64,000 bases of DNA, taken from positions 62,001-126,000 of the forward strand of contig CP120455.1 in assembly GCA_034226945.1 (NCBI GenBank), read 5' to 3'. How positions within the stretch are numbered: position 1 is the first letter of the stretch; each line of letters opens with the position of its first letter. Below the pieces are notes generated by a model. That model was given only the letters and a program-made list of their open reading frames with translations. It did no database searches and was not told where the DNA came from. Position numbers and translations under genes: made by a program. This stretch comes from Picochlorum sp. SENEW3 (lineage: Eukaryota). This document shows, piece after piece, positions 1 through 64,000 of this stretch.

Positions 1-2181
1 CATGTCTAAGACTTCCTCTCGCAATTGTTCTTGTGTTGGCTTTGGGGCATCCTCAGCAAGTGCATCAGGGTCCTCATTTGATTTTCCCAAGCTAACGTTT
101 GCCCTTCCATCCGTCAGAAGGACCACCATAACACGCCCGACGTCTCCTCCTTGTCTAGCCTGTGTACCGAATCTGACGGCCAGGGAAAGTCCGTGGGCCA
201 AAGGTGAGCCTCCACCACATGGCAATGAATCGAGGCGTCTTCTAGCCATTGCAATGGATTTTGATGGGGGCAAAAGTACCTCTGCCTTGTCTCCATAGAA
301 TGGAATAAGAGACACGAAATCGCGTGACGTATATGACTCTGCCAGGAGGCGCATGACGGCACCTTTAGCTGCTGACATTCTGTTCAGGGCCATACTGCCA
401 GAGGCATCCACCACGAACATGACCAAGGCTCCCGCCTTTCGGGCAAGCCGTTTGCTTCTCATATCACTCCTTTCCACATACACGGGCTTGTCCGGCCCTC
501 CACGCTCAGCTTGTCTCCTTCTACGGGGCCCTTGGTATGGGGCAGCAGTTCGCAATGTAGCATCAACTGCAAGGCGTCTCACCTTTCCTTTTGGAAGCAT
601 AGGTTTGACATAGCGTCCTCTTTCCTCGCTGAATATGAGAGTTTTAGCTTTTCCTGTACGGCCCTGGGCTCTCTGCTGCTGTTGAGCAAACATGAGGACG
701 GATGGATCGAGAATGACACCCTCAGACTCAAACATGAATTCCTCTGGGATCTGATCTGGCTCGTCTTCCTGATCCTGATCATCGTCTTCGTCGTCTTCTG
801 GATCTTCCTCTTCCTCCTCGTTCTCCTGATCTTCCTCCTGCTGTTGATCTTCTGGTGGAGGAGGAGGTGGGGGTGGGGGCGGTTGCTCATCCTGGTCCTC
901 TGGAGGCGGCTGGTCTAACAGCACTGATCTTGGCAGGATGACTAATTGGACTGCTTTCTGCAAATCTTCTGGCTCTACCTTATCTCTACCATCTAGCGCA
1001 GCTGATGCCTTTGCTACTCGAACTGCAAAAATCTCAGACCTATGGCCCATCACTCCTCCACGCCTAGCCTCTTCGACCAAATACTTGACCTGCTTATCGG
1101 AAATTTCAACCTCTTCGAGATATTCTCTCGCAAAGATGACGCTAGACCTGAGCGCATCGGTGGTCTCTTCTGCCTGCTTGAGCACGTCCAGAGGAGAGTC
1201 CTGGAACCTTGTTGCTGCCTCCACAGCATCAACTCTTGTCTCGAATGTGTATGGCACATCTGCCGACAAAGTTATTGCTATTCTGTCCAACAAGTGCTCT
1301 CTCAAGGGGCCTTCCTCAGGATTATATGTTGCAAGAAGCAGCGGTTTGCAAGGATGCGAAATTGAAATACCTTCACGCTCGACGACATTCACTCCATCGG
1401 AAAGGATAGAAAGCAGCAAATTTGCAATTCCATCATCCAGCAAGTTGATCTCATCCACGTAGAGAATTCCTCTGTGGGCTTCTGCAAGCAATCCTGGCTG
1501 GAAGACTGGCTTGCCTGCCTTCATGGATGCCTCAATGTCTACCGTACCCACCAAGCGATCTTCGGTCACTCCAAGAGGGATCTGAATGAATGGCGGGTCC
1601 TTAATCTGCGTGGGGATCTTGTCCACCCCCGCAAGCTTCTCAGCCAGCCCGTCCTCCCACTCATCCTGGTTGTTGGGATCCGCATTGCACATACTGCCCT
1701 TGATAACCTCAATCGGTGGCAACAGTGCGTGCACTCCTCTTGCCATAATAGACTTGGCTGTACCTCTTCTCCCCGCAATGGCAATGCCTCCCAACCCATT
1801 GTCCACAGCTCCCAGCAGGAGTGCCTGCTTGATGTGATCCATACCCACCACCTCTGTGAGAGGATAGGTTCTCTGCATCCTCACAGACTTTGTGGGCTCG
1901 TAAGCAGCATCTTGCTCTGCCTCCATTTTCATCGCATCCAAAGCTGCATAGCAAATACATAGAGTCGGTCACGCTGTCCCAGTGGAGACGGTGTCTCACG
2001 TTACCATACCTCGTTGAGCAGCATCCTGCGTCTCAGCAGCAGCCTTACAAGGAACAATTGTAAGTTTTCTTCTTGATTGGCTATTTGCATGGCTACTACA
2101 GAAGGCAGTGCGCCCATTCTTCCTGAACTGGTGTCCAACACCACCGCATCCGCCTTGCAATCTCTGAGACAGGGGTGCCAT
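1..2181 (-). CDS. CHLD: Magnesium chelatase subunit D (3' end runs off the window); exons 2181-2010 and 1943-<1, intron 2009-1944
   Basis: Manual minus-strand translation gives a transit-peptide-like N-terminus ([11 protein letters not shown]...), AAA+ region ([18 protein letters not shown]), Pro/acidic linker and vWA region ([24 protein letters not shown]). The GT..AG intron keeps the frame. Not in the ORF track because there is no stop in the window. Confidence 0.95.
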
Positions 2182-2630
2182 GGCGAATACCGAATGATAC
2201 ACGTGTAGAAGAATAATAAATTATAAATTTTCACTTTTGCTGTGGCACATTGTCAAAGGTATCGGTGTTCCACCCGTGTGTCTTATCCAATCCTATCCTC
2301 TGTCGAACCAATCTCAGGACAAGAGTGGACAACATTTCGGGACAGATTCCAGATCTCCATGGAGATCTCTCTCCTCTCTTTCTGTCGTTGAACAAATCAA
2401 ACGTTGAAACACGAGGAGGGGACAACCACAGCTATATCAATATATTACTTCATAGGAAGTGAGCTAACGTAACCTCCATTGGACCCTGCTTTGAATACTT
2501 CTCTCGCCGAGTCTGTTGATCACTGTGTTTTCGGACTGCCCAGAGTTGTTGCATGGCGGAGTTTCGGCCTGTAGGAGCATATTGCTGTGGAGATTTGCAC
2601 ACATAATATCATAATATCAAGGGTTTTGAG

Positions 2631-4880
2631 ATGAATGGTTGCAGAGTTCAGCCTGGTTGGTTCAGGGTCCCACCACACTGGCGGAGGCTTGTTGGCTGTG
2701 GCCACCACGTTGGTGGCCTTTCGCGCCGCTGTCGGGCTATTCATGATCAGGGTGGTATCCAAAATGATACATTGCCCGATATATACTCTGAGGCTGCCAA
2801 CAAGCTGCAGCAGCTCAAAGAAGCAAGGAAGAATGCCATCGAGATGGACAGACCAGCTGCACAGTCTGAGAAGGAGTGGCAAGACGCCGATGCCCGCGAG
2901 AGGGATTTGCAGGATGAGGTCAACACGTCCCTGAAAAGATTGGAGGAGTCTTGTCAGGATCTTTTGGGCCTGGGCTTGGTGGATGACGTGGGGTCACCGG
3001 GAGAGGATATGGTGTTGCAGCACATGGCATTTCGGCTGAAACAGGTGCTGGAACACGAGAGAGCTGCGGGGAAAGACGTGCAAGTGTGGAAAGAATTTGA
3101 GGGCAATGTGTATGTGGATGCATTGAGGGGTTTGCCTGGCGGGAATCTGGGGCAGCAGATTGCATGCTGTTGCATTGATGAGCGGCCATACCTCGTAGCA
3201 TGTGTGGCGGTTGCCACGAACCCCTTCAAGGAGGGCTTTCCTCGGGGTTTGCTGCTGCATTGGAGTGTGACAGATCGAGCGGATGGAGAGTGGCACACCG
3301 ATATACCCCGAGGATGGCACACGTTTCCTGGCATTTCTCAGCCTTGTGGGAACAGAGCATGGGAGACAATGTTTGGGAATTACAGTCCTGTCTTGTCTGC
3401 GGATGGCACAGCATGTGTATCACATATATCTGTGGCGTCTGTGATTGCAATGATACCGATGGAAGGCTTTTTGGAGCAGGGTGGTGGCATTAAATTCGTT
3501 GTCAAACGAACAGATGGGGGCGGAGAGGTCTGGATCAAATCTCACCGAGGCGATGATTTGTACCTGGATATGGATACAGCAATCCGGTACCTGAATCCAC
3601 CTCAGCTGCAGCAGTCTATCAAGGGTGATGGCACAAAGACAAAATCTGCACTTTCGACCTCATTAGATGCTTCTAACACAGATGAGGATGTGCCTGGCGA
3701 CGATGCCCTGGTTGGGGGCATGGAGGAGGAAGAAGCAGAAGAGGAAGAGGAAGAAAGTTTGTCCGCATGGTCATGGGCCAGGGCCCTCGCAGAAGATATA
3801 ATTTCCGTGTCGACCGAAGTTAGATGTTCGTATGAGCCAAAGCATGCGTGGCTTCAACAGGTTCTGGCATGGAGGGAAGTCACAGACTTTGCAACTCACA
3901 GCGTCTCACAGTATGTCCAGGAAATTCGACTCCTTTTACAGTCTGTAGGGCAAAATAGCGATATTAGAGGGGCGAGGAAAGAGGAGTTATCAGAATTGCT
4001 CCGCCATCTCGGTGATGAGTGCACTCGGTTAGAAGATGGTGTCCAGTCTCTACATGCTGCTGAGATGACATCACGCCAGTTGCAGTTGGAGAAAGAAAGG
4101 CTTTGCGAATTGCGAGATTCAGCGATGAAGGAATCAAACAGGATGGAAAGCGAATTGCAACGCTGTGTGGGGGAGACGAGGAGGATGCTGGTCCAGGATG
4201 CAGGACGGGACAGCGAAGTGATTCTGAAGGATCTGGGCCAACTCTGCAAAAGTCAAGTGTTGGGAGATGGCAAAAGGGGGCTATTCAAGAGCTTTTTGAG
4301 AGAATCTGAACCTTCGTATGCCCATATTTTCGTATCGGAGGCCACCGATAAGGTTCAAGGCATTGATGCTCACGTGGTATCACATGTCTATTTGGAGGGT
4401 GACGCAGCGGCTGTGAGGGATGCTCTGCAGGACACCGACGAGGAACGCGACGAAACTGCCGCGGCGGCCTCATCCAATAGAATAAAGGCGTCTCCATTTG
4501 AGGCAGTGGTTGTCTCAATTTGTTTCGGGGAAGACTTCCCAGGTAAGATCTCAAACTCAAAGCTGCTCCTTCACCATGGCTTGGTGTCCGGCAGGCACGG
4601 CAAATGGCAGCAGTTGCCCAAGGGCAGCGACATTCCCATACAGCGACGCGGAGAGTCGACGGAGACATCCGTAGATTTCGAGGCGTATGTTCTCCAGCAC
4701 ACATCAGGGAAGCCCGTGTTTGTCGAACCCATTCTCCGCGGAGTGTGCCTCAGGTTTCCCGTAGAGGAGCTCAGGTCCAAACGATTACGGGGTATGGAAT
4801 TTGTCTTATTTAGCCGGGAAACTTGGCTGCAGAAGGAGGGTGGAGAAAACTTCTATGTCGAGTTTCCATTGATACCATGA
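2631..4880 (+). CDS. Putative plastid-targeted protein with two CBM45-like starch-binding modules flanking an acidic/coiled-coil region
   Basis: 749-aa ORF. Arg-rich N-terminus. Two motif sets resemble CBM45 of GWD/AMY3: LLLHWSV..GEW...IKFVVK..WIK..GDDLYL and LLLHHGL..GKW...MEFVL..TWLQKEGGENFYVEF. No catalytic domain recognised. Confidence 0.6.
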   Translation: MNGCRVQPGWFRVPPHWRRLVGCGHHVGGLSRRCRAIHDQGGIQNDTLPDIYSEAANKLQQLKEARKNAIEMDRPAAQSEKEWQDADARERDLQDEVNTSLKRLEESCQDLLGLGLVDDVGSPGEDMVLQHMAFRLKQVLEHERAAGKDVQVWKEFEGNVYVDALRGLPGGNLGQQIACCCIDERPYLVACVAVATNPFKEGFPRGLLLHWSVTDRADGEWHTDIPRGWHTFPGISQPCGNRAWETMFGNYSPVLSADGTACVSHISVASVIAMIPMEGFLEQGGGIKFVVKRTDGGGEVWIKSHRGDDLYLDMDTAIRYLNPPQLQQSIKGDGTKTKSALSTSLDASNTDEDVPGDDALVGGMEEEEAEEEEEESLSAWSWARALAEDIISVSTEVRCSYEPKHAWLQQVLAWREVTDFATHSVSQYVQEIRLLLQSVGQNSDIRGARKEELSELLRHLGDECTRLEDGVQSLHAAEMTSRQLQLEKERLCELRDSAMKESNRMESELQRCVGETRRMLVQDAGRDSEVILKDLGQLCKSQVLGDGKRGLFKSFLRESEPSYAHIFVSEATDKVQGIDAHVVSHVYLEGDAAAVRDALQDTDEERDETAAAASSNRIKASPFEAVVVSICFGEDFPGKISNSKLLLHHGLVSGRHGKWQQLPKGSDIPIQRRGESTETSVDFEAYVLQHTSGKPVFVEPILRGVCLRFPVEELRSKRLRGMEFVLFSRETWLQKEGGENFYVEFPLIP

Positions 4881-4929
4881 TAGCAGTGATATTAACGAAT
4901 TTGAAAACGAATCATCTCGTCAAGAGTGG

Positions 4930-7335
4930 TCAAGGCACAGCTTCTGGAGCTGGGTTTGTAACATCTTTCTGCTCACCTAGTGCCTCCTTGCCAAATATCA
5001 AGTCTTTAATTTCTTGTTGTGTCAGCGTCTCCTGCTTTAAGAGGGCTTGTGCTAAGATGTGTAGTTCTCTTTCTTTGTCTTTGAGAAGCCCTTTCACTCT
5101 GCTGTACGAGTCTCTGAGAAAATTGCCAACTTCATCATCAGCATCCTTATTCAGGGATGCCCCCCTTTGCTCTGGCGACGACAGCGCTATGGGTCCTATT
5201 TTATCGCTCATGCCGCAGTCTTCTACCATATGCCGGGCCATTCGCGTGGCTGATTTGAGATCGGAGGTGGCCCCAGACGTCACAAAGTCTGATCCAAATA
5301 TCATTTCCTCGGCCACCTTGCCTCCCATACAGACATCTATATGTGCCACCATTTGCTGTTTGGTTGTGCTATATTCGTCTTTATCAGGCACCTGACTCAC
5401 CATTCCGAGTGCATGGCCCCTAGGGACGATCGTGGCCTTGTGGATTGGCTTGGCGCCAGGTGTGAACAGAGCAACCAGTGCATGGCCACCCTCGTGGTAG
5501 GCAGTAAGCCGCCTCGCCTCGACGCTCTGCGACAGGGCACGAGGAGAACCCATCAGTATTTTGTCTCGAGCCTCGTCCAAACAGTCCTCCGTGATTTCGT
5601 CCAGATCCTTTGTGGCAGCCATCAAGGCAGCTTCATTGACCATATTGAACAAATCAGCGCCAGAAAACCCAGGAGTCCTTCTCGCGAGCAACTCCGAATC
5701 TACCTTTGAATTGACAGGCTTATTGGATAAATACAAGTCTAATACACCTTTTCTACCTTGCACGTCCGGCAGAGCAACCGCCACGTGCCGGTCAAACCGT
5801 CCTGGTCGAGTCAACGCAGCATCCAGCATTTCGGGCAAATTCGTAGCCGCAATAACAACGACCCCCGAGTTCTCCTCAAACCCATCCATCTCTGTCAAGA
5901 GTTGATTCAGCGTCTTTCTAGACCCCCCTGAAGCTTCATAATTTGATCTCGTTCCTCCCACTGCATCAATCTCGTCGATAAAGACAATGCATGGTGCTTT
6001 CTTCTTGGCGGCAGCAAATAATGACCTCACTCGTCTGGAGCCGACGCCGACGAACATTTCATCAAATTCAGATCCAGATTTATAAAAGAAGGGAACATCT
6101 GCCTCCCCTGCCACTGCCCTGGCCAACAACGTCTTTCCAGTCCCTGGAGGACCGGTAAGCAAAACGCCTTTTGGCAACTTGCCTCCTAATTTCACAAATT
6201 TCTCCGGCTTCTTCAAGTATTCCACTATTTCTTTGAGTTCATGGATTGCCTCGTCGCATCCTTTTACATCGGCAAATGTCTTGATGGATTTCTGAGGCAT
6301 GTTCTCCTTGGCATACTCTTTGGGCTCCAGGCTGGTCGCCATGGGCGCTTCCATCCCAGTGCTTGCGACCCTGCCTGCCGTGTACCTTCTCGCAGTCACA
6401 GCTCCGATCATCCACATAAACCCAACAATGGCGATAGTGGCGAAGAACCAGAACCAGCTCTGGAGAGCCGTGGGCTGACCAGCGCCAATGCCCTTGGCCG
6501 TGTCCACGGCAATGTGAAGGGGCCACACGGCAGATTCCCCAGGCTTGCACTCCGTTGGATCCCCATCCGCAGCTCGGATCAAATCCTTCAATAGCACTTG
6601 CAACGACGTATAACTCTGGTGCTCCCCACGCAGCACCACTCCATCCCCATATGCATCAATCCTCCCAGTTTTGACCAATGCCACCAAGTATTCCTTGACC
6701 AAGTCCGCATTAACCACCATAGTCTCCTCACCTTCACGAGCCACCAGGCACTCGCTCTCGAAAAACTCGACCACCGCGTCCGACTGGCCCTTGCCATTCA
6801 TGTCCCTCAACACCTTGGCAACCTTGTCCACCTCCACCTCTCCCCTCTCATACGCCTCTCTCACATCCTTCAGCACCGACTGAGGACTCTTCAGCATGCT
6901 CTGAATCCGACGCACCAACCACAACATGGGCACAACCACCATGTACCTGACGGGCAAAACAATGGACAGCCGAGCCATGTCGATGAGAGAGTTCAGCACC
7001 GCAGCACCCCTGTACTTCTCAGGATCCACCCACTCCCTCCGCTTCGGAACCAATACATCAATCTGTTCTTGTTCCACCTCGCCCTCACCAGAGTCCTGCG
7101 TGGCTGTGACCACCAACGCTTGTCCCCTCCTCCAGCCCAGGGAGCCACTCCTCCTCTCGCCCCCACCCACTCCCCAATGCCTGGTGGTAATGGCGCCTCT
7201 TCTTCTGTTTATACATAAAGCAATGTCAGAGTGACGGCGCATTGACCATTGGAGTCCTCCAGTGGAGTGTCGTAGGGTCGAATGGACTCTGACTCCAACA
7301 CAGGGCCGCGCAGTCATTCGAACCATGTCATTCAT
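4930..7335 (-). CDS. FtsH-family AAA+ zinc metalloprotease (i-AAA/FtsH4/FtsH11/YME1-like)
   Basis: [13 protein letters not shown]alker A, IVFIDEID Walker B, SRH (RPGRFD), HEGGH zinc motif, single TM segment before the AAA domain. Confidence 0.95.
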
Positions 7336-7494
7336 ACACTGTATATCATGAGACGCATGAAATTATTCACCAATGAATTCATTCATCAGTGGAACAGGTT
7401 TTCATGATATGAGATCTCTCTCCTCTCTGCCAGGGTGTTTTAGAGATCTCATGAGACTGGAACGTGGCTGGTTGGCGTCATTTTGAAACGAAAC

Positions 7495-10204
7495 ATGGAG
7501 ACCAGAAAATCACAGTTGGATAGGGAGGATATAAAAGCCGTTTTAGAGGCACAGCGTGCTAAAATAGCAGCTCTACAGCGGAGAGAGCGACACCAACGAC
7601 CTTCGGATGATCCGCGTGGTTCTGAGGGAGAGAGGCCGAGTGGTACATTGACGGATAATCCAGTGTTTGCAAAGGGTGCGGGAGGCGATGTGGAAGCGGG
7701 GGACGTGGCCAGAGGGGTGCAGGCCATGAAGGAGTGTTTGGTGGAAGGTCAGTATGGTCACCCTGGCATGCCAGAGTATCCGGTGGGGAGTTTGTTCACG
7801 GCGAGAGGGGAAGACGAGGGGGATTCCCTGGCATTTCTGCAAGCCTGCGAGGGTCATCACGGGGGCCCTTTGATGAGCTGTGCCATGCTGCCGCCTCAGA
7901 TGCAGGAGCGCATGTTGTGTGAGGATTTGTTGAGCTCATTTGAAGGGTTCCAGGGCAACTGGATACGGTTTCGTTTCGAAGAAGATGCTGTGGGCCGGCA
8001 CGATTTGAGGTATTCGTTTGGTTGCGAGGCCGAGTTGGATCCATCCATGAGGGAGATGGTGACAAAGATGGTCCCTTTGAGCAAGTATGTGATGATGGTG
8101 AGGCGGTTTTCCGAGACCAAGAATGCGTACACATCCGGATTGGTGAATCAGGCCCTGGCTGGGGCGATGCGTGGGATGCTGCTGGATTGGGATTTGATGG
8201 TTGCTCAGATTGAGAGCCAGCTTCGGTCAGGGAAATCATTCACGCTGCAAGCGCTCTGGTACTATGTGCAATCTCCCTTGACAGCGTTTCAACTCGTGGC
8301 TAAAATAGCGTCTGATATCTGCAGCAGGAAATTAAGAGGCGCGGACGTCCTTTCGTACCTTCATGACAAGGCAGACAAGGTCATTGGCGATCCTCTGGCA
8401 CGCAAGTTCATGTCCCGAATACTGGCGACGACGACAGAGCCGTATTTTGACATGCTCGAGAAATGGATGTGTGATGCGCGTATTGATGATCCATATGGAG
8501 AGTTCGTTGTGAAGGAGAACCTGGGGATTGGCATGGGCGACCTGGAGACGGAGAGAGCATCATCCTATTGGACAGACAAGTTCACCATCCGATACGAGGA
8601 CGGTGCGCCGTGCGTCCCTGTGTTTCTGAGAAATTGTTTGAAAGAAATATTGAATACTGGAAAGTATTTGGATTTGGTTCGAACGTGTGGACATGCCCCA
8701 GACAGGCCGCTGGCACGAGGGGTGAGGCTCGAGTATGACGAGGAAGGCACATACTTGTTACGGATCAAAGAGGCATACGAGACTGCTTCGAGGGCGGCTG
8801 TACAGGAGTTACACGAGCATAATGTTTTGCATGGGTTGGAAGGTCTGAAAAAGTACTTTCTTACCGCTCAGGGAGACTTGTTTCTGGCGTTCATGGATGC
8901 TGGCGATATTGACTTGAAGTCTGCAAACATTCCCATGCAGCAGCTGCAAGACGTTCTGCAACTCTCGGTAGAGGCTTGCAGTGTATCCTCAGATCCTATG
9001 GCATCTTCTCTGGAGATTGTATACGGCTCGAAATCGTTGCATCAGTTGATGCTGGATTTGACCAGGAGTGCCAGAACAAGTGATGCCCATCTAGATTCAA
9101 CGAGGTCCCAGGTACGTATGTATGCATTGTTGCCACGTCCGTCTTTCCAAGTGCACTTATCGCATTTATTTTGTTTTCATGTGTAGCTGCGGCCGATCCA
9201 TTCCATGTCAGTGTCGGCCACAGAAAAGTCAAAGATGCCAGCCAGGAATCTGGCCATGCTGTATTACAGAGTGCCCTGGCCGCTGGTCGTTGTCGCTCCC
9301 GATTCAGCCATCGCACAGTATCAAGCGTTTTTCAAGCACCTGTTTGATTTAAAATGGGTCGAACGGGAGCTGAACAAGACGTGCAAGTTGTACCAGAGCA
9401 CTCGCATGTTGGCAAATTTTGAGAGAAGGGCGGCAAGGCGTCTCTCCACAGGCGGCGTGAATCCTCCACCGGAATCCATGACATCGAGCAAGGCGATGCA
9501 GAATCTAATGCTGGCGTACAACACGTGTCAGACCATGGTCCACTTCTTTCGACAATATTTGCTGTATTCATCGTTTGAACTGCTGGACCCCCTATGGAAA
9601 GCGCTGGAAGATGACCTGAAGAAGAGCTCCAACGTCGACGAAATGATGGAACATCATATGATGTTCCTGGAGAGGGCCATGAAAGGGCTCTTCCTATCCA
9701 GGAAGTTGAAGCTGCCGCCAGCTCTCTTTAAAGTCGAAGAGCTGGCACTTGATTTCGTAAAACTGACGTCCAAGCACCTAGATATAGACTATATAGCGCT
9801 CGATAGGGCAGCAGAGAGCTCTGTGGAGTTGGACAATTTGAAAGGGCGCGCTGCTGAAGCCGAGAAGAGGCGCTACAAGGCTAGGAGGGTCCGTGCTGTG
9901 GTTGACGCCGCATTGACCAATCCGTTGTACGAGACACAACTGAGGTACGGAGATTGTACGCCCGCGCTTGCGACAGCATGCCCTCCGCATTTACGTTTGT
10001 GCTGGTGATATTTTGTGCAGGGAGTTGTCGGTGCATTTCAAAACCAGGTGCAGGGACTTTTTGTCCCTGCTGGTCGATGCCTACCAAGATGCCAAAAAAT
10101 CCAAGCAGGGCTCACGGGAAGATTTGGAGTCACTTTCAAATCTGATTGATCGTCTCGACTTTAACGGATATTTTGAGAATACTGGGCTCAGAAAAAAAGC
10201 GTGA
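7495..10204 (+). CDS. GCP2: Gamma-tubulin complex component (Spc97/GCP2-like); exons 7495-9111, 9187-9944, 10021-10204
   Basis: Spc97/98-type motifs (GLVNQAL, TLQALWYY, DDPYGEF, ILNTGKYL, YFLTAQGD, YRVPWPL, RLDFNGY). Three ORFs join in frame through GT..AG introns 9112-9186 and 9945-10020. Confidence 0.88.
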
Positions 10205-10250
10205 ATTATACCCCCTACCAGTAGAGGTACAAATTGTTGCTGTTCGACAC

Positions 10251-11321
10251 ATGGGACAGTGCTGTTGCAAACCGGCGAAGAATGCGGCAGATATTGTTAT
10301 AGATGGCGATGATTATGAAGGACCAGACGAATTTTGGGACGCTCGTTCCGAATTGTCGGTGGCAAGTTTTGTGTCGTCGCGATCCTTCTGCGCAGACGAG
10401 CCTCACTCTCCTGCCCAAGGCGCAACGGACGATCCAGACGTCAAGATTGCCTTGCATGATGCGTTAAAATTGAAAAATGAGGCAAAAGTATTGGGAGCCC
10501 GCAGGAGATTGTTGGAGATGGGGGACCGTGCCTTCTGGGAGACCCAAGTAGGCAACGAGGCCGTGGTGAGAATCTTTCATCAGGCATCGCTGGTGGATCA
10601 TGCGTTGGCTGATATGCACAAAGACGATGCCTACATGGTATCACGAGAGCATCCATTGAAGATATTGTACAAACACGAGCAAGGCGGGACGGCCCACTCC
10701 ATCAAGATCAAATGTCTCCTCAAGCACCCAATCTCGCATGTGGTGAGCATCCCCTACGAATGGGATTTGCTTCCTACGTGGAACAAATATGCGATGGACA
10801 CGATAAAGTTTGATGGAGGAGCCATGTACGAAGCGCTCGTGTACGGTGCCTCTTGGATGATTCCGCCTTTCAAAGACTTCCAGGCGTTTCTGAGGGCATC
10901 AGGCGTCGACGTCTCACACGAAGCCGGGTGCCTCGCCATCATCGTGGAAGACTCCGAGAGGGAGATTACTCGTGACTACGAATTGCCCAAAAAAGTGCAT
11001 GAGAGGCGTGTCGTGAATTTTGAGGAGGGAAGTTACATCATTTTGAGGCCTGTGTTTGAGGAAGATGGAAACGAACACACTGATGCAGTGCTCTGTGTTC
11101 ATATGGATCCACACATCAAAGGTGTGCCTGCAGCACTGGTGAATTTTGCACTCCATGTGTTCGCCCCATACTTGTTCAGGCAGATGGATAAAACCCTCAC
11201 AGACATCTTCCACGGCGATGACACGTACAGCAAAAGAATGCAGGCAACGCCAGAGGTCTACCAACTCATCGACAAAGCGGTGAATAATATTCGGCACACA
11301 ATGCACGTTGCGTGTTCTTGA
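10251..11321 (+). CDS. START/Bet v1-like lipid-binding protein with N-terminal acylation motif and FFAT-like motif
   Basis: Likely start MGQCCCK at 10251; acidic tract followed by EFWDARSE; START-like core (EWDLLPTWN; HMDPHIKGVPAALVNF). Confidence 0.6.
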   Translation: MGQCCCKPAKNAADIVIDGDDYEGPDEFWDARSELSVASFVSSRSFCADEPHSPAQGATDDPDVKIALHDALKLKNEAKVLGARRRLLEMGDRAFWETQVGNEAVVRIFHQASLVDHALADMHKDDAYMVSREHPLKILYKHEQGGTAHSIKIKCLLKHPISHVVSIPYEWDLLPTWNKYAMDTIKFDGGAMYEALVYGASWMIPPFKDFQAFLRASGVDVSHEAGCLAIIVEDSEREITRDYELPKKVHERRVVNFEEGSYIILRPVFEEDGNEHTDAVLCVHMDPHIKGVPAALVNFALHVFAPYLFRQMDKTLTDIFHGDDTYSKRMQATPEVYQLIDKAVNNIRHTMHVACS

Positions 11322-11345
11322 TTGAATTAATTAGAGATATTGTAA

Positions 11346-12361
11346 TTATTGATATGTCTTTTTCAAGTAGTCGATGATCGCCGCGCTCTCAAACATGGCG
11401 ACTCCGGCGTTGTCATCCACAAGACAAGGAGCCTGAAAGTGCCCATACTTGGAAAACAAGGCATTCCTCTTTGGGCTTCCGCGCGCGCAGTTCACGAGCA
11501 CATAGGGAAGAGCGAGCTCGCTCAAAACCTCCCGAACCACTGCGCAGAACGGACTCGCCTCGTACGCCCAAAATACCAGCGGTTTCTGAGGCGTCGCAGC
11601 AGCGGCCCCAGAGAATGTCGTCCCCTTTCCTTTGCGGAGGGACATTGCCAGCCTGAGCGTCAGGTCCGAAATCGAATTGCTCTTCAACATCATTGGAATC
11701 TTATTCGGATTTCCATAGGTGACGAACAGATACTCGACAATGTCGGACCCCGTCACCGTCATCCCAGACGAGGGGTCCACTATGGCGGGACCAGACCAGG
11801 TCCCCTGCCCCGCCATCCCGCTCCATGCAGGCCCACCCACGGGGCACGGGTACACGAGGGCGTCCAAATCCAAGATGGACAAAGCTTCCCGCACCCTCTT
11901 ACATTCACCACAGTCCTGCATGTCATACAAGATGAGCGGTTCCCTCGGCTTGGCGAACCTGGACAGGGTGCTGGTCCCCTCCACAGTCTGCCACGCGCCA
12001 ATCTTTGCCACGGCATAGTCCCCCTCGTTCTCCGCCACCGTCTTCTCCAGACCAATTCTATATCCATCCACCAGGGCCCCGCTCCCAAGCCTGAGGACGG
12101 TCACCGCCGCTGTCTTGGCAATCTGCACACACAACAAGGGGAGCATAATATGAGTGGTCAGCAGCCTCGGCTCCACATGGTACACACTCGCACCTCTGCC
12201 AATTGCCCCTCTGCCACAGCAAACCTTTGAGGCGTCGGCCCCGTCAGTACCGCGTCATTTGAATTCGAAGAGGCACGGGTGGCCATGCCACATGTCCTTG
12301 TGTTCACAGATCGCCCTGTGAAGCAGGGTCGCGATCCAATACTGGCCGACGCGTGCATCAT
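11346..12361 (-). CDS. Plastid thioredoxin-fold protein with tandem GST-N/glutaredoxin-like domains; exons 12361-12194 and 12122-11346
   Basis: LYDMQDCGECKRVRE and AYEASPFCAVVRE...APCLVD..MFESAAIIDYL repeats; transit-peptide-like exon joined in frame via intron 12193-12123. Confidence 0.85.
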
Positions 12362-12603
12362 GAATTGTTTGATGCTATTCTGTTTGTATTCCAACAGGGT
12401 AGGTAGGGAGGCACACACACATTTGTGTATTTTGGGTGACATTGCATCGGCCAGGTTTGAACCGCCAATTGGCAATCGCGATATCGCGATCGATCGGGTG
12501 GTTGAAAATTTCTTTTTAAACAAGGAAGTTTTTGGTATGGCCAAATGCACCCAACAGCCTCCTTTCATTGAAGAATAATAAAACAACACAAGAGCCGAGT
12601 AGA

Positions 12604-15600
12604 ATGGCAAACGACTCTGTCGGGGGAGAAGCGTCGCTTCCTCCTCCAAAGAGGGTGCGAAGGCACAGGTTTAGGACCTTCAAAGAGCGGGTTAGCGAGG
12701 TATGTTGGGGCTCTTAATGCCATATGTAAAAGAGTGGATCACATGCACCGGCGTCCCCTGGCGTGTCCAGAGTCGAGTCGTGCATGTCTTCCCCCGCATG
12801 CCTCGAAAGGGAACAAGTCACATGACGACTGATCGGAATGCCTTGGTTGCAGGTTGATATAGATGTATATAAAAGTTTGGTTCCCAGGCGGGATGCTCCC
12901 TTGCCAGGCTCGAGTTCATTTTTCCAGGAAAAGCTCACCGAGTGGAGGGAACTGAATGCCTCTCACGAGTGGCTCGAGTGCTACAAGGAGGTGCAGTCGC
13001 TGTGCACGACGCTGCCTCAGCTGATTCATCACCAAGAGGATGTTGTCAATGCGATTGTCGGGCGACTGCACATGGAGAACAGCCTGTCGCTGGAGCCTTT
13101 GCTTGATCTGGTTGCTGTGCTCTCGAGAGACCTGGCATCCGACTTTCTGCCTCATATGGAGAAGGTTGTGCTGGCGATGAGCGACATTGTGGTTTCCCAG
13201 GGGGGCGAGAGAGATCCGGAGGTGTTGGGGTACATCTACCGGTCCCTGAGCGCCATGTGTAAGAATCTGGCTCGGTATCTCGTGCTGGATTTGAAGCCAA
13301 TGTTGAAGCTCACCGCAGGTTTGAGGGCGCACAAGTCGCAGCATGTACGAAAGTTTACGGCCGATGCGTTGGGGTTCCTCGTGAGGCGAGCAAAGGATGC
13401 GCAGGCAGAGGAGGCGATTGAGTACCTGTACCATGAGGGGGTGGATGGGATGAGCCAGCCCTGTTGCGATGGGAACGGAGAGATATTTGCGAGTTCCATC
13501 AAGGGAGTCAACCATGGATTATATAGTAGATCCGAGCGGATTTTGGGCATGATTTTCAACGATGCCCTGACCCCATCGGTGGAGTCGCTCTCGAAAGAGG
13601 AGCAAGCATGGAGCAGGTCTGCAGTCTATTATATGCGGCAGTGCTCGCTCAAATCGTGTTTCGAGCATGTCCGAGAGCGTGAAATTCTGATACCAATGTG
13701 GAGTATGCTGGTGGCGTATTGCAACCAGGTAGTAGGGGTGCTCATTGCCAGTTCGGATGCTGGGAATTCTGATCCTCTCGAGTATCTGGAGGCCGGGAGG
13801 GCACTGACCTTGGCGAGAGTGGCCGTCGCCCATCGTGGTGGGTCGAGGGTGATGAGAGATCTGAACGTGTTGTTGGACGCACTGAGTGTGTGCATGGACC
13901 CCAGGTTGTATGGGCGTCAGACGAGAGACCAGCATGCGATAGAGAGCAGCACTTTTGCAGAGTACACGTGCCCCTCATTCGAGCATGCTTCCCTCTTGCT
14001 CGTATCAGACGTGATATCTGTCGCAAACAAAAGAAAGGACACGCGGTATGACTTGCAAGGGCTGTATGGCGCGTGGTCAAGGGCACTGGAGAGATCAACC
14101 ATTGACCACTACTTGGAGTTTGTGATCCGGGTGTTGGCGTCGGGGGCGGCTGCGGCGAGTGATGTGTTTATTCCTCTCGCGGTCGAGAAAATCGTGTGCA
14201 GCGATAGGGCGCATGATTTATTAGTTTGGGATGGTTTGCTCCGCCTGTGCGAACATGCCTGGTCCTCTGGTGCTCTGCTTGGTGGTGCGTCCTCAAACTT
14301 TGCAAAATTGGATGCATTCCTGCATGGAGGACTTGCATCGGAGAGGGATGAGATCATTTGGGCGGCTTTGAAATGCTCAAAATCGATATACGGCCGGTGG
14401 GAAGATGCCAGCGAATTCTTTGCGCTGGCAGAGCGCCGAGTTGGGCGCAACCTGTGCTTGACATCAACGTTGCACGAGTCAAAAATTCTTCTCTCGTCTC
14501 GCTGTATTCAGAAAGGGCAGCAGGTGGATGTTGAAAAAATACTAGAGGGCGTTACACGCCATATAGATGCGAATCCAAGAGATTATTTCGCCGTGAAAAC
14601 AGCTGCGCTGGCGGCCTCCGACTTTCCTGGGGGAGTGGTTCCAGCCCCGTCTCGTGTCGAAGCCATGACGGAGATGGTGTCTCAGAACCTTGTGAGTGGC
14701 AGTGAGCACCTCCGTATCAAATCTCTGGAATTGATCGTCAGCATGAACAAGTTGAGGGGCGAAAAGGACAATCCTCTCTCGTTGTTGCTCGAGTTGGAAA
14801 CCCACCCTCTGGGGGCAGACTCTGGCAGGCATGCCGTGGTCTCGCTAGGGCGGGTGCAGAACCTGATCGAATATGCACGGGTGCCTGAAAATTTGGTTAG
14901 GCCTACCGTTCGCGGTCTCCTCGGGGTGTTGTACGTGAAGCTGTCGTCACACTGGGGCCCTGCGGCCAAGGCCCTGGCAGCGGCCATGAGCGCATATCCA
15001 GACGTGGCGTGGCCTCTATTCTTCGACAATCTCATCAGCACACAGAAAGAACTTGTCGAGAAAGGAATGTTTACAGGAACGGGAAACCCCAGAGAAGCAG
15101 AGCAGCCTTCCTTGACGGGGCAATACTCGCGCTATAGGGCACAAGGTGAAGCGACATCCCATGCCGACGCTGCAGCTCGTTTGAGCCATCTTTTGAAAGC
15201 TCTAGCAGACGCGGACCTCTCAGTTCTGAATAAATTTTCCAAAGAGTGGGTCCCAGTAATGTTGGCGTTTGTGGATGGGGACGAAGGACAACACAGTCCT
15301 CCTGCAGGGGGGGAGGAGGAGGAGGAGGTGGAGGACGGTGGCGAGGACGACGCAGGTGTTGAGGAGGCAAAGGAGGAGGAGGCTCAAAGGCACGTGCCCC
15401 CTCGAATGAAACGTGCCCTCCTTAGAGATTGGATGAGAGTGGTACTTGGGTTCAAGTCTCTCTCAAATTTCCCAGAGTCCAAACGACTGCTCTCATCCGT
15501 CAGCGCGCATGTCATGTCCATTGACCCGTTGGTGCAAAAGACTGCTGTCAGGGTCATGAACTTGTTCAAGTTGACCTGGCTAAGCCCATATGTAGATAAG

Positions 15601-18600
15601 CTTCTCCGGTTCGCTGATAACAAGACGCTGAGGGCAGAGTTGACCGCATTTCCCCTGGCCATGAGTGCAACGTCAGTGAGGGCGAATGAAGATGCCGTTC
15701 TAGAAATTGAAAAGGACCACAGAAAAGACCTGGTCCCGCTTCTCATAGCCATGCTGTTTCCTAGAATGCGAAAGAGAAACGGTAGACTGGGAGGAAAAGG
15801 TATGCTTGTTGTGTTCCCCTTTTTTACGCGTGTTTTTTTTTAAAAGCACGCTGGTGTCAGATCAGGATTCACCCCATGGCGGTGTGGTTGTTGTTTGCAG
15901 GAGCCCCTGGTTCTGCTCGGGTTGCGATACTGAATTTCTTGTCTGGAGCCGAGTCGGAGGAACTGAGTGCTCTTTTGGAGCTGTTTCTCCTTCCGTTATC
16001 GCCGTGCTTTGCAGTGACCACAGCAGCGCCAGGCGCCTCTGTCGGGCGCCTGTACTTGTCCTCGAGGCGCGTGGACATGGCGTGGTCTACATACCTGGGG
16101 AAAATGCCCGGGGAGTACTGGATGAAGCACATAGACCTTCAAATGCTCGAAGATCAACCCATCAATCGTCATATTGGCTACCTGAATGCCATCCATGACC
16201 TGATCAGCCACCTGGGGTTCAAGATGACACGGTACTTGCCTGAGATTTGCACCCTCGTTGTCAAAATGCTGCAGATCTCAGCCAAGCAAGAGTCGCGAGA
16301 AGTCCGAATAAAATGCATCAGATTGCTGTCGACCATATTGGAGTCGTATCCGTCCCAAGCAGAGTACTCTTTCTTGTGGCCAGATTTGTTTGCCGCCATC
16401 CAGCCTTTTGTGGGCAACATATCAACGGAGTCCAACGCAGCGAGGCCACCGGCGCTCTTGGAGCTGTGCAAATCGCTGTCAGAGAGCCAAGTCCTGATCC
16501 ACGTGCTGGGTGACCAACATGATTTGTTAGGCGCGAGCATATCTGCGCTCTCGGCTCGGCATTGCTCCGACGCCAGCAGGTCCACCGTGCTGGACGTTTT
16601 GGAAAACATTTTTGACGCCGGGGCGGAGAGCATTCTGTCGGGTCACATCGACGTGCTGTTGTGCGGGCTCGAGGACGTGCTGAAGGAGTTTAGAAAGCAT
16701 AGGGCTGCAGCCAAGAGGTGCCTTGAGATTCTCGAAAGAATTTCGTCCAACACCACGAACGCCGAGACTGCGATCCACCTGGGGAGAGCTTTGATGAATC
16801 TGGTGACAGTTCCTAAAAGAAAGTGGCAAGACGATACTCGCAGGCGAATCGACGAGGAAATGACATGCAGAACGTGCAGTGCCATTGCTGCCGTGTGGGA
16901 CAGGATTGGCAGGCTGGACGGCGCTGAGCTGGACGGCGCCTTCAGCAAGGCCCCGTCGGTTCTGGCCCCACTGGTCCTCTTGCTCAGGTCTCAGGAAGCA
17001 AAAAGCAGTCTCTGTGCAGCCGTGTCCTCCCTGGCCGGGTTGTACCCCCACATGGCAGCGGGGGCATCCCTCCTGGGCAAGCTCCATTCCATGTCAAAAA
17101 CATCCCTCGACGAGCCTGATTACGACACGAGGCTGGAGGCGTACTCGAGTCTCAGGGGTGCGGTGTGGGAGGAGCTATGCTCGACAGACGAGGGGATGTG
17201 CTCGATGGTGGTATACCAGTGCTGCGTCGACCTGGCCAATCCCTCCGACCTGTCCCTTCGACATGCCGCATCAAGGGCGCTGGAAACTTTGATCGAGTGC
17301 AAGAGCAAGCACGACGGGTCAAAAGATGACATGAATCTGATTAAACGCGTCCTCATGCCCGAGGTGCGCACCAGGCTGCTGTCGTCCTCCCTCACCGTCC
17401 GGCAGGAGCACCTGGCCATTGTGAGAAAGGTTGCGCTCACCCTGCCACAGAGCTACCCGGAACTCCAGTCCGTGACGCATGTGGAGGACGACCTGGACTT
17501 TTGGTCTAATGTCTGCCACGTGCAGCTTCATCGGCGGGCGAGGGCCTTTTCCAGGCTGGGGGAGATGGATGCCGTGTTGGTCAGGGGATACATCTTGGGC
17601 CTGATAGAGAAAGCCATCGTGGAGGGCGTCGCGTCCGAGTCTGGGCACGACGCGAAACAAATAGATGTGGACAAGGGGTCCAACGTCACCGATGCCGCCA
17701 TCAATGTGTTGGCTCGGATTGGGGACGGCTTGTCGTGGGACGACGTGCAGCACCTCCTGATGCGATACACGTCTCTCATGGTCACCCACGAGGACGACGC
17801 TTGCATCAAATCCATCATCCGAGCATCATCGATCATTTTGGAGACTATTTCAAAGAGAGACGGAATTGAGGACAGCCGGTTTTTGGTGGACACGGTGATT
17901 CCCAGCCTGAAGGGCAGGATGGTGGAGCGGGAGACGGTGCGCACGCCCGTCGCGATGGCGCTCGTCAAGGTGTTGAAACTCCTGCCCGACGAGTATATAC
18001 GAAGTGAACTCCCTCGAGTACTTCAGATCGTGTGTAATTTGCTGAGGATGAGGTTGCAGCGAATCAGGGATGACGCCAGAAAGGTCCTTGCCGGCATGGC
18101 AGCAGAGCTCGGCCCCGCGTACCTGACGTTCGTCATCCAAGTTCTCAAGACGTCGCTGCCCCTGCGGGGGTTCACAGCGCACGTCCTGGGGTACACCTTT
18201 CACGACGTGTTACACGCCGTGGCACCGGCCGCACAGGAGGCGCCAGGGTGCTTGGATGCCTGCGTCCCCGCGATGGTGCCAATCATCGAGGGAGATTTGT
18301 TCACGGATATCGCCGATGCCAAGGAGGCCTCGGCGTTCTCGAGCAGCTACAAGGAATCCAAGAGGTGCAAAGCCTACGAATCATACCGGATTCTGGCCTC
18401 GTTGATTCGAGTGGAAGACACGCTGCCGAGGCTGATGGAGATTGTCTGGGAGCGTCTGCCCATGGCCAGCACCCCCAAAATGCGCTCCAAGATATCCCTC
18501 CTCCTGCAGCATGCATCAAAGGGGGTCGTCGAGAACCCCTCGGCGACGAATGACAACGTGTCGGAAATGGTGTACGGGCTGTTGGCACCCGTCGTGGAGG

Positions 18601-20489
18601 AGGAGGACAGGACGAGGAGGGTGGCAAACACAGAGCTCGGAGGTGGTGTGAAAGCCGGCGGCCAGGAGGGCCTGCACAACCATATGCTGGCAGAATTCGC
18701 CGTATCCACCTACTTTTCCTGCCTGAAGAAGAAGGTGGTGGAGGTGCCGCTGCAGCCAGGCATGATGGAGCTGTTGGCCGCCTCCCTCCAGTCCAGGAGC
18801 TCCCAGGTGGTGTCCAAATCCCTGCAGACCGTATCGTGGGTATTGTCCAGGGCAAAGGATGGGTCGATCCACAGCGAGCTGAAAGGCCGCATGGCTCGGA
18901 AAATTGTGGCACTGCTTCGAACGTGCTCCAGCACGCTGCATGCCACGGCCCAGGAGGGCCTCAAGGCCCTCGCCATCCTCGCCCCCAGCGTTGATTTCAA
19001 GGAAGGGGAGATGCGGTTTCTGCTGGAGTGGGCATTTTCCGAGCTGGCAAGCTCCTCGGAGAAGCAGGGGGCCTTCGTCTTGCTCAAGGCCATGGTGGCG
19101 AAAAAGGTGGTGCTTCCAGAGGTGTACGACGTCATCACCGCCGTGCAGGAGCTGTTGATCAAGTCGCAGCATGGCGTCATCCGGCAGCTTTCCTCCACGG
19201 TGCTCCTGTCGTACCTCTTGGACTACCCTCTGGGGAAAAAGAGGCTGGAGCACCACCTGCACTTTTTGCTGTCAAACATGGGGTACGAGCACGAAACGGG
19301 GAGGCACGCGAGCATCGACCTCCTGGGCGCCATCGTCCAAAAATTTCCGCAGCAAGTGCTGCTTTCATGGGCGGACAAGCTGTTCCTGGTGTTTGTGACG
19401 CGCATCGTCAACGAGGAGTCCAGAAAGCTCAAGGAGTCTGTGGTGCAGCTCGCCTCCCTGCTCGTGTCCCGAGTGAACTACGACACGCGCAAACGGCTGG
19501 TAATAGACTATTGCGGCCAGTGGGTGTCCCAGGGCGAGGATGCGCGAGGCGGCATGATGAAGGGGGCCTGCCTGGTCGTCATGACAGAGGCGATGCCGGC
19601 CATGGAGCCCGGCCTGTTGGAGGAGTTCGTCTCCCGGAACATGGCGAGCATCTGCGACGACAGCATGTTCCATCAACATGGCAGCAGCGATGCCATGTTG
19701 ACGCACAAAAGCTTGGTGTTTTTGGAAAAGGTGCTGGAGCGGGACCCTCCGGTCGTGGGAGGCCGAGACGCGCTGCCGTGGGACAAGGTGGCCTCGCTCC
19801 TCGTCCACAAGCACACCTGGGTGAGAAAGGCAGCAGGGAGGGTCGTGGGCCTAGGGCTCCATCACGCATGCTGCGGTGCCTCGTCGCATCTCGCCGACCT
19901 CTTCTTGCGGCAGCTGAAGGAATTGATCACGAACGATGCAGAGGCCGATGCCCTCGGGGCCCAGGCGGTGAAGAGCCTCGTGTTCCTCTTGCCGAGCTTG
20001 GAGGACCACTACGTGTCGGAGGTCCTGGTCCGAAACATGGTAAAGATTGCCGATACCACGAGCTACGTCACCCGCACCCAGAGAAACTATGCGCTTCGGT
20101 TCATCGCCGCGAGCGTGACGCGCTTGGGCGCCGAGGCCAGCCAAACGCACCTGTCCAGGCTGCTGTGGCCCATCTACAGGATTTTGTCGGACGACGGCGA
20201 TCCGTGTCAGATGAAAGAACTGGCCCAGGACATATTCTCGCACATCAAAAAGGTGGTGGGGGCCGACGTGGCCATTGCCCACTACAACGAGGCCCGGGAG
20301 CAGGTGCAGAAGATTCGCCGGGACAGGAGCATCGGCAGGAAGCTCCTGGAGCACGTGGACCCCGAGAAGGCGGCCAAGCTCAAGCTGCACAGAAACCGAC
20401 GGAAGAAGATTGGCAGGAAGAAAAAAATGGAGGACGTGAGGCGGTTGCGCGACGTTGGCGTCAAGGTCAAGAACCGGATCTCCAAGTAG
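12604..20489 (+). CDS. UTP20: U3 snoRNA-associated protein 20 (SSU processome HEAT-repeat protein); exons 12604-12699, 12853-15799, 15901-20489
   Basis: N-terminal HRFRTFKERV|VDIDVY, WRELN, LPQLIHH; DRIM-like EPDYDTRL and HVQLHRRARA; YEHETGR; basic C-terminus. Two GT..AG introns keep the frame; about 2,540 aa. Confidence 0.93.
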
Positions 20490-20654
20490 AAGAAGAAGAT
20501 GGAGAGAGATCTTGCGCAAGATCTGCGAGGATCTATCCTTGTGGATAAGGAGTGGCGCATTCGCATCTTATCTTGTCCTTCCTTCGCTTGGAGCCAGCCA
20601 ATGTAGCAATAGAATATATATATAGTTGTGATAAAAACAAACCCAATTACTTGA

Positions 20655-21818
20655 ATGATGTTACGAGCCATGTACTCGACGACAGCAGCACCTGCAGCTG
20701 GAGGCAGGACCGCGACGGTGGTGCCATGTGGAACCGCTCGAGCACATGTGAAACAGCAGCTGCACGCCGCGCGACCACGGTGGGGAGGAAGCGAGCGTCG
20801 TGTGGCGCCAAAATGCACTGTTATGGCATCGGTTTCCGCGGATACCGCGGGTGCTGCCGCGACGGCGGCAGGCTCGGACAAGGCCACCCAGAAGCCAACC
20901 GTCGTCATCACCGGGGCCTCGTCCGGCCTCGGGTTGAATGCGGCCAAGGCCTTGGCGGCGAGCAAGGACTGGCACGTGGTGATGGCATGCAGGGACTTTG
21001 CCAAGGCCCAGAGGGCGGCCAAGGATATGGGGCTCCCGGAAGGGTCCTACACGGTGATGCACTTGGACCTGGCGTCCCTGGACTCTGTCCGCCAGTTTGC
21101 CAAGGCGTTCCAGGCCAGCGGCCGCCGCCTGGATTGCCTGGTGTGCAATGCCGCCGTGTACTTGCCGACGGCGAAAGAGCCGACGTTCACGCCGGACGGG
21201 TTCGAGCTGTCGGTGGGAACCAACCACCTGGGCCACTTTTTGCTGGCAAACTTGTTGCTCAAGGATCTGGAGGGGGCCCCGGAGAACAGCCCGGGACCCC
21301 GCATGATTATCGTGGGGTCCATCACCGGAAACACCAACACCATGGCCGGAAACGTGCCCCCCAAGGCGGACTTGGGCGACCTGTCCGGGCTGGCAGCCAA
21401 GGCGTCCATGATTGACGGAAAGGAGTTCGACGGCGCCAAGGCGTACAAAGACTCCAAGGTGTGCAACATGCTGACGATGAGGGAGTTCAACAAGAGGTAC
21501 GGAAACGGGCGCGTGACGTTCAGCTCCCTGTACCCGGGGTGCATTGCCGACACGGGGCTGTTCAGGAGCCACTTCCAGCTGTTCAAGACGCTGTTCCCCC
21601 TCTTCCAAAAGTACGTCACCAAGGGGTACGTGTCGCAGGAAGAGGCTGGCAAGAGGCTGGCCCAGGTGGTGACCGACCCACAGCTGAGCAAGAGCGGGGT
21701 GTACTGGTCCTGGTCAGACAAGGACGGCAGCTTTGAGAACCAAATGTCCGAGGAAGTGTCCGACGATGCCAAGGCAGCAACCCTGTGGGACCTGTCTGCC
21801 AAGCTCGTGGGCTTGTAA
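20655..21818 (+). CDS. POR: Light-dependent NADPH:protochlorophyllide oxidoreductase
   Basis: [45 protein letters not shown]-terminal transit peptide. Confidence 0.97.
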
Positions 21819-21822
21819 ATAG

Positions 21823-22500
21823 ATGAATATGTTTTTTTCTAATAGTAGCAGTAACGCACAACGAAAAAAGAAACTGCTGCGGAAGCAGCAACGCGACGTC
21901 AACTCGCTGATCCGAGAACTGGACAGGGAGCGACTGCAGCTCCAGCAGCAGGAGAAGGCGCTCATAGCCGACCTCAAAAAGTTTGCGAAAGAACAGCAAC
22001 TAGATGCAGCAAAGGTGACGGCGAAGTCCATCGTCAGGAACCGGGGGGCCGTGACCAAGCTGTACCAGCTCAAGTCGCAGCTGCAGGCCGTGTCGCTGCG
22101 CATGGCCGAGGTCACGTCCACCCAGGCGATGACCGATGCGATGAAAGGAACGACAAAGGCCTTGGGGGCCATGAACAAGAAGATGATGCACAACGACACC
22201 ATCGTGAAGATACTCAAGGACTTTGAGAAGCAGAACCAGGTGATGCAGATGACCAACGAACAGATCGAGGCGTCCACCGACACCAGCACCCTCGAGGACG
22301 AAGACGAAGAGGAGGCGCTGGTGAGCTCGGTGTTTGAAGAGTTGCAGCTGAACGACATGATGGCCGGCATGGCGCTCCACGTGCCGCGTGGCACTGCCAA
22401 CAAGGCTGCCAACAAGGAGGGCGAGGAGGAGGAGGAGGGGGAGGGAGGAGAAGACATCCAGGCGCTCCTGGAGCGGCACCGGAAATTGATCGACGATTAG
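21823..22500 (+). CDS. VPS2: ESCRT-III Snf7-family subunit, VPS2/CHMP2-like
   Basis: RELDRER..QEK.LI.D.KK.AK, LKSQLQAVSLR, AMKGTTKAL..MNK, FEKQN; acidic C-terminus. Confidence 0.88.
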   Translation: MNMFFSNSSSNAQRKKKLLRKQQRDVNSLIRELDRERLQLQQQEKALIADLKKFAKEQQLDAAKVTAKSIVRNRGAVTKLYQLKSQLQAVSLRMAEVTSTQAMTDAMKGTTKALGAMNKKMMHNDTIVKILKDFEKQNQVMQMTNEQIEASTDTSTLEDEDEEEALVSSVFEELQLNDMMAGMALHVPRGTANKAANKEGEEEEEGEGGEDIQALLERHRKLIDD

Positions 22501-22569
22501 ATTAGATTAGCATTAGTAGTAGACAGTGGATGAATTATTATTACCATGGTTTGGTAGTATTATGACGAA

Positions 22570-23370
22570 CTAACAAGTGTCCCTCTCGCAAGCATCCATG
22601 CACTTGTTGTACTTGGTGCCAGCGTATTTCCCGCAACGTTCGGCGTCGCACTCCCTGCTGCACCAGGGCGGGATTCTTCCACGGCGAGACGAATACGTGG
22701 TCCCCAAAATTGTGGGGGCGTACGGATCGTCGGCGAACAGCAGGCGCCTGCCGCTGGCACCCCCTTCGTCCCCTTGCTCCACCACGACCAGGCCCGCGTC
22801 GTCCACCTCCAGGGTGGTGCCGTCCACGGTGTACACGGTGGCGCTGACGTTGGGCACCGCCGTGATCTTGGACACCCGGAACATCGTCACCGAGCCGTCC
22901 TCGGCAGACGGCACCAGCACGCTCTCCACGCTCCTCAGCTCCTCGGGGTCGGCGAACCGATACAGCCGCGAGGCCTCGACCCGCTGCTGGGCCAGGCCCG
23001 TGCTCATCACCTCTCCGGTGGAGGCCGACACCAGCACCCCGTCGTTGTCGTTGACCTCCTGGGTCAGCTTGACGATGGCGTACACCGTGCCGCACAAGGT
23101 GGCGACCAGGACCAGCACGGCCACGAACAGCGCGGCAGCAAAGTTGCGCATCAGCCGGCGGTCCCCCACGGCCCTCTGCTCGCTCCGCATCACCTCCACC
23201 AGCTCTTCCACCGACAGCGACCCGTCCTGGTTGGCGTCCGCGGCGCGGATGCGCTGGGCCAGCCCCGGGGGCACGGCCCCGCTGCGCAGCAGCACCTCCA
23301 CGTCCACCAAGCAAGCACTGCAGTCGTCCGTGTCGCTGCTGCCACCCTTGGCGCCGGTGGTGTTCATCAT
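22570..23370 (-). CDS. EF-hand plus single-TM protein with RRLL motif and Cys-rich C-terminal peptide (function unknown)
   Basis: Canonical EF-hand loop DANQDGSLSVEE; hydrophobic helix FAAALFVAVLVLVATLCGTVYAIV; GRRLL; terminal W-C-x3-C-x4-C...C-x3-C-x4-C. Start placed at MMNTT. Confidence 0.7.
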   Translation of the reverse strand: MMNTTGAKGGSSDTDDCSACLVDVEVLLRSGAVPPGLAQRIRAADANQDGSLSVEELVEVMRSEQRAVGDRRLMRNFAAALFVAVLVLVATLCGTVYAIVKLTQEVNDNDGVLVSASTGEVMSTGLAQQRVEASRLYRFADPEELRSVESVLVPSAEDGSVTMFRVSKITAVPNVSATVYTVDGTTLEVDDAGLVVVEQGDEGGASGRRLLFADDPYAPTILGTTYSSRRGRIPPWCSRECDAERCGKYAGTKYNKCMDACERDTC

Positions 23371-24383
23371 TATTTGTCCTTCTTTTGTTGTGGTTGTTTC
23401 TGTAGTACTCGTTACCACAAAGAAAAAAAAAAGATGGTCGCTTTCGAATTTTTTTTTTCTGCCTCTCGGGTTTTTCTTTCACAGCGTTACATCATCCCTA
23501 CTATGCGTAGTACGTCTACTACTAATGGCGAGGTCCGACGAACGGACGGACTCACGTCCTGGCTGGTCGGACACTCCCGCTTTTGTTGCAGCGGCACAGC
23601 AGCATGGATACTATACAGATATAATACAAAGACAGTGCAGATTTTCTGTGAGCAAAGCCGTCCTGATCTCCAAACTGCTCCCAGAGGTCATATAAACTTG
23701 CTTGCTTCGAAGCAAAGGCATTGGATCCGACGAAGGCCGTCCAAATCAGGAATACAGCTTTGTGCCCATGGTTGGTGCGAGCATGGTGCTGGAGGCGTTT
23801 CGAGAGAAGCACTGTGCAGGCAAGAGTACCTACCATACCGTAGTGACCAAAAGTATAGTTTCGGTTTTAATGTCTCACCGGGGTGCCTCTGGACACATTA
23901 TTCGGTGCTCAGGCTGACTGGGAGGGCCCTATATTCGGGGCTTAAAGCCATGTGCTGGTCCCGTAAAGCGATTCTGTGGTATTTATAAAGTCATTACATG
24001 CATATGAATCCCATTCCATCAGCGCAGGGAGGCCAGAAGCGTCTATTTTGGCGTTCATAGGCTGGCTGGACCTGTTCCCTCATGCAGGGCAAGCTCATTC
24101 ATACCTCCCACAAGCTCCTCATCTACATCAGGACTATACCCATACTACCTCTCCTCCTGATCCTCATCTGGGCAATCCCTTAAACCGGGGCCTCACTGCG
24201 TTCGGCACGGGCGGGATCCTGACGAGGCCGGAGGACACAACCTCTTCCTTACACTGAAAGGGAAGACATCATCACCAGGTTTGTGTGCCACACTCTGTAA
24301 CACGTCACTCCTTTATGTGTTTCTCCATTCCATGTAATGCAGTCTCAGTCCTTCCCAGCGAACGCACAGGTTCTTTATCCGGT

Positions 24384-24763
24384 TTGGCGAGCGAAGCGAG
24401 CCCTATATCCTGTTTGTTTCATATTGATCTGTGTTCGAGGGCGTTAGGCCTGCGAACTGGCTGGCGAGGAAAGCGATGCCAGGTTTTTTCAGCTCCCCAA
24501 CTGCCAGAGAGCCTGTCGCGTGTTTGGTTATGTGACACTGGTTACATTGAGTTGGCCGAGCGGAGCGAGGCCTATTTGTTATTGCAAGGCCACCAGGCCT
24601 GCGATTGGGCTGGAGAGCGAAGCGATACCAGCCTTCTTTAATGATCTTCGGCGGCAGACCGTCATCATGACTATGTAAACGTTCCATCTAACCGACACAG
24701 CCGCGCAGCGACAGAGGGAGCCCTTCGGGCGACCGACCAGACAGGCGAGCGAAGCGATGCCTG
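24384..24763. repeat. Cluster of five stem-GA-GC-GNA-GC-GA-(T)-stem mini-hairpins, partly arranged as a degenerate tandem repeat
   Basis: ggc-gagcgaagcga-gcc (24386), ctggc-gaggaaagcgat-gccag (24461), ggcc-gagcggagcga-ggcc (24554), ggctgga-gagcgaagcga-taccagcc (24608), caggc-gagcgaagcgat-gcctg (24742). aggcctgcga precedes units 2 and 4. Confidence 0.75.
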
Positions 24764-25023
24764 CAAAAGACTCATGGCCGAAGGCCATGGAGTTCGGCAT
24801 TCGCCAAACGGGTCACACTAGTAGTACGGTATGGAGATTTTGGATTGATGTTCCGAAGGAAAATTCTGACGTTACAATCACCATGTACGTCAAGCACTTC
24901 AAGCTGGCTCCATATGCAGAGGACATTCTGCATGGCATCAAGAGCTGGATCTCACCAGCCACTCTGACGACATGGCAGAGGACATATCACTTGTGGAATT
25001 AATGCATTACAGGATTATATTGA

Positions 25024-26514
25024 CTATTTGACGTTATACTGTGTATCATACTGACCCATTTCTTCATCAGTCAGCAATGCAGAATCAAGCTGTCTGCAAA
25101 TTGCTTCCTCATCCATGCCAGCTCCGATGAAGACAATCTCCTGTCGTCTGTCCCCATATACTCCATCAAAGTCAGCCAGGATGCTCTGTTTCGGAGCCTC
25201 ATCCTCTGGCCACTCGTTCTCTGGAATAGCTGCCCACCATTCTCCTTCATCTCGAATTTCAAAGTGCTGTCCAGCATGGCTCCAGTAAAACGCTGTCGAG
25301 TGAGAATTTGATATCCACATAAATCCTTTTGATCTCAACACTGTCTTGATCGGACTCTCCGACAGATCATCAGGCATGTCATGCTTCTCCACCTCTTTGT
25401 TATGTGTGACTGGCATCCAACGAAGCACCAAATCCTTCAAACGCTGCGGATGGAATGGCTTGCGCCTCTCATAGACAAAGCTCACAATTCCAAATCTGGA
25501 CTCCGCAGTCGTCTTTTGTCGCTTTGATGCACACTCGGAGCAATCATCATCATGATGATGCTCGTGATCATGATGATGGTGACCATGATGATGCTCGTGA
25601 CCATGCTCATGATGATGCTTGTGATCGTGATGATGACCGTGATGCTCATGATGATGATGATGATCATGGTGTTCATCTTTCTTTTCATCGTGAGCAGCTT
25701 TAACCGCTGCAACAGAACCTCGGTGGTGCGCTTCAGTATTCAACGCCGACACCAAGGCAGCTGCCTCCCGCCCAAACATTTCATCAATCTCAACATTACC
25801 ATGCTCACACGGAATCACTCTGGCAAGCGGATTCAAAGACGTCATAATAGCCTCCAGACTATCCACAGTCTTCTCATCCAGCAAATCACACTTGTTCAAC
25901 AGAATGAAATCAGCACATTCAATCTGCTCCACCAACAAGTCTACCACTGGTCTCATACCACCACCCTCCCCAAGCTCTGGTCGAGCCGCCACGGGCGCCT
26001 TTGAAGAATAATCCTTGATAAACGTCGCAGAATCCACCACAGTCACCAACGTATCCAGGTGCACCTTCTCCACCAGTGGATGCCCCACAGCCCTGGCATC
26101 ATTAAACTGGTCCCTGATATTCTGTGGTTCAGCCACACCACTATTCTCAAGCACAATCCGATCATACACAATCCCACGCTTCTTCGCAATATTCAAAAGA
26201 TTCTCGAAAGAATCGAAAAGCTCATCCGCAATGCTGCAGCAAGCGCACCCATTCGCCAACTCTATCGTGTCTGTCAAATCTGCTGTCGAGTTCTTCTTCT
26301 TCTTCCCACTCTCATCCCCTCCACCTGAGGACTTGTCCGTCCCACGAATCAGCTTCGCATCGATATTAACACTTGCCACATCATTTACAATACACCCAAT
26401 CTTCAAATCAGACTGTTGAAGCAAGTGACGAAGCAACGTCGTCTTGCCTGCTCCAAGAAACCCACTCAACATGGACACCGGCACTGAACGTGCCTCAACA
26501 CCATCCCCAGACAT
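25024..26514 (-). CDS. COG0523/CobW-family metal-chaperone GTPase with His-rich insert
   Basis: LSGFLGAGKTT, ELANGCACC (CxCC), ENSG, LNKCD, long poly-His segment, CobW_C (LRSKGFMW...GDRRQEIVFIG). Confidence 0.95.
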   Translation of the reverse strand: MSGDGVEARSVPVSMLSGFLGAGKTTLLRHLLQQSDLKIGCIVNDVASVNIDAKLIRGTDKSSGGGDESGKKKKNSTADLTDTIELANGCACCSIADELFDSFENLLNIAKKRGIVYDRIVLENSGVAEPQNIRDQFNDARAVGHPLVEKVHLDTLVTVVDSATFIKDYSSKAPVAARPELGEGGGMRPVVDLLVEQIECADFILLNKCDLLDEKTVDSLEAIMTSLNPLARVIPCEHGNVEIDEMFGREAAALVSALNTEAHHRGSVAAVKAAHDEKKDEHHDHHHHHEHHGHHHDHKHHHEHGHEHHHGHHHHDHEHHHDDDCSECASKRQKTTAESRFGIVSFVYERRKPFHPQRLKDLVLRWMPVTHNKEVEKHDMPDDLSESPIKTVLRSKGFMWISNSHSTAFYWSHAGQHFEIRDEGEWWAAIPENEWPEDEAPKQSILADFDGVYGDRRQEIVFIGAGMDEEAICRQLDSALLTDEEMGQYDTQYNVK

Positions 26515-26788
26515 TGGCAATAGTATCAGTAATTCCTGAAAAAGAAATATAATCGATCAGAAAACTTCTTCGCGGTCGTGTATGAGAATTGTGATTCAAA
26601 CGGTTGAAAACTCGCAATCCACAGAATCTCGAATTCCTTGTTCTTCCACTCAATACACAAAATATGTATATATATATATATATCACTATGCATAAAAAAT
26701 TAATGTGTGGCTGGTGGAATCAATTCCCACATGTCCATTCAAATCCGCAGAGAGAATCTGTCTCTCTCTCTCTCTCCGGATCCACGAT

Positions 26789-26839
26789 GCACCTTCCAGC
26801 ACCCCTTGCACCACTCCAGCAAGGGGTGCTGGAAGGTGC
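26789..26839. repeat. Perfect 21-bp inverted repeat with 9-nt loop
   Basis: gcaccttccagcaccccttgc-accactcca-gcaaggggtgctggaaggtgc, just downstream of a (CT)n tract. Confidence 0.9.
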
Positions 26840-28604
26840 TGGGTTTCCGACAATACGGTACGCTGTTGTGTAGAATTTTTCCCATGCAGTGAACTGGTAT
26901 GCCGAATGATGATAACAACATGCGTTTGTCTGTTTCTTGTGCAGGGTGACTGCCCATTTTGTGCCACAGACTAGTACTGATGGCAAGGAATCTGCTGGTG
27001 GTCAAAAGGTGACTCTGCTGATAAAGTTTGATCCTTCTGTGTTGGAACGAGAGGCCATGTTGTCTCAGATCGAATGAATTCAACATCTTTAATTTACCGT
27101 AGTGACCATAAATATGAGTCGATTTTTAAGTGTCTCGCCGGTTAGCCTTCGGACACATTAGTCGATGCTCAGACTGGCCAGGAGGGCACCAGATTTTGGT
27201 CTTAGAGCCATCTGTTGGCCACATCAAGCCATTCAATGGTATTTACAAAGTTATTAAATGCATACGAATCCCATTTCACACACGAAGGGAGGCCTGAAGT
27301 GTCTATTCTGGCATTCAGGAGCTATTCTGACCTGTCTCCTCATTCAGGGCAAGTTCATCCAAGCCTTCCACAATCTCCTCCTCGTCATCAGTAAGCCCAT
27401 ACTCCCTCTCCTCCGCATCGTCATCTGGGCAATCCTTAGAATCATACTCTGATATTTCTCCGGAGCATTCTGTTGTCTCTCCTTCTTCCATGCCAACATC
27501 TTCCTCCTGACTGTGTTGTTGCCTTTTCTTCCTCCCTGGTCTAGGGATGAACTGAAGACCCAGCTCAATATCAGATATGCCTCCACTCATGTGCTTGAAG
27601 AATATCTTTCTCTTCTCTTCCAGCGCTCTTTCTGGTACACTCTGCACCTGTTCGTTCCAAGCTTGGTCATACCCTCTCCAACGCTCTGCATAATTATGAA
27701 TTCTCCCCTTGTAAAACTCCTCCAGAACAACGTTCCCTGCTACTTTTCATACTGTTTGTGATTATCTTCTTATTGATGGATTCATATGAGGTAATAAGAG
27801 CTTCATATAAGAAGGGACTTTGCCTTGGATGCCCACTCGAACTCACTCTTGATTCTGGGTTGACTTCTTGTGCCTCCTGTATCACCCTTTACATCCAAAT
27901 GAAATTCTGTTCCATCTTCGACTGCGATATCTCCTTATTCCAATAACAATACCTTCATCAAAACCTTGCACATCAGGATCATCTTGTTGCCCAGATAGAA
28001 GTTTGATGCTGTACAGTTACCAAACTGGAGTTTGAATTTGAATATTTCTCAACAAACCTTGGCTTCTGTTGTTGCACAAACCAGGTAACAGATTTATGTA
28101 TGTGTTCAATAGATGCAAATGAATATGATTGTGTGTGTTATCGTCTGATTGGCCACTCCATGGCTCAGCACCAAGCATCCAGGAGGTACGGTCAATGGGG
28201 GGAATGACCGTCCATGGCCGTGGTCCCATCCACGAGGTCATTTGGGCGGGGCGGGGCACGAAATGAAAGAGGAGATGCAAATAGAGCGATTGGCGGTGTC
28301 CCCGGGTGCAGATTTGCCCTGGATGACGAGTTATCGGCAAATGAAGTTTGTCCAACTCACCATTAGTCGATATAGAGATTCCAACCGGACAGGCCGACCC
28401 ATAATTTTGGTCACTACGGTATTATAATTATAGTTATTTATCGGGATTGTATGTGTGAATCTATAAATCTTTCTTGAGTATAGTACGATACAACTCTCAC
28501 TGTCTGAAGTCTGCATGCGACATTGCAGTCTGTGTTGAGTTCTTTCATTGCTTGTTCTGTTTCAGCAAAGAATCAAATAATAGGAATCCATATATATAAT
28601 AGGA

Positions 28605-31586
28605 ATGGATACTACCTCCACTCCTGTTGATGCTGCTGCTGCTGCTCCGGTGGCTCGTCGTCTTCCTTTGACATTGCTCAGTGGGTTCTTGGGTTCAGGC
28701 AAGACGACGTTGTTGAAGCATATTCTGAAGAATACTGAGAATCTCAGAGTTTGTGTGATTGTGAATGATATGGCTGCGTTGAATATTGACGCTGCTCTGA
28801 TTAAAAATACAAAGCTGATTCAGACGGCAGAAAGGATGATTGAGCTTCAGAATGGTTGTATTTGTTGTACTTTGAGGGAGGATTTGTTGCATGAAGTGGG
28901 CGAGTTGGCACGGTCTGGCAAGTTTGATTATCTGGTGATTGAGAGTACTGGAATTAGTGAGCCTATGCAAGTAGCAGAGACGTTTACAATGGATATTGAT
29001 GATGAACATGGGGCTGTGCAGCCTTTGCATGAGCTTGCAACGCTTGATACGTGTGTTACGGTGGTGGATGCTGCGAATATGCTGATGAATGCGTACGTCA
29101 TTGATTTTGTTGTTTGTTGGTGTATGTGTATATAATATTCATGCATATATATTATCATGTGCAGGGAGAGTGTGCAATCTTTAAGGGATCGTGGAGATGC
29201 AGCACATGACGAGGATGATAGAAATGTGTCAGACTTATTGTTGGATCAGATTGAATTTGCTAATGTCATTTTACTCAATAAGATTGATTTGGTGACTCAA
29301 GATGAGGCCAAGAGACTTTGTGCATTGCTGAGGGCTTTGAATCCGACAGCCAAGGTGATACAAACAATAAATTCAGAAGTTGAATTGAAAGAGATTATTT
29401 CCACTGGATTATTTAGCTTTGAAGAAGCATCTCAGAGTGCTGGATGGCTTAAATCAATGCAAGAAGAAACACCACATACTCCTGAGACTGAAGAATATGG
29501 TATTTCTTCTTTTGTATTCAAAGCTCGGCGACCATTTCATCCAATCAAGATTCATAGATTTATGACAGAGCATTTTGCATTGCAAGAACCTGACTGGAGT
29601 GATGCGATAGCTGATACAAAAATGGACAAGATTGTCAAAGAGGCACAGGATTCTTTGAAACAGGCATTGGATCATCTAGAGGAATCAAAGCAGGCGATTG
29701 AGGGTTTGAAATCCCTGAAAGTGGCTTCATCTTCTGTCGATTCGCTTTTACAATCTCTAAAAGAATCCATGGAATCTGTTTCAAGTACATCAAATGCTTT
29801 GGTCGAGCTGCAAAATATTTCTGCTGAAGAGACGGTTGGAGGCCATGGTGCCTCAAGCTCTGGGACATCAGAGGCATCGAAAGCTTTCGAATCTTTGAAG
29901 AAAAAATATGGTAATGTTTTGAGATCAAAAGGATTTATATGGTTGGCATCAAGGCCGGATTTATGCGGTGAGTGGTCTCAAGCTGGTGCTGTGCTGCGAT
30001 TTACGGTTGGAGGGCCATGGTATGCATCTCTTCCTGATGAAGCATGGCCAGAAGATGAGCAAGATAGGCTTGCTATTTTGAATGATTTTGTCGAACCACA
30101 TGGCGATCGTCGACAGGAACTTGTCTTCATTGGCATTGATATGGATAAGGATGCACTTCATAAAGCGTTGGAAGACTGTTTGTTGGAAGACCACGAAATG
30201 GGACATGAGTTGCATGATGATCCTTTCGGTGAATGGCCAGCACTGGAGGATATTCTTGATGGTGGTGATGAGGATGATCATGATCATGAGCATTGTACAG
30301 ATCATAATCACAATCACATTACGCAGGATATAGAAGGAGATGCCATCACAATACAGTTGGGGACCGTTGTGAAAATAACAGATGGGGCTTCTGAGGCACA
30401 GCAAATTCTGGATTCATTACAACCAGATACGACCGTGATTATCTACTGGCATGCAGAATGGCATGCTGAAGGCTCTGAAATATCAAGAGACATCGAATCT
30501 CATGTCACAAATCTGAATACTTTGGTGTTGCATGTTGATATAGGAAATCATCCACCAAATTGGTCCTTTGCCATGGAAAAAGTGATGACAAAACCTGAAG
30601 CAAGGCGTGCTGGCGCAAAACCGGTTTTGAAAAATGGACTCAAGTGGCCATGCTTTACTGTTCACAATGCACCAGACCTCCAACCTATTGACACCATTGC
30701 AGGTGCCCATGCTGTGAATTCAGTCAAGAAGATTATATCATCATTGCCAGAGGCCCCTGCTGGTGCTTCAAGTATATCTATTTCCCAGATGAAAAGTCCA
30801 ACAGAAGGAATAGCATCCGATGAGGGAAATGCACCAATATCAATATCCTCTATTCCATCACCAGCCATGGGTGCAACCCCAGAAGCAGTGCTATCATTTT
30901 TCCCCCGCTTGGAAAATGGGGCAGTTGAACTACGAGAGCACTTGAAATCCTTCACACAGCAGGATAAAAGTTTATGCATAGTATGGGAAGAGAATGGACT
31001 GCCTCTCAAAGTTCTCAAAGGCTTGCAGTCGATAGTCTCCATTCGCCCTGAGACCAACAATATATTCATAGCAGATGTCGGAGCATCTCCAGGCAATAAA
31101 GCTCTCGCAAAAGCACTAGGAGTAAAAGGTTCTCCTTCTATGTTGATTTTCAGGAACATGAAACTTGATAAGAAGTTTGATGGGCCTGACAAGGTAGTGG
31201 ATGCACTCGCTCAGGAGTATAGAACACTGCCTGCTGAAGTTTTGAGCGTCCCAGGAAAGCCTCTTTCAAAATCCCAGCCAAACACAACCAGTGAACCGTC
31301 TCTGTATGACCCACCTAAAGGGAAACAGAACAGATCTGGCAGTACAAAACTGACACCAGATGGAAAACTTGTCCATTATTTCCCCAATATGCCATGTTTA
31401 CGATGTGGGAACCCTTGGTGGACTTCAGATGATTGGGATGCCCTGTGTGTCCGTTGCAAATGGAACTGCCTCACAGGAGGATATGATGACAACTCAAAGC
31501 CACTTCCCCAGCACAAAGCAGTATGGCAAAAGTACGTGGATTCCATCAAATCAGGAATCACACCCGCCTGGAAGGGAAGCAAGTAA
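28605..31586 (+). CDS. COG0523/CobW-family GTPase fused to thioredoxin-like segments and a C-terminal Cys4 motif; exons 28605-29092 and 29165-31586
   Basis: [60 protein letters not shown]; extension with YWHAEW and [24 protein letters not shown]...CVRCKW. Intron 29093-29164 keeps the frame. Confidence 0.92.
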
Positions 31587-31739
31587 TCACCATGCATCCT
31601 TCATGATGTTTCATTCACTCAACAGAGGTCAACGTTTGACTTATCTGTTGCTATAGGCAATCCCCTTTGCGCTACAGTTGTTTCAATTATATCATTTAAT
31701 ATTTTATTCAATTCTATAGGCTACGATGTATTTGTTGTC

Positions 31740-32912
31740 ATGAGGGAAATAGGAATACGATCACATAAATCTTGGCATAGGCGTTTGAAGTTTGCCTCTC
31801 GAGGAGGACTGAAAACCGCTGCCCAGCTATCAGCTAGCGTCGTAGCACTCACAACAATATTTAATTTGTTTATATTCCACCACGATGCTACAGGTATCAG
31901 TATTGCTGCAAATCAAAAGATCTACAAGTTTTTCGACGCTGGTCGTTCGTACAGAGACCTGAACCTCTCTTGTCCAGTCCCTTGGGTATGCATATTCTCT
32001 CTTCTGTTCAGATGAAACACATTCAGATATATGAGTTGAATGATTCATTCTTTTCATTTTCAGGAGTGGACAGACAACATGACCGAGTCAGATGCCATTT
32101 GGTTCAATGTCCTTGACAACAGATATCTCTCTTCAGGGGTAGTGGGCCACAGGATGACGTTCAAGGACTATCCAAAAGATTCATTGAAAGTATTTATGTC
32201 TCTTGAGAGTGAGGTATACTATCCATTCATGGTCCAAGCAGACACGGTATTTGATTACGTTGTTGATTACAGAATCTGGGGGGATACACAAAAAAAGGAC
32301 AGTCACATCCCAGCCGTGTACCTGACAAATCAGGAGCAGCAGGATACGATGATGGACTTTAGAAAGCCAGCCAAGTTCCCAAAGAGACAAGATGCGTACA
32401 TGGCAGCATTTATAAGTAACTGTGGTGCTATGAACAACCGCCAACAGTATTTGGAAGAGCTCATGAAGCATATGCAAATTCATTCATATGGCCGTTGCCA
32501 TCACAATAAGGATGAACCAAAGTCGTCAACTATATCTAAATATCAGAGAAAGCTGGATATTGGTGGTGAATACTACTTTTGGTTCACAGCAGAGAATTCA
32601 AATGCCGAGTCATATGTGACTGAAAAGATTTATGATGCCTTGAATGCTGGTGTGGTTCCAGTTTACTTTGGAGCACCCAATGTGCAAAGATTCATACCAC
32701 ATCCATCAGCAGTTATCATGGCTGACCAATATTCTCCTCAAGAGCTGGCACGCTTATTAACGCGTATAGCAGAGGACCCAAAGGAGTATGAAAAGTATCT
32801 AGCATGGAAGAAGCAGCCGTATTCAAAGGATTTCCAAAGGATTCTTCACCTGGCCAGTAGAACTGTTCAATGCCGTCTGGCAATGCGTCTTGAAGGATTA
32901 GACATCGAATAG
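31740..32912 (+). CDS. Alpha-1,3/4-fucosyltransferase (GT10); exons 31740-31985 and 32064-32912 (5' start uncertain)
   Basis: N-terminal TM anchor; AFISNC, IHSYGRC and Y.F.FTAENS...YVTEKIYDAL.AG.VPVYFG GT10 motif; intron 31986-32063 is in frame. Confidence 0.88.
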
Positions 32913-33136
32913 TGTATAACACATTATCAGTATGATTACGATGATTGATCGATATCGATATCGATATATTTATCGATAAAAATCAGTTGAAGCGAAATAG
33001 CTGAAAACCAACCCAAGCCCCAGCCAATTGGCCATTGCTCTGGCAGCAGTCATGTCCAGCGAGGTGACATGGAGTTGATAGATAGACCAATACTCTAGAC
33101 TCTCAACGGATACTTTATTTAAATTAATCTAGCACA

Positions 33137-33571
33137 ATGGCAGGTATGTTATAAAGAAGAATCAATATCCACTCCACCAATATCAGTAGCAACGTAGCTG
33201 GCGGAAAGAAGACAGACGGCATGGTGTGCGAGTAGAGGCATTATTACTGGGAAACATACATTTCAGCCGCACCATTTGTATGTTCTCACCATATATATTC
33301 ATATCATTGAATATATACTGAGTAATTGCGCTTTCCTGTGGGTAATAGACTCTACGACGACAGCCGCCCCAGCCGCAGCGATTCGTACTGTCCCAGCAAC
33401 GATCACTATTTTGGCGTCTCGCGTGATCAGTTATGATTAATAATTATGTCTCTTGCAGGAAATAACGAAAAGGCCCGCAAGGCCGCCAAGGCTGTGAAGA
33501 AGAGCCAACCGTCTGGATTCTCGCATTACCTCGATGAGCAGGGTATACACCTGTGGACCAGGCCAAATTGA
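33137..33571 (+). pseudogene. Truncated 5' fragment resembling 60S ribosomal protein L23a (uL23 N-terminal extension)
   Basis: ATGGCAG|gt (33137-33143), intron to ag at 33458, then GNNEKARKAAKAVKKSQ followed by unrelated sequence and TGA at 33569-33571; no uL23 core follows. Confidence 0.45.
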
Positions 33572-33999
33572 TCCTTGATGAAGACCTCAACGTGTGGGAG
33601 GAATATCTCACTGAATAGCGTTACATCCCTGAACAACAATCCCATCATGGACAGGACAGAGTCTGCTCCATCACCGGAGAGTATGGATACAAAAGTGCAC
33701 CAGGCGACTGACGATGATATTTAATACCCAAGTGATCTGAACCTCTTCTCCTGCACCACCACCTCCGTCGCGATCTGACGAGAGAGACGGGGCAAGCAAC
33801 CAAAATTGAATATCCTCGGGGGGGGGGGCATGAGGGAGCAGGTCAGCATGGCAACCCACCATGAGCTCAAACAAAAAAGATCAACAACAAGACAGATTCC
33901 GTAATTGAATATAGTTTAAGATGGCTCGCGATGGGGTGGCGACGGGCTATGGCGGGCAGAAAATTCGGAAAAGGGTCCTTGAAACCACCTGTCGTGGTG

Positions 34000-34071
34000 T
34001 CCGATGTGGTCCAGTGGTATGGATATCTGGCTTTCACCCAGAAGACCTGGGTTCAATTCCCAGCATTGGAG
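34000..34071 (+). tRNA. tRNA-Glu (anticodon TTC)
   Basis: Cloverleaf TCCGATG...CATTGGA; anticodon loop CTTTCAC; T-arm CTGGG-TTCAATT-CCCAG; followed by a T8 Pol III terminator. Confidence 0.95.
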
Positions 34072-34420
34072 GTTTTTTTTAAGGAACTTTCCCGCCACAT
34101 GAGTACACTCAACTCTCGAGCGTTTTGACTTACGAATGACAAACAATTTGCGACTCGAGTCGCGACACCAAGGATATATATATATATATCTTTATCTTCT
34201 GACACGGAGTTCCTTAATTTTGCACCTAGAAGGCGTTTGGCATAGAGTCAAACACAACTGACGAGTCAAACTCGTCCGAAATTCTTGTACGTGTTGTTGT
34301 ATCTCATGTCCTAAAGGTTGAATGATGTTCTCAAAGCGCCTTGTATGAGACAGTGAACATGAAAGGCACGTTCGGACTGCGTATGGTAATTCTGTGGTAT
34401 CCCGTTTGCAGGTCTTCCCA

Positions 34421-37400
34421 ATGGATCGGAGAGAAGAGACCTCAAAGAACACGAGACGAGGCATGTTCGGTTATCCACCAATGGCAACTCGACACCCTCA
34501 GCCTACATATTCGGATGAGGCGGATGGTGACCAGGATACTGGTGCAACAGCAGCAGAGGTGGTGGGTCTTACGAGGAAGCGGTCGAGGTCTAGCATGCTG
34601 AGAGGCAGTGTATTAACAGACCTTGACATATTTCTTTCGGAAGGAGAATGTCATATTGTTATTCCAGATTCTCAACCGACAGATCCGGATGAGGATAGTC
34701 ATGATGAGAACACTGGTGCAGCAGCACTGGAGGAAGAAGAGGCTGTTGTTTCACCTCCTGCAGTCCATAACGATCAAGGTGTGAATGTCGTTCTAACACC
34801 TGCGTAATTGATACCATTATCCAACCACGTCTCGCCTGATTTCGTGCAGATTTGGCGACTGGTGGACGTACAGACAAACGAAGTGGAGTCAAAAGGAGCA
34901 GGTGTGTGTGTGTTCATCTCTGTTCCAGGCTCTGGCCGAGATAGTGCCTGACCGTTCGTATTGTATTAACGCAGAAATTCTTCTTCTCGTTCGTTTCCAT
35001 GGTCTGATATGAGCCTCAACGAGAGAATGAGCAGGTGCAGGGAGGTCGCTGGGAAAGTAGAGACCCTCGTTGGACAGCCATTGCCAGATACTCTGGCATG
35101 TATTCGTGGCTGCATTGCTGACGTGTCAATCACATCGAGAGCGGCAATCTATAGTTTATTTGAAGAGGATGCTTTGTTGGAAGTTCCAGCAGAGTTGAGG
35201 AACGTGTCGTGGCAAGATGATGCAGAGTTTGTGGCGGGGTCAACTCGAAGAGCAGCGGAGAACTTGCCTGACGCAGGCATCCATGCCATTCCAACCCTGT
35301 TGGCAGTGCTATTTCACTACGACTTTCATCAAACGTGGAACAAAGGTGAATTCGAGAGGGCTGTGGCATCCGGCCGTCGGGCATTGTATGGGTACATCCA
35401 ACAGCTCATCAGGAGCCATGGCATGGCTGGCGCAGGCTCGCGCAATTGGTCTCTGGCCATCCGAGAAGACTGTAAACCACTGGCCCCTCATCTCAGAGCC
35501 ATCTTCCAGAGTAAAGAGGCTGCTGTCCTGGTATACTCGAACGATGATGAAAGGATCGACTTGCGATTTGGACTGGAAGACGTGCTGGCGACGTACCTCA
35601 CGAAGCGCAAACTGATTTGGTCTGTGGATCACAGGTACAACGCCTTTTGGTGCAGTCACGTCGTGGCGTGGGTGCGAGAATCTTTTTCGATCATAGAAGA
35701 CTTTTGCGCGGGAGTGTCGCGGGATGACATTGTCTATGCTGGCGAGGGAATTTTGAGTACCAATCGACTGATTGTCTGGGCCTCTGGACGAATGTGTACC
35801 ACGGCAAGATGCGCCGGATTGTTGACAAAAGTGAGCGAAAGCGGTATGATTTGCCCATGTGTAATGGATGTCGACACGAAAGAGCCCTGCAAGGTGCGCA
35901 TTCACCAGGCAGTGGGCATGATCAAATATGGTGTGAACAGGAAGACATTGGGGAGCGAATGGTACGAACGAGAGGGCATCACGTTGGATCATATGGCAAG
36001 GGACACTGCATATTTTGGCATCTTTCAATTGATGGCAGCAACATGGGAAGAGCAGTGCCTCAATAAGACCTGTCTGCAGGACATTGCCCCTGAGAAATTC
36101 CAGCCACTTGAGGCGCTGCAGCACGACGCAGATACCAAAGCTGCCATCCTGGAGAATGGCGAAAAGGGGTGGAAACAATGCAGAGTACGGGTGGATTCGT
36201 ATGCAAGTGCAGATCTTGCCGAATGCCGCAGAAACAAAGAGACGGTGGTGACAGGCTTGTGTGAGTGCCACGAGCCACTGATGTACCATCCGACCTTTCA
36301 TTGTCTCAGACTAGAGGTGAGGGAGTCGAGTTACATATATTTGAACGTCAGGAATCTGTCAAGACTGTGCTTTCCGGAAAGATCGTCGTATTTTGTACGA
36401 ACCCCATCAGTGTTTGGATATCCCATTCATCACCTCGTGCACGACACCATGTGTGACGATGATTCAGTAACCTTGGTCGGTCAGGGAACTGATGGAAAAT
36501 ATCACATATATGTAGTTGATCACGTGCAGAATGATCCGACAGATGCGAGCCTCGTGCAAATGCTGACAATGTCTGAGAACACAGCCAAAGATGTTGGCCT
36601 GCCAGTGAAAGCTCGTCTTCTGCTGCCAGGCTGTGATGATGGCGGCCTTTCCGAAAACCGAAGATACATCGACGTTTCTGAAGGAGATAAAACATCGATG
36701 GCATTAAAGATTCAAGAGCACTTCAAATCGCCAGGCTTTGAGGGGGATGTGATTGCAGAAAGGATTTGCAGCCTGAGTGTTAAAACAATAGTCTGCTGCT
36801 GGTTTGGAAACAGACGAGGAGTCCATAGGGATTACAACAAACATGTTATTGTCGACGAAGCAGAAAGTCTTGAATCGTACACAAAATGTCGGGAATGTAT
36901 TTACAAGATCTGGCACACTGCAGTAGAATCCAATAATGCCACCGAATATATCACGAGCCAGGCACAGATGAAGGCACGCATACTGCATATTACAGGCGCC
37001 CCAGGCATACCAGATCATTTTTTCGAGAGTGCGTGGATCTTCAATGCACATCCCAAGTATAGGCGTGAGGTTTTCAAAACTTTGGGGAATGGGGCTGTGG
37101 TTGATGTGACACTCATCTTTGATGCCTCCCCAGACCGAGCATTCACCGAGTATACCATCAAGGATCTGATAGACAATGAGTCAGGCACAGTCTCTGGATA
37201 TATTGGGGTGGTAAACTTTGTCTTGTCTCGACCAACACCCATGGAAGGCACCTGGATGAAGAACAAACATGCATGGTATTTGGAAATCCACAAAGCACTC
37301 GATGTCAAAGGAGACGAGAATACAAAAAAGAAGTACTTGTTCAACAGGTTTGAAATCACCAACAAGGCCGTAGACATTGCTCGCCTGCGAACCAGAAAGA

Positions 37401-38491
37401 CGTACACTGTCCAGTTCCCAGAAAAGCCACATCTCAACAGTGGTACATGTGACAGAAAGGAAATGGAAGAGGTCCTTCGAAAGACTGTTCACAATGAGAT
37501 CACGTACGACATGATTGTCAGTCTTGTGAATCAAGGTAGCGAGGCAAAAGTGAGAGAGGACATTCGCAAGGCATTCACTCAGTCAAGAGTGACTATTGGG
37601 GGGTTTCAAAGAAAAAAGGCGTCAAACAATACGACAAAGGAATGGAGATATCCTTCATATTTCGTCATGTCGAAACAATGGTGTGAGGAACATCAGTCTA
37701 GCTTTGAGATAATGCAGCAAGATGTAGCGATAGAGAAGGCGAACAGCTCCGCATTAGCTGTCGATAGCGTCAAAGAGGGACTTCGATCTGGTGACTTCAA
37801 AATGCTCCATTTTCGTAGCGGCAAAGAGCGAAACAAATTTTTGGATGACTACTTCCCAGATCTCACTCGTTGGTTCTCCACGTCTGCTAGGCTTGTGAGG
37901 GAAACAACCAACTCATATCTTCTCAGTGATGATATGAAAGACTGTCCTGTCAAATGCTTCATCTCTGGGCACGACAAACCAGAAAGGCCTGACGTGATCA
38001 TCAAATCGCGTGCATTTGTCGTCAAGTATCAAGCAAATAGTCAGGAGGTTTTCAAGGAGGCCATAAAGATTTTCTTGAAGGAAAAAGTCTCCGAGGAGGA
38101 GAGCCTGGTGTCATCATCACCATCACCAGTGTTGGAGGTTTTGCGTGACAGCAGGTGGGTAACACGCATATATTCTAAAAATAAGAACAACAACAATAAA
38201 TCAAACGACCCACGAAATCTAAACTGTAAGGCCATGATGAAGTCTCTCTCTCTCGTGCCGGTGGACAGGATAACGTCAAAAACTTTTCATATCAGTGGAA
38301 AGCCATGGTACGACCCATCCCATGAGAATGAGGAGGGTGTACCATTTGTGTTTAGACGTGTTGAGGGCCCTGAGGAAGCATGCAATGATCCTAATGCGAA
38401 GAAGAGTTATAATCTCCAAAACAAGAATCTCAGCAAGGGCGAAGAAGAAGAATTCGAGTGTTATTTTGTTCTGGTGGCACAAAAGATTTGA
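34421..38491 (+). CDS. Large orphan protein (~1,300 aa) with two HNH-endonuclease-like motifs; predicted exons 34421-34778, 34850-34901, 34975-38491
   Basis: The 1160-aa ORF joins the upstream acidic ORF in frame through GT..AG introns 34779-34849 and 34902-34974. RIHQAVG...TLDHMARD...LMAATWEEQCLNK and IHHLVH...VVDHVQNDPTD...LTMSENTAK resemble the HNH_3 pattern VHRLVA..VDH.N....N...L...T..EN. Confidence 0.6.
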
Positions 38492-39128
38492 TATCATTAC
38501 ACGTACATATAGGGCCGTACATATAGTGCATCCTAGTAGCTCCTGCTAAACATTTCAACGTGCGTAACAAATATTCTCATCAAATAATCGAAAATATTCC
38601 TATCCAGTCACCACGTTTAAAAGAGTAAGTTTGTAAAGTTTCAAAGTTTGGCCGACCACGATGCATCGTGACCGAATTTGAGCCTGAAACTCAACCAATC
38701 ATCTCATTTAAACGAGATCCTTTACACGTATCACCCGTTTTTTGGTCTAATTCTGTGTGGATGATGGTGCAACGACCACACATCATACGTGTAACCTCGA
38801 CCCTATGTCCTCCCACAGATGGTAGGCGGATGAAGTATGAAGCAGCATTTAATATCTGTATTGAATAGAGAAAGTTGCCGTAGTGACCAAAAAACATACG
38901 AGTCGGTTTTGAAGTGTCTTGCATTCCGCAGACGTACTCGGTGCTCAGACTGCTCGATAGGGCATCACGTCTGCGTAACCTTTTGGGAACAGTATAGACG
39001 AGACGGATCCGGAATAATAAACCTCCGGAGGTATCTCCGTTAATGTAAAGTATTTACAAAATGTCAATCCCTGTGGTTTCTTAAAAAAGAAGAAATAGAA
39101 AAGTTCCTTAAAAATTCCTTAAAAAAAT

Positions 39129-39200
39129 TTCCATTGCGGGGAATTGAACCCCGGTCTCCTGGGTGAGAGCCAGGTATCCATACCACTGGACCACAACGGA
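39129..39200 (-). tRNA. tRNA-Glu (anticodon CTC)
   Basis: Reverse complement TCCGTTG...CAATGGA; anticodon loop CTCTCAC; T-arm CGGGG-TTCAATT-CCCCG; T7 terminator downstream. Confidence 0.95.
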
Positions 39201-39466
39201 CACCACGACATCTTACCTATGGCCGTGGTCATCATTCCGATGTAGTTCCTCGAATTTCTTCGAGCCAGGTAAGGTCAAGAATGATTTTGCAAGTTCTAAT
39301 TAAGGAACTTTTTTTCTTTCCGAGCCGTGTTTTCTGCACGCCAAGGCTCTGGACAGCGGATCCGACCGCCCCTTGGTGTGCTGAAGAAGCAAGAGAGTGA
39401 GAAAATCTGGGCCGACACAAAGTTGCCCTAATTACAAATCAATCCCTAGCTTCTGGAGACCTCACC

Positions 39467-40012
39467 TCACCGTCTCCTCCGCCCCCCAAACTCCAGCGCC
39501 ACGCCGCCAAAATGCCCTCTCCGGTCACCATAGGTCTGCTCGAAAAACGCGTCGAGTGCCTCTTGCACCTCGTCCACCAATTCGACGTCCAGCGCGTCGT
39601 CCCGGGCAACGCGCAGCAGCAACCCCTTGAGGTTGTCGTGCTCCGTGCACCCCGCCGCATCCACGAGCAGCTTTCTATGGTGGGCCACCGTGTCTGTCGG
39701 CCTCCTCCGCACCAGTTGCAACTTTTCCATCGCCATCCCCGCCAGTTTCACCGGGTCTGAACCCGGTGCCTGCTGCCCCAGCAGCCGTTCCACCGTCTTC
39801 TCCAGGACAGCCCTGGAGGTTGATGCAGTATCATCATCATCATTACTATGTACCAATAAAACCCTGTTCAACCGACCCCGAATATCACGTTCTTGGTCGG
39901 CACCGACTGCAATGCCATGCTTTCTCTGAAAGCCAACCTTTGCGATATCCGTTTTCAGCAGCAGGCACAATTCTTCTTCTTCTTCTTCTTCTTCTTCTTC
40001 TTCTTTATTCAT
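39467..40012 (-). CDS. Hypothetical protein with N-terminal poly-Glu
   Basis: 181-aa ORF with coding-like composition, divergent from TBCC; no family recognised. Confidence 0.45.
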   Translation of the reverse strand: MNKEEEEEEEEEEELCLLLKTDIAKVGFQRKHGIAVGADQERDIRGRLNRVLLVHSNDDDDTASTSRAVLEKTVERLLGQQAPGSDPVKLAGMAMEKLQLVRRRPTDTVAHHRKLLVDAAGCTEHDNLKGLLLRVARDDALDVELVDEVQEALDAFFEQTYGDRRGHFGGVALEFGGRRRR

Positions 40013-40195
40013 TATCCATCTTTTTGTGTTTTTTTTTCAATCAAATCATCCACTGCCGATCGGGAGATCGATCGGGAGTCAACTTGGGGCGGGCGCCTTG
40101 ACGCGATTCGACCATCCACCTCTCTATGGCACGCGTGTTCCCCCCCTATATATAAACAAGAAAGAAATAGAAATAACAATAATAACAATAATGCC

Positions 40196-40969
40196 ATGCA
40201 CGGAGACCAGACGGCGCAGCCTGTCCCCCTCCTCCTCCAGAAGCTCAAGTCGCAAGAAGAGGCCATTGCCAACGCCCTCTCGCAGCTGTCTGACGGCAAC
40301 GATAATGATGGTGTTGCCGCCGTCCAGGGAATGATTGATGGGTATGAGCGCACCATAGCAGAGTACGCGTCTCACGCGCTGCCAGCGTACGACGTGAGGC
40401 AGGCGGTGGAGAGGTGCAAACAGTTTCGTGCCAGGGTGGTTTCCATCAAGGGGTCTGGTGGTGGCAGTGTACGCCGTCGACGCTTTCGTTACGGCCTTGG
40501 CGATAATAATAATAATAATGGTGATAGCAGTAGTAGCAATAAACGAGAAGCAGAACACGAGAACATCGTAGAGGAGGAGGAGGAGGAGATGCAGAGCCAG
40601 GAGAGGAAAGGCCACCACCACATGGTGGTGGTTCGGGGCGTACGGCACTGCACCCTATACCCTTCGACCGCATGCGGCGGGAGAGAATCAGAAAAAGCGG
40701 CAGTCGTGTACATCGACAATGTGCACGACTGCGAGATGTTCCTCCCCGGAGAAGGACGACATTCCCACCACCAGGTGAGGATCCACAATTCCAGCAACTG
40801 CACATTCCACATTGCTGCCCCAGACCGTAGCAGCATCATACTGGAGGGGTGCACGGGGCTCGTCTTCCGTGTTTCCTCGGGGGAGGAAACACGGATTCTT
40901 GTTGAGGACTTTGGGTGGCTCAGGAGGGATGCGCCATCACCCAATTTTACTATTACACATGCTGAATAA
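40196..40969 (+). CDS. Tubulin-folding cofactor C-like protein
   Basis: N-terminal helical part (HALPAYDVRQ); C-CAP/TBCC beta-helix (VYIDNVHDC, HQVRIHNSSNCTF, IILEGC, VEDFGWLR..PSPNF). Confidence 0.85.
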   Translation: MHGDQTAQPVPLLLQKLKSQEEAIANALSQLSDGNDNDGVAAVQGMIDGYERTIAEYASHALPAYDVRQAVERCKQFRARVVSIKGSGGGSVRRRRFRYGLGDNNNNNGDSSSSNKREAEHENIVEEEEEEMQSQERKGHHHMVVVRGVRHCTLYPSTACGGRESEKAAVVYIDNVHDCEMFLPGEGRHSHHQVRIHNSSNCTFHIAAPDRSSIILEGCTGLVFRVSSGEETRILVEDFGWLRRDAPSPNFTITHAE

Positions 40970-41914
40970 TTCCCGAGCAATCTCTGCGCCCACCTGGGCA
41001 TTATTTTTTACAAGCATCATGTTGACGAGCAGTGATTCTCCTTGGGTCAGCTCTGCGACCCGCCGCAGGACGAAGGGCGTCTCGTCTGCGCCCGTGATGG
41101 CCTTCTCCTGTGCCTCCCGCAGCGCTCTCTCGATGGCTTCTTCGAAGCGGTGGCTCGACCGAGTCAGGGGAGGGGGTGGGACACCCACCACCATGCCGGA
41201 TGACGCGCCCAGTGCGTCCAAAGAGCAGACCATGGTGCGAGCCACGTCCGTCGCAGAGTCAAACCGACAGGGAGCCTTCACATGGCTCTTGGCCGTGTAA
41301 AATGCCGGAAACTCGTCCGTCTTGTACGCCGCAACACACACCCCTTGTGTCTCCAAGTACTCCATCGTTTTCGGTATGTCGAGAATCGACTTGGCGCCCG
41401 CACACACCACCGTCACGGGTGTCCTGCCCAACTCTGTCAGGTCTGCGGACACATCCATCGTGTCGAGGAAACTCCTGTGCACTCCTCCGATGCCCCCGGT
41501 GACGAACACCCGAATGCCCACCAGGTGAGCAAGCAGCATGGTGCTCGCCACCGTGGTTGCCCCATCCAGCCCCATGGCCATGGCGTACGCCACGTCCCTC
41601 CGGGACAGCTTCTTCATCCTGGTGGCATCCTGGGCAATGTACCGCAGCTCGTCATCCGTCAAACCCACATGTATCTTGCCCTTTAATATGCAAATAGTCG
41701 CCGGAACGGCACCGGCTCGTCGGATAATATCCTCCACCTCTTTTGCCGTCGAATAGTTCTGAGGCCATGGCATCCCATGGGATACAATGGTCGACTCCAG
41801 TGCCACGACCAGCGCTTTCGAGGGCGCATGCCGCACCTCTGGGCTGTAACAGACATCGTTGTTTCGATCACCTCGCACGTGGTTGCCCACCACCCCGAGC
41901 CTCGTCTTCCACAT
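40937..41914 (-). CDS. Pseudouridine-5'-phosphate glycosidase (PsuG/IndA family)
   Basis: VALESTIVSHGMPWPQN, ATTVA, FVTGGIGGVHR, DVSADLTEL, GAKSILDI, TPFVL. Confidence 0.95.
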   Translation of the reverse strand: MWKTRLGVVGNHVRGDRNNDVCYSPEVRHAPSKALVVALESTIVSHGMPWPQNYSTAKEVEDIIRRAGAVPATICILKGKIHVGLTDDELRYIAQDATRMKKLSRRDVAYAMAMGLDGATTVASTMLLAHLVGIRVFVTGGIGGVHRSFLDTMDVSADLTELGRTPVTVVCAGAKSILDIPKTMEYLETQGVCVAAYKTDEFPAFYTAKSHVKAPCRFDSATDVARTMVCSLDALGASSGMVVGVPPPPLTRSSHRFEEAIERALREAQEKAITGADETPFVLRRVAELTQGESLLVNMMLVKNNAQVGAEIARELFSMCNSKIG

Positions 41915-42168
41915 TTTTTTCGTTGTCCTCTTGCAAGGCCAGTTGGGGATGGGGGAGACGTGAAAAAGGACGACGTGACCGAGTTGTCCACCGCCAAAAG
42001 ATGGTCTACCACCGAGGCCCTCCTTTGATGGGCTTTGAGAGAACAAAGCAATGAGACACGTTACCCCCTCCCCACCCTTCCCCACTTCCCACACAACCGA
42101 CTTCACGATGACGCCGTTCTACATTATTAATTTTAATTATTTTTGTATATAGACAACAACAAAAGAGG

Positions 42169-42966
42169 ATGAGGACAGCTGCCACGAATGCCACAAACGC
42201 TTCAACAGCGTCGACTTCAACGCACGCGACACGAAAGCATAGCAGCACCTCGGGGCTGGTGCGTCTGTATAGCATCATTAGGGACAGAAACAAGGTTGGG
42301 GTGTCGCCGCATGTGCTGGCAGAGCTGAGAGACGCGATGAAGGACGTCACGCTGGAGGAGCTTGGGATTGAGCACTCGAGGCCACGCGGTGGTATGACGT
42401 ATTTGCACATGTATGAGGATGAGCACGTGTCCATGGGAATATTCTGTCTCCCCGCTCAGAGTAGGATACCGCTGCACAACCATCCCGGGATGAGCGTGGT
42501 GTCAAAGGTTCTGTATGGCAAGCTCCACGTGCTGTCTTTTGACTGGGCCCAGTCTCCAGTCGCCGAGAGGCTGGCCACCTCCGTGTGCGATGCCGTCGTG
42601 GGAGATGTGGACGATCCTGCTGTGCTGTTGCCGGAGAGTGGAGGCAATATTCATCAGTTCACGGCGCTCACCGACTGTGCTGTTCTGGACCTGCTGTCCC
42701 CCCCCTACAGCACCCAGCACGGGAGGGACTGTACATACTACAAGATTGAAAAGGTCCTCCCCGATGGCCACGCCATCTTGGCAGAGTATGAACCTCCATC
42801 TAGTTTTTGCATTCAGTCAGAACCGTACACCGGGCTCCAGTTCGAGGATGATGAGCTGCTGCACGGCAACAGTGATACCAATAACAATAACAAGGAAGTC
42901 AGTGGGGATTCGACCCACACAGTCACGTGCTGCGGCGATGACGACGAGGATATCCAATTTTCTTAA
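42169..42966 (+). CDS. Plant cysteine oxidase / ADO-family thiol dioxygenase
   Basis: IPLHNHPGM.V.SKVLYG, GGNIHQF, VLDLLSPPYS...RDCTYY. Confidence 0.92.
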   Translation: MRTAATNATNASTASTSTHATRKHSSTSGLVRLYSIIRDRNKVGVSPHVLAELRDAMKDVTLEELGIEHSRPRGGMTYLHMYEDEHVSMGIFCLPAQSRIPLHNHPGMSVVSKVLYGKLHVLSFDWAQSPVAERLATSVCDAVVGDVDDPAVLLPESGGNIHQFTALTDCAVLDLLSPPYSTQHGRDCTYYKIEKVLPDGHAILAEYEPPSSFCIQSEPYTGLQFEDDELLHGNSDTNNNNKEVSGDSTHTVTCCGDDDEDIQFS

Positions 42967-43107
42967 TGTTGTACAGTAGTTCCGAATGATATAATATTTC
43001 AGCATAATAATACAAGTAAAAATATCTAGCACAAAGAACCTGGCGCATAGTTGTGGACACTCACATCGGTGGTCGGTCGGTTGGGATCCAGTTGCGCCAC
43101 CAAAACC

Positions 43108-45207
43108 ATGTCCACCGCGACGGAGACGCTCGGACAGACACTTATTCCTTTGATTAATAAATTACAAGATGTGTTTATGCACGTGAAATTGGATGCGACG
43201 CTGGACTTGCCCCAGGTCGCGGTGGTTGGGACGCAGAGCAGCGGCAAGTCGAGCGTGTTGGAAGCCTTGGTTGGGAAGGATTTTTTGCCTCGGGGGAATA
43301 CGATTGTGACGCGAAGGCCGTTGATTCTTCAGTTGATCAGGCACACGCACGACGAGTGGGGAGAGTTTTTGCACGTCCGAGGGAAAAAATTTTATGATTT
43401 TGGACGCATTCGGCACGAGATACAGGCAGAGACGGAGCGGAGCGTGCCGACGGACAAGGGGATCTCCAGCGAGCCCATCCGCCTGAGGGTTTTCTCTCCT
43501 CATGTGCTGACCATGACGCTGGTGGATTTGCCCGGGATGACGCGGGTTCCGGTGGGGGATCAGCCCGTTGATATTGAGAAACAGGTGAGGCGGTTGATTC
43601 TCAAGTACATCAGTGCTCCGTCGTGCATCATTTTGGCCGTGTCGCCGGCGAATCAGGACTTGTCATCCTCGGATGCATTGGAGCTCGCGAAAAAGGTGGA
43701 TCCGGATGGGGTGCGGACGATTGGCGTGCTGACAAAGTTGGACATCATGGACAGGGGGACGGATGCGGTGAGCATGCTCAAGAATGACATCGTGCCGCTC
43801 AAACTTGGGTACGTCGGTGTTGTGCTCAGGAGTCAGCAGGACATCATAAATAGTACTAGTATGGACCATGCCCGGGAGGCGGAGCGGATGTATTTCAGGA
43901 ATCACCGGGAGTATGACGCCGTGTCGACACACTGCACGGTTGGTGTGCTGGCACACAGGCTGAACGGTGTGCTCGTGCATGCCATCAGGGAGAGGCTTCC
44001 CTCGTTGAGACAAGCTGTTGAGAGTGCGTTAGAAAAGAAGAAGAAAGAGAGCAGGGTGTACGGAGACGCGCCCCCAGGGTCTACCGGGGCTGCGCGCGGA
44101 GCCATGCTCCTGTCCATTCTGGACTCGTACACAAACAGGTTGACCGCGGCGTTGGAGGGCCGAGGGGAGCATGTGCCCCTGGCCGAGCTGGCAGGCGGAG
44201 CGCGAATACGGCACATATTCTTGAATGTGTTCAATCCCATCCTGGATGCCATGGATCCCGCCAGCGAGTTGACCGATGATGAAATCCGAACAGCAATAAC
44301 AAACTCGGGAGGCATCACGGGATCCCTGATGATTCCAGAGGCTCCATTCGAGCTTCTCGTGAGACGAGCGATACAAAAGCTGTTGCACCCCGCATTGCAG
44401 TGCCGCGAGTATGTCCACGACGAACTGTTGAGAATTGCTGCGGAGTGCGCACCCTCCGAGGTGGCTAGGTTCCCCAAACTACAGGCATGCATGATGGAGT
44501 CGGTCGAGGATTTCATCGCGCTCGGCGCGTCTCCGGCAGAAAAGATGATTCGGAATCTCATTCAGTGCGAATTGTCCTATATAAACACGTCGAACCCCCG
44601 CTTCATCGGTGGGAACGAGGCCATTGCACACATGAATGCCGCCAAAAAGCCCAGCTCCCCCAGGAAGCAAAAGAAGCCACTGCCTCAGAAAGAAGCGCTC
44701 TTTGCCCCCTCAAACGCGGAGGAGGAGGCCGAGGAGGGAAAACAAGGATGGTTTCAGGGTTGGTTTTCGAACAACGAGGGTGGTGAAAAGAATGTCTCCC
44801 TCCAACGACCGCCAGACGTACTGACAGTGTCAGATGAGGTGACAGAACACGAAGTCGTTCAAGTACAAGTGTCGAGGCTCCTCATCAACTCGTACTTTGA
44901 CATTGTCAGGAAAAACATACAGGACATGGTCCCCAAGATTCTCATGAATTTCTTGGTCAACCACGTCCAGCGGGGGCTGCAAAAGCATCTCACCCACGTC
45001 TTGTACCGGGAGGACCTGCTGGAAGCAATCATGAAAGAGAGGGAAGACATAGCCGAGCGCAGGCAGAGCTGTCAAGAAACCATCAAAAGCCTGCGAAAAG
45101 CCATGCGGCTCCTCGACTCGATGCCCTCAGATCTCAGCAGTCTGTCCTCAAAGGCAAGCAAGACGCCCACCACAATGTGTGCAGACCAAAACGTGCACGC
45201 CAACTAG
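43108..45207 (+). CDS. Dynamin-related GTPase (DRP3/DNM1-like organelle fission dynamin)
   Basis: GTQSSGKS, TRRP, DLPG, TKLD; middle domain GGARI; GED (SYFDIVRKNIQD.VPK..M.FLVN). Confidence 0.95.
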   Translation: MSTATETLGQTLIPLINKLQDVFMHVKLDATLDLPQVAVVGTQSSGKSSVLEALVGKDFLPRGNTIVTRRPLILQLIRHTHDEWGEFLHVRGKKFYDFGRIRHEIQAETERSVPTDKGISSEPIRLRVFSPHVLTMTLVDLPGMTRVPVGDQPVDIEKQVRRLILKYISAPSCIILAVSPANQDLSSSDALELAKKVDPDGVRTIGVLTKLDIMDRGTDAVSMLKNDIVPLKLGYVGVVLRSQQDIINSTSMDHAREAERMYFRNHREYDAVSTHCTVGVLAHRLNGVLVHAIRERLPSLRQAVESALEKKKKESRVYGDAPPGSTGAARGAMLLSILDSYTNRLTAALEGRGEHVPLAELAGGARIRHIFLNVFNPILDAMDPASELTDDEIRTAITNSGGITGSLMIPEAPFELLVRRAIQKLLHPALQCREYVHDELLRIAAECAPSEVARFPKLQACMMESVEDFIALGASPAEKMIRNLIQCELSYINTSNPRFIGGNEAIAHMNAAKKPSSPRKQKKPLPQKEALFAPSNAEEEAEEGKQGWFQGWFSNNEGGEKNVSLQRPPDVLTVSDEVTEHEVVQVQVSRLLINSYFDIVRKNIQDMVPKILMNFLVNHVQRGLQKHLTHVLYREDLLEAIMKEREDIAERRQSCQETIKSLRKAMRLLDSMPSDLSSLSSKASKTPTTMCADQNVHAN

Positions 45208-45224
45208 CTCTGTATTACATTACA

Positions 45225-45554
45225 TTACATCTGTTTCATATGTTTCACTTGATCAACCAAAGCTTTAAAACTGTATGGCTCGTTCATCGCCAACTCTGAC
45301 AGCATTTTCCGATTCACCTGAATATTGCTCTGCTCCAGCCCGTGGACGAGGTCCGAGTATTTCAACCCGTACTGCCGCGTCCCTGCATTTATTCTAGTGA
45401 TCCACAGGGATCTCATATCCCTCTTCTTATTCTTTCTATCCCTATATGCATACTGCAGACTCTTTTCTACTCGCTCTCGCGCTATGCGGACGCAATTCTT
45501 TGCTCGACCGCGAAATCCCTTTGCGAGCCGTAGAATCTTAGCCTTGCTCGTCAT
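45225..45554 (-). CDS. Organellar (probably mitochondrial) ribosomal protein bL20
   Basis: [12 protein letters not shown]...LQYAYRDR...[14 protein letters not shown]...NRKMLSELA. Confidence 0.95.
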
Positions 45555-45568
45555 GACTATTAAATAAA

Positions 45569-46528
45569 TTATTTTGAATCTAATACGCACATTCGCTTCA
45601 AAAATTCATAGGTTGTCACCATGCTAGTGCCCCAGATCGAGGCTGATGTCATTCGAGGCACGACGCCTCTGAAAAAGCCACCAATGCCCTCCCGCTGGAC
45701 AATCCCCACAGCAGTGGGTATCCACCCGCGCTTCTTCCCAGAAGAATCCGTCTGAATACGTGTCTTGACAACGTCGAGTGGGTTCGTTATACTCGCGGTC
45801 GTGCATCCAGTCATCACTCCCGAGAGGATTTGAACGCTCAGAATGTGGCTCTCTGGCCTCTCCACAGGCCCTTTGTGGTGTGGCACGCCCTTCAGTTTGT
45901 CCCACTGGGACCACAGTATCGACTGGTACATGCCATACGAGGACCACCAGATGGCAGAAGACGGGACAAACATCATGATGGATGCCCCCACCCCCCTGTA
46001 CAGTCCCGAAATGCCATCGCTCCTGACAATCTGCTTGGCCATCTGGAGCCCGCTCATCCTGGACTCTTTCGCAATCATCTGCCTTTGGGAGACAACATCA
46101 ACTGGAACCGCTATGAGCTGCCCTGACAGGCTTGCAAGCGCTCCGGCAACAAAATTCGAGGTGCTTGCAACAAAGGGCTCGGAGAGGGACTCGTCGTACG
46201 ACGTCATTGCACTCCCAACTGCCTTCTTGCTCGCCTCCAAAATACCTAGATACATCATTCGCCCTGGTATCAGACCACCAACAACCGTCCCAAAACCTTT
46301 ATACAGACCGCGGTATCCATCCGCCCGCACAATATCGCGTGCTGTCACGTAGACTCCTCGAAACCCTTTGTGGTGCCTGACATCGTCCAGGGCCATCATT
46401 CTCGTCTTGATGACCGTCAGAGGGAACAGACATCCTGTCAGACCTGTGAATATGAATATTCCATTGACAAAGAACTTTCTCTTGTCCAACCTATCCCAAG
46501 TCACCTCTTGCAGCTTTTGTTGGGTCAT
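45569..46528 (-). CDS. Mitochondrial carrier family protein (SLC25A44-like)
   Basis: Three carrier repeats ([30 protein letters not shown]); N-terminal W.RLDK.KF. Confidence 0.93.
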
Positions 46529-46840
46529 TGTGCACTCTTCTGCCTCTGCTTCTGCTTCTCCTCCTCACACGAGGACACCTTCAATGATCCGGTGGCAGAC
46601 ATCATCGAAAATACTTTGAACCATATTAATTAATGAAATTTGAATCGCAGAGAAGGCGACGGCTGCCTTTTCCAACAAGTGCTGCTGGTATGGAATGGGC
46701 CTGGCATGTCCGTATTTAGAGTATTTGCGGAATGGACTCCGCAGCAAGTACGCCTCTCGCAATGCATCGACGCATTTGAAATTAGCATCGATTGCATTGC
46801 AATTGATGGGTTGGTTGGACGGAGAATCCAGAGTTTCAGT

Positions 46841-48559
46841 ATGAGCGCTTCTTCTCTGGTCAGGTTGGAGGGTCGTTCGATACGAACCGTGGCCATGGCG
46901 ATGGCGATGAGAAAATCTCGATTCACACTGGGGGCGAGGAATTTGTACAGCAACAGGCGGTGTGCATCGAAAGAGAGGTGGGCAGTGCCTCAGCTCGCTG
47001 CTGGGTCCTGGCCACACCGTCTCCACTCGACAGCGACGAGGGCTTTGGCAGAGAGCGAGCAGAGTGCGGTGGGATTGGTACTTCACAACTCGATGACACG
47101 GCAGAAGGAGCCATTTCGTCCGATGCGGGACGATGGCGTCGTGACCATGTATGTGTGTGGCGTGACAGTCTATGACTACAGTCATATTGGGCATGCCAGG
47201 GCCTACGTGTCATTCGATATTTTGTACCGATTTCTGGAACATCTGGGGTACAATGTGACGTATTGTAGGAACTTTACGGATATCGATGATAAAATCATAG
47301 ACAGGGCTGCCCAAGTGGGGAGGGACCCATTGGAGCTCTCCAAAGAGTTTGCAGAGGAATTCAACAAGGATATGGACATGCTTGGATGTCGCCGGCCGAC
47401 ATTGGAGCCTCTAGCAACGCAACATATTCCGGATATGATTGATTCCATCGCGCAGATTATTGAGAATGGGCACGGGTATGTGGTCGAGGGGGATGTGTAT
47501 TTTGATGTGAAATCCCTGCCCGGATATGGGAAGTTGTCGGGAAGACAGCTGGACGATAACAGGGCTGGTGAACGGGTCTCCGTGGACGAGCGAAAGAAGA
47601 ATCCCGGTGATTTTGCGCTATGGAAGTCGGCAAAGCCGGGGGAGCCAACGTGGGAGAGCCCGTGGGGTCCTGGGAGGCCAGGGTGGCATATTGAATGCAG
47701 CTCCATGATTCGTGCGATCCTGGGAGAGACGATAGATATTCACGGAGGAGGCAGTGACCTGTTGTTCCCCCATCACGAAAACGAGTTGGCACAAGCAAGA
47801 GCAACATGCTGCAATCACCAGCACAGCTCTGATCCTCAGTATTTTGCTCGATGGTGGGTACACAACGGGTTTGTGAACGTCGACTCCGAAAAGATGAGCA
47901 AAAGTTTGGGCAACTTTTTTACAATTAGGAGTGTGCTGGAGTCGTATCATCCGTTGGCATTGCGGTGGTTTTTGGTGGGAACCCAGTACAGGCAGGCAAT
48001 TAATTATTCCCACAGAGCATTGGATGAAGCATCTGACAGGCTTTTTTACCTGTATCAAACTCTGTTTGATGCCACGGAAGCCCTCGACGTCGATCGCGAG
48101 GAATATCCCATGGAGACGGAGATGATACGTGACGTCTATGATGCCCTGGGCGATGATTTAAACACGCCTTTGGTGCTGGCAGCCTTCTCGCCTGCGCTGA
48201 AGACATTGAATGATCTTGTTCACACAAAGAAAGGAAAGAAGCGTCAAGACAGAGTCCCCGTGATGGCTGGCATTCTGAATGCGTTTGATGTTTCATTGAA
48301 ACTGCTGGGCCTTCACCCAGCACAACAGGACAAGGAATTCCAAGACATGTTAACGGAGCTCAAGGTATCGGCCTTACAAAGAGCGGACATGTCTGAAGAG
48401 GATGTACAGGGTGCAATAGATACGAGAGCAGAGGCTCGTGTCGCAAAGGATTACGAGGCAGCTGACAGTGTTCGAAAGGCCTTGGAATCAAAAGGTATTT
48501 ACATCATGGATACGCCACAGGGGACCAGTTGGCGACCAGGGTGTCCTTCAACCGAATAA
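46841..48559 (+). CDS. Cysteinyl-tRNA synthetase, organellar type
   Basis: YVCGVTVYD.SHIGHAR, NFTDIDDKI, DFALWK, GRPGWHIECS, KMSKSLGN; transit-like N-terminus; start uncertain. Confidence 0.96.
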   Translation: MSASSLVRLEGRSIRTVAMAMAMRKSRFTLGARNLYSNRRCASKERWAVPQLAAGSWPHRLHSTATRALAESEQSAVGLVLHNSMTRQKEPFRPMRDDGVVTMYVCGVTVYDYSHIGHARAYVSFDILYRFLEHLGYNVTYCRNFTDIDDKIIDRAAQVGRDPLELSKEFAEEFNKDMDMLGCRRPTLEPLATQHIPDMIDSIAQIIENGHGYVVEGDVYFDVKSLPGYGKLSGRQLDDNRAGERVSVDERKKNPGDFALWKSAKPGEPTWESPWGPGRPGWHIECSSMIRAILGETIDIHGGGSDLLFPHHENELAQARATCCNHQHSSDPQYFARWWVHNGFVNVDSEKMSKSLGNFFTIRSVLESYHPLALRWFLVGTQYRQAINYSHRALDEASDRLFYLYQTLFDATEALDVDREEYPMETEMIRDVYDALGDDLNTPLVLAAFSPALKTLNDLVHTKKGKKRQDRVPVMAGILNAFDVSLKLLGLHPAQQDKEFQDMLTELKVSALQRADMSEEDVQGAIDTRAEARVAKDYEAADSVRKALESKGIYIMDTPQGTSWRPGCPSTE

Positions 48560-48607
48560 TATAATCTTAGTTTATTAATATATTTATTGAATGAATTCGA
48601 TAGATCT

Positions 48608-50017
48608 ATGCGACGAGCCATCGTCAGTAAGACTGCTGCATGCAGCATACAGCCACATTCGGGTTTCGGGTCCTCTGGTGTCGGGCATGTTTTGAGGCAT
48701 AATTTCCATGATATTACATGTATCAGAGGGACGTCTGTGAACAATTCCACTTTGACGAGGGCATCGGCGTCTGAAAAGTCATTTTTTGTCACTTGCCATC
48801 CTGGGGCTGAAAGCGTCTTGGAGCAGGAGATTTTGGGTATCGAGGGTGCTTCAGATGTCCATCCCGGAAAGTCTGGGGTTCACTTCAAGGGGAATGAATC
48901 GACTGTGTACGATGTTAACCTTTGGGTGAGGTCAGGAATTCGTGTTCTGGAGTTGTTATCACAAATCACGCTCGACCCTGATGAAGAAGCTGGGGATACA
49001 CTGTACGAGGCTTTCAGAGGGGTGGTGGAATGGCCAGAGTGGTTGCACTCGGAAGACATGTCTTTCTCTGTCGATTCTAGAATTTGGGGAAATTCAAACT
49101 TCACCAACTCCCAGCTCTTGAATGTGAGGGCAAAAGACGCCATATGTGATTCTATTCGTGAAAAGAATGGGTTCAAGCCTTCCCCTCCTTTGAGAGGGAG
49201 AGTGAGCGATGTACCCATATTTGCAACAGCCTTCAGCGATGTTCTATCAATCTATTTGGATTACAGTGGTAGGTCTCTCCACAAGCGAGGGTTTGCGAGC
49301 AAAAAGATGCACAAGGCATCTCTCAATGAATGTGCTGCTGCTGCATGCCTGCAATTGGCAGGGTTTCCGGAATTGTTGAAGAACAGCGGGGGAGAGACTG
49401 TGACTTTAGTAGATCCAATGTGTGGTGGTGGAACGATACTTTCTGAGGCTGCCATGATTGCTGGCAATATTGCACCTGGACTGTACAGGACATTTTGGCC
49501 ATTTCTTCGATGGCCGACTTGTCGCAAGTCGCTCTGGCAAGAGCGGGTTGATCGAGCCAAAGGATTACGCTTGAAGAAAAAACCAAATCTTCTTCTCTTG
49601 GGGAATGATATTCATAGTGGTGCATTGGATCTGGCTGCTGAAAATATTCAGCGCGCAGGGGTGCAAAGCATAGTTAGATTGCATCAGGGTGACATAGCCG
49701 CATACACATTAGATGCTCCTCCGCATATGGTGATGACGAATCCTCCTTGGGGCCAGAGGCTTTTGGGAGGAGGAGAGGATGGCGAGGATCATGCGAGGTA
49801 TGGCCCACCTGATGGAGATCTTGGTGACTCATGGAGAAAGCTGGGCCAATTCTTAAAGGAACAGGCAGGAGGGTCTGAAGCATATATTCTGAGTGGTAAT
49901 GCTCAGGTGACACAGCACCTTAAATTAAGAGCTGATAGAAAGTACCCTTTGACGATTGGAGGGACAAAGTGTAGGTTGATGCAGTATATCATTCATAACA
50001 AACGGGTTCCTATGTAA
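48608..50017 (+). CDS. THUMP-domain rRNA m2G methyltransferase (RlmL-like)
   Basis: THUMP region, SGRSLHKRG, A.LNE..AAA, DPMCGGGT, GNDI, NPPWG.RL. Confidence 0.9.
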   Translation: MRRAIVSKTAACSIQPHSGFGSSGVGHVLRHNFHDITCIRGTSVNNSTLTRASASEKSFFVTCHPGAESVLEQEILGIEGASDVHPGKSGVHFKGNESTVYDVNLWVRSGIRVLELLSQITLDPDEEAGDTLYEAFRGVVEWPEWLHSEDMSFSVDSRIWGNSNFTNSQLLNVRAKDAICDSIREKNGFKPSPPLRGRVSDVPIFATAFSDVLSIYLDYSGRSLHKRGFASKKMHKASLNECAAAACLQLAGFPELLKNSGGETVTLVDPMCGGGTILSEAAMIAGNIAPGLYRTFWPFLRWPTCRKSLWQERVDRAKGLRLKKKPNLLLLGNDIHSGALDLAAENIQRAGVQSIVRLHQGDIAAYTLDAPPHMVMTNPPWGQRLLGGGEDGEDHARYGPPDGDLGDSWRKLGQFLKEQAGGSEAYILSGNAQVTQHLKLRADRKYPLTIGGTKCRLMQYIIHNKRVPM

Positions 50018-50022
50018 ACATG

Positions 50023-52057
50023 TTATTTGCCACTCTTTTTCTTCTTTGATTGACTCAAGGCGGGAAGCCCTTTAGGTGCTTTCTTTTCCTCAGGGTCTGG
50101 ACCAATGATGTCCTTCATCTCCTCTGCCATTGGATGGCCCTTCAGCGCATTCCTAATATCCACATCCGCAGCTCCAGCTTCTTTGAACAGATCTTGTGCC
50201 TTTTGGATGGATGATCTCCAGTCCAACTTTCCAGCAGCTCTCAAAATGCTATGTTCATAGTGGGCATTGCCGAGATTGATTAAAAGGGTGGCTTTCAGGG
50301 GGGTCTCGCTGTCAGGGTCTCCAGGAACTTGTTCTGCCATTGGCTTGAGTTTCTTGAGCTCTCTCTTCTTCTCTTCCTCGGGCATCTTGTCCATAGCAGT
50401 CTGCAACAACGCAAAAGACTCTTCCATATACGCGTCTGCGGATTTCGCGCTGTCCTGGGAAACTCTCTCAAATGCTTTGGCAATAGCCGCCTTGCTTGCT
50501 GCTTCATCTGCTGCAATCCTTGCATCAGGATCCCCTTCTTCTGACGGCTTGACAGTTTCTACCAAATAATTAGCAGCCAATTTTGCTTTCGACTGCTGCA
50601 TTTGACTCTTCAATACATATGCATCCAAGACGCTTGGGCAATATGCAAGAGCCTCATCAGCTTTGGCATGTGCCTTCTTGAACAGCTCATCTACATCCTT
50701 TGAGATCTCAGATGCATGCACGCCATCAGCGGCTGCTTTTTGCATGAGAATAGTCGCTTTTGCGTCGAAAACTTGTGCCTGGCACACCATGCCCAGGGAT
50801 GCCTGCTCCTGGAACTTGTCGTATGCTGCATCAAGGAGCTCGTTAGCCTTTGGGTCGTTGTGCATCATGGCTTGGAACGCAGAGCTAAGAGTTTCATTCC
50901 CAATTTCTTGTGCCTCGATCGGTCTATCTGGGTCTAGGTTGCAATGCTCTTTCAGAAGTTCTACAAAAGCAAGGATCCATTCATCAACCTGAATTTGTGG
51001 AGCAGGTTCGTTCTGTGCTTGCTGTGGAGGTGCCTTCTTTGACTGCATTTGCATTTTTTGAAGCTGTTCTAACATTTGTTTCATGTACTTGGTCTCCTCC
51101 TCAGGTGCTTTTGGAACATCGTTCTCAGAAGCAACTTTGATTCCGTGCAACCTGATTGCTGGAATATTGCCTTGCTGCAACTTGGTGGCCCCAGCTGCAT
51201 CTACACTTTCCTGTATAGCTCTATTAATATCAGAGCGAGATGCTATCGTTATCAAGTCCCCTTCTTTGTCCAATACTTTCAAAACAAAAGGACCAGCTTT
51301 AGGGAACAATTGCTTTGCATGCTCCATGAGCTCCGAGTACGTGATACCTGGGGTCAACTGGAAAGCTCTCGTATCACTCTCAATGGTTAATTTTACAGGT
51401 ATCGTCACTTGTCTGTTTCCAGCTGCCCCCGCCTGGGAAGGAGCCACAGCCCGTCGACCACCCAATCCTCTGCTGCCCATGCCTGCTGGCTTCTTACCAG
51501 CAAGAAGGGATTTAACTCGCTGTTCAGCAATCTTGGCATCCTCATGTCCTAGTGATGAAGCTTTTTGAAGATCAACAAGGGCGTCTTTGTACTTTTTCAT
51601 CTGTTCGAATGCCTTTGCTCGCCGAACCAAAGCCTTGACGTACTCTGGCTGAGATTCCAGGGCCACAGAGCACTCTTCTACAGCTTCCTTGTACTGCTTC
51701 TTCACCATAAAACATGCAGCCTTGTTGTTATGAATCAAAGCTACATCTGACGCAGAGATATCTGGAAATTTCAAGGCCTCGTCCCAGGCAGCGTTGGCCT
51801 TTGCGTAGTCCTTCATCGCAAAAGCGCGGCTGCCCTCCTCCTTGAGGGAAGAAATGGTCTTCTACAGTCATCAAATGTACAATGTATGTATTAGAATTGG
51901 TTGATCTGCCTTCAATTGACCCCATCGTAGAATTGGCACCCGCCGACAAGAGCAGCGCAATGTCGTTTCGCTTTTACAGGTACACCACGCATTCCGCAAA
52001 CAGAGCCACACGTTGGAATTTAAAATACAATCTAATCCATACCTGTGCTGCTGCCAT
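50023..52057 (-). CDS. TPR + PB1 domain protein (CLMP1/Phox-like); main exon 51861-50023, tentative first exon 52057-52043
   Basis: TPRs (LKEEG..AF..KDY; NNKAAC; KALVRRAKA); PB1 acidic motif DKEGDLITI; C-terminal TPR (LGNAHYEHS; F.EAGA...DI..ALK.H). Confidence 0.85.
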
Positions 52058-52330
52058 CGAAAATCACACGTTCCGTCAAGTCCTCCTGCAGAATTTGTAC
52101 CAGTCTTTCTTGGACAAGAAAGAGTCAAAAATGAATGAACGTGTATCCAATTGAAAAAAATAGAAATCAAGTGTATTTCCCCGTGACCCAGAGTGGCGGA
52201 TAGATCTGATCTCCTCGGAAATCGTATTGGATCCGAGACTGCTGAAAATCTCGAGATATTGATGGCAGGGTACCCACATGGAGATTCAACAGCATTGCGC
52301 CAAAAGCATACGATGTTGTTCTAATTCAAT

Positions 52331-53956
52331 ATGAATCAAACCAGAATTCAAACACACAGTGGATTCTGTCTCACGAATGCAAACACAAAGAGCGTTGAAA
52401 AGGTTGGACTCTCTTCCTGTTACCACAAAGTTACTATACATCGTGACGCCTTGCGGATTTCTGGGGATCGTATCCGAGTATGGAGCTGGAATAATGCAAG
52501 GGATCTGAGGATGACTCAGGGCGATGATCCTGTGCCGGCAGACCTCAAAGATGGGCGGTATGAAGTGAAGGGTGTCCTTGGGAGGGGAGGCAACGCCACC
52601 ACGTACAGATGCTGGGACCGAGACGCCGAGTCCAATGTGGCGATAAAGGAGTTATCGTTACGTCGTATGCGGAATTGGAAGCAGTTGGATCTGTTTGAAA
52701 GGGAGGCTCAGATCCTGGAGGCCATTGAGAACCCAAACATTCCAAAGTACATTGACTATTTTGAAGTTGACACGGATGATGATAAAGCGTTTTACATAGT
52801 TCAAGAACTTGCTGAAGGCAAATCGCTGCAGGATGCGATTGAGATGGGTCACAAGTGGACGGATGCTGAGTTGATTCGCATTCTTTGTGAGATGCTTTTG
52901 GTTCTCAAGTACTTGGCTGGACTGCGGCCACCAGTCGTGCACCGAGATGTAAAGCCTGCAAACATCATCGTGTCAGATTTAGATAATGTAGAGAATGCAA
53001 AAATAATGCTGGTAGACTTTGGTGGTGTCCAGGCGGCAGAGTTTGATGACTCGATGAAGTCCTTCACCATTGTGGGTACTATGGGCTTTGCAGCTCCTGA
53101 AATGTTGAGAGGTCGCTGTGATCCAAAGTCTGATCTGTATAGTTTGGGTGCAACAATTTTATATCTTGCATCTGGTAGGTTGCCCAGTCAGTTTCCCGAG
53201 TCAAGAATGAAACTGGACTTGTCTGCTGTGGAACTGAATGACAAACTCAGAAATGTCCTGGCTGGATTGCTGGAGCCAGTGTCCGAGGATCGCTTGACCC
53301 TGGAAAATGCATTATCTTTACTTCAGGGGCGTGGGCGCGTGATGGGGGGCAGTGCATTTCATGGTAGCATTGTGCCACAGACTGGGAAGGGACAGTTCGT
53401 GAAGAAGCCTGTTGGTTCTCGCGTCATGCTGGAAAAAAGGGGCGATACTCTTCGGATACATATTCCCCCAGCCAAATTTGATAGTTCATCGTTGGCTACT
53501 GGGGGGTTTGCTCTGTTCTGGAATGGGTTTGTCGCTTTTTGGACTGCATCTGCCTTGGCCAGTGGAGGCATTGTATTTGCTCTCTTTTCCATCCCTTTCT
53601 GGCTTGCGGGTGCGAATCTTGCTAAATCTGCCATAGGACGTCAGTTCATATCGGAAACATTAGAAATCAATTCAGTATTTTGGAGATTAGAGAAGAAACT
53701 GGCTGTACTGTCTCGCAATGCAGATGCCACAAAATTCAAGCGTGAATGGACAGACTCTGGGACAAAACACGCTTCTGGCAACACAAATGATCTCTCGAAT
53801 GCCATGTTAAACGTTAGCGGATATATCAATGGTGTTCCGCAAACACAATTGATCATAAAGCATGGTGTGGAAGAGATTATGATCGGGGAAGGCTTGGAGG
53901 CAGTTGAACAGGAATGGCTAGTCTCAGAGATAAACGACTTTTTACAACGTTACTGA
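52331..53956 (+). CDS. Ser/Thr protein kinase of cyanobacterial Pkn2-like type with C-terminal membrane segment
   Basis: GRGGNATTY, VAIK, LFEREA, HRDVKPAN, DFG, GT.GFAAPE, SDLYSLG; two hydrophobic helices near the C-terminus. Confidence 0.9.
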   Translation: MNQTRIQTHSGFCLTNANTKSVEKVGLSSCYHKVTIHRDALRISGDRIRVWSWNNARDLRMTQGDDPVPADLKDGRYEVKGVLGRGGNATTYRCWDRDAESNVAIKELSLRRMRNWKQLDLFEREAQILEAIENPNIPKYIDYFEVDTDDDKAFYIVQELAEGKSLQDAIEMGHKWTDAELIRILCEMLLVLKYLAGLRPPVVHRDVKPANIIVSDLDNVENAKIMLVDFGGVQAAEFDDSMKSFTIVGTMGFAAPEMLRGRCDPKSDLYSLGATILYLASGRLPSQFPESRMKLDLSAVELNDKLRNVLAGLLEPVSEDRLTLENALSLLQGRGRVMGGSAFHGSIVPQTGKGQFVKKPVGSRVMLEKRGDTLRIHIPPAKFDSSSLATGGFALFWNGFVAFWTASALASGGIVFALFSIPFWLAGANLAKSAIGRQFISETLEINSVFWRLEKKLAVLSRNADATKFKREWTDSGTKHASGNTNDLSNAMLNVSGYINGVPQTQLIIKHGVEEIMIGEGLEAVEQEWLVSEINDFLQRY

Positions 53957-56183
53957 AATTGATGAGATTTCCTATAATCGTGGAAATACAAAATCTCAGC
54001 AATTGGCTGACCTAAGAAACAAAACGATATCCAGAAAATTGCATTCCCAACCCTATCACTCTGAAAGTGGCGCTTCAATTGCTCAGTGACCCACATCAGA
54101 GGCACTTGCAACATCAGCCCCCAAAAGGCCCAGCCACGAAGCATGTGCAACGGAACACCTACTAAAACCTCGTGAAAGATGGCACTGATAAAGAATACAA
54201 GAACCCCGGCATAAAATTTGGGGATTCCCAGGTTTGTGGCAGGAAAGTACACGTGCCGGAGCATCCACTTGTGCACTGGCATGTTCCACAGCCTCCAATA
54301 TTCCCCAAGGGTGGTCGCATTCCACCATTCTTTATAAAATTCCCTATCACCGAATCTTGTTATTTCGGCTAATACGTTGAGCCATAATTCAAACAAAGAA
54401 TAAAACATTGCTAACCAAAAGTACAGTGTTGGAATGGACAGTTTCAAGACCCTCTCAATCACCACGAGCCAATCCTACAGGAACCATAAAATAATCATTC
54501 TTTGTAGCATATCCAAGACATATATATAGTACTTCATACCATTTCTTGTAGAGGCTTCATAGAGTTGTCAATCGTGGGTTCAATGTATTGCTCAAAAAAG
54601 AAGAGCATCATGCCCAATCCTGCAGAAAGCATGAAAATTCTGCGCATCAACCATCGCACTCGAAATCTTGGACTCCTCGGATATGACAACTGATAGCACA
54701 GGGTTGGAGCGACTAAGAAGTACGAGAAGTGGGTCAGGGACAGGTTTGCTGGGTATACCATATCATCAGTCTCAACAGCGAGAGGCTCTGATCCAGAGAG
54801 CGACTCTCCAGGCCATCGACGCCTCGGATCAATGCATTTCAGCTGTCTTAAAGACCAGTTCACATGAATGAAGCTGACAAGTTTGAACCAGAGCACCGTC
54901 GTCATCATGGTCAAACCAAACGATGGAAGGGGCTCTGCCATTGTCACTGTAATGATGTGAAATGGAACCAAAAGCACCAGCGACGTGTTGATTAAATTCA
55001 GCAGGAAGGTCACACTCTCGGCGAACTTTCTCCTTTTATTGAATCTCTTCGATATCTCGTCTGAACTCATTACCTCCTTCTTCTCCTCTCCCATCCTCTT
55101 CATCAGATCCCTCCTCAGCATGGCAGCAGCAAGTTGTTCAATCACTAGACCGATTCCTGCAAACAGCCCCAGAGCAGGCCAACACAGGAGCAATGATACG
55201 TTCCCTGATGGAGTGACTATCGCACGGATAAACGTGAAAGGGTTGAATCTAATCCCGTACTTGATCATGTTCTCCAAGATCAACCGAAAGTTTGCAGCAG
55301 CCAGAATGATAAACATAAGAGTCACCATGCCACTCTGGTCTGATACCCGTATTCTCTCCGAAGATAACAGTGAAAACTTTGGATGCATGTGGACAGGCAC
55401 ACACCCATCATACCCCGTACCCAAGCCTTTCATCTTTGTATCCTTTTGTTTTGAGGCCTGTCCTCCCTTGCCGCGCTGGGCTCTCGACGTTACAGTTGTC
55501 CCCATATCCGATTGATCGGATGTATATCCACTCTGAATTCTTTGGAAATCGCCTTCTGATCCATGCACCGCGCTTCTCCGCAGCGAGCCACTCACCACGT
55601 CATCAGCCTCGCCGTCTGCACTAGCTTGCTTCTCCCCATACTGTTTTCGAGAGCACCCACTGTCTTCCAATGCATCCAACCATGCCGTCATCTCAGAATG
55701 GGATTCCGTTGATAAACGCACCAAGTCAACTCCCAATCCATCCATAACCCTGAATGTCCAATATTTCCTCCTCTTCAACCCCTCCACATCCACAAAGGTC
55801 CCTCGCAGACTCAACTGGCCCCTCGGAGGATATCTATAGACATCCCTCTCATTTTTATAATACATGAGAGATCCACTCCTCACAATGACGTATCGAGGCT
55901 CCCATGTATTTGCCCACAATGAACTCGTCGCACGAGGTCTATACTTGTTCAAGTACCCACTCTTGGCAACACTCCACATAGCACTGTTCCCAGGCATTGA
56001 ACCCTCACCATGCGCCGCAATCTGCAGAATATATTGTTATCAGGGACAGAATTCGAGGATTTCATGACCAATCGACCGCACCATCTTTCGTAACCGTTGA
56101 TTTTCTTCTTCCAAATCTTGGATCACCTGCTGATCCGCCTGGCCATCGTCTCGAAGCTTATGGTACGCCTGTCTCAGTAACAT
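53950..56183 (-). CDS. DGAT1: Diacylglycerol O-acyltransferase 1 (MBOAT) with N-terminal PH domain; exons 56183-56082, 56021-54540, 54474-53950
   Basis: PH-like (KSGYLNK...W..RY; W...L); RLILEN.IKYG, APTLCYQ.SYPR, FGDREFY.EWWN, WNMPVHKW, SAIFHE. Two in-frame GT..AG introns. Confidence 0.93.
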
Positions 56184-56331
56184 AATTATAATGTAATAAT
56201 ACTTTGGGTATAGGAAGGGTATTTTATTCACTCTCCGTTTAAAAGGGTAAATGCCAAGTGTCCCACTAGACCATTACAAAACTAACCCGATTAGCGGATA
56301 TGTGCATATGAAAAAGATTTTTGAACTCTTC

Positions 56332-58233
56332 CTAATAGATTACAGGGCCCTTGAGGGTCGCCGAGCCATCTTGACGGATAGAGAAAATGATAGAGCCCCT
56401 GATGCCTTTGTAAGTCCCAGTGCCACTTGTGATGGAGCAGTTGGGTGCATCCTCTGCTGCATTTAAGATTGCATTACCTCTGATAACGCCTGATCCAGAT
56501 CCAATCTTGAATTTGATGGATCCGGGTTGGTCGAATAGATTGGTCAGGTACAGCCTCCCTGAACCAATTGGCCTGCCAGTTAGGTTACCAACAAGGTCAA
56601 ACTGAGATTCTGCTGCGAGTGGCTCCTTTAAATTCAATTTCAAGTCAATCATGTGTTCTCGGCGCCTCGCAGTGAGCCTTTTGGCTGACACCTCTTTCAG
56701 TCTTTTGTTCAGTCGCCGGAATTGAGCATTCTCTTGAGGAGTTCTAGTGTATCCAGAATATGCCAGGTTGATGGATTCTGTCGGGTCCTTGAGCAAATCA
56801 TACATTTCAAACTCGCTCCTGATTTTTGTGATCTCTCGAGCTGGATCAAAATATTTGCAGAATTTGAATCTCTCTTCCCGAATACATAGCATGTGGTTGG
56901 GCTCGTCGACATACGGGGGTGAGCTTTGACCTATCTGGTAATCATCCATCGTGAAAATGATGTAATCCTGCACAGATTTGCTCTGATTAAAGATGATTGG
57001 AGCATAGCTAATGCCTTCGAATCGATCCTTAGGTCCTTTGCCTCCCAACAAGTCTTGCAACGTGGGGGCCAGATCAATGTGGCTGACCAGTGCCTCACTT
57101 GATCTTGCCTCTGGAAACAAGACTGGATTGGAAATGATGAGGGGTACATTCACCGTCTCCTCATAAAAATTGAAACATTTTTGCCTTGTGAGTCCATGCG
57201 AGAGTCCAGTTTCCCCATGATCGGATATTTTGATCACGATTGTGTCATTTGTCAGATTCTTCTCTTCAAGACCATCCAGCACCTGAACCAGGTACTGATC
57301 GACCCACTTTTGAAGATTGGCATAGAAATTGACATATTTTCTCTGGACTTGCGGCGTGGAGAGTTCACCAAGAACAAGATCAGAGATTCTATTGAAATCT
57401 GCCTGTGCTTTTGGCTTGGTTGACAAATCCTCATTCACCGTTGGTGGGAGACCAATATCTCCTTCTGTCCAGCTGTCATTGTATCCAGCTACATAATAAT
57501 TATCCGTCTCAAAAAATGTGATATCATGCGGATTAACGAGTGATACCACCAGGAAGAACGGTTGCTGCTCTACAGCAACGGTTCTGAGGTATTGAAGGGC
57601 GCCTTCAAGACCATCCTCCACCTCCTCTTCACTCGAGGCCAGGCTTGACATGTATCTCTCATCATTATTTGCCTCTGATGAATTTCCATATCCATACTCT
57701 GGCAGCCCTAACCCCAAACCAGAGTCGGGTGGATTCCATCGAGACCAACCATATCGTTCAAGATCTTTAGGCTTTGCATCGGTGTTGTTCACCCCTTTGA
57801 AGACATCAATCTTGCCCTTGTACACAGTCGTATACCCCGCTTCTTGTGCTATCGTGGCAAGATTCGCCACGTCAGTTGGCATATCTTCCTGTGGATACTC
57901 ATTATTCGACATTGTATTACGCAATTTGTATCGGACGCCATGCTGTGCGGGCATCAAGCCCGTGAGCATGGATGCCCTGCTGCTTGAGCAGGTGACAGAA
58001 TTTGTGAAACTTCTCTGAAAAGTGATGCCTTGTTCCATGAGCCTCGCTGTTCCTGGCATATTGTCTTCAATCCATCCATCAGGATAATATTGGACTCTTC
58101 GCTCCTGATCCGTGATGAATAGTACAACATTCTTCCCATTGAAATCAGCAGCAGAAATGTCCCTTGTTGCTTGGGCGCAACCAAGTGTGTTCAAAAGTAG
58201 AACGAGGGCCACAGAGGAGTATATGTGCCACAT
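56332..58233 (-). CDS. Secreted formylglycine-type sulfatase (bacterial-like), intronless
   Basis: Signal peptide; NVVLFITDQ, TCSSSRASMLTG, GY...YKGK, LVNPHD, SDHGE, YEE..NVPLIIS, SHIDLAPT, EMYDL.KDP.E..NLA. Confidence 0.88.
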   Translation of the reverse strand: MWHIYSSVALVLLLNTLGCAQATRDISAADFNGKNVVLFITDQERRVQYYPDGWIEDNMPGTARLMEQGITFQRSFTNSVTCSSSRASMLTGLMPAQHGVRYKLRNTMSNNEYPQEDMPTDVANLATIAQEAGYTTVYKGKIDVFKGVNNTDAKPKDLERYGWSRWNPPDSGLGLGLPEYGYGNSSEANNDERYMSSLASSEEEVEDGLEGALQYLRTVAVEQQPFFLVVSLVNPHDITFFETDNYYVAGYNDSWTEGDIGLPPTVNEDLSTKPKAQADFNRISDLVLGELSTPQVQRKYVNFYANLQKWVDQYLVQVLDGLEEKNLTNDTIVIKISDHGETGLSHGLTRQKCFNFYEETVNVPLIISNPVLFPEARSSEALVSHIDLAPTLQDLLGGKGPKDRFEGISYAPIIFNQSKSVQDYIIFTMDDYQIGQSSPPYVDEPNHMLCIREERFKFCKYFDPAREITKIRSEFEMYDLLKDPTESINLAYSGYTRTPQENAQFRRLNKRLKEVSAKRLTARRREHMIDLKLNLKEPLAAESQFDLVGNLTGRPIGSGRLYLTNLFDQPGSIKFKIGSGSGVIRGNAILNAAEDAPNCSITSGTGTYKGIRGSIIFSIRQDGSATLKGPVIY

Positions 58234-58593
58234 ATCCCCAAAGAAACTATATTTTTTTATTTTCAAAGATTTAATACCGTATCTTCAACGAAAGAGTGGA
58301 CAATTGCTGACATCGCACGATTCCATGGTCCCGGATTACGCTACTACTCAGCGCCAGGTCGCTATATAGCGATCGATCGGAACCCTTTCATGAAAGGTTA
58401 TCATGATCATGATCACCACATCTGCCGCGCCCATGCATCTCCGTATACGTATCTCATACGTATGAGATTCCAAATGGCGCCACCTGTAGCAGGCCAAACC
58501 TCCAACACGGAATTGAACTCTGCGAAAACAATCGCAACTTTTCCTCAACACACACTTGTATTACTGAGAAAGACTGAAGAGTCCTTGAAAAGA

Positions 58594-59745
58594 ATGGTTT
58601 CCCTTGTTGCAGCGGGGCTCCTGCTCACTTTGTGGACTGGTCGAGTACTCGGCCAGATCGTTCCTGATACCTCCGATAGTTATGTTTCCTGTCCAGCGTG
58701 CGATCTTTCCTATTCTTCTGATATCGCGTCGGGTTCTGCAGCGAATGAATCGTTTGCGATCGTTCAAGACTTTGTGAGTGCCCTTTCAACCAGAGACCCG
58801 GAAAAGGTAGCTCAAGTTTTTTGCGACGATGGCATCTTGTGGGGAACAGTGAGCAAAAAGGCCAGATATACTGCAGAGGAGATTTACTCCTACTTTGACT
58901 ACTTTGCCAGGGAAGAGAACGAGGTCCTCTCCGCCTGTCCACAAGTGTTAAACGTAGGTGGTCCTGACCTGTACAAGGCCAATGTCGCTGTGAACAATGC
59001 CGGCAGCTGCTTGCGCATGAGCTTCACTGTCAATATTAAAAATAATTGTATTGCATACTTGTATTCGTCATACTTTCCAAACGATCCAGAGGATCTCAGA
59101 AAGGTTGACTTTGAGAATGAAATGCCTTGGGGGAGCACTGAGACAGGGACCCTTCCCGACCCTGACACGGCGCTCGGGGACTGCAAGGCATGCGATCTGA
59201 CAGTTCGTGGTGATATCCCAGAGTCGGACGTTGACGGAGTCCAAGGAGTCATGAATGCTTGGGTGGATGGGCTCTTGGCACAGAATTCAACAGCAATTGC
59301 TGACACATATTGTACAGGGTCGAGCTTTTTATGGGGGACCGTCTCAAACATGAGACGCAATACGTATGACGAGATCAAGAGCTACTTTGACTGGTTTGCA
59401 ACGTCGCGCAACTTCACTGAAGAGATACAATCAGTCTGCCCAACGCTGTCCATGATTGCTGACACTGTGTTTGTTGAGGACAGAGAATTGCGCCTGGGTG
59501 AACAATGCCTCAGAATGTCCTACACGATCGCCAATGAAGATGGAACCTATTGCATCAAGGGATTGTCAAGCTCATACTTCCCAGAAGAACCAGCCGGTCT
59601 TGTGGCAGCAGATGCAAAGAATTTGAATCCCTCTCCCCCATCATCACCAGAGGTGTCTCCCTCTCCCCCATCGCCAGCAGCATCCGCCAAGGAGCATCTT
59701 TGGCTGATGACAGTGGCTGTGTCTCTCCTTGTCTTTGTCTTTTAA
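58594..59745 (+). CDS. Secreted/surface protein with two NTF2-like (CaMKII-AD / iota-carbonic-anhydrase-like) repeats and a possible GPI signal
   Basis: Signal peptide MVSLVAAGLLLTLW; two repeats of LWGTVS..R....EI.SYFD.F...CLRMS[FY]T...L.SSYFP; Pro/Ser linker and hydrophobic C-terminal tail. Confidence 0.65.
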   Translation: MVSLVAAGLLLTLWTGRVLGQIVPDTSDSYVSCPACDLSYSSDIASGSAANESFAIVQDFVSALSTRDPEKVAQVFCDDGILWGTVSKKARYTAEEIYSYFDYFAREENEVLSACPQVLNVGGPDLYKANVAVNNAGSCLRMSFTVNIKNNCIAYLYSSYFPNDPEDLRKVDFENEMPWGSTETGTLPDPDTALGDCKACDLTVRGDIPESDVDGVQGVMNAWVDGLLAQNSTAIADTYCTGSSFLWGTVSNMRRNTYDEIKSYFDWFATSRNFTEEIQSVCPTLSMIADTVFVEDRELRLGEQCLRMSYTIANEDGTYCIKGLSSSYFPEEPAGLVAADAKNLNPSPPSSPEVSPSPPSPAASAKEHLWLMTVAVSLLVFVF

Positions 59746-59865
59746 AGTCTGAATACGTGCAATGACGTTAAGAATGAGTCGTGACTGTCTGTAATAAACG
59801 TTTGCGATCAACCGCAACTACCAGTGGGATCGACGACCCTGAACGCATTCTCGACCACGGATGCG

Positions 59866-61320
59866 ATGAATCATGATACTTGGAGTCACACGTATTCTTC
59901 CATCGTAGGAAGTCGTGCTGCTGTGCCCGGTAGAGCAACGAAGTGGTCACAGGTTCGACGGGAATTTCAATCTGCTGGCACTCGGAGTAGAATGCCTGAT
60001 CGATTGGGTGCTATTATGCCAGAAGATGTACATTCAAAGGGATTGTTAGGTCAGGAGAATGCTACCACAGGCCATTCTGCTGGCATAAGGAAGGAAACTG
60101 AGAGGGTCGAGCCAGCCCTGGTTGTGTTCAGCGGGGGTACCGCCTTCAATAGCGTTGCCTCCCATGTCAAGGGGTTGACGACGACGATATCTCATGTGCT
60201 TCCTGTGTCAGATGATGGTGGTAGTACTGCGGAGATTGTTCGAGTGCTTGGTGGGCCTGCAGTGGGGGATATTAGGAGTAGATGCCTGCGGCTTGCAGAC
60301 GATGGCGATGAGGAGGCTCGTGCCGTGAAAGCCCTGCTGGCGCATCGATTGTGCGGTACAGACGCGGAATCTGCGAAGAAAGAATGGTATGATATTGTAG
60401 AAGGGGAGCATCCTCTGTGGGCAGGCGTCTCAGAGCCGTATAAGCACACCATTCGGGCATTCCTGGTTCACTTTCATGTGAACATCCTCCGGCATTCGAC
60501 AGAAAAGTTCATGTTTCAGAGTGGTTCGGTCGGGAATTTTTTCTTTGCTGGGGCTCGAACATTTTTTAGATCTTTAGAAGCTGCGATCTTTATGTTTACA
60601 CGAGTCGCTAAGATTCCAGAGGGCTCCATGGTGCTGCCAGCAATCTGCACAGAGGAGCGAATCAAGCTGGCTGCAGAGCTGGACAATGGGGATGTGATTG
60701 TGGGACAGAACGCGATATCTCACCCGTGCGATGTAACTTCTCCATCTGAGGTAGATAAAACGTCATGGGACCAATTAGAATCCCCCATTAGACGCATATT
60801 CTACCTCTCGACGGAAGGGGACACAAAGGAGCATGAGGTTGCTCCTGTTGCGAATCCTCGAGTGCTGGCCGAGCTGGATAAAGCAGACGCGATAGTGTAT
60901 GGTATGGGATCTTTATACACTTCTATCTGCCCATCATTGATTTTAAAAGGCACAGGAGAACGCGTTGCCATGAGGAACTGTCCTAAGATTTTGGTGCTGA
61001 ATGGTGCCATGGATAGGGAAGTGTCCTGCTCATTGAGCCACGCGGGACCAATGAAGGCCAGCGACGTTATATTGGCCATCACAGATGCTTTGAATAGGAG
61101 AGGTGCATCCTCCAAGGTGGGGGAGCTGAGGCACCTGCCGTCTAGGTATGTGACAGAACTTGTTGTTCCAGCAGGTGGTCCAATTGAGATTGACAGAGAT
61201 TCCTTGGGCGAACTAGGCATCAGAAATATTGTGGAAGCAGAAACCCACGCTGTAGAGGGAGGAGTTCACTATGACCCAGATTCATTGATTGATTGTCTTG
61301 CGTCTCTTGTAAACTGTTGA
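59866..61320 (+). CDS. YvcK/CofD-like (UPF0052) protein, MEE18-like
   Basis: VVFSGGTAFN, LPVSDDGGST, GGPAVGDIRSR, SVGNFF, GQNAISHP, YGMGSLYTSI.PSL; start uncertain. Confidence 0.9.
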   Translation: MNHDTWSHTYSSIVGSRAAVPGRATKWSQVRREFQSAGTRSRMPDRLGAIMPEDVHSKGLLGQENATTGHSAGIRKETERVEPALVVFSGGTAFNSVASHVKGLTTTISHVLPVSDDGGSTAEIVRVLGGPAVGDIRSRCLRLADDGDEEARAVKALLAHRLCGTDAESAKKEWYDIVEGEHPLWAGVSEPYKHTIRAFLVHFHVNILRHSTEKFMFQSGSVGNFFFAGARTFFRSLEAAIFMFTRVAKIPEGSMVLPAICTEERIKLAAELDNGDVIVGQNAISHPCDVTSPSEVDKTSWDQLESPIRRIFYLSTEGDTKEHEVAPVANPRVLAELDKADAIVYGMGSLYTSICPSLILKGTGERVAMRNCPKILVLNGAMDREVSCSLSHAGPMKASDVILAITDALNRRGASSKVGELRHLPSRYVTELVVPAGGPIEIDRDSLGELGIRNIVEAETHAVEGGVHYDPDSLIDCLASLVNC

Positions 61321-61792
61321 GAAGGGTACTCCCTGCGGAGCCCCACCCCCCCTCCTCACTTTGGGTGCACCCCACCCTTGCTGTCGCCAACCTTGTCCCA
61401 CCTTTTCCGTCATATAAGCAGTCGCAGGTGGAAAAAAGTATCCCCAAGATTTTCAAAAGATTGGAGGGAGGGTTTACTGGCGAAAAATCGATAGATATAC
61501 GGGGCTATCGTGGCACATAGAGCCCCCTTGGAAATGGCGTCTGAAAACCTGGCCAATCGATTTGTGCATGCGCAACAAAGGCTCAGGCACAACCGCATCG
61601 CAAACAGAAGCGATAGAAATACTTTCAGATAACATAGAGAAGAACCTTAAAATTTTGTGATCGCTTGGAGAGCGGAGAGTCTGTCCAAGCCCGAGGTGCC
61701 TGTCAGTGTCAATGTCTGCCGACCACTCCGAGTAGTTCCAGGCGAATCATAGCAACAGTCTCGTGTAGGTTTGTTCCTTTGTATGATTCATA

Positions 61793-64000
61793 ATGGTGTC
61801 TAAGGCTACAAAATCGTCGAGGAATGCGACCAAGACGGCTGCGTCGAAAAAATCCAAGCAAACTGTAGCCAAGAGTAGCAAGCTCCGACTGCCAACCATT
61901 CCTCCTGGTCTCGAATTCATCGGATACCGCGAGCAACTGCTCGGCAGCCCGGGTCCATCTCAGCCTCATAGAAGAATGCGTCGGTGGTGGTTGAAAGATG
62001 GGGAGGGAAAAGAGCATGCCGCCGTTGAAACCACGCAATGGGATGAGCTGAACAAGAGGTTTGAATACTGTCCGTCTCCAGAGTTTGCTGAGATGCTCGA
62101 CATGAAGTGTCATAGCCATAAGAGTGTCTACGAATACCTTGATCTATTTTTACACCCCGAAAAATATACGGAAGTTTCAGCGGCCGAAGGAGTCGATGCT
62201 GGAAAGAAGGAAAAGTCTCCTGCTGAGGCAAAGAAGAGGAAGAGGCCAGTGGCTGGGAACGATACCAAAAGTTCTGGGAAGGGCAACGGTGTGAAGGAAT
62301 CAATGGCGAAAAAGAAGGCGACTGGAGGCAAAAAGGAGGTGAAACGAGGTGGGGCGAAAAAGCCTGGCGACCTGTTGAAGAATGTCTCAAAGGAACTGGC
62401 AACATTACAGGCAACGTATGGAATCAGATACGCCCTCACTGTGATTGGTCCCCATGGCGATGTGAAAGTGATATCTTCACCAACTGTAGAAAAGATTGAT
62501 ATAGATCCGCACGAGATGGAGGGATTTTCCTATCCTCAAAAGTTGAACATGCTGTCTGATGCAGTGCTTGGTGCGACTGAGGAGATGGAGAAACAGGAGA
62601 ATAACGCTGCTAATGAGGATGAGAAGGCGTCTGTGCTCGCTTCAGATGGAGTCCAGGAAGAAGAAGAAGAACTTCTAGAAACTACGGATAATAAAGTATT
62701 TGAAACACATGGCGAAGAAGAAAATAATAAAGATGCCGTCAGTATGGATACTTTTCAGGGTGACCTGCTGAGTGGACTCAAGACCTTGGTGTCGTTCGTG
62801 AAAGAGTCAGAAGACTCCCAGTATCTACCTGGTTCGTTTTGGAGAAGAGATCCATTTCCTTCTATAGCGCTGCAGAATGCGAGGGAGCGCTTGGAGATTG
62901 CATCAGATGTTGGGCAGCTCAGGGATATTGAGCGAGTGAAGCACTTTTTGATGATTGAGCATAAGAAAAGTACGGCAAAGGCTAACGGTGATCTCAAAGT
63001 CTATAGAAGTACTCCTCCAGCATGTAGTGCAAATGATTTTGTGATTGCTCCTGTGTGGGGTATTGACACATACACAAGGGGCTTGTTTGACCTGGCCCTG
63101 GCCTCCTGCCAATCGGGAATTTTGTCCCGAGAGAAGAGAAACCAGTTCTTCACAAAATACTTTTTGCCTTGTCTGAATAAATTAGAGTATCATGGGTGGG
63201 ATACGCTAAAAGCACTAGAAACAATAAGCGAGGATTCAAATGTTCCCGAAGAATTCACTTTGGCTGCCAGGGATGCAATGCACATTCTTCAGAAATTGGA
63301 GGAAACGGGTGGTACTGGCATTGAAGGGAGAAGGCATCAACCCTTGCGACCAAGTGGTAGAAAGTTTTCTAGAAGTCATCCGAAAGGAGATGGTGTCATC
63401 TTGCGGCGCGAAGAAGGGTTGAAGAACAATACCTTTATCGGAGAGTATGTGGGAGATTTGTACACATCATGGAGATTTTTTGAAAAGGACTCCTCGAAAA
63501 TGTCCAGAACCAATACCAAGTCTCAGTCTATTATAAATACGTATACTATGACTCTGGAACGTCCAAATGTCGATAAAAATGGGTACTCTGTCCTGTACAT
63601 TGACGTAGGTGCCCTCATGTTTTGTTTCTTGTGCACATGATTGAAATCCTTGATGGCTTCTTGTATATTCTGCAGGCGACGCAATCAGGCAATTTTATGA
63701 GTCGGATCAATCATTCTTGTGATCCTAATTGCGAGATGAAGCCGTTTGTGGTCAATAATGAACTGAAAATAGGTGTGTGGTCAGTCAGGGATATCGAGGA
63801 TGGCGAAGAGCTGACAATTGATTTCAGAATAAAGGGGGATTTCGAAAGGGAACTGCAGTCCCTAACATGTTTATGTGGCACTGAACACTGTGAGAAAAAC
63901 TTTGTCAACATGGCGAGCATCTCGCATCCAATAAATTCTGTTGTCTCGGAGAAATATTCAATTCTAGAGAGAACCAAAATCATTTTGGAATGTGGCACAA
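61793..64000 (+). CDS. SET-domain histone lysine methyltransferase, SDG2/ATXR3-like (3' partial); exons 61793-63604 and 63676->64000
   Basis: WGIDTYTR, HPKG.GV, FIGEYVGDLY..WR.FEK, LERP..D..GY.VLYID|ATQSGNFMSRINHSCDPNC, GEELTIDF, post-SET CLCG...C; intron 63605-63675. Confidence 0.85.

Follow-up and report, generated by a model that had tools for sequence, protein, structure and literature searches.

Putative homing-endonuclease ancestry of a spliced nuclear gene between two inverted tRNA-Glu genes in Picochlorum sp. SENEW3

The window analysed here is a 64-kb stretch of nuclear DNA of Picochlorum sp. SENEW3, and all coordinates refer to it. ARAGORN identifies exactly two tRNA genes in the window, both tRNA-Glu and pointing inward: tRNA-Glu(ttc) at 34000..34071 (+) and tRNA-Glu(ctc) at 39129..39200 (-), which score 65 and 63.2 bits against the Rfam tRNA model (gathering score 29). 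Both programs thus bear out an earlier note on this DNA, which described a block of ~5.2 kb between an inward-pointing tRNA-Glu(TTC) on the plus strand and a tRNA-Glu(CTC) on the minus strand. The two genes differ at 8 of 72 positions, and all differences in stems are compensatory (three compensatory pairs, none broken); they are functional isoacceptor genes. Because leader and trailer are common to both, the pair makes up an inverted repeat of 101 nt with 86% complementarity. The left arm (33990..34090) consists of a 10-nt leader shared with the other arm, tRNA-Glu(ttc), a T-run and the trailer motif AAGGAACTTT; a repeat search of the window places the right arm at 39110..39210. The outer ends, 33990 and 39210, are the block limits given in that note. 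What is new here is that the tRNAs lie within this repeat and that the block appears to be inverted in some relatives.

The trailer motif TTAAGGAACTTT is matched four times in 64 kb (0.27 expected; 0/100 shuffles reach four) and is confined, within the window, to the surroundings of the two tRNA-Glu genes. Copy 1 (34079..34090, +) forms the inner edge of the left arm, and copies 2 and 3 stand in tandem at that of the right arm (39100..39122, -), where a relative is 10 nt shorter (variant at 39111). The inner borders of the 5-kb block are perfect 15-nt inverted copies. Copy 4 lies outside the block, within 39287..39311 (+), where 25 nt repeat the 3' end of tRNA-Glu(ttc) and its trailer in direct orientation (80%). 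This stretch was ruled out as a tRNA gene, there being no tRNA call at that place.

That the block holds one large gene, as proposed earlier, is agreed upon by a long open frame of 1173 codons between the two tRNA-Glu genes (34970-38491), the annotation (hypothetical protein PSENEW3_00000035, Picochlorum sp. SENEW3, 1335 aa) and spliced RNA contigs. Contigs of three studies splice out both predicted introns, along with one more that lies in the 5' UTR. The 5' UTR exon (34141..34286, +), whose first base covered in an X4 contig sets a lower bound on the transcript start, is followed by intron 1 (34287..34411, 125 nt; GT..AG joint 34286>34412 in the RNA-like run X4). The spliced 5' UTR contains no ATG upstream of 34421, the likely start codon (MDRREE...), at which protein P0016 begins too. 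From there the first coding exon runs to 34778; it is acidic and carries an internal 63-nt repeat. Intron 2 (34779..34849, 71 nt) is removed at the GT..AG joint 34776>34848 (runs X4 and X7) and intron 3 (34902..34974, 73 nt) at the GT..AG joint 34897>34971 (X4, X7 and X8); the small exon between them (34850..34901) encodes a basic stretch with KRSGVKRS. With the cuts placed at +2 and +4, these joints match exactly the junctions predicted earlier, 34778/34850 and 34901/34975. The two introns had also been called in-frame, which is true solely of the joined exon frames, because 71 and 73 nt are not multiples of 3. The main coding exon, stop codon included, occupies 34975..38491 and the 3' UTR 38492..38967, where the X4 contig ends. 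Splicing the window at the three junctions gives 1308 aa that agree in full with residues 28-1335 of PSENEW3_00000035. A spliced transcript of the minus strand overlaps the 3' UTR with its intron (38856..38937; CT..AC joint 38855>38938 in X7), and no convincing ORF was found in it.

The neighbours are housekeeping genes without mobile-element genes; as stated before, no transposase, RT or integrase is recognisable among them. The GC content (0.465-0.495) is ordinary, the same as the reported genome average of 46.3%. No viral relative and no confirmed locus turned up in IMG/VR contigs, nor any relative in the phage genomes searched; with these results and the GC content, the viral origin that had been proposed is not supported. 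The proposed mobility fares no better: we found no empty site in the four sequencing runs compared with the window, no presence/absence polymorphism among the close relatives seen, and no second copy within the 64 kb.

The label "orphan" holds loosely, as a search of 1.84 billion representatives yields no more than five proteins at E <= 0.001. Every close relative seen carries the gene (SENEW3, P. renovo and BPE23 in two assemblies), the orthologs in P. renovo and both BPE23 assemblies reaching at least 90% identity. The orthologs in P. renovo and Picochlorum BPE23 adjoin the same tRNA-Glu, so that the tRNA association is kept. Paralogs share 27-42% identity, the one at 27% occurring in the same BPE23 assembly as an ortholog, and overall identity among the five members falls to 24%. 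From a partial variant list, the 27 differences listed against a close relative (12 synonymous, 15 nonsynonymous; 7.6 +/- 2.2 synonymous expected, P = 0.047) would suggest weak purifying selection. The two segments likened earlier to HNH_3 motifs, 35897-36067 and 36422-36588, correspond to residues 310-366 and 485-539 (numbered here and below in the 34970 frame), and both are among the family's best-conserved blocks. H312, D340, H341 and N365 in the first and H487, D517, H518 and N537 in the second are invariant in all five members, the Asp-His pair thus being kept throughout in both modules.

Evidence on ancestry comes from one method, hhalign, with a thin query profile (Neff ~2.2) and self-built references, a set of 28 phage I-HmuI-type NUMOD4+HNH_3 domains assembled for the present analysis. 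Module 1 (residues 263-371; 35756..36082, +) matches them over 87 columns with a probability of 87% and E 4.1e-6; its score of 36.05 compares with a shuffle null of 10.0 +/- 1.8 (maximum 14.9; z = 14.5, 0/110). The match was reproduced with another tool and another reference alignment: the other tool gave a probability of 78.2% and, with the whole 1173-residue profile as query, its single best match at residues 266-367 (64.1%), and full-length references gave 93.6%. Over these tests (64-94%), some 90 columns align in register through both the NUMOD4 and HNH_3 parts. Four of four other regions of the protein stayed below 1%, as did an unrelated HA profile in 18/18 windows; 13 of 20 sliding windows scored at most 0.42%, and the peaks fall on both modules. 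In an unfiltered hmmsearch the best stretch falls on the modules in all five members. These comparisons point clearly to descent of module 1 from an I-HmuI-type NUMOD4+HNH_3 homing endonuclease.

The match of module 2 (core with HxLV helix and VVDH...N, residues 470-551; 36377..36622, +) is restricted to the catalytic core: 28 columns at E 0.0036 and a probability of 9%, with a score of 20.03 where the null reached at most 18.3 (0/110 shuffles), and 24.64 against 20.6 with full-length references (0/80). This is suggestive of the same homing endonuclease type for module 2. The modules show no mutual similarity (probability 0.4%). With residue roles assigned after PMC5714182 (section 12), module 1 keeps Asp-His and has Gln/Glu in the column of the metal-binding Asn; because that Asn is absent, the module looks degenerate, as had been noted. 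Module 2 retains both Asp-His and the metal-binding Asn in 5/5 members. Of the reference sequences, 28/29 have the corresponding His and 28/29 the Asn, and a structural Asn present in 29/29 is missing from both modules. Residues 588-640 (36731..36889, +) give a weak match to the C-terminal NUMOD-like DNA-binding domain of I-HmuI (PF22083; score 21.93, 0/100 shuffles); they are the best place for it in the whole profile (probability 1.6%, E 0.031) and hint at such a domain.

The HNH_3 resemblance is seen for module 1 in custom profile-profile comparison and suggestively for module 2, and not in curated libraries. None of the five members reaches the Pfam cut-off, nothing HNH was found in the protein with NCBIfam or PHROGs, PDB sequence searches gave no match, and a profile of the two-module region found nothing at E <= 10 among 5.8 billion proteins. 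The single structure model has pLDDT <50 over both motifs, too poor to use, and shows helices rather than a beta hairpin over the Asp-His of module 1. Searches with this poor model gave no Foldseek match at E <= 0.001 and, with VIA-align, none of 48,161 chains at Z >= 5 (I-HmuI Z 2.6, rank 17).

In one of the BPE23 assemblies, and also in a single contig of a relative, the 5-kb block appears to be inverted. The N-terminus of P0012 maps to the minus strand (39730>39650) and the remainder to plus-strand sequence of the gene. The BPE23 M9434 gene model has as its first exon the minus-strand translation of 39650..39730 (27/27 residues identical), which puts the block the other way round in that model. 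P0014 and P0003 align first with 33921-34016 and after it with the gene. In contig X5 of the relative (depth 5.7), 39109 is followed by 34079 on the opposite strand. Both junction types of the flipped form are thus represented, the evidence being predicted gene models and a single contig of low depth. The BPE23 assembly is described as phased diploid from 18-kb HiFi reads, and the M9434 and M9435 assemblies are probably its two haplotypes.

With slightly more confidence than doubt, we lean towards a resident, vertically inherited gene of the SENEW3/BPE23/renovo clade, with a core derived from a free-standing I-HmuI-type homing endonuclease and lying in a passively invertible cassette. Judged from sequence, the ~1308-aa product would be a sequence-specific nuclear DNA-binding or nicking protein, domesticated or long resident. 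Module 1, with NUMOD4 strands and an HNH_3 finger, would most likely be a DNA-recognition pseudo-nuclease. Module 2, with Asp-His, an Asn at the start of a helix and, at +4, an acidic residue, would be the likelier active site and would, like I-HmuI, cut a single strand of the DNA; it may be followed by a weak NUMOD-like helix-turn-helix. No fold is assigned to the acidic N-terminus, the clusters of basic residues or the C-terminal half of 530 residues. Ordinary homologous recombination between the 101-nt arms would flip the block and so give both orientations among relatives, and the gene would be expressed in either one because its promoter lies inside the block. Of the two possibilities raised earlier, a new tRNA-linked mobile unit is the poorer fit and a domesticated nuclease or DNA-binding protein the better one.

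If the gene were instead an active selfish element, its product would be a functional free-standing homing endonuclease; this would cut gene-less alleles at or beside tRNA-Glu, and the gene would spread with the flanking tRNA genes, like phage enzymes in tRNA clusters. We consider this improbable: the gene occurs in every close relative seen, no empty site or second copy was found in the four runs and the window, it has three spliceosomal introns and a host-like GC content, the nuclease core is accompanied by ~1000 other residues, and the old paralogs suggest long residence, although the ancestry, the complete catalytic set of module 2, the conserved tRNA-Glu link, the 25-nt copy beyond the block and the precedent of T4 SegB in a tRNA cluster, as described in PMC2330249, would all suit it. 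The blank library and PDB searches, the model without an HNH fold and the dissimilarity of the modules could also mean that the H...DH...N blocks arose by chance in a lineage-specific protein of other fold and role. This too is unlikely given the in-register, reproduced alignment of module 1 and the hmmsearch stretches in all five members; moreover, the sole Pfam near-match, below threshold, is HNH_3 (E = 0.14, in P0007), at the same place as the modules.

Inversion might itself be enzyme-driven, the nuclease cutting TTAAGGAACTTT at the inner edges of the arms and break repair inverting or copying the block. The clustering of all four motifs beside these tRNAs, the 15-nt inverted borders, a joint of the inverted contig that falls in the trailer outside the tRNA body, and both orientations within one diploid strain are in keeping with this, but we hold it to be very doubtful. 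The 101-nt repeat suffices for passive recombination, the joint position depends on the aligner and one contig, the nuclease activity is only predicted, and we know of no HNH enzyme that acts as an invertase.

The closest known system for the preferred reading, a resident gene with a nuclease-derived core, is I-HmuI of Bacillus phage SPO1 (PDB 1u3e), an HNH_3 "group 2" His-Me finger homing endonuclease (PMC5714182). Module 1 aligns to its NUMOD4 and HNH_3 parts over ~90 columns; the vHxLV helix and Asp-His recur in both modules and the metal-binding Asn in module 2, and the weak NUMOD-like stretch after module 2 keeps the same domain order. However, I-HmuI is an intron-encoded phage protein of 174-177 aa, whereas the Picochlorum protein is nuclear, spliced and ~1308 aa long, with two tandem modules and ~1000 residues without assigned fold; it also lacks the structural Asn and falls short of the Pfam HNH_3 threshold. 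Eukaryotic members of group 2 are rare (28, versus 795 viral and 3288 bacterial; PMC5714182 Table 1). Smad MH1, a His-Me finger recruited as the DNA-binding domain of a transcription factor (PMC5714182 section 12), is a precedent for a finger kept for DNA binding in a eukaryotic nuclear protein after loss of catalysis, as proposed for module 1. Unlike MH1, to which they have no sequence relation, both Picochlorum modules keep the catalytic His.

Among tRNA-linked endonucleases, T4 SegB likewise lies directly between tRNA genes (PMC2330249); the T5 F-Tfl enzymes, named in PMC5714182 Table 1, are of this kind too. SegB is GIY-YIG, not HNH, and these are small phage genes with demonstrated cleavage and preferential inheritance, whereas the present gene is large, nuclear and intron-bearing, its nuclease is predicted, and no presence/absence polymorphism is seen for it. 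The hosts of chlorella viruses belong to the same algal class as Picochlorum. The endonucleases of these viruses ("group 33"; PMC5714182 Table 1) are HNH_3-type like the Picochlorum modules. In an IMG/VR scan, no sequence relation between them was detected. Inversions between inverted repeats occur in the plastid inverted-repeat flip-flop and in the yeast 2-micron plasmid, where, as here, a repeat-bounded segment is found in both orientations. In the Picochlorum block, by contrast, each 101-nt arm consists of a nuclear tRNA-Glu gene plus flanking sequence, and a recombinase gene is lacking.

The window comes from the nuclear genome of Picochlorum sp. SENEW3, a green alga. It holds two tRNA genes only (ARAGORN, 64 kb), tRNA-Glu(ttc) at 34000-34071 on the plus strand (Rfam, 65 bits) and tRNA-Glu(ctc) at 39129-39200 on the minus strand (Rfam, 63.2 bits). 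They face each other with one large gene between them, which bears out the tRNA-bracketed arrangement described in the earlier note. The genes lie in inverted-repeat arms at 33990-34090 and 39110-39210, which are 101 nt long, 86% complementary and of opposite orientation, and whose ends are the block ends that note had given; within each arm the tRNA is accompanied by a 10-nt leader common to both, a T-run and the motif AAGGAACTTT. Of the 72 tRNA positions 8 differ between the two genes: one is the anticodon base, one the last base, and the other six make up three stem pairs in which every change is compensated, leaving no pair broken. Therefore both look like working isoacceptor genes of old divergence, neither a fresh duplicate nor a decaying copy.

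Contigs of four public sequencing runs were placed on 33900-39300. Three of the runs, from three studies, were typed as RNA by guess, yet GT..AG joints are present: 34286>34412 in contigs of run X4, 34776>34848 in X4 and X7, and 34897>34971 in X4, X7 and X8. With the shift stated for each, the last two equal 34778/34850 and 34901/34975, an exact match to the junctions that had been predicted from the DNA. The X4 contigs extend over 34141-38967 and reach neither tRNA. Once the three junctions are applied, the coding sequence that starts with the ATG at 34421 has 1308 codons, and its product equals residues 28-1335 of the annotated protein; the frame 34970-38491 is 100% identical to the SENEW3 hypothetical protein PSENEW3_00000035. 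No ATG occurs before 34421 in the RNA-supported 5' UTR, and the first 27 annotated residues, which require a mini-exon upstream of the tRNA, are doubtful. Public gene models at the locus (SENEW3, P. renovo and both assemblies of Picochlorum sp. BPE23) open with exons that run through or around a tRNA gene (MARDG..., MGWRR..., MACDG... and MEKLQ...; window 33921-34016 and 39650-39730). With RNA contigs beginning only at 34141 and no usable ATG before 34421, these N-termini are probably artefacts of annotation; the practical consequence would be that spurious first exons affect gene models at this locus in several assemblies.

The first coding exon contains a 63-nt direct repeat (34497-34559 and 34671-34733, 71% identical), seen in the protein as two acidic QPT..DE..D..TGA units near the N-terminus. 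At the other end, the depth of the X4 RNA contigs is greater at 38384-38967, and one RNA-like X7 contig has a CT..AC joint at 38855-38938, that is, an 82-nt GT..AG intron on the minus strand inside the 3' UTR of the large gene. A coding role for this minus-strand transcript was dropped, as neither its spliced nor its unspliced frames contain a convincing ORF; it may be antisense or non-coding.

Five matches at E <= 0.001 were obtained in 1.84 billion representative proteins, namely a 71-aa fragment and four relatives, at 77%, 42%, 32% and 27%. Two BPE23 proteins (locus-tag series M9434 and M9435) and metagenome fragments share the 90% cluster of the SENEW3 protein, and the P. renovo model is 92% identical to the SENEW3 protein. 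SENEW3 and BPE23 are close relatives within Picochlorum according to PMC12458973. The 27% relative, P0007 (KAI8104330.1), comes from BPE23 M9434, like one of the orthologs, and therefore at least two old paralogs reside in one genome. In P0007 the C-terminal half of the family is replaced by five Pfam HA (helicase-associated) domains (residues ~1017-1388, E 1.5e-34), which suggests a nucleic-acid-binding role for the family core. HA repeats in the members besides P0007 were ruled out, 18 of 18 windows scoring below 1%. Constraint on the large gene is only mild as judged from a partial variant list, in which the window and a close relative's RNA contigs show 27 listed differences, 12 of them synonymous (random expectation 7.6 +/- 2.2, P = 0.047). 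No literature on this protein family was found, and neither 'HNH' nor 'endonuclease' occurs in the SENEW3 assembly paper (PMC11092101).

The earlier note had seen a resemblance to HNH_3-type motifs in two segments of the gene, which fall within module 1 (residues 263-371, numbered on the 34970 frame, P0001) and module 2 (residues 470-551) of the protein. The gathering score of Pfam HNH_3 (PF13392, 24.8 bits) is reached by 0 of 5 family members; the best near-match is HNH_3 on residues 505-529 of P0007 (motif 1; 12.3 bits, E = 0.14), and P0001 and P0002 have no HNH_3 match at E <= 10. NCBIfam and PHROGs likewise gave no HNH match at threshold, nor did PDB sequences compared with the profile of the two-module region (A3) and another family profile (A1), or the ESM Atlas searched with residues 280-560 and 560-1173. 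Profile A3 found nothing at E <= 10 in 5.8 billion proteins of 155-506 aa, and I-HmuI as a single sequence matched it with a probability of 0.13%. An AlphaFold2 model of residues 263-551, built from a five-sequence alignment, has a mean pLDDT of 49.9, with both motifs below 50. With this model Foldseek returned 0 PDB matches at E <= 0.001 and a wide VIA-align search 0 of 48,161 chains at Z >= 5, while I-HmuI (1u3e) aligned with it by VIA-align at Z 2.6 and rmsd 3.5 over 65 aligned residues (rank 17). Fold searches on such a model would not be informative either way.

Profile-profile comparison was made against 28 distinct NUMOD4+HNH_3 segments, comprising every Pfam HNH_3 match in SPO1 I-HmuI and five other phage records; NUMOD4 (PF07463), HNH_3 and the I-HmuI NUMOD-like domain are present in the three references checked with Pfam. 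I-HmuI residues are counted along the SPO1 frame, which we take to agree with the published numbering. Module 1 and the reference align over 87-91 columns, which take in the whole HNH_3 part and most of the NUMOD4 part, at E values from 2e-7 to 6.5e-5, with a probability of 87% (E 4.1e-6), of 78.2% with a second tool and of 93.6% against the full-length references. When the whole 1173-residue family profile is the query, the single best match is residues 266-367 (64.1%). The module 1 score of 36.05 was reached by 0 of 110 column shuffles (10.0 +/- 1.8, maximum 14.9), and the reversed profile scored 10.8; four other regions of the protein stayed below 1%, as did 13 of 20 sliding windows (<= 0.42%), with the peaks falling on both modules. 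Module 2 matches in a 27-28-column VVDH...N core only, with a probability of 5-9% (E 0.004-0.007), above all shuffles (0/110 and 0/80). By this one method, with a self-built reference set and a thin query profile (Neff about 2.2), the nuclease ancestry of module 1 is real and that of module 2 plausible. For module 1 the proposed HNH_3 origin is borne out in the custom profile comparison, but not at the Pfam cut-off or in the libraries.

No place in the protein suits the C-terminal, DNA-binding portion of the phage enzymes better than residues 588-640, just after module 2, although the match is weak (1.6%, 0/100 shuffles). Two sliding windows at P0001 ~111-220 (window ~35300-35630) faintly match the HNH_3 reference (3.7% and 5.3%), with scores of 18-19 that approach the upper end of the shuffle nulls; this may be noise or a third module in a further state of decay. 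An internal duplication was rejected, the two modules being without mutual similarity (0.4%).

His-Me finger nucleases have an invariant His in the first strand as general base, usually preceded by D, E or H, and an Asn or His at the helix start that binds the metal, often assisted by a polar residue at +4 or +8 (PMC5714182, section 12). D340-H341 in module 1 and D517-H518 in module 2 are invariant in all five members and align to the reference Asp-His. Module 2 also has N537 in 5/5 members, followed at +4 by D/D/E/E/G. In module 1 the metal column, where 28 of 29 references carry the metal-binding Asn, reads Q/Q/Q/E/Q, with an invariant N365 three residues later, and the first HNH motif looks degenerate, as had been noticed. 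The structural Asn of H-N-H is found in 29/29 references; module 1 has Q/Q/H/S/S there, and module 2 lacks Asn at the aligned place. Our reading of these residues is that module 1 would serve recognition and that module 2 may hold a nicking site.

Around the block lie genes of ordinary kinds, for two CobW GTPases, a GT10 fucosyltransferase, a TBCC-like protein, pseudouridine-5'-phosphate glycosidase, PCO/ADO, dynamin, a mitochondrial carrier and UTP20. Neither among the domains of the block gene nor in the neighbour genes was a transposase, integrase or reverse transcriptase recognised, in agreement with the earlier note. GC across the large gene is 0.465-0.495, the same as the genome average, which PMC11092101 puts at 46.3% for SENEW3. 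The two CobW/CobW_C genes are divergently placed (25027-26556, minus; 29136-31583, plus) in a lower-GC stretch, GC being 0.42-0.45 at 26-34 kb versus 0.57-0.60 at 16-24 kb, where UTP20 lies.

Two models, BPE23 M9435 (90.6% identity over residues 1-32) and P. renovo, take their first residues from 33921-34016, where the upstream flank runs into tRNA-Glu(ttc), before entering the gene. Their order is thus that of the window, and the link to the tRNA is conserved. In the BPE23 M9434 model the first 27 residues match the minus-strand translation of 39730-39650 at 100% identity; this stretch lies beyond tRNA-Glu(ctc), and in the model the gene on the plus strand follows it. Such a junction is possible only with the block inverted there. 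Independently of gene models, one contig of run X5, DNA of a relative, joins 39109 to 34079 on opposite strands (depth 5.7). Here the 3' end of the gene meets tRNA-Glu(ttc) and the flank upstream of that tRNA, both reverse-complemented, which makes this the second junction of the inverted form. A further X5 contig keeps the order of the window. The predicted BPE23 gene models and the X5 contig thus indicate, indirectly, that both orientations of the block exist. The BPE23 assembly is described in PMC9615354 as a fully phased diploid from 18-kb HiFi reads, and the M9434 and M9435 series are therefore most plausibly the two haplotypes.

The 12-mer TTAAGGAACTTT occurs four times in the window against 0.27 expected, a count reached by 0 of 100 shuffles, and all copies adjoin these tRNAs: one at 34079-34090 after tRNA-Glu(ttc), two in tandem at 39100-39122 after tRNA-Glu(ctc), and one at 39300-39311, ~100 nt beyond and outside the block. 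The outside copy is part of a 25-nt direct copy (34066-34090 versus 39287-39311, 80% identical) of the tRNA-Glu(ttc) 3' end and trailer at the far border, and may be what is left of a third tRNA copy or of an ancient insertion. That a third tRNA lies beyond tRNA-Glu(ctc) was rejected, there being no tRNA match at E <= 10 and a poor alignment. A 28-nt inverted repeat (39099-39126 and 39285-39312) also flanks tRNA-Glu(ctc). One X5 contig lacks 10 nt at 39111, and with them one tandem trailer copy after tRNA-Glu(ctc), and has further small indels at 39033 and 39046.

We hold it slightly more probable than an even chance that the product of the large gene is a resident protein that binds or nicks DNA and goes back to a homing endonuclease, and that the gene sits in a passively invertible, tRNA-bounded cassette. 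That the protein has no nuclease ancestry at all would fit the blank libraries, and is made unlikely by the shuffle-controlled match of module 1. The gene might instead be an active homing element, as the conserved tRNA link, the catalytic residues kept in module 2 and the direct copy at the far border could suggest. SENEW3, P. renovo and both BPE23 assemblies nevertheless all carry it; no contig of the four runs joins the two tRNAs on one strand across the block without the gene; and no second copy lies within the 64-kb window. An active homing element is accordingly improbable, and of the two alternatives proposed earlier the tRNA-linked mobile unit fits less well than a domesticated nuclease or DNA-binding protein. 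The tRNA association is conserved in the clade, but mobility is not borne out. The viral origin proposed for the gene has fared no better, since none of 173 pattern matches in IMG/VR contigs was confirmed and the best tblastn match of the two-module region in phage genomes has only E = 9. In JGI metagenome contigs 0 of 323 pattern matches were confirmed, and the exact 20-mer from 39063-39082 had no match.

For the inversion itself, recombination between the 101-nt arms would be the simplest cause. Set beside arms that could recombine passively, flipping driven by the enclosed nuclease has very little credence with us; we found nothing specific in the literature on inverted tRNA genes and inversion. 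Little credence, too, goes to a fuller version, in which the cassette is a eukaryotic nuclear counterpart of phage nuclease-in-tRNA-cluster elements: the tandem HNH protein would recognise and nick or cut TTAAGGAACTTT at both inner borders and the relic copy, driving inversion, gene conversion or copying of the block with a tRNA-Glu gene. Were it true, two essential tRNA-Glu isoacceptor genes would serve as a safe harbour, one that the cell is unable to lose.

Strains of Picochlorum serve as production algae and can be transformed. A block present in both orientations within a phased diploid strain would be a compact natural setting in which to ask if tRNA inverted repeats flip nuclear DNA between them passively or with the aid of the nuclease that they enclose. 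As for the resident protein that we favour, I-HmuI-type HNH_3 domains are overwhelmingly viral and bacterial, with 28 eukaryotic versus about 4100 other occurrences in a 2017 census (PMC5714182). A large, spliced and expressed nuclear family built on two such modules would clearly exemplify the uptake of a homing endonuclease into a gene of a eukaryotic host, by the same route that has been proposed for the AP2 and Smad MH1 DNA-binding domains.
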